DNA from: a virus
Lineage: Duplodnaviria; Caudoviricetes
DNA length: 35,196 bases
Virus record (IMG/VR): IMGVR_UViG_3300007004_000007
Span: 1 to 35,196 of that record
Reading direction: 5' to 3' (one strand)
Notes under the pieces: model-generated
What the model saw: the letters and a program-made list of their open reading frames with translations, nothing else
Databases searched by the model: none
Told to the model about the DNA's origin: nothing
Shown here: in pieces, positions 1 through 35,196 of the stretch
How positions within the stretch are numbered: the stretch's first letter is position 1
Layout: every line of letters starts with the position of its first letter
Made by a program: the position numbers and the translations under genes

Positions 1-118
1 ATCTATGTCTCTAGGTGCTCTAAGTGCTCTCCTGCTCTAACCTCGTGCTCTGGCAGGTGCCCAGGAAGTCAAGGACACCCCTTGCCCAGATATCAGGGTG
101 TGGGGTAGAGTGGGTGGT

Positions 119-427
119 GTGAAGTTAACAGGACCTCCGTCCATACCACAAGAGGACCCAGCTGACCGTCAGGCCGCGCTGCTGGCCGACCTGAAGGACA
201 TGAGACGCGCCGTCAGCTTCGCCAGCCGGTTGCTGCGGGACGAGCTGGGGCCAGGCGGCTTGATGGAAGACGAACCTGAGCCCGCGAAGAAGACCTGGAT
301 GTTGGCCATCGCCTGCCTGGGAGCAGCTTCTGACATGCCAATGATCCCCTTGCACTTCTGGCGACACCCGAGAGAGGAGAACCAGGATGCTCAAGCAGCT
401 GAGCAGGCTGACAGTCCGGCGGCCTGA
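119..427 (+). CDS. hypothetical protein
   Basis: ORF 98..427. GTG at 119 is preferred because TTGCCC-N18-TAGAGT (82-111) ends 7 nt upstream, implying a leaderless start. Confidence 0.6.
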   Translation: MKLTGPPSIPQEDPADRQAALLADLKDMRRAVSFASRLLRDELGPGGLMEDEPEPAKKTWMLAIACLGAASDMPMIPLHFWRHPREENQDAQAAEQADSPAA

Positions 428-665
428 GCCGCCCAAGTTCATCGTCCAGGTCCAGTTCCGCCAAGTGGGTCACGTGGGCTGGGTCAACCGGGAGCCGGTG
501 ACCGTGTCCGCCCGCGACCACCTGGAGACTGTGTCGTTCATCCTCACCAGGTATGTCATCGAGCCGGGTGAGCGTCTTCTCGTCTGGGCTCCGGGAGACG
601 GTTGGCCTCGGGTCTTCCAGCCCGGCGCAGGTGGATTCTGGGAGGACACCAGCCATGCCCACTAA
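387..665 (+). CDS. hypothetical protein
   Basis: 92-aa ORF with GGAG upstream, overlapping its neighbours in operon style. Confidence 0.6.
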   Translation: MLKQLSRLTVRRPEPPKFIVQVQFRQVGHVGWVNREPVTVSARDHLETVSFILTRYVIEPGERLLVWAPGDGWPRVFQPGAGGFWEDTSHAH

Positions 666-858
666 CCCGATCAAAGCTAAAGGCATCTGCTCGGTGTGCA
701 AGCAGATCCGCACCATCCGAGCTGATGGGAAGGTGGGCCGTCACAAGATGGGTGGTGTGGACAACGGGCCTAAGGTCAAGGGTGGCTCGGGGACCCTGGT
801 ATACCTTCGCGGTCAGTGCCGTGGAGCCAACGAACTTCCGCTTCAACAAGAGACCTGA
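655..858 (+). CDS. small putative Zn-binding protein (CxxC...H...C)
   Basis: GGAGG SD, then MPTNPIKAKGICSVCKQ...GRH...QCRG, a common small actinophage protein pattern. Confidence 0.65.
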   Translation: MPTNPIKAKGICSVCKQIRTIRADGKVGRHKMGGVDNGPKVKGGSGTLVYLRGQCRGANELPLQQET

Positions 859-866
859 GGTGCAAC

Positions 867-1169
867 ATGTTCAAGCTCATTGGGTTGGCCCTGGCCACCG
901 CCCTGACCTTCTCCGCTGGCCCGACACCGGACCCTCGCTACGGCAGGACGCTGACCCCGATCAAGCCCTGCAACCCGGTCACCATGCCCACCGTGTTGGA
1001 GGTGGCTGAAGTCGAGGCGCGGGCGAAGCTGAACGCCAACCGGATCTACACCATCAACGTCGCCGAGCTGAGGGCAGTCGAGATCCGGGTGGTGGTTTTC
1101 CAGGATCCCCCCGCAGGGACGTCCTTCTACCCGTGCCTACGCCCGACGTGGCTGATCCTCGGCAAGTAA
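867..1169 (+). CDS. putative secreted protein
   Basis: GAGGT SD; MFKLIGLALATALTFSA resembles a signal peptide. Confidence 0.6.
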   Translation: MFKLIGLALATALTFSAGPTPDPRYGRTLTPIKPCNPVTMPTVLEVAEVEARAKLNANRIYTINVAELRAVEIRVVVFQDPPAGTSFYPCLRPTWLILGK

Positions 1170-1180
1170 GCCGGGCAGCG

Positions 1181-1219
1181 TGAAGCCCCCAAGGTTCTTC
1201 CCTGACCTTGGGGGCTTCA
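1181..1219. terminator. bidirectional hairpin terminator
   Basis: Perfect 15-bp inverted repeat TGAAGCCCCCAAGGT/ACCTTGGGGGCTTCA between convergent genes. Confidence 0.8.
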
Positions 1220-1224
1220 TCATG

Positions 1225-1458
1225 TTAGCTCTCAGTGGCTCGGGCCAACCGCAGGATAGCCACCGCTAGCACCATGGAGAGTAATTCCGGGTCGTCGCCG
1301 AGGTTGTTCATGGCCGATTTCAGCAAACTCAAGGCGACTGCGGCACGGTCCGCGCCCTTGGCCAGGGCACTCGCGGCCATGTCGACCAGCTCTTGCAGCT
1401 GGTCATCCATTTCAGTGAGGACCTGGTTGGCCTCAGCTGTCCTATCGGGGCTCATCAT
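1225..1458 (-). CDS. hypothetical helical protein
   Basis: 77-aa ORF with GC-rich third positions, ending at the terminator. Confidence 0.65.
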   Translation of the reverse strand: MMSPDRTAEANQVLTEMDDQLQELVDMAASALAKGADRAAVALSLLKSAMNNLGDDPELLSMVLAVAILRLARATES

Positions 1459-1615
1459 GACTCCAGTTCTGGCAGGTGTCGCAGGTGTGTTGACTTCTCT
1501 CCTTGGCCCGGTAAGGCCCCCACAGGCTCACCAGGCCCCCGCAACGCAGCAGGGGTAGGTGGTGGTGACCCCACTTGCGGCATCGGCACCTGGCCGTTGA
1601 TCCGAACCGACTCAT
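1442..1615 (-). CDS. small Cys/His-rich hypothetical protein
   Basis: ATGA-coupled to the upstream ORF; MSRFGSTARCRC...HHH...CDTC. Confidence 0.45.
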   Translation of the reverse strand: MSRFGSTARCRCRKWGHHHLPLLRCGGLVSLWGPYRAKERSQHTCDTCQNWSHDEPR

Positions 1616-1710
1616 GACCATCTCACATAGAGCATGACGGAGAGCGTGCATAACGTGCCGGACAGAAACCCCAAGGCGACTGGTGCCCACCACCAGGTAG
1701 ACGGTCTCAT
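1612..1710 (-). CDS. 32-aa membrane peptide
   Basis: MRPSTWWWAPVALGFLSGTLCTLSVMLYVRWS; ATGA overlaps at both ends; absent from the ORF track. Confidence 0.5.
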   Translation of the reverse strand: MRPSTWWWAPVALGFLSGTLCTLSVMLYVRWS

Positions 1711-1853
1711 GACAGCGCAATGATCCAAGCCGGGATGGCTGACGCTGCCAGCAAAGTGACCGCGACGATGGCAGCCACAATGAGGCAGCCCCCGCCTTCG
1801 CCGACGATCTCATGCATCTGGCCGTTGGCTGTGTGGTCGCTGATCAAATCCAT
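1707..1853 (-). CDS. 48-aa membrane peptide
   Basis: AGGAG SD; MDLISDHTANG...GCLIVAAIVAVTLLAASAIPAWIIALS has one TM helix. Confidence 0.6.
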   Translation of the reverse strand: MDLISDHTANGQMHEIVGEGGGCLIVAAIVAVTLLAASAIPAWIIALS

Positions 1854-1891
1854 GGTGACTCCTACGTCCGCTTTGCCGTTATCATTCGCTT

Positions 1892-2491
1892 ATGGCCTTG
1901 ACGACCGTGACCTTGCATGGGGAGATCCTTGACCCCAACACCGGTGATCCGGCTGTGGGTACGGTCAGATTCCAGATCACGCAGGAACTGCGCGACACTG
2001 TCGCCAACATCATCTACTCGCCCACCGAATACGTTGACATCCTTGACATCAACGGTGAGTTCAGCATTATCCTACCCACCACCGATAACCCAGATGTAAC
2101 CCCCCTGGACTGGACCTACCGGGTTCTGGTGGCCACAGATGTGTGGACGGAAACGTTCCGCATGTCCCTGGACGGCCCAGGCCCCGTCGTCGAGTTCGCC
2201 GACCTGCTCCCCACCGTGGCAGGCAACGGCTCAAGCTGCACACCTGACGGCACAGCCTGCGCACCCATCAGCCACGACCATGACATCTACGTCCTCAAAG
2301 CCGGGGATGTCATGACCGGCCCGCTGACCATCGGTGGCAAAAACGGGTTGGGCCCGTTCACCATGGCCGGGTTGAAAGCCACCCCAGGTGCCCCGGCGGC
2401 CGGTGCCTGGCTCGCCGGGGACGTCATCCTGGACTCACTCGGGGTGTGGCATCTGTGCACCGTCAGCGGCACCCCGGGCACCTGGACCTGA
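1892..2491 (+). CDS. tail fibre/minor tail-like protein (displaced)
   Basis: N-terminal actinophage fibre anchor-like domain, fibre motif YVLKAGDVMTGPLT, and tailspike-type C-terminal motif GAPAAGAWLAGD...WHLCTVSGTPGTW. Confidence 0.65.
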   Translation: MALTTVTLHGEILDPNTGDPAVGTVRFQITQELRDTVANIIYSPTEYVDILDINGEFSIILPTTDNPDVTPLDWTYRVLVATDVWTETFRMSLDGPGPVVEFADLLPTVAGNGSSCTPDGTACAPISHDHDIYVLKAGDVMTGPLTIGGKNGLGPFTMAGLKATPGAPAAGAWLAGDVILDSLGVWHLCTVSGTPGTWT

Positions 2492-2492
2492 G

Positions 2493-5129
2493 CTACATCG
2501 TCCCCAGGATGCCATGACTCATCCCGACCCTGAGTCCCACCCAATGCCAGGTTGATATGCGTTTACGCTCATAGCCCATGTCGATGAGTCTGCGTACGAC
2601 TTTCTTCGCGCCCAACGGTTTGATCATGTTCCGTCCGCACCATTCCTGGTAGATGCGGAACAGGTGACCGGAGTCGATTCGCTCCTCGGCGGCTTCGACG
2701 ATCAAGCCCTCAGCAAGGCCGTCTTCGATGAACTGTGCCACGGTGTCCGACTCCAGCTTGTGTGCGGCCACTGAAGTCTTCACCGCAGCTGGCTCACCCA
2801 GGCCCGATTCGCGATACTTGGCCAAACCAGCCAGAAGCCAGTTCAGGATCCCCGATGCCTCTTCGGCAAGGATCTTCGCACCGATGTCAGGGACAGCTTT
2901 GTTGGCCCCGTCGCGGCTGAACTGGGTGTTGAAGTGGATCGGCTTGACCCGTGCCCAGATGGCGGAGTCATCAGCGTCCAGTTGTGGCAAGAAGTTCGTC
3001 GCCATCCAGATGGAACATTCAGGGTCCCAGGACTGGTTCTTCTCATACAGGTCCCGGGATACGATCTCATCGCTGCCAGTGAGGCGCTTGATCAGTTCCT
3101 CATCCAGGACAGCCCTCTCCGAAGTTTCCGAGGTGGCCACGAAACGCTTGCCCCGCAAGCCATGTAGGTCATTGGTCTGCCCAGACCTGTTGACTCGCAA
3201 GGCAGCTGCGGCTGCGGTGCCACCGAAGTCAGCGAACAGCTTCGTCATCAGGCTCAAGAACTGGGACTTACCAGTGCCCGACGGTCCATATAGGATGAAG
3301 ATGGATCGTTCGTCAACTTCCCCGGCCAGCGTGTAACCCAAGGCACGCTGAATGTAGTCACGCACCGCCGGGTCAGGCATGAGCTGAGCCAGGAATGCTT
3401 CAAACCTAGGCGCTTTGGCGGCTGCGTCGAAGCGTGCACCAAAGACTCGGGTGAGCATCAACTTCGGGTCGTGCGGCCCCAGTTCCCCAGTGAGCAGGTT
3501 GAGTGTCCCGTTCGCCACGGTGATCAGTTCCCTGCGCGAGTCGAAGTCGGCTGAGCCTGCTGTGATATCAGATTGCGCGGCGAACTGGCTGACAGCTGAA
3601 CGGATACGCTGATGGGACTGCGAGGAAACGCCCCATTTGTACAGCTTCTCACCCTTTTTGGGGTCTTCGATGCTGAGCTGCCGAGCTTCGGCGAAGATCT
3701 GCTCCGTCATCTTCACGGCGGCCTGGTTGATCCCAGCCGTCATGTCGGGACGCCAGCTCATCTGATTCCACTGATACCAGGTGTTCTGGTGGAAGTGCCA
3801 GCGGAAACTATCACCGAACATGTCCTTCATCCGAACCGCGTTGCCCACGTCGGATGGGACATAGTCGGCCGGAGCCGGTTGATCAGCCTGAGGTCCAGGC
3901 TGAATAGGTGGAACTGGTGGTGGGGATGGAGCCTGGGCTTGCTCGATCATCTTCGGTTCGATCATGGATGTCAGGTCAACGCGTGGCACGGAAGGCTCCC
4001 GCGCCCCACCGTAGCCAAGCTTGCGAAGATCAGAAGCAGCCGCGCTGAAGTCCCCGCCATGGTGGATGAGGGCATACGCGGCGAACTTGTTGTATGCCTT
4101 GTTGGGTTCGAAGGGTGCCCACTCACCGGAGAAGACGTACAGCCGATCTTCGTCAGCTGCCCGGCCAGTGGTGCCCGAATGCCCACCTGAGTCCTTGCCC
4201 GGCCGACGCCAGTAGCCTGTCTGACCTCGGGAGTACATGTAGGTTGCGCCGTGGGGCACAAGGATCTGCGACCAGGACGTCCTGGCGGCGAAGTCAGCAC
4301 CAGGTGTCAGGGCCTCACCTGGGGTGGGGATGCGAGGTGGGTTGACGGGGCGGGGTGCCTCCTCAACCGGCAGGGCCTTGAAGATCTGGTTGACCTGGTC
4401 GGCGAAAGCTTCGAAGGTGTAGAACTCGTATGAGGCGGGCTGAAGCACCTGGGCGGTGACAGCTCCACCGGCCTTGCGGTTCACGGTGCCGGGGATCCGA
4501 AGCACCCGGGCCAAGTCGCCAACCTCGGCACCGTAGTGCAGGCCAAGCCGCTTCGCGGTGTGGTGCAGGATCTGCTGAAGTCGGCTGGAGATCAGCTCAG
4601 CTTCGGCCAGCGGCACCTGCCCCTCATCCTCACCAAGGATGCGTGAGGCCTCCAGAAGCCACCATGGGTAGAGTCCGCCACCGGAGTGAACCCACAAGGT
4701 CGGCTGGGGCAGGCCAGCTTCGGTGACGATACTGATGGCTTCGGCGATGGTGGCAGGCAGTCGACGGCCTTCGTGCTTGGCCGGGTCGTGCTTGTGGCCT
4801 GGGCCTTCGATGTCAATGTCAGCCGCGAAGCCTGGTAGGGATTGGGACAGATCAGCTCCACCGCGAACGGGGCGTCCGGACTCATCACGTGGTATGCCGC
4901 TTAGTGTGGTGGTCCGCATGTAGATGCCTTCGGCACCTGAAGCGTCGAGCCGGGCCACGTAGTCGGCGGCGTCGGCGGCATCGGAGAAGGTGCGGCCAAC
5001 CCAGTTGCCCACGGAGCAGATGTGTATAAGCCCTGGTGAACTGGCATGGAGAAGGTCGAGCCACCCCCGTACGGCACTTGGGTCGTAGGAGTGTTTGACC
5101 TGGGGTTCTTCGATTGCTATCATGCACAT
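2493..5129 (-). CDS. DNA primase/helicase (RepB-like primase + D5/P4-family SF3 helicase)
   Basis: Primase motifs DID, HSGGGLYPWW and RVLRIPGTVNRK; D5_N-like DVGNAVRM; Walker A GPSGTGKS; IKRLTGSD. Start is 5129 or 5123. Confidence 0.9.
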   Translation of the reverse strand: MCMIAIEEPQVKHSYDPSAVRGWLDLLHASSPGLIHICSVGNWVGRTFSDAADAADYVARLDASGAEGIYMRTTTLSGIPRDESGRPVRGGADLSQSLPGFAADIDIEGPGHKHDPAKHEGRRLPATIAEAISIVTEAGLPQPTLWVHSGGGLYPWWLLEASRILGEDEGQVPLAEAELISSRLQQILHHTAKRLGLHYGAEVGDLARVLRIPGTVNRKAGGAVTAQVLQPASYEFYTFEAFADQVNQIFKALPVEEAPRPVNPPRIPTPGEALTPGADFAARTSWSQILVPHGATYMYSRGQTGYWRRPGKDSGGHSGTTGRAADEDRLYVFSGEWAPFEPNKAYNKFAAYALIHHGGDFSAAASDLRKLGYGGAREPSVPRVDLTSMIEPKMIEQAQAPSPPPVPPIQPGPQADQPAPADYVPSDVGNAVRMKDMFGDSFRWHFHQNTWYQWNQMSWRPDMTAGINQAAVKMTEQIFAEARQLSIEDPKKGEKLYKWGVSSQSHQRIRSAVSQFAAQSDITAGSADFDSRRELITVANGTLNLLTGELGPHDPKLMLTRVFGARFDAAAKAPRFEAFLAQLMPDPAVRDYIQRALGYTLAGEVDERSIFILYGPSGTGKSQFLSLMTKLFADFGGTAAAAALRVNRSGQTNDLHGLRGKRFVATSETSERAVLDEELIKRLTGSDEIVSRDLYEKNQSWDPECSIWMATNFLPQLDADDSAIWARVKPIHFNTQFSRDGANKAVPDIGAKILAEEASGILNWLLAGLAKYRESGLGEPAAVKTSVAAHKLESDTVAQFIEDGLAEGLIVEAAEERIDSGHLFRIYQEWCGRNMIKPLGAKKVVRRLIDMGYERKRISTWHWVGLRVGMSHGILGTM
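5095..5123 (+). promoter_or_regulatory. sigma70/SigA-type promoter antisense to the primase gene
   Basis: TTGACC-N17-TATCAT with an extended -10 TGn. Confidence 0.7.
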
Positions 5130-5206
5130 ACCTTGTTTCTCTCGTCCACTCCTGCCTAGCATCGGGAGTGGACCGCAAGCCCAGAGCTACCAACTCTGGG
5201 CTTTTT
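5130..5206 (+). ncRNA. putative counter-transcribed antisense RNA
   Basis: Starts after the promoter; unpaired 5' tail, stem-loop 5144-5173, and terminator hairpin 5177-5203 running into TTTTT. Confidence 0.6.
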
Positions 5207-5251
5207 GCGTTCCCGACGAAGATCGGAGTGGTGGGCTGATCCTAAAGGACT

Positions 5252-5296
5252 GGGGCTGGACTGGGAAGCCATCTCAAGTTTTCCTGGTCCAGCCCC
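5252..5296 (-). terminator. hairpin after ssb (terminator/attenuator)
   Basis: GGGGCTGGAC...GTCCAGCCCC extended stem about 10 nt past the ssb stop. Confidence 0.6.
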
Positions 5297-5305
5297 GTGA
5301 TCTTA

Positions 5306-6148
5306 CTAGAACGGAGCCTGATCTGCCCCATTGGCCGGGTCTGCCTGTGTTGCCCGAATTGCCGCTAAAGTGGACATTTGGGGTGCCGGGCTGACCTGAG
5401 CCGGTGGAGCCGACGGACCCCCAGTGGCCCAAGCCGGTGGCGGACCCTGCTCATGGTGAGCCGGTGACACCGGAGTCGGGTCGGCGTAGCCAACAGGCGC
5501 ATGCTGCGGGTGCCAAACCGGCTGAGCCTGAGCTGGCGGCCTCGGGGCGGCCTGAGGTGTAGTCGCCCAAGGGTCAGGCGTGTAAGCCTGCTGGGGTGGC
5601 TGCTGTGGTGGCGCACCCCATCCAGCGGTCCAGGTGCCAGCGTGGCCAGGTGCCTGGGGCGCTGGCTGCTGCGGGTAGCTCGGCTGGGCTGGAGCAGCTG
5701 GTGCTGGGGCAGACCCCGGTGCAGGTGGCATGTAACGCACCGCGAACAGCTTCGGCTTCTGCCCAGCGTCGGACTCCATGTCCTCACCAGTGAAGGTGAT
5801 GTCCACCCAGCCGCCCACAGCCAGGAACTTCGCCCCGGATTCCAGGATGGCCTGCTTCACTGCTTTCTCGAAGTGCTTGCCTTTGACGTAGATGGTCCGC
5901 TCACCTGTGTCCGGTCGAGCCCGGTCAGGTGTGGCGATGCCCTCCCAGTTGCGGAAAGAGGTCGCGACGGACACCAGCATCTGCAACTTCGGATCCCCGG
6001 AGGGCCAGAACGCCGGATCGTTGGTTTTGAAAACCTTCTGCTGCTGAACCGTCGGCGGGGCCAGGATCTGACCAACGATCCGGTCACCGAACTGGCGGAA
6101 GCTGAAACCTGGGTTGCTGGAACCCATGAGAAAGGACTGGGCGTCCAT
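5306..6148 (-). CDS. ssDNA-binding protein (actinophage type)
   Basis: N-domain FSF..FGD.IVG.I...W.SGDPK.Q...R.IYVKG...PKLF.VRY; P/A/Q-rich tail ending in PF; lies between exonuclease and primase. Confidence 0.7.
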   Translation of the reverse strand: MDAQSFLMGSSNPGFSFRQFGDRIVGQILAPPTVQQQKVFKTNDPAFWPSGDPKLQMLVSVATSFRNWEGIATPDRARPDTGERTIYVKGKHFEKAVKQAILESGAKFLAVGGWVDITFTGEDMESDAGQKPKLFAVRYMPPAPGSAPAPAAPAQPSYPQQPAPQAPGHAGTWTAGWGAPPQQPPQQAYTPDPWATTPQAAPRPPAQAQPVWHPQHAPVGYADPTPVSPAHHEQGPPPAWATGGPSAPPAQVSPAPQMSTLAAIRATQADPANGADQAPF

Positions 6149-6178
6149 CTCATCCCCTTTGGTTAGTTGTTAGTCGGA

Positions 6179-6394
6179 TTAGTTAGTTTGTGTGTCGTTG
6201 TGTGGAAACTTGGAGCCCTCTCCGAGCCACTGCTGGGTGGCTTTGCGAGTCATCCGGTAAACCGTGAGCGTGCCGATCAACATCTCAGCCAGGATGAAAT
6301 CCGGCGTATCGGTCTTAGCGTCCACGCTATTGCGGTTGAGCACCGCAGCCAGCTCACGTTGCAGATCTGGACCAAACCCATCGAATGTCATCAC
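6179..6394 (-). CDS. conserved phage hypothetical protein
   Basis: LNRNS.D..TDTPDFILA motif recurs in phage proteins; coupled to the exonuclease stop. Confidence 0.7.
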   Translation of the reverse strand: MMTFDGFGPDLQRELAAVLNRNSVDAKTDTPDFILAEMLIGTLTVYRMTRKATQQWLGEGSKFPHNDTQTN

Positions 6395-7248
6395 TCAACC
6401 ATCCCCTCGCCGAACTTGCTCATAGCGTCAACGGCGTTTCCGCAGCAGCCCTGCGTCGAAGCAACTCCCACGCCTCCGCGATACCAGGGGCAGTAGGAGC
6501 AACCTTTGCCCGGGCTGGCTGCGATGGCTTCGAAGTCGAGCTGATCACCCTGGGCGATGAGGGTGTCGGCAAGTCCGTACATTCGGTCAAGAGCACGCTG
6601 TGCTCGATCTGGCTCGGCGCGCTCCAGCCAGACGCGGATGTCAGAAAGCCAGCCGGAGCGGGGGATGGCGACGAGGCAGACGAACCGCACCGGCAAACCG
6701 GCGTTGACGCATCCTCGGGCATACAGGTTCACCTGATCCTTGTGCAGCTCCGACGGGCCTTTTGACTTCCACTCTTTAAGCTTGGTGGGGCTGACCGTCT
6801 TGTAGTCGATGACGGCTTGCAGCTCCGAGTCGTACAGGTCAGCGTGGCCGACAACGTTGGGGTCGGGGTGGATGGTCAGCTCGGTCTGCCAGCGATCCAT
6901 GTGGTGGATCTTCTGGAAGTTGCTGACCGCCGACTCCATCCAGGTGTGGATGGCAGTGCCGACGATCGCTGGCAGCGGGTCCATCCAGTCGTTGACCTCA
7001 GGTGTCCCAGCCAGCCGGTAGGCAATCTTGCGCAGGCATTCGTCACCCAGCTCCGACGGGCCGATGGTCTTCTGCATGCTGCGGGCTGAGCGCTGATCAG
7101 TCCACCGGATGATGTCAACGAGGTCTTGGCGCAGATTTTCTGCTGCTACTTCCAGCTCATTCACAGGTTGGCAGGTGGGATGGAATTCGCTGCCCGCCAT
7201 GGTGAGGACTTCGTCCATGCGCTTGCCACATTTGAGGCACAGCTTCAT
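6391..7248 (-). CDS. Cas4-family/PD-(D/E)XK exonuclease
   Basis: PSELGDEC.RK, GTAIH, GHADLYD, IDYKT, QVNLY, and C-terminal CSYCPW...C Fe-S ligands. Confidence 0.85.
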   Translation of the reverse strand: MKLCLKCGKRMDEVLTMAGSEFHPTCQPVNELEVAAENLRQDLVDIIRWTDQRSARSMQKTIGPSELGDECLRKIAYRLAGTPEVNDWMDPLPAIVGTAIHTWMESAVSNFQKIHHMDRWQTELTIHPDPNVVGHADLYDSELQAVIDYKTVSPTKLKEWKSKGPSELHKDQVNLYARGCVNAGLPVRFVCLVAIPRSGWLSDIRVWLERAEPDRAQRALDRMYGLADTLIAQGDQLDFEAIAASPGKGCSYCPWYRGGVGVASTQGCCGNAVDAMSKFGEGMVE

Positions 7249-7679
7249 CGAATCTTGTTTTTCAGCGAGGGGATATCGGACCGGTACAGGAAGGTCCCCA
7301 AAACGCCCAGAACCGCATGCCTATGTTGTGCCATATGAGCCTCCCCATCAGCTTCTGCTTCCAGATCCTCCGTCCGCACCCCCAGATGTTGGGCAGCTGT
7401 ACTGGCGGGGACGAGATCGCTGACGTTAACACCCAGCTCCGACAATTCCTCCAAGGCTTCCTCGGCCCAGTGGAACCACTCCCCGATGCGTTTAGCGCTG
7501 TCCAGGGTCATGGCCTTGCCCAAGCCTTCCCACTGCCGCAAAGCCTCCGAATCCACCCCAATCAGACGTGCCTGGGCATTTCGGGTCAACCCGACCTTTT
7601 TGCGCAGCTGTGCAAGATCTCCCTCAAGCGTGACATAGAAGCCAAGTTTGACGAGGTCGTCGCGGGTCGGTTGGGCCAT
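7245..7679 (-). CDS. XRE-like HTH DNA-binding protein
   Basis: LRKKVGLTRNAQARLIGVDSEALRQWE; second HTH-like segment ASTAAQHLGV; TAAGAT 7 nt upstream of ATG 7679. Confidence 0.75.
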   Translation of the reverse strand: MAQPTRDDLVKLGFYVTLEGDLAQLRKKVGLTRNAQARLIGVDSEALRQWEGLGKAMTLDSAKRIGEWFHWAEEALEELSELGVNVSDLVPASTAAQHLGVRTEDLEAEADGEAHMAQHRHAVLGVLGTFLYRSDIPSLKNKIR

Positions 7680-7764
7680 GCCGCTGATCTTAGACCTCAC
7701 CGCCCCTTACAAGTCAAGCATCAGATAAGCAGCGAATCGGACATAAGGGCTGTATGGTGGGGTC

Positions 7765-9171
7765 ATGGGACTTTCTCTGGCAGAACGCGTAGCGGAACTG
7801 CCCGCGCAGGAGAGGCATCAATGGGTGCTGTCCCAACCACCTGACATCCTTGCCGAGATAGCGCGTGAGGAATGGTGGTGGACAGCCCGGCCGGAGCAGA
7901 TTCCACCCGGCGGGGACTGGTCTTTGTGCCTCATCCTCGCCGGTCGTGGATTCGGCAAATCCAGGCTCGCATCGGAATGGTTGGTCCAGCAGGCTTTGGA
8001 CCACCCTTATGATCGTCAGGGTTTCCCCACTGAATGGTTGATGATCGCCCAGACCCTGTCTGATGCAAGGACCATTTCCATTGAAGGCCCCTCGGGTGTT
8101 CTGCGTGTTTTGGACCGGCGCGAGATCCCTTATACCTACGTCCGTCATCCGAAGCCGACGATTGTTTTCACTGACACCGGGTCGCGTATCTACTTCCTTG
8201 GTGCGGACTCCCCTGACGTCGGGCGTGGTTACAACGCCGCAGGTGCGGTGCTGGACGAGATCTGCAAATGGAAACGTCCGAAGGAGTCCTGGTACGAGGG
8301 CATCATGCCTTCGCTGCGCGCTGACCTGGTCAATGATCATCCACGGACGTTGATCACCACCACGCCTAAGCCGATTGAGCTGCTTCGTGAATGGGTGAGC
8401 CGAACCGACGGCACCGTCAGGCTCATTCGAGGATCGACATTTGACAATGCAGCGAACCTGTCCCACTACACCTTGGAGGAGTTGCAGCGCCGCTATGCGG
8501 GCACGTCCATCGGCCGTCAGGAGCTGCACGGTGAACTGCTTGACATCCGCGATGGAAGCATCTGGAACTTCGCCGACATCGACCTCAACCGGGTTGAATC
8601 CGTAGATGACATCATATTCACTCACGTCACCGTCGGGGTTGACCCGACTCTCACCGACGACGGAGACGAGATGGGTGTCATCGTCGTGGGCCGCGACGCC
8701 CGCAACCACATGTACGTCCTGGCCGACGAATCCATTCCAGCGGCCGGGCGTGTCGCCTATCAGCACATCTGGCAGGTCTACTACCGCTGGGGTGCCGACA
8801 CCGTCGTCATCGAGGACAACATGGGTAAAAAGCTCATGAAAGAGACATTGCGGGACACTTTCCTTGAAATGCGCGACCAGGACATGATGTTCCCCCAGCA
8901 CTCCCGGCCCCCGGTCAAGACAACCGACTCACGCATCAGCAAACGGCTTCGAGCTGAGCCAGTGGCGCTGCGATACGAGCAGAACAGCGTCCACCACCAC
9001 GGTGGATTCAGTCAGCTTGAGGAAGAAATGTTGAACTTCGATCCCACCGACACCCATGCCTCACCCAACCGGATGGACGCCCTCGTCCACGCTTGTAGGC
9101 ATCTCATGGCCGGGGAACGCAAACACATGCGCACCACTGCGCCATCTTCTATGTGGATTAATACCCGTTGA
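7765..9171 (+). CDS. terL: terminase large subunit
   Basis: Walker A AGRGFGKS, Walker B AVLDE, TTTP, nuclease VGVDP and NRMDALV. Confidence 0.95.
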   Translation: MGLSLAERVAELPAQERHQWVLSQPPDILAEIAREEWWWTARPEQIPPGGDWSLCLILAGRGFGKSRLASEWLVQQALDHPYDRQGFPTEWLMIAQTLSDARTISIEGPSGVLRVLDRREIPYTYVRHPKPTIVFTDTGSRIYFLGADSPDVGRGYNAAGAVLDEICKWKRPKESWYEGIMPSLRADLVNDHPRTLITTTPKPIELLREWVSRTDGTVRLIRGSTFDNAANLSHYTLEELQRRYAGTSIGRQELHGELLDIRDGSIWNFADIDLNRVESVDDIIFTHVTVGVDPTLTDDGDEMGVIVVGRDARNHMYVLADESIPAAGRVAYQHIWQVYYRWGADTVVIEDNMGKKLMKETLRDTFLEMRDQDMMFPQHSRPPVKTTDSRISKRLRAEPVALRYEQNSVHHHGGFSQLEEEMLNFDPTDTHASPNRMDALVHACRHLMAGERKHMRTTAPSSMWINTR

Positions 9172-9208
9172 GTTACCTTGTTGGGGTATGTCCGTTTACT
9201 CTTAGATC

Positions 9209-9511
9209 GTGATCGAGCCTTATGTCCTCATCGTCTTGGCCCTAGCCGTGGCGAGGGCATGCGTCCTCATGGTCGAAGACGACATCACCGAATTCATCCG
9301 AGTGGCTGTCGGGCGCAAGTTCGGCATCGAAAGCCTCGCCTTCCGTGGAGTCATCTGCCCCTGGTGCTGGGGCATCTGGTTCTCCGGCCTGTTCACCATC
9401 ACCACCTACGCCCTGACCATGCCTTTCAGTCTCATCACAGCCTGGTACGCCTTCCTTGCCTTCCTGGCCGTGGCGTTCACAGGTTCCTTCCTCGCCAGCC
9501 GGATCGGGTAG
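9209..9511 (+). CDS. DUF1360-like membrane protein with CPWC motif
   Basis: ALAVAR...LMVEDDIT..IR...CPWCWGIW with about 3 TM helices. Confidence 0.75.
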   Translation: MIEPYVLIVLALAVARACVLMVEDDITEFIRVAVGRKFGIESLAFRGVICPWCWGIWFSGLFTITTYALTMPFSLITAWYAFLAFLAVAFTGSFLASRIG

Positions 9512-9514
9512 CCC

Positions 9515-11401
9515 ATGCCAAAGCCCATGATCGCCTCAGGTCCGGTCATCGAAGGTGAGCTGATGGCGAGTTTGCCGGTGCCCAAGTCGCTGATCGCCTC
9601 AGCCGCTGTCATCAAACCCAGCGACCAGCTCTGGGACACCTACCGCTTCACCATGGAAGCGTGGCAGACCGAATGCTGGCGCTACTTCCACAGCACCCCT
9701 GAGCTGCACTACATCACCGACTACGTGGGCTCAGCGTGTTCGCGGGTGCGCATCTTCGTCGCCGACGTCGACGCCCTTGGCCGAGTTGGTGGGGAGGTCA
9801 CTGACGATGACGAGATCGTGGCCATCTCCGACACCCTGTTTGGTGGACCGGCGAGCAAAGCTGAAGCCCTCAAAGCGATTGCGGCGAACCTGACCATCGC
9901 CGGGGAGTGTTACATCATCGGCAAGGCCCGCCGGGGCTTTGATCCTGACTCCTGGTCGGTTGTCTCCACCACGGAGCTGAAGCGCCGAGCCGGTCAGATC
10001 ACCGTTGATCTCGGATACGGACCATACAAGATCATCAAAGGTTCCGATCTGGTCATCCGGCTGTGGACCCCAGATCCGGAGCGGATGCGTTTCGCCGACT
10101 CCCCGACCCGCTCATGCATGCAGCAGCTGTATGAGCTGGAGCAGCTGAACCTGTTCGAACTCAGCCAGATCGACAGCCGCCTGTCCGGTGCTGGTTTGTA
10201 CTTCGTCCCCGCCGAGATGAGCACCCCGGCCACCGACTCCTCAGCGCCGCAGTCAGCTGACGACCTGTTCCAGATGATGGCTGAAGCGGCTAAAGCTTCC
10301 CGGACTCAGCAGGGCAGCGCCGCTGGCGTGGTGCCCGTGTTTGTCGAGATCCCTGGCGAATACCTGCAACACATGGCCGACAAGCCGATCAAGTTCGAGT
10401 CTGAGCTATCGGATCGGGTGAAGGAGTATCGCGAGACAGCCATCCGGCGCATCGCCAACGGTATGAACATCCCGCAGGAAGTCCTGCTGGGCATGGGCGA
10501 CACAAACCATCTGTCGTCCTGGCACATCGAAGAGTCATTCGTCAAGATCCACATCGAACCGTTGATGAACCGGATCTGCGACGGACTCACCCGGGCCTAC
10601 CTCCAGCCGCTGCTCCAGGTCATGGGCAAAGACCCGGAGCGCTACCAGCTGGCCTTCGACACAGCCCCACTCACCGTGCGTCCCAACCGGCTTCAGGACA
10701 CCATCAACCTGTACACCCTGGGCATCGCCAACGCCAAAGCTGTTCTACTCGCGGGCAGCTACAACCCGATGACCGACGCCATGGACGAAGAGGAAGACAC
10801 CCGCAAGTTCGTCCGGATGCTGATGGAACGCGACCCGACCCTGATCAACGTCCCTCAGCTGGTCGAAGCAGCTGGTCTGGACATTGAGATGCCCGAGCCG
10901 CTGGCCTTGGCACCCGGGGATCCCAACGCCCCAGGTCCACCACCCCCACCGGTTCCAGCGCGCTCCGTGGACAACCAGCCAAGGCCGGTGGCACCCGGGG
11001 ATCCTGGGCCAAGCCGGGGCAGCCAGGGCGGCACACCGATCCTGGCCTCAGGCATGGAGATCACCTTCGCACCTGACCCGATCCTGGCTGCCTCAAACGT
11101 TGTGGTGCGCAGGGCTTTGGAGCTTGCCGGGGGTCAGCTGCTGACCCGTCAGCATCGAGGTCAGTGGCCTGATCTGCCCAAGTTTGAGCTGCACACGAAG
11201 ATCCGGGTCCCTGCCCACGAGGCGGGTCGGCTGCTGGATCGTGGATTTGACTACCTGGTCTCAGATGTCGCTGCCATCGATGTGGACGTGGAACATCTGG
11301 AGCGAGCCCTTCGCAGTTACTGCGCCGATCTGCTGGTCGCTTCACGTCCACATGACATCGAGGATCTGCGTAAGCAGCTGCGGACCTGTGGGCTGATCTG
11401 A
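9515..11401 (+). CDS. portal protein
   Basis: 628 aa after terL; WQ.ECW.YF...PELHY, SRLSGAGL.FVP, AIRRIA.GM..P.EVLLG....NH.SSW. Confidence 0.85.
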   Translation: MPKPMIASGPVIEGELMASLPVPKSLIASAAVIKPSDQLWDTYRFTMEAWQTECWRYFHSTPELHYITDYVGSACSRVRIFVADVDALGRVGGEVTDDDEIVAISDTLFGGPASKAEALKAIAANLTIAGECYIIGKARRGFDPDSWSVVSTTELKRRAGQITVDLGYGPYKIIKGSDLVIRLWTPDPERMRFADSPTRSCMQQLYELEQLNLFELSQIDSRLSGAGLYFVPAEMSTPATDSSAPQSADDLFQMMAEAAKASRTQQGSAAGVVPVFVEIPGEYLQHMADKPIKFESELSDRVKEYRETAIRRIANGMNIPQEVLLGMGDTNHLSSWHIEESFVKIHIEPLMNRICDGLTRAYLQPLLQVMGKDPERYQLAFDTAPLTVRPNRLQDTINLYTLGIANAKAVLLAGSYNPMTDAMDEEEDTRKFVRMLMERDPTLINVPQLVEAAGLDIEMPEPLALAPGDPNAPGPPPPPVPARSVDNQPRPVAPGDPGPSRGSQGGTPILASGMEITFAPDPILAASNVVVRRALELAGGQLLTRQHRGQWPDLPKFELHTKIRVPAHEAGRLLDRGFDYLVSDVAAIDVDVEHLERALRSYCADLLVASRPHDIEDLRKQLRTCGLI

Positions 11402-12108
11402 TGGCTGGCCCATCTGATTTTGAGCCACGCATCCTCGGTCATGTGCGCGGCATGCTCAGCCGCTGGCTTGACGCGGTTCGCCAACTCGTGATGCGGGACC
11501 GACTGCACCCAGATCCCAGTGCCATAGACGCCACCAGGGCCGCGTGGAGCGCCGAAGTCGCCGACTTGGTACCTGAGCTAGCACATGTGGCTGGGGCCGC
11601 CTGGGAGCTGCAATCAGGACAGGACTTCATCGAGACAGACAGCTTTGTCATCGCCCAGCTCCAGCTCACCCAGAATCTGCTGGTCCGGATGCCTGACGAC
11701 GTCTACCGGATGATCTTCGACGCTATCGAATCCGGACATAGGGCAGGTGAGGACGTCGAGCAGATCGCCAGGCGAGTCGACGCCGTCCTCACCTTCACGG
11801 GCAGCGAAAACTGGGCCAACCGGGCAAAAGTGATAGCGGTAACGGAAACGCATAGAGCCTGGCAAAGTGGGACACTTGGGGCAGCAATGTATTACGAGCC
11901 GCCAACGGGACGCGGGTGGACTAAAACGTGGGACGCAGAGGAAGACGACAGCGCCCGACCAGCGCATCGTCGAGCAGATGGCCAAACCCGAAAGCTGCGC
12001 GACATGTTCCAAGTCGGTGGGGAAGACCTCGCGTATCCGGGAGACCCGAGAGGCATGGCAGCAAACGTGATTTTCTGCCGCTGCGATCTGATCATTAAGG
12101 AGGCGTGA
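11401..12108 (+). CDS. MuF-like minor head protein
   Basis: RAKVIAVTETHRA, KTW, R.AH..ADGQ, YPGDP...VIFCRC. Confidence 0.9.
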   Translation: MAGPSDFEPRILGHVRGMLSRWLDAVRQLVMRDRLHPDPSAIDATRAAWSAEVADLVPELAHVAGAAWELQSGQDFIETDSFVIAQLQLTQNLLVRMPDDVYRMIFDAIESGHRAGEDVEQIARRVDAVLTFTGSENWANRAKVIAVTETHRAWQSGTLGAAMYYEPPTGRGWTKTWDAEEDDSARPAHRRADGQTRKLRDMFQVGGEDLAYPGDPRGMAANVIFCRCDLIIKEA

Positions 12109-13790
12109 TGACCATCCGCTGGCATGGCCTTGTTGCCCCAGAAGAGGCAGCCACTGGGGACCGTCGCATGTTCGCCTCCCAGGCTCTGACCTATCGCGAG
12201 TTCCCACTGGCTGCGGGCTGGCAACGCGTCACCTCAGCCGGGCACGACGGTGCTGTCATCGTGGCCAGCTGGGATGCCCAGTACGCCGGAGAAGGTGGCA
12301 TCTGGGGTAGGGGAGAGTTCCTAGACCCCCGGGTCGTGCCAGAGGTAGTCGAAGCTGTCTACCTCCTGGACAAGGGACTCATAGGCCCAAGTGTTGACCT
12401 CGACCCCGACATGGCCTACGAAGTCGTCCCACATCCCGACCGGCCAGACGAAGACTTCGCTATCAAAGTAACCAGGGCCAACGTCCATGCGCTCACCTTC
12501 GTCATGGGACCGGCTTTCCCGCAGGTCCACATCACCGTCGACAACGACGAGGAGATGTCCATCCTCGCCAGCGCAGGTGTCCAACGGGTGACCTTCGCCG
12601 TTAACAAATCGAGTTGGCGCTCCATGCCCATCGCACCCAGGGAAACCCCGTTCACCTTCGACGAAGCCATCACCCGCATCGCCGAATGGTCAGGTGGGGA
12701 TCCGAGCAGATTCGGCAAGGCGTTCCTGTATCAGGACAAGTCGCTGCCGCCGACGAACCGGGAATCGTATCGGCTTCCCATCGCCGACATCCACAACGGC
12801 AAGCTGACCCTCATTCCCAGGGCTGTGTTCAGTGCCGGGACTTTCCTGTCCAACGGACACGGTGGTTTGGATGTGGTGCCCGAAGCTGAGATCACCCAGC
12901 TTCAGGAAGTCGTCACTCAGATCTACGACGTGCTGCGCGAAACCTACGCCGACCCCAGGGTCATCGCACCTTGGCAGCGAGGCGGACGGGCTGGAGCTAC
13001 TTCAGCTGAGGCGAAGCCAACCACCACAGCCACCCTGGAGGGGGCCGAAGTGTTCACATTGGAAGATGAATCCGCCCAGGCGGTTACTGCGGCTGGGATC
13101 CTATATCCGCCAAGGGTTGCGTTCGCTGACCCGAAGTTCAAGAAGCTCACCCCACTCACCGTCACCGATGATGGTCGGGTGTTCGGGCATTTGGCTCCGT
13201 GGAAACTTTGCCATCTAGCTGTTGGCAACAAATGCGTCCTTGCCCCGAAGTCTGCTACCAACTACCAGTATTTCAAGCAGGGATCCGTCAAATGTGACGA
13301 CGACTCCATCATCCGGGTCGGAAAGATTACCATCGGCATCGGCCACGCTGACAAAAACTTCGGGGTGATTCCAGCTGCCGAGCATTATGACGACGCGCGG
13401 GCATGCGTGGCCGTGGTTAACGCAGGTGAGGACAAGTTTGGCATCTGGGTTGCTGGTACTTTGGTACCAGAGGCGGATGAGGCCAGGGCTGCTCAGCTGC
13501 GTCGCAGCCCCTTGTCGGGTGACTGGCGCAGGGTGAACGGCAACTTGGAGTTGGTGGCCGCACTGGCAGTTAACGACCCAGGATTCCCGATAGTAGGCGA
13601 CGAATCGCTCACTGCTGCTCTCATGGTGACCGAGGGACAGTCCGTGCATGAGCACACCGATCACGTGAGCATCTTCAACGACGTCGATGTCTTCCTGGAT
13701 CTTGCCGACCGGGCGGACCGAGCCCGCATCGTTTCTGAGGCCTTTCAAGATCTGCTACCTTCCGATGACAGCTGCGGCTGCGCAGCCTGA
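12105..13790 (+). CDS. capsid maturation protease-like multidomain protein
   Basis: Position in head module; TGDRRMF N-domain, middle YRLPIAD..NGKL domain, C-domain GRVFGHLA.W..CH...SGDWR...LELVAALAVN.PGFP. Confidence 0.7.
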   Translation: MMTIRWHGLVAPEEAATGDRRMFASQALTYREFPLAAGWQRVTSAGHDGAVIVASWDAQYAGEGGIWGRGEFLDPRVVPEVVEAVYLLDKGLIGPSVDLDPDMAYEVVPHPDRPDEDFAIKVTRANVHALTFVMGPAFPQVHITVDNDEEMSILASAGVQRVTFAVNKSSWRSMPIAPRETPFTFDEAITRIAEWSGGDPSRFGKAFLYQDKSLPPTNRESYRLPIADIHNGKLTLIPRAVFSAGTFLSNGHGGLDVVPEAEITQLQEVVTQIYDVLRETYADPRVIAPWQRGGRAGATSAEAKPTTTATLEGAEVFTLEDESAQAVTAAGILYPPRVAFADPKFKKLTPLTVTDDGRVFGHLAPWKLCHLAVGNKCVLAPKSATNYQYFKQGSVKCDDDSIIRVGKITIGIGHADKNFGVIPAAEHYDDARACVAVVNAGEDKFGIWVAGTLVPEADEARAAQLRRSPLSGDWRRVNGNLELVAALAVNDPGFPIVGDESLTAALMVTEGQSVHEHTDHVSIFNDVDVFLDLADRADRARIVSEAFQDLLPSDDSCGCAA

Positions 13791-13801
13791 GAGGAGTCAC
13801 C

Positions 13802-13939
13802 ATGTGCAACTGCAACAAAGCCAAGACCCAGTTCAGCGTCACCCTGGCCGACGGGACCACGAAGATTGTCGCCTCGGAGCAGGAGGCAAGGGCGCTGGTC
13901 AGGATCAAGGGCGGAAGCTACGCACCCAAGGCCAAGTGA
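13802..13939 (+). CDS. small CxC head-module protein (MCNCNK...)
   Basis: GAGGAG SD; 45 aa MCNCNKAKTQFSVTLADGTTK...RIKGGSY; absent from the ORF track. Confidence 0.75.
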   Translation: MCNCNKAKTQFSVTLADGTTKIVASEQEARALVRIKGGSYAPKAK

Positions 13940-13990
13940 GGTAAGCTCACCTAGGACGGCCTTCGCGGGTCATCTCCTTTCCCCAAGATG

Positions 13991-14038
13991 GAAAACCCCA
14001 GGTCTGGGGCAGTGACTCCCTCCGGACCTGGGGTTTTC
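13991..14038. terminator. bidirectional terminator
   Basis: GAAAACCCCAGGTC...GACCTGGGGTTTTC between convergent genes. Confidence 0.8.
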
Positions 14039-14044
14039 TGTTAC

Positions 14045-14566
14045 CTAGAAGTCATCGTCATCGTCATCGTCGGTGACGTCGACCTGGGGCATCGGCACAG
14101 CCTGCGCACCCAGGGCCGCCAGATCGTCAGCATCCAGCTCCGGGTTGTAAACAGCCGCCTTCTCGTCGGCCGGGGCCTGGATGACTTCAGCTGTCGCGCT
14201 GAATGTCATGCCACCCCGGACGATGGTGGTGCCGTCGGGGAGCCTGCGCCAGTCATTGTAGTAGTCCGCCGCGAGCCTCCTGACGCTCACCTTGCTGGGC
14301 ACTTCGGTTTGGTTGGGCAGCGCGATCCTCACAGTGACTACCGCCTCGTAGTCGTGCCGGACAGGCTCGACAATTCGAAGCAGCGGATCGATGTCGCTCA
14401 GGACATCCTGGATTTCGCCGCACCAGCCACGCTGGCGGGCCTCTCGGGTAGCTACCTCGGCAACTGTCCGGCGCAGACCCCGATACTTGCTCTCGAACGT
14501 CTTCGCCCTGGTCTCAGCTTCCAGGGCTCGGGCCTGCCAGTCGACCGGCGGTGTTGTTGACTCCAC
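14045..14566 (-). CDS. hypothetical protein with acidic tail
   Basis: GAAAGGA SD; EARQRGWC motif; ends DDDDDDDF. Confidence 0.75.
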   Translation of the reverse strand: MESTTPPVDWQARALEAETRAKTFESKYRGLRRTVAEVATREARQRGWCGEIQDVLSDIDPLLRIVEPVRHDYEAVVTVRIALPNQTEVPSKVSVRRLAADYYNDWRRLPDGTTIVRGGMTFSATAEVIQAPADEKAAVYNPELDADDLAALGAQAVPMPQVDVTDDDDDDDF

Positions 14567-14783
14567 TATGAATCCTTTCCCTTCAGACGAATAACGTGTT
14601 CAGCGGGACTGTGCGCTCATATCCGTAAACGGTTCGGATGGTGAGCAGCCCCGATTTATGGACGATCTCGATGACCGCAGGATCCCAGCTCTCATTCCAA
14701 CCGTTAACCCAATTGTCGGTTTGGTCAGCTGGATCAGGGGACGACAGCGATCTCGGCCCCTCTTTGGCTTCGGCCGCTTCATC

Positions 14784-14912
14784 TCAGTCCCATGCCCAGT
14801 TCAGGTGCAGCCACAACGCTGCGGCTAGGACCAGCCACAGGACATGGTCCAAGCTGATCTTGTAATACGGCAGACGCCAGATCAGCTCGAACAGCCAGGC
14901 CAGTGCACTCAC
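14784..14912 (-). CDS. 42-aa Trp/Leu-rich membrane peptide
   Basis: MSALAWLFELIWRLPYYKISLDHVLWLVLAAALWLHLNWAWD; starts 1 nt after the upstream stop. Confidence 0.55.
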   Translation of the reverse strand: MSALAWLFELIWRLPYYKISLDHVLWLVLAAALWLHLNWAWD

Positions 14913-14913
14913 C

Positions 14914-15111
14914 TCAGCTCGGTTCCAGGCCAGCGATGGCTCGGCGAACTACTGCCACATGATCGCTGGGCCTGAGACCTGGGATCTCGTCCCCGATCAC
15001 ATCTAGGGCCTCATCGACCCGGTCCGGTGGGCAGCCCAACGCGATTGCCAGGGCCGTAAATGCCATCGGGATCGCCGGATTTGGGCCCCCTTTGTGCCAG
15101 TCATCCGTCAT
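14914..15111 (-). CDS. hypothetical protein
   Basis: 65 aa, ATGA-coupled. Confidence 0.65.
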   Translation of the reverse strand: MTDDWHKGGPNPAIPMAFTALAIALGCPPDRVDEALDVIGDEIPGLRPSDHVAVVRRAIAGLEPS

Positions 15112-15290
15112 TGCGCACCTCGATCCGGGTCATAGAGACCGCAGTCCAACGCGAGTCCCCGCCCTTCAGCCCAGGCCTTGTACTCCACCCAGGTCAGACC
15201 CAGGAACTCGTGGAGTTCCAGATCATTGCTCAGGCCCTCATCGTCATGCCACTGGTCGATGGCATCGTGGATGTCACGTTCACGTTCCAA
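15108..15290 (-). CDS. conserved phage hypothetical protein
   Basis: AGGAG SD plus TTG start; IDQWHD...LHEFLGLTW.EY..W motif. Confidence 0.65.
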   Translation of the reverse strand: MERERDIHDAIDQWHDDEGLSNDLELHEFLGLTWVEYKAWAEGRGLALDCGLYDPDRGAQ

Positions 15291-15495
15291 CTTTGATCTC
15301 CTGGCATGGCTTGCAGATGTCGACCAGTTTGCCGTTGCGCCGTGATTGGATCCAGCCGGACAACCGGGCTTCGCGGCGGGCTTCTTTGGCGCTGTCGGCA
15401 AGAAGGGGACCGGTCTTCGACATGCACCCGAACATGGGCATCTTCGGATGGTTGGGACCATCACAGGACAGTTCCACTTCAACTGTCGCGCTCAT
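15280..15495 (-). CDS. small Zn-finger protein
   Basis: CD...C...AR..GW...DICKPC, a common actinophage pattern. Confidence 0.7.
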   Translation of the reverse strand: MSATVEVELSCDGPNHPKMPMFGCMSKTGPLLADSAKEARREARLSGWIQSRRNGKLVDICKPCQEIKVGT

Positions 15496-15660
15496 CTACT
15501 TCTCCGGCGTGAAGCTGGTGGAGTAGGACTCGGCGAGAAGTCGTTGCAGCACCTTGACCGCGTCGTGGCCCATGTCCCTGACGTCGTCGAGCGCTTCGAC
15601 CAGTTTGTGTTTGTCGATGACCCACCATTCGGGTTCCGGGGCCGGGGTTCGCTTAGGCAT
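15496..15660 (-). CDS. hypothetical protein (leaderless)
   Basis: MPKRTPAPEPEWWVIDK...; ATG 7 nt after TAGCGT. Confidence 0.65.
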   Translation of the reverse strand: MPKRTPAPEPEWWVIDKHKLVEALDDVRDMGHDAVKVLQRLLAESYSTSFTPEK

Positions 15661-15667
15661 ATCGGGG

Positions 15668-15760
15668 ACGCTACCCCATGCCACACATCTTGGCAACAGG
15701 GCAAATCGGGGGGTGCTAAAACGGACAAAAGTTGCCAAAGGAAGTAAAGCCACCTAGCAT
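15668..15760. promoter_or_regulatory. back-to-back divergent promoters
   Basis: Minus strand TTGCCA-N17-TAGCGT (15696-15668); plus strand TTGCCA-N17-TAGCAT (15732-15760). Confidence 0.7.
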
Positions 15761-15851
15761 GACATAAGCACGGATGGCTGCGGGCCTCGTGAGCACACCG
15801 AACAAGTCGAGCACTTGTCCACCGCCCACCATCCTGCTTAAGGAATCTGCG

Positions 15852-17567
15852 ATGCCATTCCAGATCCCCGCCGACCTGACCGTTTTCTCAGTCGCCGGAC
15901 TTGAAGACCTGCTACGAGTCGCCACCGACGAGCTTCGCACCCTGCGAGCCACCGTCAGCGACCCTGAGACCGTTGACGCCGAAACGCTGGAGCGGGTCAC
16001 CGAACTTCACGCCTTCGCCACCTCAACCCGTGACGAGATCAACGGACGGCGTGAGCGCGCGACCACCTTCGCCACGCTGAACCTCGACGACCTGAGCCCA
16101 ACCCCGCCAGCTGAGCCGGTCACACCAGCTGAGCCAGCTCCCGTGATGGAACCTGAGGTCATCGTCGCCTCCGTGGACGACATCGTCCCGCCAGCAGCAC
16201 CGGCCAGTGCCCCAGCCCGGGTCACCATGGCCCAGGTCGCCGAAGTCGCCCCGCAGGCCGAGCTGGTCCTCACCGAGGAAAGCTGGCTGGGACCGAACCA
16301 CAGCCTCGTCGCCGCCAACAACCTGCCAGGTGTGTCCGACGGCCGCGAGTTCACCAGCTGGCGAGACTTCGCCGACGCGTTCAGCTCACGGGTCCGGACA
16401 TACCCGAAGTCCGGTGCGTCCACCAACGTTCTTCAGCACCCGATCGCTGAGCTTCGCCGCAACTTCTCACCCGAGTTCGTCCTCACCGAGGAGATGGGCG
16501 AAGAGTCGATGCACCAGGTTCTCCTGCGTGCGGCTGACGAGACCCGGCTGGAAGGCGGCTCACTTGTCGCGGCCAACGGCTGGTGCTCACCTTCGGAGAC
16601 CCTGTACACCACCTGCCTCCAGATTGCCACGGACGGCATGTGGCAGGGGCCTGAGGTTCTGGCCCGTCGTGGTGGAATCCGGCACAACCAGGGCATCGAG
16701 TTCGATTCGATCTTCGGCACCGGCACCGGCTTTAACGAGCTGACCGAAGCCGAGGTCATCGCCGATACCACAAAAACTTGTGTCGAAATCCCATGTCCCC
16801 CGTTTGTGGACGATCGTCTCAAGGTGACCGTTCTGTGCCTGACCGGTGCCATCTTGCAGAACCGGGCATACCCGGAGTTCGTCAGCACCTTCGTCCAGGG
16901 TGCGCTGGCGGCCTACGCCCACTTCGTCAACCGCGAGATCATCGCCGACATCGTTGCCGGGTCAACAGCTGTCGCCCCGTCAACGGTCAGCCCATGGTCG
17001 TCTGACAACAGCCTCATCTCCAACGTGCTCGGCATCGTTGAGATGGCCATCGTCGACATCCAGTACCGGCTGCGCATGGCACAGAACTCAACCGTCGAAA
17101 TCGTTCTGCCGTACTGGCTCAAGGCCCTGTTCCGTCAGGACTTCAGCCGCCGCACCGGTTTCGACGGCGTGGGTCTGACCGACGCTGACATCACCGCCTG
17201 GTTCACCATGCGCAACGCTCGGGTCCAGTGGGTCTACGACTGGCAGGACGCTTTCTCAGGTGTGGTCACCGGACCTGGTGCGGATACTCCGATCTCGACT
17301 CTGCCAGCTCTGGTCACGCCGAAGCAGCTTCAGTTCCTGGCCTACCCTGCTGGAACGTGGGTTCTGGCACGTCAGGACGTTATTCGTCTTGAGTCTATCT
17401 ATGACTCGGTGAACCTGCCGCAGAACCTGGTGACTCAGCTGTTCATGGAAGACGGCTGGGCCGTGATGCGCATGTGCCCACTGAGCCGTGTCTACACCAT
17501 CGACATCTGCCCATCTGGTGCTACTTCGGCTCTCCAGACCGTCGTCTGCACCGACATCACTGTCTAA
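15852..17567 (+). CDS. major capsid (hexamer) protein with N-terminal scaffold-like region
   Basis: AAGGA SD; helical/Pro-rich N-terminus, then LVAANGWCSPSETLY, K.CVEIPCP.F.D.RL, ILQNRAYPE, QWVYDWQ. Confidence 0.9.
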   Translation: MPFQIPADLTVFSVAGLEDLLRVATDELRTLRATVSDPETVDAETLERVTELHAFATSTRDEINGRRERATTFATLNLDDLSPTPPAEPVTPAEPAPVMEPEVIVASVDDIVPPAAPASAPARVTMAQVAEVAPQAELVLTEESWLGPNHSLVAANNLPGVSDGREFTSWRDFADAFSSRVRTYPKSGASTNVLQHPIAELRRNFSPEFVLTEEMGEESMHQVLLRAADETRLEGGSLVAANGWCSPSETLYTTCLQIATDGMWQGPEVLARRGGIRHNQGIEFDSIFGTGTGFNELTEAEVIADTTKTCVEIPCPPFVDDRLKVTVLCLTGAILQNRAYPEFVSTFVQGALAAYAHFVNREIIADIVAGSTAVAPSTVSPWSSDNSLISNVLGIVEMAIVDIQYRLRMAQNSTVEIVLPYWLKALFRQDFSRRTGFDGVGLTDADITAWFTMRNARVQWVYDWQDAFSGVVTGPGADTPISTLPALVTPKQLQFLAYPAGTWVLARQDVIRLESIYDSVNLPQNLVTQLFMEDGWAVMRMCPLSRVYTIDICPSGATSALQTVVCTDITV

Positions 17568-17577
17568 CTCCTAAGTG

Positions 17578-17601
17578 GGGGGCCTGGGAAACCGGGCCCC
17601 C
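17578..17601 (+). terminator. GAAA-tetraloop hairpin after capsid gene
   Basis: GGGGGCCTGG-GAAA-CCGGGCCCCC with only TT after it. Confidence 0.6.
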
Positions 17602-17632
17602 TTAAGCCACGAGGCCACGAAAGGAGAATCGG

Positions 17633-18481
17633 ATGGCAGTCCTGGCAAACATGCGAGAACTGGTGCGCCGACCTGGCAGCATCACCCCGCAGTATGGCCT
17701 TTTCACCGTCGCCCAGGCGATGGGCACCCTGTCGGATCAGCTCCCCATCCATGCCCGCCAAGGCGGTGTGGAATATGAGACAGCTGTTTGCGACCAGCCG
17801 GTCTGCTTTGAGACCAACTGCCTGGCGGACCTGGGTGCGAAAGCGCCCGGCGAACCATACGACGTCATCTCCGGTGACCCGTTCGTTGTCCTGACCTCGC
17901 TGCTATGCGGCTCGGTGGGGATGACGGACGAAGGCCTGCGGGACAAGTTGCGTGAGCGGGCCATCGCTGGCGAGCAGATGACTGTGGAGGAAACGTTTTC
18001 CACAGGTGTCTGCGGCCAGGCACCCAGCCTCGCCAACAACACCCCAGCCGCCACAAGCCTAGGTGCCGCAACGAATGTGGTCGAAGCCGTCTCGGCTTTG
18101 GAGGCAGCGTTCTACGCGGGCTACGGCCTGCCTGGGGTGCTGCACATCCCCTACGCCGGTTCAGCTTTCCTGATGCAGGCCATGCAGATGTACCGCGACT
18201 CGGCTGGCGTGTGGCGCACACCTTTGGGCACCTACGTGTCCATCGGCAACTACGCCGGGCTCAGCCCGGCTGGTGTGGCCCCAGCCGCCAACACTACCTG
18301 GTTCTACATCACTGGTCAGGTGTCGATCTGGCGTTCGCCTGAGTCCGACGTCTTCTACTCGCCCCTGTCGGCTGCCCTGAACCGTTCCACCAACCAGGTC
18401 AACGGCATCCGGGAGCGCGAATACATCGTGACGTTCGAATGTGCCGCTTTCGCTTCCAACCCAACCTTGGATGTGGTGTGA
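17633..18481 (+). CDS. major capsid pentamer-like protein
   Basis: Follows the hexamer gene; YGLF.VA, GGVEY...C, PFVV...C, EQ..VE, T.LGT.V..G.Y as in cluster B-type second capsid genes. Confidence 0.65.
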   Translation: MAVLANMRELVRRPGSITPQYGLFTVAQAMGTLSDQLPIHARQGGVEYETAVCDQPVCFETNCLADLGAKAPGEPYDVISGDPFVVLTSLLCGSVGMTDEGLRDKLRERAIAGEQMTVEETFSTGVCGQAPSLANNTPAATSLGAATNVVEAVSALEAAFYAGYGLPGVLHIPYAGSAFLMQAMQMYRDSAGVWRTPLGTYVSIGNYAGLSPAGVAPAANTTWFYITGQVSIWRSPESDVFYSPLSAALNRSTNQVNGIREREYIVTFECAAFASNPTLDVV

Positions 18482-18482
18482 C

Positions 18483-18737
18483 ATGGCTGTTATCTACCCG
18501 CCACGTGGCAAGGACAAAGACAAGGAAACAGCTCAGCTACTTCTTGCTTTGGCCAACAACCGGCGCGACGTCAAAACCAACACCGATAACGGTTTCGCCT
18601 TCATCGTCCCCGAGTATCTGCACGAGCTGTACTTGGAAGCTTTGAAACCTGAAGTCGAGCCGGTTGTCGCCGACCAGTTCAAACGCCGTCCCGGTCGTCC
18701 TCGCAAAGTCAACGTCGTAGAAGCTGAAGGTGACTGA
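18483..18737 (+). CDS. hypothetical head-module protein with AT-hook-like motif
   Basis: TAQLLLALA...DV.T....F.VP; C-terminal KRRPGRPRK. Confidence 0.7.
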   Translation: MAVIYPPRGKDKDKETAQLLLALANNRRDVKTNTDNGFAFIVPEYLHELYLEALKPEVEPVVADQFKRRPGRPRKVNVVEAEGD

Positions 18738-19660
18738 TGGCAACTATTTGCGCCACACCGTTTAAGGTCCCCCGCATCCGGGCCACACTGCTCGACGAGT
18801 GCGGCGAGCCAATTGAGGGCGACTGCTCCACTGTGGTCTCCGACGGCATCATCACCGTTGAGATCGCCCGGGAGTATGAGGACCGGGAAGACTTCTTCAA
18901 GAAGAACGGCGACGGCATTTTCTGCGTCAAGGAAACAGATCCACCGATCCTCAAGTGGATCAACTTGACGATGACGTTCTGCAACGTCGACCCGGAGCTG
19001 GTCAACATCCTCGCCGGGGAAAGCGTCACCACCGACAACGCCGCAACCCCGAATGTCATCGGGTTCCGCAACTCCGAAGGCTCCTCAGCCAACGTCAACG
19101 CAGCTGTTGAGGTGTGGACAAGGACCACCGGCAACCCATGTGTCGAAGGCGCTCCGGCTCCACGGTTCGGCTACCTGCTGTTCCCCTGGTTCGTCGAAGG
19201 CACCATCGGTGACCTGACCCTGGAAAACGGGGCAGCTGACTTCGTTCTTCAGGGCCGCACCAAGTCCGGTGGCACCTGGGGTGTGGGACCTTACACGGTT
19301 CAGCACTCCCAGGCCGCAGCCACATTGGGTGACCCCATTCCGCTGCTGAGCCCCGTGGGTTCAACGGACCATGAGCTGTGGCTGTGGAGCACCCTGGCAC
19401 CACCGCTGGCCGCTTGTGGCTGCATTGAGCTGCCGCTGCCTTTGGTCGCAGCTGACACAGGTGTCCTGACTGCCACGGTCACCATCCCGACCGGCACACT
19501 GCCAGCCATCGTCGACTGGGGCGATGCGACACCAACGGAAACCGTTCTCACTGGCCCGACAGTCAGCCACGTCTACGGCGCTCCGGGCACCTACCTGATT
19601 CGTCTTTGGCCGATGGACTTCTCATCTGCCGCCTACCAGATTTCTCTGGCCGTAGCGTAG
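18737..19660 (+). CDS. major tail (tube) protein with C-terminal PKD/Ig-like domain
   Basis: R.T.LD.CG, KNGDG.FCV, FCNVDP, WGVGPY; PKD signature VDWGD...SHVYGAPGTY. Confidence 0.85.
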   Translation: MATICATPFKVPRIRATLLDECGEPIEGDCSTVVSDGIITVEIAREYEDREDFFKKNGDGIFCVKETDPPILKWINLTMTFCNVDPELVNILAGESVTTDNAATPNVIGFRNSEGSSANVNAAVEVWTRTTGNPCVEGAPAPRFGYLLFPWFVEGTIGDLTLENGAADFVLQGRTKSGGTWGVGPYTVQHSQAAATLGDPIPLLSPVGSTDHELWLWSTLAPPLAACGCIELPLPLVAADTGVLTATVTIPTGTLPAIVDWGDATPTETVLTGPTVSHVYGAPGTYLIRLWPMDFSSAAYQISLAVA

Positions 19661-19675
19661 TAAGGAGAGCCCACC

Positions 19676-20215
19676 ATGGCTGGCAGTTTGACCATCACAA
19701 CCGATACCTACGCCCAGCTGAAGCAAGTGTTTCAGCGGGTCCTTTGCTGGGCTGGCACTGACCGCAAGAAGGTATTCACCAGCTCGGCCACTCCGGTCCT
19801 TTCCATTGTTATTCCGGAAGCTGTTTTCGCCGGGAAGGGTGCGCTTGTCCTTAAGCGAGCCGGAACTGACCTGGTGGCCGGTTATGTCGCGGGGACGAAT
19901 ATCGTCGCCAACGCAGGCAATGCTGCTGCCGTTGAGCAGAATGTGAATACCTGCCCATCATCGGCTGCTCAGCCGACTGTCACCAGCTTTACCACAAATG
20001 TTGGCGGCAATCCATTGGCAACTTCCCTGGTGTATGCCAATGTTGTTGCAGCTGGCACGGTCAACATCTTCTGGGGCGATGGCACTTCAAGCCTGGCTCA
20101 GGCTGAAGCGGCAACAATCGCACACACCTATCCAAACAATGGCGTTTACACCATCACTGTCCAAGACGTCTCCGTGCCAACCGATCAGGCTCTTACAACG
20201 GTTCACGTTCCGTAA
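19676..20215 (+). CDS. PKD-domain virion protein
   Basis: IFWGDGTSS...AHTYPNNGVYTITV. Confidence 0.7.
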   Translation: MAGSLTITTDTYAQLKQVFQRVLCWAGTDRKKVFTSSATPVLSIVIPEAVFAGKGALVLKRAGTDLVAGYVAGTNIVANAGNAAAVEQNVNTCPSSAAQPTVTSFTTNVGGNPLATSLVYANVVAAGTVNIFWGDGTSSLAQAEAATIAHTYPNNGVYTITVQDVSVPTDQALTTVHVP

Positions 20216-20224
20216 GGAGAAGCG

Positions 20225-20758
20225 ATGGCGACAACCATCAAGAACGTAGTCAAGCGCAAGAACTCGATGGTGTATTCGGGCAGCAACTCCGCTGACCTGA
20301 ACGCGGCCATTGACGACTTCACCATCAACTCTGAGGCTGGACAGATTCTGGCGTTCACCTCGGGCGGGGAGTCTTTCACAGCGAACGCCGATGACCGTGT
20401 CGTCTTCTGGGACGGCGTGGTCCAGGCTGTTCTCGACGCCGATGACTACGAAGACGCCTACATCGAGTTCCTGACCGAGGAGCAGTCACTTCAGCTGCCG
20501 AGCGGTGCGGTGAAGGCAGCCGGTATCGCCACTGTTCCGCCTCTGGTCGCTGGGGTTCCGGTGACCATTTCGGTGGACATCAGCCCAGCGATGCCGAACA
20601 CCTCGTTCACCGCGAACGTTGACCTGTTCGGCGCGACGAACCTGTCTTCGATCACCGTGAACTCGGTGACGATCGTCGACACGGACACTGTCGACGTCAA
20701 CGTCCAGACCAGCGACGCGGTCTTCACCGGACTTCAGCTGCTGGTGACCGCTACCTGA
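20225..20758 (+). CDS. putative virion protein (beta-rich)
   Basis: AAGGAG SD; T/V/S-rich C-domain; structural operon. Confidence 0.65.
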   Translation: MATTIKNVVKRKNSMVYSGSNSADLNAAIDDFTINSEAGQILAFTSGGESFTANADDRVVFWDGVVQAVLDADDYEDAYIEFLTEEQSLQLPSGAVKAAGIATVPPLVAGVPVTISVDISPAMPNTSFTANVDLFGATNLSSITVNSVTIVDTDTVDVNVQTSDAVFTGLQLLVTAT

Positions 20759-20773
20759 TCCACGGGTAACAGC

Positions 20774-20806
20774 GAAGGGGCACACTCATCCGGGTGTGCC
20801 CCTTTT
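20774..20806 (+). terminator. intrinsic terminator
   Basis: AAGGGGCACAC...GTGTGCCCCTT stem ending in a TTTT run. Confidence 0.8.
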
Positions 20807-20844
20807 GCGTCTTAGGGCCTAGACTGGTGCGGAAGGGGGCGAAT

Positions 20845-21648
20845 GTGGCAATTGAAACCATCCCGCTTGACACCGGGGACCCGGGCGGCCCATGCACCTG
20901 GGCCATTGACACGGACTGCTGCTCCACCTGGGATGACCTGGGGGCCCCGCTGCAAGCCTCAGCAGCCGCTTACGCCTCCCTGGTCCTGTGGGGCGCCACG
21001 GGCCGTAGGTTCGGCCTGTGTGAGATGACGGTGCGGCCCTGCGGTCAACCATGCGCCAACAGCTACCAGGGTGCCTACTGGTCCTACGGGACGTGGATCC
21101 CCTACATCTGGAACGGTGCCTGGCGTAACTGCTGGTGTGGATCCACGGGCTGCACCTGTGAGCCACGCTGCCAGGTTTACCTACCCGGCCCCGTCAACTC
21201 AGTCACCACCGTCACCCAGAATGGGCTTGTCGTCCCAGCCGCATCCTGGCGAGTTGACAACAACAAGTGGTTGGTGAGGACAGACGGCGAATGCTGGCCC
21301 GACTGTCAAGATCTCAACGTCGATTCGGGTGACAACACGCTCAGTGTTGTGTATCAGCGGGGTCAGGCTGTTCCGGCCGCCCTGGCTTCGGCCACGGGAA
21401 TTTTGAGTTGCGAATTCGCGAAGGCCTGCTGTGGTTCACCATGTCGGCTGCCTCAGCGCTTGAGCACCGTAGCTCGCCAGGGCGTACAGCTCACCTTCAT
21501 CGATATAGATACATTGCTCGATAGAGGCTTGACTGGTATCACCGAGGTGGATCAGATCATCGCTTCGCTCAACCCGTATGGGCTCAAACATCGCCTGCGC
21601 GTCTATTCTCCCGACCTCCCAGCAGTTCGGCAGGTGACCATCCCATGA
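20845..21648 (+). CDS. head-to-tail adaptor
   Basis: LW.ATGRRFG.C...VRPC, L.R.DG.CWP.CQD, L.CEF.KAC....CRLP.R...V.RQGV, TGI.EVD. Confidence 0.8.
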   Translation: MAIETIPLDTGDPGGPCTWAIDTDCCSTWDDLGAPLQASAAAYASLVLWGATGRRFGLCEMTVRPCGQPCANSYQGAYWSYGTWIPYIWNGAWRNCWCGSTGCTCEPRCQVYLPGPVNSVTTVTQNGLVVPAASWRVDNNKWLVRTDGECWPDCQDLNVDSGDNTLSVVYQRGQAVPAALASATGILSCEFAKACCGSPCRLPQRLSTVARQGVQLTFIDIDTLLDRGLTGITEVDQIIASLNPYGLKHRLRVYSPDLPAVRQVTIP

Positions 21649-22178
21649 CGGATCTTCTCATCCTCCCCGTCGCTGAGGCGCTTCTAGAGTGTCTTCGCGT
21701 CGCGCTTCCGCTGGAGATGGACACAGATAAAGTCCCGGATGAGACCTGTTTCCGCACAGGAGAGATCGTCTCCTCTGATGCCAGTGTCTACGACGACCTG
21801 TGCTGCTCCGGTTTGGCCTGGGTCCGACCAGTCACCATGTTCTCCACCAATGAGGACTTCCCCAACCCTGACACCGCTTCGGTTGTCAACGCCTGCGGGC
21901 CTTTCGCCTGGGGACTGACCTTGGAGATGGGTGTTCTGCGTTGCGCCCCAACAGGTTCAGCCACCACCATCCCCACCTGTGAGCAGTGGACGGAGCTGAA
22001 CACTGACATCTTCAACGATGCTCGGGCGATGCGCCGGGCCATGTGCTGCTGGATTGGCCAGTTCGACCCGAGTTCTGTGGCCATTGGATCCTGGTCGCCT
22101 TTGCCGACAACGGGCGGATGTGCTGGATCCACTTGGCAGGTCACGGTGCAGATCATCAACGATTGTGAGCCGTGCTGA
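21645..22178 (+). CDS. neck/tail terminator-like protein
   Basis: Follows the adaptor; CC.GLAWVR, LEMGVLRCAP, W.P....GGC.G..W. Confidence 0.6.
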   Translation: MTDLLILPVAEALLECLRVALPLEMDTDKVPDETCFRTGEIVSSDASVYDDLCCSGLAWVRPVTMFSTNEDFPNPDTASVVNACGPFAWGLTLEMGVLRCAPTGSATTIPTCEQWTELNTDIFNDARAMRRAMCCWIGQFDPSSVAIGSWSPLPTTGGCAGSTWQVTVQIINDCEPC

Positions 22179-22351
22179 TGCTTCCCATTACAGACGCCCT
22201 GTATCGCGAGGCGTATGCGCGCAATAGCGAGTGGAAAGCTATCGTGCCGCGTTGGCTGTATGACCGTGGCGTCAAGGCGTATGGCGAGGAATGGATGAGC
22301 CGACTATTCACACCGGTTGATGACTTCAGGGAGGGCAACGCTGATGGCTAA
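22178..22351 (+). CDS. 57-aa hypothetical protein
   Basis: TGATG-coupled ORF MLPITDALYREAY... filling the gap; absent from the ORF track. Confidence 0.6.
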   Translation: MLPITDALYREAYARNSEWKAIVPRWLYDRGVKAYGEEWMSRLFTPVDDFREGNADG

Positions 22352-22535
22352 GATCATCAAAGAGGTCCTTCGTCCCCACCCATGTCACGTGGAATTGGCT
22401 CAGCAGGTGGAGCTGGCGAACCTGTGGGTTGGTTCGCAGGTGCAATGCTCATGCGGTCAGATGTTTCGCCGAGCCGATGATCAGCGCGACGGTTTGCATT
22501 GGGTCAAGTTCCAACCGACGACGGTTGTTTGCTGA
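22344..22535 (+). CDS. small HxC/CxC protein, paralog 1
   Basis: GGAGG SD; PHPC...LWVGSQVQCSCGQMFRRADDQR...W. Confidence 0.7.
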   Translation: MAKIIKEVLRPHPCHVELAQQVELANLWVGSQVQCSCGQMFRRADDQRDGLHWVKFQPTTVVC

Positions 22536-22750
22536 TGGCTGAGATCCTTTATGAGGTTCCCTTCCCCCATGGGTGTTACATGGAACTGAACACGTTGAAG
22601 GAACTGTGGATCGGCTCTGTTGTCCGATGCTCATGTGGTCAGGTTTACCGCCGCGAAGATGATCAGCGTGGCGCATACTGGGGCAAGATCATGGTGTGGC
22701 CAAACGACAAGCAAAACAGGGAAAGGCAGCCCGACGATGCGACGATTTGA
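22535..22750 (+). CDS. small HxC/CxC protein, paralog 2
   Basis: PHGC...LWIGSVVRCSCGQVYRREDDQR...W; TGATG-coupled. Confidence 0.7.
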   Translation: MAEILYEVPFPHGCYMELNTLKELWIGSVVRCSCGQVYRREDDQRGAYWGKIMVWPNDKQNRERQPDDATI

Positions 22751-23042
22751 AGCTCTGACCGACCTGGGATCCTACCGCTTCGGCAAGATCTACACCTTCG
22801 ACAAGGTGCCTCAGGTGGTGCTCAACGCCGCCCAGGTGGGTCTCATGCGTGAACTGCCGCCACTGCGTCAGGGCGGAATCATCACCTCAGGAAGCGTCTG
22901 GAACCGCCAAGTCGGTGAGTATGTCGTCCCCACCATCGTGCCCAAGGCAGCACCGGCTAAGCGAGGCCGTCGCAAGGTCAGCAGGCTGGAGCAACTGGGT
23001 GAGGATGTGGCGCAGGAGATCGCGCAAGCCAGGGGCGAGTAA
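22737..23042 (+). CDS. hypothetical protein
   Basis: GAAAGG SD before ATG 22737; basic C-terminal patch. Confidence 0.6.
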   Translation: MRRFEALTDLGSYRFGKIYTFDKVPQVVLNAAQVGLMRELPPLRQGGIITSGSVWNRQVGEYVVPTIVPKAAPAKRGRRKVSRLEQLGEDVAQEIAQARGE

Positions 23043-23470
23043 TGGCCCGTCTTGAGTTCAAGCCAGGTGCCGTCCCCGCTTTCGCCAACGCCAGAGCAAT
23101 CCCTTTGGTCCGTGAAACGCTAAGGGTCACAGCTGCCCATGCCAAACGTTTGGCACCCGGCGGCTCCTACTCCACCGGCACGTTGAAGAACTCAATCAAA
23201 TGGGAAGTCACTCGGATCTGGCGTGGCGGGGTCCAGGGCGAAGCAGGCTCCGACCTGATCTACGCCAACTCAGTTCACGGTGGGCAACCGGCAAGAAAGA
23301 TTACGGCGAAGCGGGCCAAGAACCTAAGATTTTTCTGGCGTCGAACCGGTCAGGTGGAAACTTTCCGGTCAGTGAACCACCCGGGGACGAAAGCTCAGCC
23401 ATACCTGACAGATGCCCTGAAACTGGCTGCTGAGCGCCGAGGGTTCAAAGTCGTCATATATCCGAACTAA
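23042..23470 (+). CDS. HK97 gp10-like neck/tail completion protein
   Basis: TG.LKNSI, YA..VH.G, LRF.W, VNHPGTKAQPYL. Confidence 0.8.
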   Translation: MARLEFKPGAVPAFANARAIPLVRETLRVTAAHAKRLAPGGSYSTGTLKNSIKWEVTRIWRGGVQGEAGSDLIYANSVHGGQPARKITAKRAKNLRFFWRRTGQVETFRSVNHPGTKAQPYLTDALKLAAERRGFKVVIYPN

Positions 23471-23486
23471 ACGGTAAGGTTGGGCC

Positions 23487-23843
23487 ATGACGGAACCTTC
23501 GCAGGCACGTGAGATCAAAACGTGCATTGTCGCCGGGCGGGCCATCGGGATCTACCAGCCGACCAGCGGTCAGCTGGAGACGCTGAACCGGTTGGGACGC
23601 ACGATCCAGCGTGGCACCGACGACGCCACCAGCGACTTCTGGGGCAAACAGATCGACCGACTGGGCATCCTGCTGGAAGCTTTGATCGTCGAAGGTGACC
23701 GCGACACCGTGGACATGCTGTTCTTGCAGGGCAAGCTGGATCATCTGGGCCTGCTGCGGGCTGTGTTCGATGCGATCACGCCCAAGGACAAGACGGCGGC
23801 CAAGCCGGTGAAGGCGACCAAGGCCAGTGTCCGGCGCAAGTGA
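23487..23843 (+). CDS. tail assembly chaperone (putative)
   Basis: First of two ORFs before the tape measure; helical with a basic tail. Confidence 0.6.
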   Translation: MTEPSQAREIKTCIVAGRAIGIYQPTSGQLETLNRLGRTIQRGTDDATSDFWGKQIDRLGILLEALIVEGDRDTVDMLFLQGKLDHLGLLRAVFDAITPKDKTAAKPVKATKASVRRK

Positions 23844-24351
23844 CCTGATCGCGCATCTGATCCCCTGCCCCCTGGAAGTTGATCTGCTGGGCCGCACGTT
23901 CACCATAGAAACCTTAGATGCTGTGGACTGGATCCGCGTCTTGTCCACACCGGGCTTGACCTCCTACGACATCTTCCCCGTCCTGGCTGGTCCGGATGCG
24001 GTGGAGTTCGTCGAAGATGTCCTGTGGGATGAGCTGTGGACACAAGATCAGGTTGACCGGATCGGCTTGGATGTCATCTCCGCCGTAGCCGATCGGCCCT
24101 GGTGGGTGGCGATGCGCATCCTGGCCGCCATCACCGAAGCCTGGGATCGCATCCACGTCAACGCGGCCAGGGGCATGAGCTTCGCCGGGTGGCTTGACGA
24201 GGTGTGGAGCAGGATCATGGCGGAGATGGATCCGAAGAAAGTCACCAGTTGGGTTGCCAGCGTCGAAACCCCGCCGAAAGGCTGGGAGTCGCAGGTTGAC
24301 TTCGATGCGCAGGAGCGTGCGTTCATGGCTGCGATGCGCTCAGCGATGTAA
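23827..24351 (+). CDS. second tail assembly chaperone-like protein
   Basis: Directly before the tape measure; A.DWI, RPWWVAMRI, PP.G.E motifs. Confidence 0.6.
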   Translation: MSGASDLIAHLIPCPLEVDLLGRTFTIETLDAVDWIRVLSTPGLTSYDIFPVLAGPDAVEFVEDVLWDELWTQDQVDRIGLDVISAVADRPWWVAMRILAAITEAWDRIHVNAARGMSFAGWLDEVWSRIMAEMDPKKVTSWVASVETPPKGWESQVDFDAQERAFMAAMRSAM

Positions 24352-24398
24352 AAGGGACATGATGGGCTAAGACGTCCCAAACCCCCTATGATGTACCC

Positions 24399-26210
24399 AT
24401 GGCATTGGGCAAAGCGTTTATCGAGGTCCATGCCGACACGCGCCCTTTTGCCCGCCAAATCGGCAAAGAGCTGGACAAGATCCTTCGCGAGCATGAGAAG
24501 ACCGTCAAAGCCTCAGGCAACCGAGCCGGTGGGGCAATCGGCGATGGGATCAGCGACGGCATAAAAGGCAAGCGCAAAAAGATAGGCGACGGCCTCAGTG
24601 CGGCTTTGGACCCCAGGGCCAACGAGGGCATCTTCGCGCGCCTGGCCAAAGGCATCGTAGACACCCTCGACGATGGTCTGTCGGGTCTGCCCGCCGAGGT
24701 CAAGATCATCCTGGGTGCTGCCCTGGTAGCCATCGCACCTATCGCCGGATCGCTTATCGGAGCAGCTGTCGCCGCTGCCATCGTCACCGCTTTGACTGTC
24801 GGACTGGCCGGGATCGGCATCGTTGTCGCCTCCCAGTTCACCGAGATCCAAGGCGAATTCGTCGCGTTCATGCATGAGCTGCGAGACATCATCGTCGAAG
24901 ACGGGCAAGTCCTGTTCGCGCCCATGATGGCCGCATTGATCATGTTCGAAGACCGGCTGCTGGCTTTGCGGCCCATCTGGCAAGCAGTGTTCGGCGAAGC
25001 AGCCAAAGTCATCCTGCCCGTCATCGACGCACTACTGGGCTTCGTCGAACAGTTCGCCCCCCGCCTTGCCATAGCTTTGGGCGAAGCCGACGAGTTCACC
25101 GACATCCTCGGCGACGGCTTCCGCGAAATCGGTCGGGAAGCGGGAAACTTCCTGGCCATCATCGCCACCGATGACGACGCCAAAGCAGCTTTGAACGACA
25201 TGCTGTTGCTCATCCGGGACATCATCGTCGTCGTCGGGTCTGTGGTCTTGGGCTTCCTGGACATGTACGGAGCGATCCGCCAAGTCGCCATCGCCTTGGA
25301 CGTGTTCGGTCTCATCCAGCCCGACCTGGAAAAGCATGAGAAGACCCAGCTGAAAGCCGCCCAGGCAACAGCTTTGCTGGCCGCCGGGGCTCGTGGAACA
25401 GCAGCCGCCCTGGAATCCGAGGCGCAGAACCTGCGCGATGTCAACAAGGCCATTGAGGATTACATCAACGACTCGTTCAAAGCCTGGCAGGGCAACATCA
25501 ACTTCGAACAGTCCCTTGACGACATGACTGAAACACTCAAACAGCACCGTGGGGCCTTAAACCTCGACACCCAAGCCGGTAGGGACAACCAGAAAGCCAT
25601 CCTCGCCGCCGCTCAGGCTCTGATCATCCAACGTGCCAACACTGTCAACCTGACCGGATCCACCGAAGCAGCCAACGCCACCTTCGCCACCAACAGCGCC
25701 CGGCTCCGGGCAGCAGCCATCGCAGCTGGGATCACCGGGGCCAAGTTTGATGCGCTGACCCGCGAAATCCTTTCCGTCCCACCACCCATCAGCCCCGGCA
25801 TCAACCCCGCTGCGACAAATTCGGTCAACAACTCAGCCGGAGCTTTCCGGGGCCTGGCCGCCGCCATCCGAGCAGCCGCAGCAGCAGCAAGGGCAGCGGA
25901 AATCCTGCGGGTGGGGCGCGCCTGGGGCGGCGGCGTTCCAGAGTTCGCTGACGGAGGCATCGTCCCCGCCACCCCGGGCGGTCAAATCGTCCGCGTCGGT
26001 GAAGGTGGCTCATCGGAAACCATCATCCCGAACAACGACCCCGCGCGGGCCATGCAGCTGCTCAACCAGTCGGGTCTGTCCAACATGTTCAGCCCTGTCG
26101 TGAACGTGTTCGTCGGCAACAGTCAACTCAACGCCTACATCGACGCTCGGGTCAGCGAAATGATGACGACTTCAGCACGTGACCTGGCCTACGGAACGCG
26201 GGGAATCTGA
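24399..26210 (+). CDS. tape measure protein
   Basis: LGKAFIEVHADT..F N-terminus, Ala/Gly-rich helical body with a hydrophobic segment, FADGGIV...VGEGG..E.IIP. Confidence 0.9.
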   Translation: MALGKAFIEVHADTRPFARQIGKELDKILREHEKTVKASGNRAGGAIGDGISDGIKGKRKKIGDGLSAALDPRANEGIFARLAKGIVDTLDDGLSGLPAEVKIILGAALVAIAPIAGSLIGAAVAAAIVTALTVGLAGIGIVVASQFTEIQGEFVAFMHELRDIIVEDGQVLFAPMMAALIMFEDRLLALRPIWQAVFGEAAKVILPVIDALLGFVEQFAPRLAIALGEADEFTDILGDGFREIGREAGNFLAIIATDDDAKAALNDMLLLIRDIIVVVGSVVLGFLDMYGAIRQVAIALDVFGLIQPDLEKHEKTQLKAAQATALLAAGARGTAAALESEAQNLRDVNKAIEDYINDSFKAWQGNINFEQSLDDMTETLKQHRGALNLDTQAGRDNQKAILAAAQALIIQRANTVNLTGSTEAANATFATNSARLRAAAIAAGITGAKFDALTREILSVPPPISPGINPAATNSVNNSAGAFRGLAAAIRAAAAAARAAEILRVGRAWGGGVPEFADGGIVPATPGGQIVRVGEGGSSETIIPNNDPARAMQLLNQSGLSNMFSPVVNVFVGNSQLNAYIDARVSEMMTTSARDLAYGTRGI

Positions 26211-27817
26211 TGCCCACCATTGCCGCCTTCCCCGACGCCATCCGGGCTTATGTGCGCGTCGAAACAAACTGGGCCGACACCCCAGCCGTTGACTGTGTGA
26301 CCATCTACCGGGTTGACGCCGTCACCGGGGAACGCACACCTCTGCGGCCCTACATTTGCTTCGACGGCTGGTGTTTGGACGTGTCCTGCGGCCATGCGAT
26401 CTTCTGGGACACCGAAGTTCCGCTGGACCGTGAAGTGTTCTACACCGCCGAAAGCCCTGACGCGCCCTGCATCCCCACCGCACCACTGCTCTACGACCTG
26501 TTCACCAGAACCGTTGTCGCCGGGTGGGGATCGGCGACATCAGGCCAGGCCTACAGTCTGCTCAACGGTGTTGCCGCCGACTACAACGTCGACGGATCCA
26601 GAGGCACCATCAGCGTCACCGCCACCCTGTCAGACCGAGGTCAGCGCGTCGACGTCGGTGAGCGAAACGTTGACGCTGTCATCACCTTGGCCAACCCGGG
26701 AGCACCCGTGACCAACGGGGTGCAGATGGGTGTGGCCGTTCGGCTCACCGACGCCAGCAACTACTACAGCGCCCGCGCTTCCTTCAGCCCCGCAGGGCAG
26801 GTCACGGCTTGGCTCGCCAAAATGGTGGCCGGAGTCGAAACCACCATCCTCACCGGCTCAACAGCGCTGAGCACAGGCGGTCCGGATGTGCAGCTGAGGG
26901 TGCAGGTGCTGGGCTCCACTCTGCGGATGCGACTGTGGTACGCGGGCTCCACGGAGCCAGCAACCTGGGACCTTTCCGTCACCGACACGAGCCTGACCAC
27001 CGGCACGCAAGTTGCCCCGTTCGCGACTCGCCAGGTCACCAGCACCTCCCCGACAGTGTTCGCGTTCGACAACTTCTACGTCACCGGACCCTGCGACGAA
27101 TGTGAGCCGGTGACAGTGTCAACCGAACCTTTGACCATCGGTTCGGATGGCAAGTTCAGGTTGAAAGACCCGGTTCGCCCATGCCGGGATCTGGTGGTGC
27201 CACTGTGCTTCGACCAGGTTGCCAGCCCCGAATGCCTGCCAGGTTCCGGGGTCTTCTTCGCCTCCATGGCATCTGAGGCCTACGCCACCAACAGCATCTC
27301 CGTCAACCCCACCAACGCCGAGTTCCCCATTGCGATGAGCCGTACCCGGCGAGGTGTTTCATCCACACTGACCCTGGTCACCCGGACCTTCGCTGACCGT
27401 GACGCGTTGAAGCTAATAACCAAACCAGGTTCACCGCTGCTGTTCCAAGGCCCGCCGCAGTACGGGATACCTGACCGCTACATGGATGTCGGGGATACTG
27501 ACTTCGACCGTGGCAAATCTGACCACAAGTACCAGGCCAGGGTCGCTGCGTTGCCCCACACCGAAGTTGCCCGTCCCGCTGGCCCCACCTTGGGTGTCTG
27601 CGGTTCAAGGGTCATGGACCTGTGCGATGTCTACGCCACTTGGCAGGACATGGTCGACGCTGGTCTGAACTGGGATGACCTGATCCGGGGTCGTGCCGGT
27701 CAGCCCGATCCGACAACCGGGTTCCGCACCTGGGCTGATGTGCGGACCGAGTTCACCGACTGGGCTGACGTTGATGACGGCACCCGGACCTGGTTTGACC
27801 TGCTGGTGGGTGACTGA
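26210..27817 (+). CDS. distal tail (Dit)-like minor tail protein with inserted beta-sandwich domain
   Basis: After the TMP; D.EVPLD..V.Y, LKDP.RP, R......L.L.T; lectin-like insert D.FTRTV..GWG...EPATW...TD...FDNF. Confidence 0.75.
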   Translation: MPTIAAFPDAIRAYVRVETNWADTPAVDCVTIYRVDAVTGERTPLRPYICFDGWCLDVSCGHAIFWDTEVPLDREVFYTAESPDAPCIPTAPLLYDLFTRTVVAGWGSATSGQAYSLLNGVAADYNVDGSRGTISVTATLSDRGQRVDVGERNVDAVITLANPGAPVTNGVQMGVAVRLTDASNYYSARASFSPAGQVTAWLAKMVAGVETTILTGSTALSTGGPDVQLRVQVLGSTLRMRLWYAGSTEPATWDLSVTDTSLTTGTQVAPFATRQVTSTSPTVFAFDNFYVTGPCDECEPVTVSTEPLTIGSDGKFRLKDPVRPCRDLVVPLCFDQVASPECLPGSGVFFASMASEAYATNSISVNPTNAEFPIAMSRTRRGVSSTLTLVTRTFADRDALKLITKPGSPLLFQGPPQYGIPDRYMDVGDTDFDRGKSDHKYQARVAALPHTEVARPAGPTLGVCGSRVMDLCDVYATWQDMVDAGLNWDDLIRGRAGQPDPTTGFRTWADVRTEFTDWADVDDGTRTWFDLLVGD

Positions 27818-28929
27818 TGCTGCCAGGTGGTTTGGATGACGCGTACCGGGCGGCTTTGACGACATCGCATCGGCCCTACTTCAACATCAGCATCCTCGAC
27901 GGTGACCAGAACCTGCTGGAAGAGGGGATCACCTACCTGTCGGGGTCGGTGTCGGCAACGCTGACATCCCGGGTGGCAAGAACCTGCGACCTCGTCCTGG
28001 ATGAGTCTTTCTACCCTTACCTGCCAACGGATTTGCTGGCACCCTACGGCAACATTTTGGAAGCTGAAAGGGGAATCGAGTTCGCTGACAGTTCCCGCTT
28101 CTCCTGGACAGTGTTCATCGGACGCATCCAGCAGACGGAACTGGGTTCGGACGGGGCGGTTCGCTGCTTCGCCGCTGACTTCGCCAACGACATCGGCGAT
28201 GTTAAGTTTCTGCTGCCCGAGAACTCACAGACCGGTGTCACCGTCCCCACCGAAGTCAGGCGGCTCATCTCCGACGCCAAGCCTGATGCGACGTTTGGTG
28301 CCTTCGACTCTTTCACCCAGCCGGTTCAGCCGCTGACGTGGCAGCTGGACCGGGCGCAGGCTTTGGATGAGTTGGCCCAGTCGGTGGGTGCTTTCTGGTA
28401 TCCACTGGCCGATGGGCATTTTGTGCTTCGCCGGTATCAGTGGACTGTGCCCGGGGACCCTGTTGTCACCTACTCCGACGGCGATGGTGGCTCAGTCATC
28501 GTGTCGTCTGCCTCGCGTGCCCGGGAGTCGGTGTACAACTCGCTGACGGTCACGGGGGAACGGCTCAACGGTGATGCCCCCGTGTATGCCACAGCCCAGG
28601 ACACGACCCCGTCCTCACCGACGTACATCCTGGGACCGTTTGGCCGCCGTCATCAGCTGATGCGGTTGCAGACCCCGTCGACTCAGGCCGCAGCTCAGGG
28701 TGCGGCGTTCGACAACCTGCGCAGGTTGAGCGCCCTGGTCGATTCATGGTCGTGGGCGATGACCCCCGACGCGTCGCTGGAGTTGGGTGATGTCGTCAGC
28801 CTCGATGTTCGCGATAGGTCCGGTATTGTGCAGGTTGTCGCTGAATTTCACCTACCATTGGATGTGTCCGGCTTGATGACGGTTTCGGGACGTTCACAGA
28901 TCCTGGGCACACTGGAGGGGGTGGTGTAG
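27817..28929 (+). CDS. baseplate hub/Tal-like minor tail protein
   Basis: GSVSA...SRVARTC.L, LAPYG......RGI, R..VYN...V.GE, T...GPFGR, LELGDVV. Confidence 0.75.
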   Translation: MLPGGLDDAYRAALTTSHRPYFNISILDGDQNLLEEGITYLSGSVSATLTSRVARTCDLVLDESFYPYLPTDLLAPYGNILEAERGIEFADSSRFSWTVFIGRIQQTELGSDGAVRCFAADFANDIGDVKFLLPENSQTGVTVPTEVRRLISDAKPDATFGAFDSFTQPVQPLTWQLDRAQALDELAQSVGAFWYPLADGHFVLRRYQWTVPGDPVVTYSDGDGGSVIVSSASRARESVYNSLTVTGERLNGDAPVYATAQDTTPSSPTYILGPFGRRHQLMRLQTPSTQAAAQGAAFDNLRRLSALVDSWSWAMTPDASLELGDVVSLDVRDRSGIVQVVAEFHLPLDVSGLMTVSGRSQILGTLEGVV

Positions 28930-29525
28930 TGGTTGCCTGCACATCCGATTTCGGCTTGCCCTACCAGGAATGCTCCGACCCGCCCTGCGACTTGGCGCAG
29001 GTGTGGTGCGACCTGGTGAACCTGGTCGAAGCTGAGCTGCTTGCAGGCGATGACGTGGTGGCTCGGACGTCGACAGCTGTTCCGCTAGCCATGATCCACT
29101 ATGAGCCGGATGTAGCTGTGGCGCTGGGTGGCGGCGAGGTGCCTTTCGACACCGTCCTGGCCGACACCGACGACATGGTTGACCTGACCGTTTTCCCCGG
29201 GATCCTTCCCAAGCGCAACGGTAACTATCTCATCGACGTGCACCTGCGCTACGGACTTGGTTTGGACAACGCCCGCGAAGGTGCCTACATCCGCATCGGC
29301 AACGTCACGATGCCTGTCATCGGTGGCACGCTGCCCGCCGTGGCAACGGCTTACACCCGAGGCCTCACCAATCACGACGACGAGGTTCGCGGTTCCATGC
29401 TGTGGCAGTTCAACGACACATCCCCGATTCCTCGTGACATCACTGTCATCGACCATGGAACGTCGGGCACCAATCCGTTGCAGCTGGCGACTTTGACCGT
29501 CTACTGGCATTCGGATGTGAGCTGA
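28929..29525 (+). CDS. minor tail protein
   Basis: T..FGLPY N-terminus; FDTV..DTD.M..L...G.Y C1q/TNF-like C-domain. Confidence 0.7.
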   Translation: MVACTSDFGLPYQECSDPPCDLAQVWCDLVNLVEAELLAGDDVVARTSTAVPLAMIHYEPDVAVALGGGEVPFDTVLADTDDMVDLTVFPGILPKRNGNYLIDVHLRYGLGLDNAREGAYIRIGNVTMPVIGGTLPAVATAYTRGLTNHDDEVRGSMLWQFNDTSPIPRDITVIDHGTSGTNPLQLATLTVYWHSDVS

Positions 29526-30196
29526 TGGAACCCGTCGGAACCCACGGCCTGTCCTGCATCGGGGACGAAGACTTCGCAGCCCTCGCCCTGTACATGCAAT
29601 GCCTCGGCGAAGGAATCGACGATGCTTTGGGTGCTCAGCAGACGTCGCTGCAAAGCTTCATGGACCAGCCCACCATCATCGTGACCTCCACCGCCGATCG
29701 AACCATTCCCCTCGCCACGCCGACCATCAGCGACCTGTTCAACATCGAACTGTTCAACAACACCAATTTCATGAGCTTGGCTTTCGCATCCGCACCAGGG
29801 GTCAATTCGATTCAGATCGGCTCAGCGCCTGGATCCCCAGTGACAGTGCCATACCCTCGCGGGGTTTACGTCATCGGCGGAACCACCACCATGGATGCCG
29901 TAGGGGCCGTGACGGTGATGAGTTCACGGGGATTGAACATCACCGTCGACGACCCAACGGCCCCACCACCGGGTTTCAACTCCCCATCGGTGACCGATCA
30001 AACCTACGACCCGAGCGTGTTCCCGTTCACGGTTGCCCAGAACGTTAAGTTCGAAGTGGTCCTCGATGGCATCAGCGGAGTCAACGTGACCTTTTCCTCC
30101 TTCCACACCAACGTCGCCAGTGATGTCGCCGTGCTGGCATTCGCTTTCGCCTACGTCACCTACATCGGGCCGCGTGACATTGTGGAGGTGACCTGA
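29525..30196 (+). CDS. minor tail protein
   Basis: Coupled ORF; related N-terminal helix and beta-rich C-domain. Confidence 0.7.
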   Translation: MEPVGTHGLSCIGDEDFAALALYMQCLGEGIDDALGAQQTSLQSFMDQPTIIVTSTADRTIPLATPTISDLFNIELFNNTNFMSLAFASAPGVNSIQIGSAPGSPVTVPYPRGVYVIGGTTTMDAVGAVTVMSSRGLNITVDDPTAPPPGFNSPSVTDQTYDPSVFPFTVAQNVKFEVVLDGISGVNVTFSSFHTNVASDVAVLAFAFAYVTYIGPRDIVEVT

Positions 30197-30777
30197 TGCC
30201 AAGCGCTACACCGACTTTCGGGATCCGCTACCCATGCCAGGGTGAGCAGATTAGCTGCGTCGATTTCGAGAACTTCGCCGAAGATGTCGACAACGCTTTG
30301 ACAACTGTGTCGACTCTGCGCGATACAGCTCTGCATCGCCCCGCTATCTCATTGGCCACAGCGACGACAGGCTTCTCCGTCGGCTCAGGTGCGGAAGCCA
30401 CCATAGGTTTCGACACGATCGTGTTCAACCATGGCATGACCGTGGCAGCTGCCCCGCCTTACACCACTGTGTCAGCAACCCGAAACGGTATCTACATGGT
30501 GACAGCCGAGTTCTCGCCTTTGAACGCTGTCACGACGCTGACGTCATGGACGGGTCGGGTCAAGTGTCCGTCGAACCTGGGGAGGGTGGCTGCTGGCAGA
30601 ACCTTGGCCCGCAGCATCGCCACCACCGACGGTTTCAACATCAACGTTTCCGGACTCGGGCGGATGGACACCGCAGCTGGCAGCCTGGACGCTTCGGCCA
30701 CGTGGATTTGGACAGGCACAGGTGGGCCAATGTTCGTGTACTGCAAATTTACTGTCGCATTCGTTTGTGACGCGTGA
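30196..30777 (+). CDS. minor tail protein
   Basis: MPSATPTFGIRYP...FAEDVD; FDTIVFN...NGIY.V. Confidence 0.7.
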   Translation: MPSATPTFGIRYPCQGEQISCVDFENFAEDVDNALTTVSTLRDTALHRPAISLATATTGFSVGSGAEATIGFDTIVFNHGMTVAAAPPYTTVSATRNGIYMVTAEFSPLNAVTTLTSWTGRVKCPSNLGRVAAGRTLARSIATTDGFNINVSGLGRMDTAAGSLDASATWIWTGTGGPMFVYCKFTVAFVCDA

Positions 30778-30786
30778 GGAAAAGCC

Positions 30787-31482
30787 ATGTCGACTAACAC
30801 ACCTGACCAGCAGATCACCCTGCCGAGCCTCACTGACCTGGCTGACAATCCGCTCGCGTTCACTGACATGATCGCTGATGTCGAAACCCGGCTGGTGCTG
30901 AAATACACCGACGAAGCCGACAGGGCAGCTCGGCATACCGCACCGGTTGAAGGCGATGTCACGGACTTGGCTTCCGAGAACCGCCGCGACGCTTACACCG
31001 GTTCGGTGTATATCAGCGACTACACCCGTGGCTTGTTCGCGAAAGCATTCCGGACCACTGACGCCACACCCATCAACGCTTCAACAACCCTGGTCAGCGA
31101 TTCTGTTCTGGTGGTGTCGCTGCCAGCAACCGGAACGTTCATGTGGGAAGCCGTGTTCTTCTACGACTCGTCGCAGACCGCTGACTTCAAAGTGGCTTAC
31201 ACCTGGGGTGGCAGCACAGCCACCTGGGGCATGACAGGCCTGTCGACAACAGCCGTGGCAACCGTGGGTGACGCGCAGTTCGCCGTTCAAACCGTCTCAG
31301 GCACCGCCACAGCTGTCGGAGGTGCGGCTGTGGGCACCCGGACCATGTGCACCACCAAAGGTCACATCGTCATGAGTGGTGCAGCGACCACTTTGCAAAC
31401 CCAGTACGCCCAGAACACCTCTGACGCCACCAACACAACGGTTCGGACGGGCTCGCGGCTGCTGGTGTGGCGGGTGGCCTGA
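30787..31482 (+). CDS. minor tail/receptor-binding protein
   Basis: T.TPDQQITLP...D..P......DVE..LVL.Y.D.A.R.A....P.EG; beta-sandwich head ending TTVRTGS.L...RV. Confidence 0.7.
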   Translation: MSTNTPDQQITLPSLTDLADNPLAFTDMIADVETRLVLKYTDEADRAARHTAPVEGDVTDLASENRRDAYTGSVYISDYTRGLFAKAFRTTDATPINASTTLVSDSVLVVSLPATGTFMWEAVFFYDSSQTADFKVAYTWGGSTATWGMTGLSTTAVATVGDAQFAVQTVSGTATAVGGAAVGTRTMCTTKGHIVMSGAATTLQTQYAQNTSDATNTTVRTGSRLLVWRVA

Positions 31483-32132
31483 TGGGTTTGCCGGATCGGA
31501 TCCGTTCAGCCGTGGGTCAGCCAGCCACGGTTCGGATAGGCGTCATCGCCTCGGTGTTCCCCTTGACTGTGAACGTTCAGGGGGCCATTTTCACCGATGT
31601 CGGGATCGGTGGCTCCTACTTCCCCACCGTCGGTGACACTGTTGCCCTGCTAGGTCAGTCCCCACAGTCGGGTTCGGATGCGACATCGTGGCTGATCCTG
31701 GATTCGATGTCGGGTGGCGCGCAGGTCCCGAGCCTGCCCAGGTCCCTGTCTGCTGACGCGACAGCCCCACTGAGCCTGCCGCTGGTCCTGACTGACATCG
31801 TGGGTGCGTCGATCGCTTTCACGACCTTGGCCCCGTCGACGCTGATCCAGGCCTGGTATGTGGCTGACTTCGATGTCATCGGAGCTACTGTGTCGACGGT
31901 CCTGGTTCGGCCAGTCCTTGATGGTGCGGTCATGTCGTCTCAGACGCAGAGTGTTTTCGAGATGCCGGTGGCTGCTGCCGCTGGCCGCTGGTCGCTGAGC
32001 AACTACGCGTCGACGACTGTGGCCGGTGGCGCTCATGTGATCAAGTTGCAGGGTCAGACCGCTACCGCCACAGCTAATCAGGTGCGGGTCAACTCGCTGA
32101 CCACAGGAATCATGATTAATATCTACGGCTAG
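31482..32132 (+). CDS. minor tail protein with N-terminal OB-fold-like spike domain
   Basis: RIG.I.SV.PLTV.V.G...SY.P.VGD.V.L...WLIL; beta-sandwich C-domain. Confidence 0.65.
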   Translation: MGLPDRIRSAVGQPATVRIGVIASVFPLTVNVQGAIFTDVGIGGSYFPTVGDTVALLGQSPQSGSDATSWLILDSMSGGAQVPSLPRSLSADATAPLSLPLVLTDIVGASIAFTTLAPSTLIQAWYVADFDVIGATVSTVLVRPVLDGAVMSSQTQSVFEMPVAAAAGRWSLSNYASTTVAGGAHVIKLQGQTATATANQVRVNSLTTGIMINIYG

Positions 32133-32166
32133 GTGAATTGTCTAGCCTTGTTGATATGATGCCGTT

Positions 32167-32310
32167 ATGACCGAATCTGTGAAGGGCTTCAGCTTCGATC
32201 CCGACAAGCTCATAGTTGACGAGATCACCCGCTGGGCTGAAGACGACGACCCTGAGCAGCTGATGGGCTCCGATGCGCCTGACGCCAACGAGGCTGACGA
32301 CGATGCCTGA
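32167..32310 (+). CDS. 47-aa acidic peptide
   Basis: Leaderless ATG 6 nt after TGaTATGAT; MTESVKGFSFDPDK...DANEADDDA; overlaps the lysin start. Confidence 0.6.
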   Translation: MTESVKGFSFDPDKLIVDEITRWAEDDDPEQLMGSDAPDANEADDDA

Positions 32311-32908
32311 AGCCTACGAGGCTCCCAGCCTGGACCGGCTGGAGAAGGCACTGAACCGGCGCTGGCCGAAACGGGACCGCAGCTCCGACGGATGGATAGG
32401 CGACAAGGCTCACCAGTCCCGCACATCTGATCACAACAAGGATCCGAAGACTGGTGTTGTCAGGGCCCGCGACACCGACAAGGACGGTGTTCACATCCCC
32501 ACCGTTCTGGCTTCGATGTTCCTGCATCCTTCGACCAAGTATGTGATCCACGCTAAGCGGATCTGGCACATTGACAAGCTGTTCAAGCCCAAGGTTTATA
32601 CCGGATCGAATGACCACGCCGGGCACGTTCATGAGTCGATCCAGCACACCAGGGCGGCTGAGAATTCGGCCGCCAAGTGGGAGCTGATTGAGACGGTGCC
32701 GTCGTGGAGGACGCTGAAACTGGGCGACAGGAACATGTCGGTTCGTCAGCTTCAGGCTTACCTGAATGGCCACATGGCGTCACTTGCTGTCGATGGCCGG
32801 TTCGGAGCTGGCACACTGGCGGCTGTGAAAGCTTTCCAGCGTCGCCACAAGCTGAAGGTCGATGGCTGGGTTGGCCCGCAGACCCGCGCGGCCCTGAGGA
32901 CGAAATGA
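32303..32908 (+). CDS. endolysin (M15-like Zn peptidase + PG_binding_1)
   Basis: DGWIGD.AH...SDHN...RARD...H..HVH; C-terminal VRQLQ..LN...VDG.FG..T..AVKAFQ....L.VDG.VGPQT. Confidence 0.85.
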   Translation: MPEAYEAPSLDRLEKALNRRWPKRDRSSDGWIGDKAHQSRTSDHNKDPKTGVVRARDTDKDGVHIPTVLASMFLHPSTKYVIHAKRIWHIDKLFKPKVYTGSNDHAGHVHESIQHTRAAENSAAKWELIETVPSWRTLKLGDRNMSVRQLQAYLNGHMASLAVDGRFGAGTLAAVKAFQRRHKLKVDGWVGPQTRAALRTK

Positions 32909-32917
32909 GACCCGGTT

Positions 32918-33253
32918 ATGCCACGTGTTGAAGTGCCGGTGACACGCACGTCAAGGGTGCAGGTGTTCTGCGCCCCGACTTCGGCATCCGGTGACCCCGT
33001 CAACGGTCATTTCATGGTCAACGACGGGGCTTCGCTGCTGTGGATTCGCTCAGCTGCCGCAGGTGATGAGACAGTGTCGACGATCCTTGTCGAATCGCTG
33101 GACTTCCAAGTTCCCGGGCCTGTTGTCCTGACCATCCCCGGCAACTGCCCAGGTGTGATGGCGGGCCCATTTCCGACCAACCTGTATGGCAGCATACTGA
33201 ACTTTGATGTTTCCACCGCCAGCTTCGAAATCATGGCGTTTACTTTGCTTTAG
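32918..33253 (+). CDS. putative virion decoration protein
   Basis: D.VNGH...NDG..LL.I...TIP......GPFP...YG..L..D, a small all-beta phage structural pattern. Confidence 0.5.
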   Translation: MPRVEVPVTRTSRVQVFCAPTSASGDPVNGHFMVNDGASLLWIRSAAAGDETVSTILVESLDFQVPGPVVLTIPGNCPGVMAGPFPTNLYGSILNFDVSTASFEIMAFTLL

Positions 33254-33278
33254 TCGGAGAAAACTACGACCATTGGTT

Positions 33279-33587
33279 ATGACTGTGATGACTCCCGTGC
33301 CCGCATACGACGATGACATGCCCACGAACCGAGAGATGTACCGAACTTTGTGCGACTTTCGGGAAGAGTGGCGCATCCAGATGACCGCGTTTGTGCGCCG
33401 CGATGTCTACGCCGCTGAGCAGGAAGCTCTGATGCGCCGGGTCACTTTGGTGGAGCAGACCATGGCTGCCGACAAAGCCGAGCAGGCCAAGGAGCGGGCG
33501 GCTTTGAAGACACAGTTCAACGGCATGTGGTTCTCCATCGCTGCGGCTGTGGCAGCTGCGGCTTTCATCGCAGCGTGGATCAAGTAG
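33279..33587 (+). CDS. membrane protein (coiled coil + C-terminal TM)
   Basis: FVRRDVY.AE....RV..VE; single C-terminal TM helix; lysis region. Start uncertain. Confidence 0.65.
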   Translation: MTVMTPVPAYDDDMPTNREMYRTLCDFREEWRIQMTAFVRRDVYAAEQEALMRRVTLVEQTMAADKAEQAKERAALKTQFNGMWFSIAAAVAAAAFIAAWIK

Positions 33588-33597
33588 AGGAGTCATC

Positions 33598-33879
33598 GTG
33601 GATTTCAGTGAAGCTCTGGTGCGGGCCCGCCTGGTGGGTAACAAGATCACCCGACGGGGCTGGGACGCCGCAGGTCAGTATGTGGTCTACCAGAAAGGCT
33701 ACCCAGACGGGATTGCCATCAACGCCAACACCGCCCAGGCGACCGGCCTGCCTGAGGGAACTGTCTGCGTCTTCCGGCCTTACCTGATGCTGTGCACGGC
33801 CGACGGCTCATTCGTGCCCTGGGCTCCCAGCGTCAGCGACGTGCTGGCCATGGACTGGATCTTCGTCCCCCATGAGTAA
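33598..33879 (+). CDS. DUF2829/Thoeris anti-defence 2 (Tad2)-like protein
   Basis: MDFSEAL.....G.KITRRGW...G.YV...PYL...TADG..VPW.PS.SDVLA.DW family signature. Confidence 0.85.
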   Translation: MDFSEALVRARLVGNKITRRGWDAAGQYVVYQKGYPDGIAINANTAQATGLPEGTVCVFRPYLMLCTADGSFVPWAPSVSDVLAMDWIFVPHE

Positions 33880-34066
33880 GCCGATGCTGACCTGGCAGTC
33901 GCTGCTGGTGTTTGCGCACATCCTGTCGGGTGGGGCGATCCTGATCGAGTTCGTCGAGACCCGCTGGGTGGGCCTGTTCATCCTCACCGTCGGTGCGGCT
34001 CAGGCAGCCACAGCCTTCTACCAACGAGCCTCCCAGAGCCCCGTAGGAGCCCGGGATGGTCAGTAG
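33872..34066 (+). CDS. putative holin
   Basis: 64 aa, two hydrophobic helices, near the endolysin. Confidence 0.55.
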   Translation: MSKPMLTWQSLLVFAHILSGGAILIEFVETRWVGLFILTVGAAQAATAFYQRASQSPVGARDGQ

Positions 34067-34430
34067 GGTCTACACGTACAGGATCGAACGCCCCAGGGAG
34101 CCTGAGAAGCTTGTGGCAGGGTTGGGGGGTGCTGCCGACCTGGTCCGCAAGCACAACAAATGGGTTCAGGAGATCAAACTACAAGTCGACGGTGGGGACA
34201 TAGTGCTCATCCTCACCATGAGTGGCCATGACCAGTGGTGGATCAAAAAGCGAGTCATCTACCCCCTCGCGGCCATCCTCATCAAAGCCGGTTTGACACT
34301 CAAAGACGCCCGGCTTCAAGCAGTTGAGCGACTACCCGACAAACGCATCACCCGGCCTCGGGCATCCGACGGGGCCAGCACCCCCGACCCCGACAAGATG
34401 ATCGATCACAGCGACATGATGCAGGCATAA
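34056..34430 (+). CDS. hypothetical protein
   Basis: AGGAG SD; 124 aa; ends at a terminator. Confidence 0.7.
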   Translation: MVSRVYTYRIERPREPEKLVAGLGGAADLVRKHNKWVQEIKLQVDGGDIVLILTMSGHDQWWIKKRVIYPLAAILIKAGLTLKDARLQAVERLPDKRITRPRASDGASTPDPDKMIDHSDMMQA

Positions 34431-34431
34431 G

Positions 34432-34466
34432 GAAAGGCCCCCCAGTTGGAGCCTGGGGGGCCTTTC
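34432..34466. terminator. bidirectional terminator
   Basis: 14-bp inverted repeat GAAAGGCCCCCCAG/CTGGGGGGCCTTTC. Confidence 0.8.
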
Positions 34467-34468
34467 GT

Positions 34469-35014
34469 CTAGGGCGCTTTGTTCAGCTTGCTGACCACGA
34501 TGGGTTTAACTCCTATGGCCGCCAGGCGGGTGTCGCGTTTGGAAACTATCGGCTTGGTCCGCAGGTAAACCTTGCGACCAAGGTAGTCGGCTGCCGTCAC
34601 TATGGTACCGAGCAGGATCCGGCTGCCATGAACCTCGGTTTTTCCCTGAGCCAAACCCCTTATCCGCTGCCACGAACGCACCTCGCCTTCACCATACTGC
34701 CGCACGTGGACGCCGAGGGCGACGCGATGGGCGTCGATCAGCTGGCAGGCCTGAACAACATCTGTCATCTCCTCGTCGTCCAACGTCAGCCTCAGGTGCA
34801 GGGCGTCCACCCATTGCAGAGCTGCGTTCAGGGAAGTTCCTGAGCTTGACCTGATGAAAACGTTGGCAAGTGTTGTAGCCGACTGTCCGCACATGCGGCC
34901 AAACCTGCTTTTTGAAATCCCCTGCCGATTTATTTCATCGAGGACCAGTTGGGCCAACTGTTTGCTGTCGGTGATGACAAGCCCTCCGTGGCGAATGGAG
35001 CGCCGAAGACTCAC
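34469..35014 (-). CDS. tandem XRE-like HTH protein
   Basis: Two repeats: L.....RQGISKSRFGRMCG...L......DAL.L.L and I..HR.ALG...L.TI...AD.LG.KV.L. Confidence 0.6.
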   Translation of the reverse strand: MSLRRSIRHGGLVITDSKQLAQLVLDEINRQGISKSRFGRMCGQSATTLANVFIRSSSGTSLNAALQWVDALHLRLTLDDEEMTDVVQACQLIDAHRVALGVHVRQYGEGEVRSWQRIRGLAQGKTEVHGSRILLGTIVTAADYLGRKVYLRTKPIVSKRDTRLAAIGVKPIVVSKLNKAP

Positions 35015-35196
35015 ATCTGATCCTGTTCTTCACGAGCCTTCCAACCCAGCGGGGTCGCCAGCGAGTCCGGCATGATGGGGGCTGGTGGCTTACGCAGGCC
35101 ACCCAGGGTGCGACCCTCCTGGAGAGCGTTCCAGACGGTGAAGATGAAGTGCAGCTGGATCACGTCGTCCAGGTTTTCGTCGGACCGGCGTAGCAG
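35011..35196 (-). CDS. partial hypothetical protein (runs off the window)
   Basis: Open frame ...LLRRSDENLDDVIQLHF...EQDQM* with a GTGA overlap into the HTH gene. Confidence 0.55.
   Translation of the reverse strand: MLRRSDENLDDVIQLHFIFTVWNALQEGRTLGGLRKPPAPIMPDSLATPLGWKAREEQDQM

Follow-up and report, generated by a model that had tools for sequence, protein, structure and literature searches.

The primase-helicase locus

The window analysed here is the whole 35,196-nucleotide stretch of IMGVR_UViG_3300007004_000007, a soil phage whose own record is 60% complete. The primase-helicase gene (2493–5123, − strand) encodes 876 residues with a P4/D5-type helicase half. The protein scores 204 bits with TIGR01613, over the cut-off, matches D5_N and DUF5906 in Pfam, and finds a DNA primase both in PHROG and in the PDB (7ola). 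Gene 1892–2491 converges head-on with it, with zero gap, and a promoter-like + strand site lies at the left end of the window. The upstream gene (5306–6148, − strand, 280 residues) matches phrog_1911, a family of unknown function; it may be a single-strand-binding protein, judging from its position and acidic/aromatic tail. A protein gene on the + strand at 5095–5394 was ruled out, as the frame has no PHROG match and contains the terminator described below.

The initial annotation recognized an antisense gene overlapping the primase start. The overlap holds, with the start moved from ATG 5129 to ATG 5123. The proteins of relatives (P0001, P0003 and P0019) open with M-I/L-x-I-E-E-P, matching ATG 5123, and L003, an 82%-identical relative, has ATC in place of the codon at 5129. 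Starts at 5129 and 5162 were ruled out since neither is conserved. With ATG 5123 as the start, the −10 hexamer of the antisense promoter is the reverse complement of primase codons 1–2.

This predicted promoter (5095–5123, + strand), identified by sequence match, lies inside primase codons 1–10 and consists of TTGACC (5095–5100), a 17-nt spacer, an extended TG (5115–5116) and TATCAT (5118–5123). From promoter spacing, it would start a 77-nt RNA (5130–5206, + strand) that is also outlined by the predicted fold and a covariance model. The RNA begins with a 14-nt tail (5130–5143), predicted to be single-stranded, which complements mRNA positions −7 to −20, including a weak ribosome-binding sequence, AAGGU, at 5134–5130. 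The tail is followed by stem-loop 1 (5144–5173; 11 bp with an 8-nt loop), supported by compensatory changes and by U-G pairs that hold only on the + strand, and by an intrinsic-terminator-like hairpin with a U run (5177–5206; 10-bp stem at 5177–5203), supported by fold and covariation. All four elements lie where they were first placed, and the layout is confirmed in the sequence, except that the five U's reported after the terminator hairpin actually occupy 5202–5206, two of them within the stem. The fold of 5130–5207 has an energy of −36.5 kcal/mol (z-score −6.0), and none of 200 shuffled sequences was as stable. A search of the whole window against the 4227 families of Rfam gave no match at 5095–5216, its sole match (E 0.66) being at 34426–34568.

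The promoter pattern alone occurs once in the 35-kb window against 0.56 expected, and 48 of 100 shuffles also match, which is within chance. Unlike this bare match, the position of the predicted promoter and its conservation in relatives are beyond chance.

Conservation among related phages

The antisense promoter reads TTGACC-17-TAGCAT in L003 and L083 and TTG-17/18-TAnnnT in more distant relatives. It is found on the antisense strand of 21 of 109 primase loci, compared to 2 of 109 on the sense strand and 4.4% of shuffles, and 14 of 20 hit-start pairs have an offset of 0 or −7. Where the −10 element covers the ATG, the second codon is a rare NTA codon (ATA accounts for 4 of 47 isoleucine codons). 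Silent sites in primase codons 2–10 are conserved in 7/7 cases versus a background of 66–68% (p about 0.06). The combination of promoter and terminator upstream of the start is present in 16 of 153 primase loci compared to 2 of 1530 shuffles, by scan criteria that were loosened after the loci had been inspected.

In nine loci (9/9), the predicted RNA has two hairpins and a size of 77–82 nt. Both the conservation of the promoter and the covariation of the stems, proposed as checks on the antisense gene, were found in the primase loci of related phages. Among the six more distant relatives, 99% of cells are paired and 8 of 17 pairs have changed on both sides (0/500 shuffles); the three closest loci alone give a weak signal (3/20 pairs; 62/500 shuffles). 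A covariance model built from the six distant relatives matches the window at 5125–5217 (+ strand, E 0.0016), and in the 1.05 Mb searched, the window, L083 and L003 were the best non-training matches (E 0.0016–0.011). The antisense fold is more stable than its sense copy in eight of the nine loci, the window being the only exception (−36.5 compared to −37.5 kcal/mol for the sense copy), and across the loci it contains 40 G-U pairs versus 9 in the sense copy. Conservation, covariation and strand-specific G-U pairs thus support a conserved, structured antisense RNA gene across the ribosome-binding region of the primase-helicase, as judged from sequence comparison.

The layout marks an integrase-less branch of the primase family, the integrating branch being without it. 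The clade assignment is based on a FastTree phylogeny of 101 rows (support 97) that omitted L145, L146, L150 and L158, as well as four of the 11 integrase-bearing complete records (L022, L044, L047 and L054). An 85-row clade from a second tree, with integrase-bearing loci mixed in, was poorly supported, and only its pooled counts were kept. The layout is missing from close relatives such as L007 and is therefore dispensable in part of the clade. Of 120 loci found by a loose DNA-pattern search, 100 were rescored and one, on an already known contig, fits the model; a tight search returned two contigs, both already known, and no new members.

The mRNA leader and the proposed mode of action

A probable promoter for the primase itself (5239–5267, − strand) comprises the −35 element TTCCCA (5267–5262), 17 nt and the −10 element TAGGAT (5244–5239), with a predicted start near 5232, and faces the antisense promoter. 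Both promoters would be read by the main sigma factor of the host. In counts made with no chance control, the convergent arrangement has a conserved −10 element (TAnnnT in the same place) in 9/9 loci and a good −35 element in 3/9, the −35 being kept in 3/3 close loci. This −35 element overlaps a GC-rich hairpin (5252–5296, − strand) located directly past the stop of the upstream gene. The hairpin has changed in sequence but retained its pairing in L003, and is likely the 3′ end structure of the upstream gene's transcript.

The mRNA leader is predicted to fold back on itself (5146–5231, − strand), with 5231–5211 pairing with 5167–5146. The fold-back would enclose the complement of the terminator hairpin and leave the ribosome-binding stretch open. 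It is better than 500/500 shuffles in 9/9 loci, in each of which the start of the mRNA is complementary to the stem-loop 1 target; covariation in its named core is not significant (1/18 pairs changed on both sides; 312/500 shuffles). The antisense target ends 7–19 bases short of the start codon. The tail extends to −7, over the initiation region, in the window, L003 and L083, and the leader of the window has no predicted Shine-Dalgarno (SD) hairpin. For the six more distant loci, the RNA would end 14–19 bases before the start and cover an anti-SD strand.

We favor, with a probability of roughly 0.55, an explanation in which the predicted 77-nt RNA of this conserved antisense gene blocks translation of the primase-helicase, such that replication is damped as copies rise in a probably lytic infection. 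The starting point is the layout of promoter, two hairpins and terminator, seen in the sequence and conserved in relatives. The two putative promoters, converging about 100 bases apart, would produce the antisense RNA and an mRNA leader of ∼110 nt, whose first 25 bases are predicted to fold back onto the stem-loop 1 target. With this target covered, entry would be through the single-stranded stretch beside the start codon. By analogy with RNAII of pMV158, the 5′ tail would pair first at this stretch and then zip into a duplex that covers the ribosome-binding site (window, L003 and L083) or abuts it (six more distant loci), blocking initiation. The duplex may also invite cutting by RNase III, and convergent transcription may add to the repression. 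The purpose would be to cap or time replication in a dose-dependent manner rather than to serve lysogeny. Counting against repression, an RNA that covers the anti-SD strand, as predicted for the six more distant loci, could expose the SD sequence instead of blocking it.

The pT181/pIP501-type control suggested by the initial annotation does not fit as a mechanism. A run of four U is absent from 9/9 primase mRNA leaders, and there is no room for a stem between target and start; attenuation was ruled out on these grounds. Actinobacterial terminators can be without U runs. The likeness to RNAI of pT181, RNAIII of pIP501 and RNAI of pSK41 is confined to a two-stem RNA of similar size, probably convergent promoters and a leader with alternative folds (extracts of PMC5703833). 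As described there, those RNAs cause a terminator, or a stem that hides the SD, to form downstream of their target, whereas the phage target reaches to −7 to −19 and its mRNA has no U-run terminator.

The mechanism is best read, by analogy, as resembling that of pMV158 RNAII. According to extracts of PMC5703833 and PMC4485353, the start of the repB reading frame contains the RNAII promoter, binding is driven by a 5′ tail, and translation is inhibited. The phage RNA shares with RNAII of pMV158/pLS1 (Rep_2 rolling-circle plasmids) the predicted promoter inside the 5′ end of a rep-type coding sequence, the predicted single-stranded 5′ tail and intrinsic terminator, and a target just before the initiation signals. 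In contrast to RNAII as covered there (48 nt, one hairpin; copG-repB operon, rolling-circle RepB), it has 77 nt and two hairpins, and its target is a P4/D5-type primase-helicase of a tailed phage, with phrog_1911 upstream, its own probable promoter and a leader predicted to fold back.

Other systems are more distant. The repABC/repC ctRNA (p42d, pTi, Sinorhizobium) is likewise a short counter-transcript directly upstream of an initiator gene and a negative regulator, but in the portions of PMC10194956 available it has 55–59 nt and sits in the repB–repC interval, accompanied by ParAB-family partners; the phage locus has no such partners and no Rfam match. The proposed repABC-type membership was dropped, as ParA and ParB were not found. 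Phage P1 differs from the phage here: it is temperate, exists as a phage-plasmid, and has a RepL initiator and a promoter repressed by C1. Its antisense RNA lies over the kilA start. The lytic replicon of P1 (kilA-repL) is a further case of antisense control over a phage's replication (Heinrich et al. 1995, PMC306884, as cited in part of PMC9948254). The OOP RNA of lambda is also a 77-nt self-terminating antisense RNA beside a replication initiator gene; in the excerpts of PMC3349717 and PMC3985674, its target is the 3′ end of cII rather than the ribosome-binding site of the initiator, whereas the complement of the phage RNA is an untranslated leader. In Synechocystis pSYSA, asRNA1, abundant in pSYSA, is a cis-antisense RNA upstream of CyRepA1, a Rep with primase and helicase domains; it differs in residing on a plasmid, with ColE1-like primer control on the ssr7036 mRNA proposed in the part of PMC9978351 consulted.

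Within the literature covered, mostly the main texts of open journals, neither the antisense RNA nor the phage group was found described, and reviews of phage antisense RNAs, as far as their excerpts extend, list none aimed at a phage's own primase. A table in PMC12197685 lists 38 undescribed phage sRNAs and could bear on novelty. Beyond the initial annotation, the analysis adds the probable convergent primase promoter and the predicted fold-back of the mRNA 5′ end onto the antisense target. Few descriptions exist of phages that use plasmid-type antisense feedback on a replication enzyme. The cassette is only about 200 bases, which makes a reporter test cheap, and if a primase-plus-leader replicon works, it would offer a tunable vector part for rare actinomycetes.

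Lifestyle and alternative explanations

The locus raises the question of whether apparently virulent actinophages cap their own replication or have an unrecognized carrier state. The initial annotation suggested that the lack of an integrase in the window may support an extrachromosomal carrier or phage-plasmid state. This lack is borne out: an integrase was found in none of six clade records at least 90% complete, nor in G002 (89%), nor among the genes of the window. The inference itself is weakened by the tRNA arrays and by the absence of ParA (0/50 records), ParB (0/5) and telomere resolvase (0/5), although divergent forms could escape detection. Similarly, 30 NCBIfam and 131 Pfam queries revealed no terminal-protein or partition family. 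Between 5 and 31 tRNA genes are present per record in 9/9 clade records, compared to arrays in 1 of 11 integrase-bearing records. Arrays of tRNA genes in phage genomes have been linked with virulence. Based on this link and on the missing genes, the infection is probably lytic.

It is possible, though rather unlikely, that the same RNA and repression instead control the copy number of a non-integrated carrier or plasmid state, perhaps a linear replicon ending in inverted repeats, for which hyphae with many genomes would make a Par system unnecessary. Inverted repeats do occur at the ends of four records. Among 17 records at least 90% complete, none of the 11 with an integrase match (one below cut-off) passes the promoter test, compared to five of the six without; this contrast is of one clade versus the rest, not of independent events. 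Constant, copy-sensing antisense RNAs are a plasmid hallmark (extracts of PMC4485353 and PMC5703833), and mycobacteriophages include Par-linked plasmid prophages with RNA-based origins (extract of PMC7157519). However, the nine-locus group is absent from 78 genome loci, and a pattern scan of 185,579 species genomes and a search of 72,556 plasmids gave no close member existing as a free replicon. The only four plasmid matches are distant, the best being an integrase-bearing element with a different head module. We regard a fuller version as similarly speculative. In it, tailed, tRNA-rich actinophages of one clade, with inverted terminal repeats, would survive in filamentous hosts as linear replicons that have neither a Par system nor an integrase. 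Their copy number would be controlled by an unlisted family of antisense RNAs directed at a primase-helicase mRNA whose 5′ end mimics the first stem-loop of the RNA, and a subclade would exert the same control via a leader peptide.

Less probable still, the promoter rather than the RNA could matter: convergent transcription would interfere with the primase promoter or activate a nearby origin, as proposed for pO of lambda, and + strand read-through from the left arm would also end at the 5177–5206 hairpin. The promoter-like site at the left end and the head-on gene 1892–2491 are compatible with this proposal, and in lambda, pO activity affects replication with an apparently minor role for OOP RNA (part of PMC3985674). 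Such interference requires neither the covariation and strand-specific G-U pairs of stem-loop 1 nor the complementarity of the mRNA 5′ end in 9/9 loci.

It is improbable that the RNA activates, by capturing the anti-SD strand or directing a cut in the leader that frees the ribosome-binding site. A hairpin of 4–6 bp is predicted over the SD in the six more distant loci, where the RNA covers its 5′ strand and not the SD. Against activation, the tail covers the initiation region (to −7) in the window, L003 and L083, the window is without a predicted SD hairpin, and the covariance model indicates that the close and distant groups are homologous. In addition, inhibition is the effect of pMV158 RNAII, whose binding site likewise lies just before the initiation signals (extract of PMC4485353).

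Finally, a chance promoter match next to an ordinary two-way terminator is very improbable: one such match is expected per window and intergenic hairpins are common in integrase-bearing relatives as well, but the fixed position, covariation, strand-biased G-U pairs, model matches and excess of promoter-terminator loci over shuffles disfavor it.

A conserved, predicted antisense RNA over the primase start

Every element of the antisense cassette proposed in the initial annotation is found in the window sequence: a + strand promoter (5095–5123) and a predicted 77-nt RNA (5130–5206) with a 5′ tail, stem-loop 1 (5144–5173) and a terminator (5177–5206). The ATG of the minus-strand primase-helicase (2493–5123, 876 aa), placed earlier at 5129, is corrected to 5123 from the DNA and protein starts of relatives. 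The antisense −10 hexamer is the reverse complement of primase codons 1–2, and the −35 lies within codons 8–10. By itself, the promoter is no more than chance would give in the window; the fold of the 78-base stretch is beyond chance (z −6.0, 0/200 shuffles).

Nine primase loci aligned well, three in group A (window, L003 and L083) and six, more distant, in group B (L006, L008, L009, L241, L145 and L248), with predicted antisense RNAs of 77–82 nt. Covariation of the stems, named as a check in the initial annotation, is present in group B, where 99% of cells are paired and 8/17 pairs changed on both sides (0/500 shuffles, a value inflated by sequence kinship), and is weak in group A by itself (3/20 pairs, 62/500 shuffles). 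A model trained solely on group B recovers the window at 5125–5217 (+) with E 0.0016 in 92 sources searched; the window, L083 and L003 are its top matches outside the training set, followed by the reverse strand of the window (E 0.025) and L026 (E 0.2). The predicted antisense folds contain 40 G-U pairs, compared to 9 in the sense copies, and are stabler than these in 8/9 loci, the window being the exception. This excess and the greater stability point to selection acting on the antisense strand. No Rfam match was found for the antisense RNA, and we conclude that the family is real and absent from Rfam. Terminator loops (5187–5193 in the window) differ among relatives, with YUNR on either strand in ∼7/9 by eye.

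Conservation was examined in loci drawn from primase alignments A2 (79 viral, the best 80 of 168 metagenomic, and 78 genomic) and A3 (10 loci). A strict scan located the antisense promoter near the primase start in 16/109 de-duplicated loci, compared to 16/1016 coding windows. With the −35 relaxed to TTG, a criterion picked after the loci had been inspected, it was found in 21/109 on the antisense strand, 2/109 on the sense strand and 4.4% of shuffles; among 20 hit-start pairs, the −10 lies exactly over the ATG in 10 and at −7 in 4. A promoter followed by a terminator 50–125 bases further occurs in 16/153 primase loci versus 2/1530 shuffles (24/153 versus 50/1530 when the promoter is counted alone), which bears out the expected conservation in related phages. 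The sole such locus outside the clade, upstream of 3001 in a Nonomuraea corallina contig (L192), is either chance or an independent case. In the primase tree, all 18 promoter-bearing rows fall in a single 47-row branch (support 97), separate from the 14 integrase-bearing rows; 29 of the 47 did not score as positive, including L007, a near relative of the window. Loci whose −10 overlies the ATG have ATA, CTA or GTA as codon 2, all rare in the primase gene, a pattern that is partly circular. Silent sites of codons 2–10 are identical in 7/7 cases in both comparisons, against a background of 66–68% (p ∼0.06).

Promoter-like sites of the same form (TTG-17/18-TAnnnT) also precede the capsid gene (TTGCCA-17-TAGCAT at 15732–15760, +, immediately 5′ of the major capsid gene) and occur at 4/9 contig ends examined. 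At the left end of the window, four TGCTCT repeats (1–110) accompany an inward promoter-like site (TTGCCC-18-TAGAGT, ∼82–111), with similar inward sites at the ends of relatives L254, L257 and L269; these are possible origin iterons and early promoters.

Primase leader and proposed mode of control

On the sense strand, exactly one TAnnnT lies 119–134 bases before the antisense −10 in 9/9 loci. As one TAnnnT per 80-base stretch is common by chance (estimated at ∼1 in 2), its aligned position, rather than its occurrence, is the evidence for a putative primase promoter. TTCCCA, 17 bases before TAnnnT, is kept in group A, and −35 matches are poor in group B; a candidate was found in 6/8 further loci and none in 2/8. 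The primase mRNA would start near 5232. In 9/9 loci, its predicted first 24–34 bases show complementarity to the stretch that stem-loop 1 targets (0/500 shuffles each). This predicted fold-back is 11.6–24.2 kcal/mol better than folds with the mRNA 5′ bases unpaired, a difference that a small hairpin of those bases themselves would partly make up. Its conserved core is nearly invariant (1/18 pairs changed on both sides, 312/500 shuffles), and RNAalifold identified two-sided changes in 6 outer pairs. With the fold-back, positions 5143–5124 of the window leader, the exact complement of the antisense tail, are largely unpaired. In group B leaders, a short predicted hairpin would hide the SD, and the RNA would end 14–19 bases before the start.

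The initial annotation likened the cassette to pT181 and pIP501, which work by attenuation (PMC5703833); this mechanism is rejected because four consecutive U's occur in no leader examined and the antisense target extends up to the initiation region of the primase mRNA. The promoter of pMV158 RNAII is described as lying within the 5′ end of rep (PMC5703833), with the tail binding first and translation inhibited from a site immediately 5′ of the initiation signals (PMC4485353). Similarly, the antisense tail here would pair first with the primase mRNA, and pairing would then block translation initiation. We infer that the RNA works like RNAII in its rep-internal promoter, tail-first binding and translation inhibition, but is not a member of that type, since it has another size and fold, goes with a different type of Rep and is without a match in Rfam.

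Among other systems, the P1 lytic replicon is under antisense RNA control, by the title of Heinrich et al. 1995 (cited in PMC9948254). Lambda OOP (77 nt, next to gene O) is described as targeting cII, and lambda pO as possibly acting through interference (PMC3349717, PMC3985674). A Rep of primase-helicase type is described on pSYSA together with an antisense RNA (PMC9978351); repABC ctRNAs are given as 55–59 nt (PMC10194956), and cluster A mycobacteriophages as having Par-linked RNA origins (PMC7157519).

In one subclade, a 13–34-codon leader ORF precedes the primase (L019, start 9974; L093, 2180; L095, 2852; L111, by eye), its stop adjoining or overlapping the primase start. The start of this ORF is overlain by an antisense promoter whose −10 begins with C, which suggests control via translational coupling. 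L083 (1743 onward) and proteins P0019, P0104 and P0107 have this primase half in common (for P0019, 47% of the query aligns at 80% identity), with a second half lacking a D5 domain call; the helicase may have been swapped beneath an unchanged cassette.

Lifestyle, gene content and host

Integrases were searched in 50 loci out of 62 intended. Completeness is 90% or more in 17 records, of which 7 have a match to a tyrosine integrase (one below cut-off), 4 to a serine recombinase, and 6 to neither. The promoter test is passed by 0/11 integrase-bearing and 5/6 integrase-less records; the remaining one, L019, needs a −10 that begins with C to pass. This contrast is that of a single branch against the rest. 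The suggested phage-plasmid state gains from these integrase-less records and loses from the absence of par genes and telomere resolvase (ParA in 0/50 records, ParB and telomere resolvase in 0/5 each). Among the called genes of six whole records, 135 were scanned against PHROGs, 131 against Pfam and 30 against NCBIfam, the genes being picked as non-structural; small HTH proteins, RusA, Ro60/TROVE, PNKP, Thg1 and a gp5.9-like inhibitor were found, with no maintenance genes among them. PLSDB contains 4 distant matches, the best of which, in Nonomuraea gerenzanensis, carries part of an integrase and a head of HK97 type, and its short leader shows no cassette by eye. tRNA arrays tend toward virulent phages, and all nine clade records carry 5–31 tRNA genes; one of the 11 integrase-bearing records has 32, the others 0–1. 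The absent maintenance genes, the tRNA arrays and the distant PLSDB matches make a lytic role likelier than a plasmid state.

The arrays are unusually large for 49–66-kb phages, with up to 31–32 genes in 53 kb (L251, L256, L262, L264, L268, G002, G005, G006, G014, G016, G021, G024 and G026), and are accompanied in some records by Ro60/TROVE, PNKP and Thg1 genes. Among the relatives' ends examined (including L254, L257 and L269), exact inverted repeats of 127 bases were found in three records and 70 in one. Assemblers often work with a word size of 127, so longer terminal repeats probably collapsed in assembly, so that these may not be true ends.

The window, a 35,196-base virus record, is 60% complete (CheckV). 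Its leftward module comprises an HTH-like gene, an exonuclease, phrog_1911 and the primase-helicase, which passes TIGR01613 (P4 family) and is covered to 80% by no isolated phage; the rightward module holds head, tail and lysis genes. Genome-resident relatives of the primase-helicase in Micromonosporaceae, Streptosporangiaceae and Streptomyces, and a capsid best matched by Actinoplanes phage phiAsp2 (43%), make a filamentous actinomycete the likely host. The first gene of the leftward module (7245–7700, −), of XRE-like HTH type and with homologs in 5/7 genomes compared, is a candidate repressor of that module or of the primase promoter. A GC-rich hairpin between convergent genes (34426–34465) is the site of the sole, weak Rfam match (Hrs10, E 0.66), likely due to chance. 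A perfect 15-bp inverted repeat flanked by convergent ORFs (1181–1219) is likely a two-way terminator, and a Tad2-like Thoeris anti-defence gene lies at 33598–33879 (+; PF11195, E 4.6e-19).
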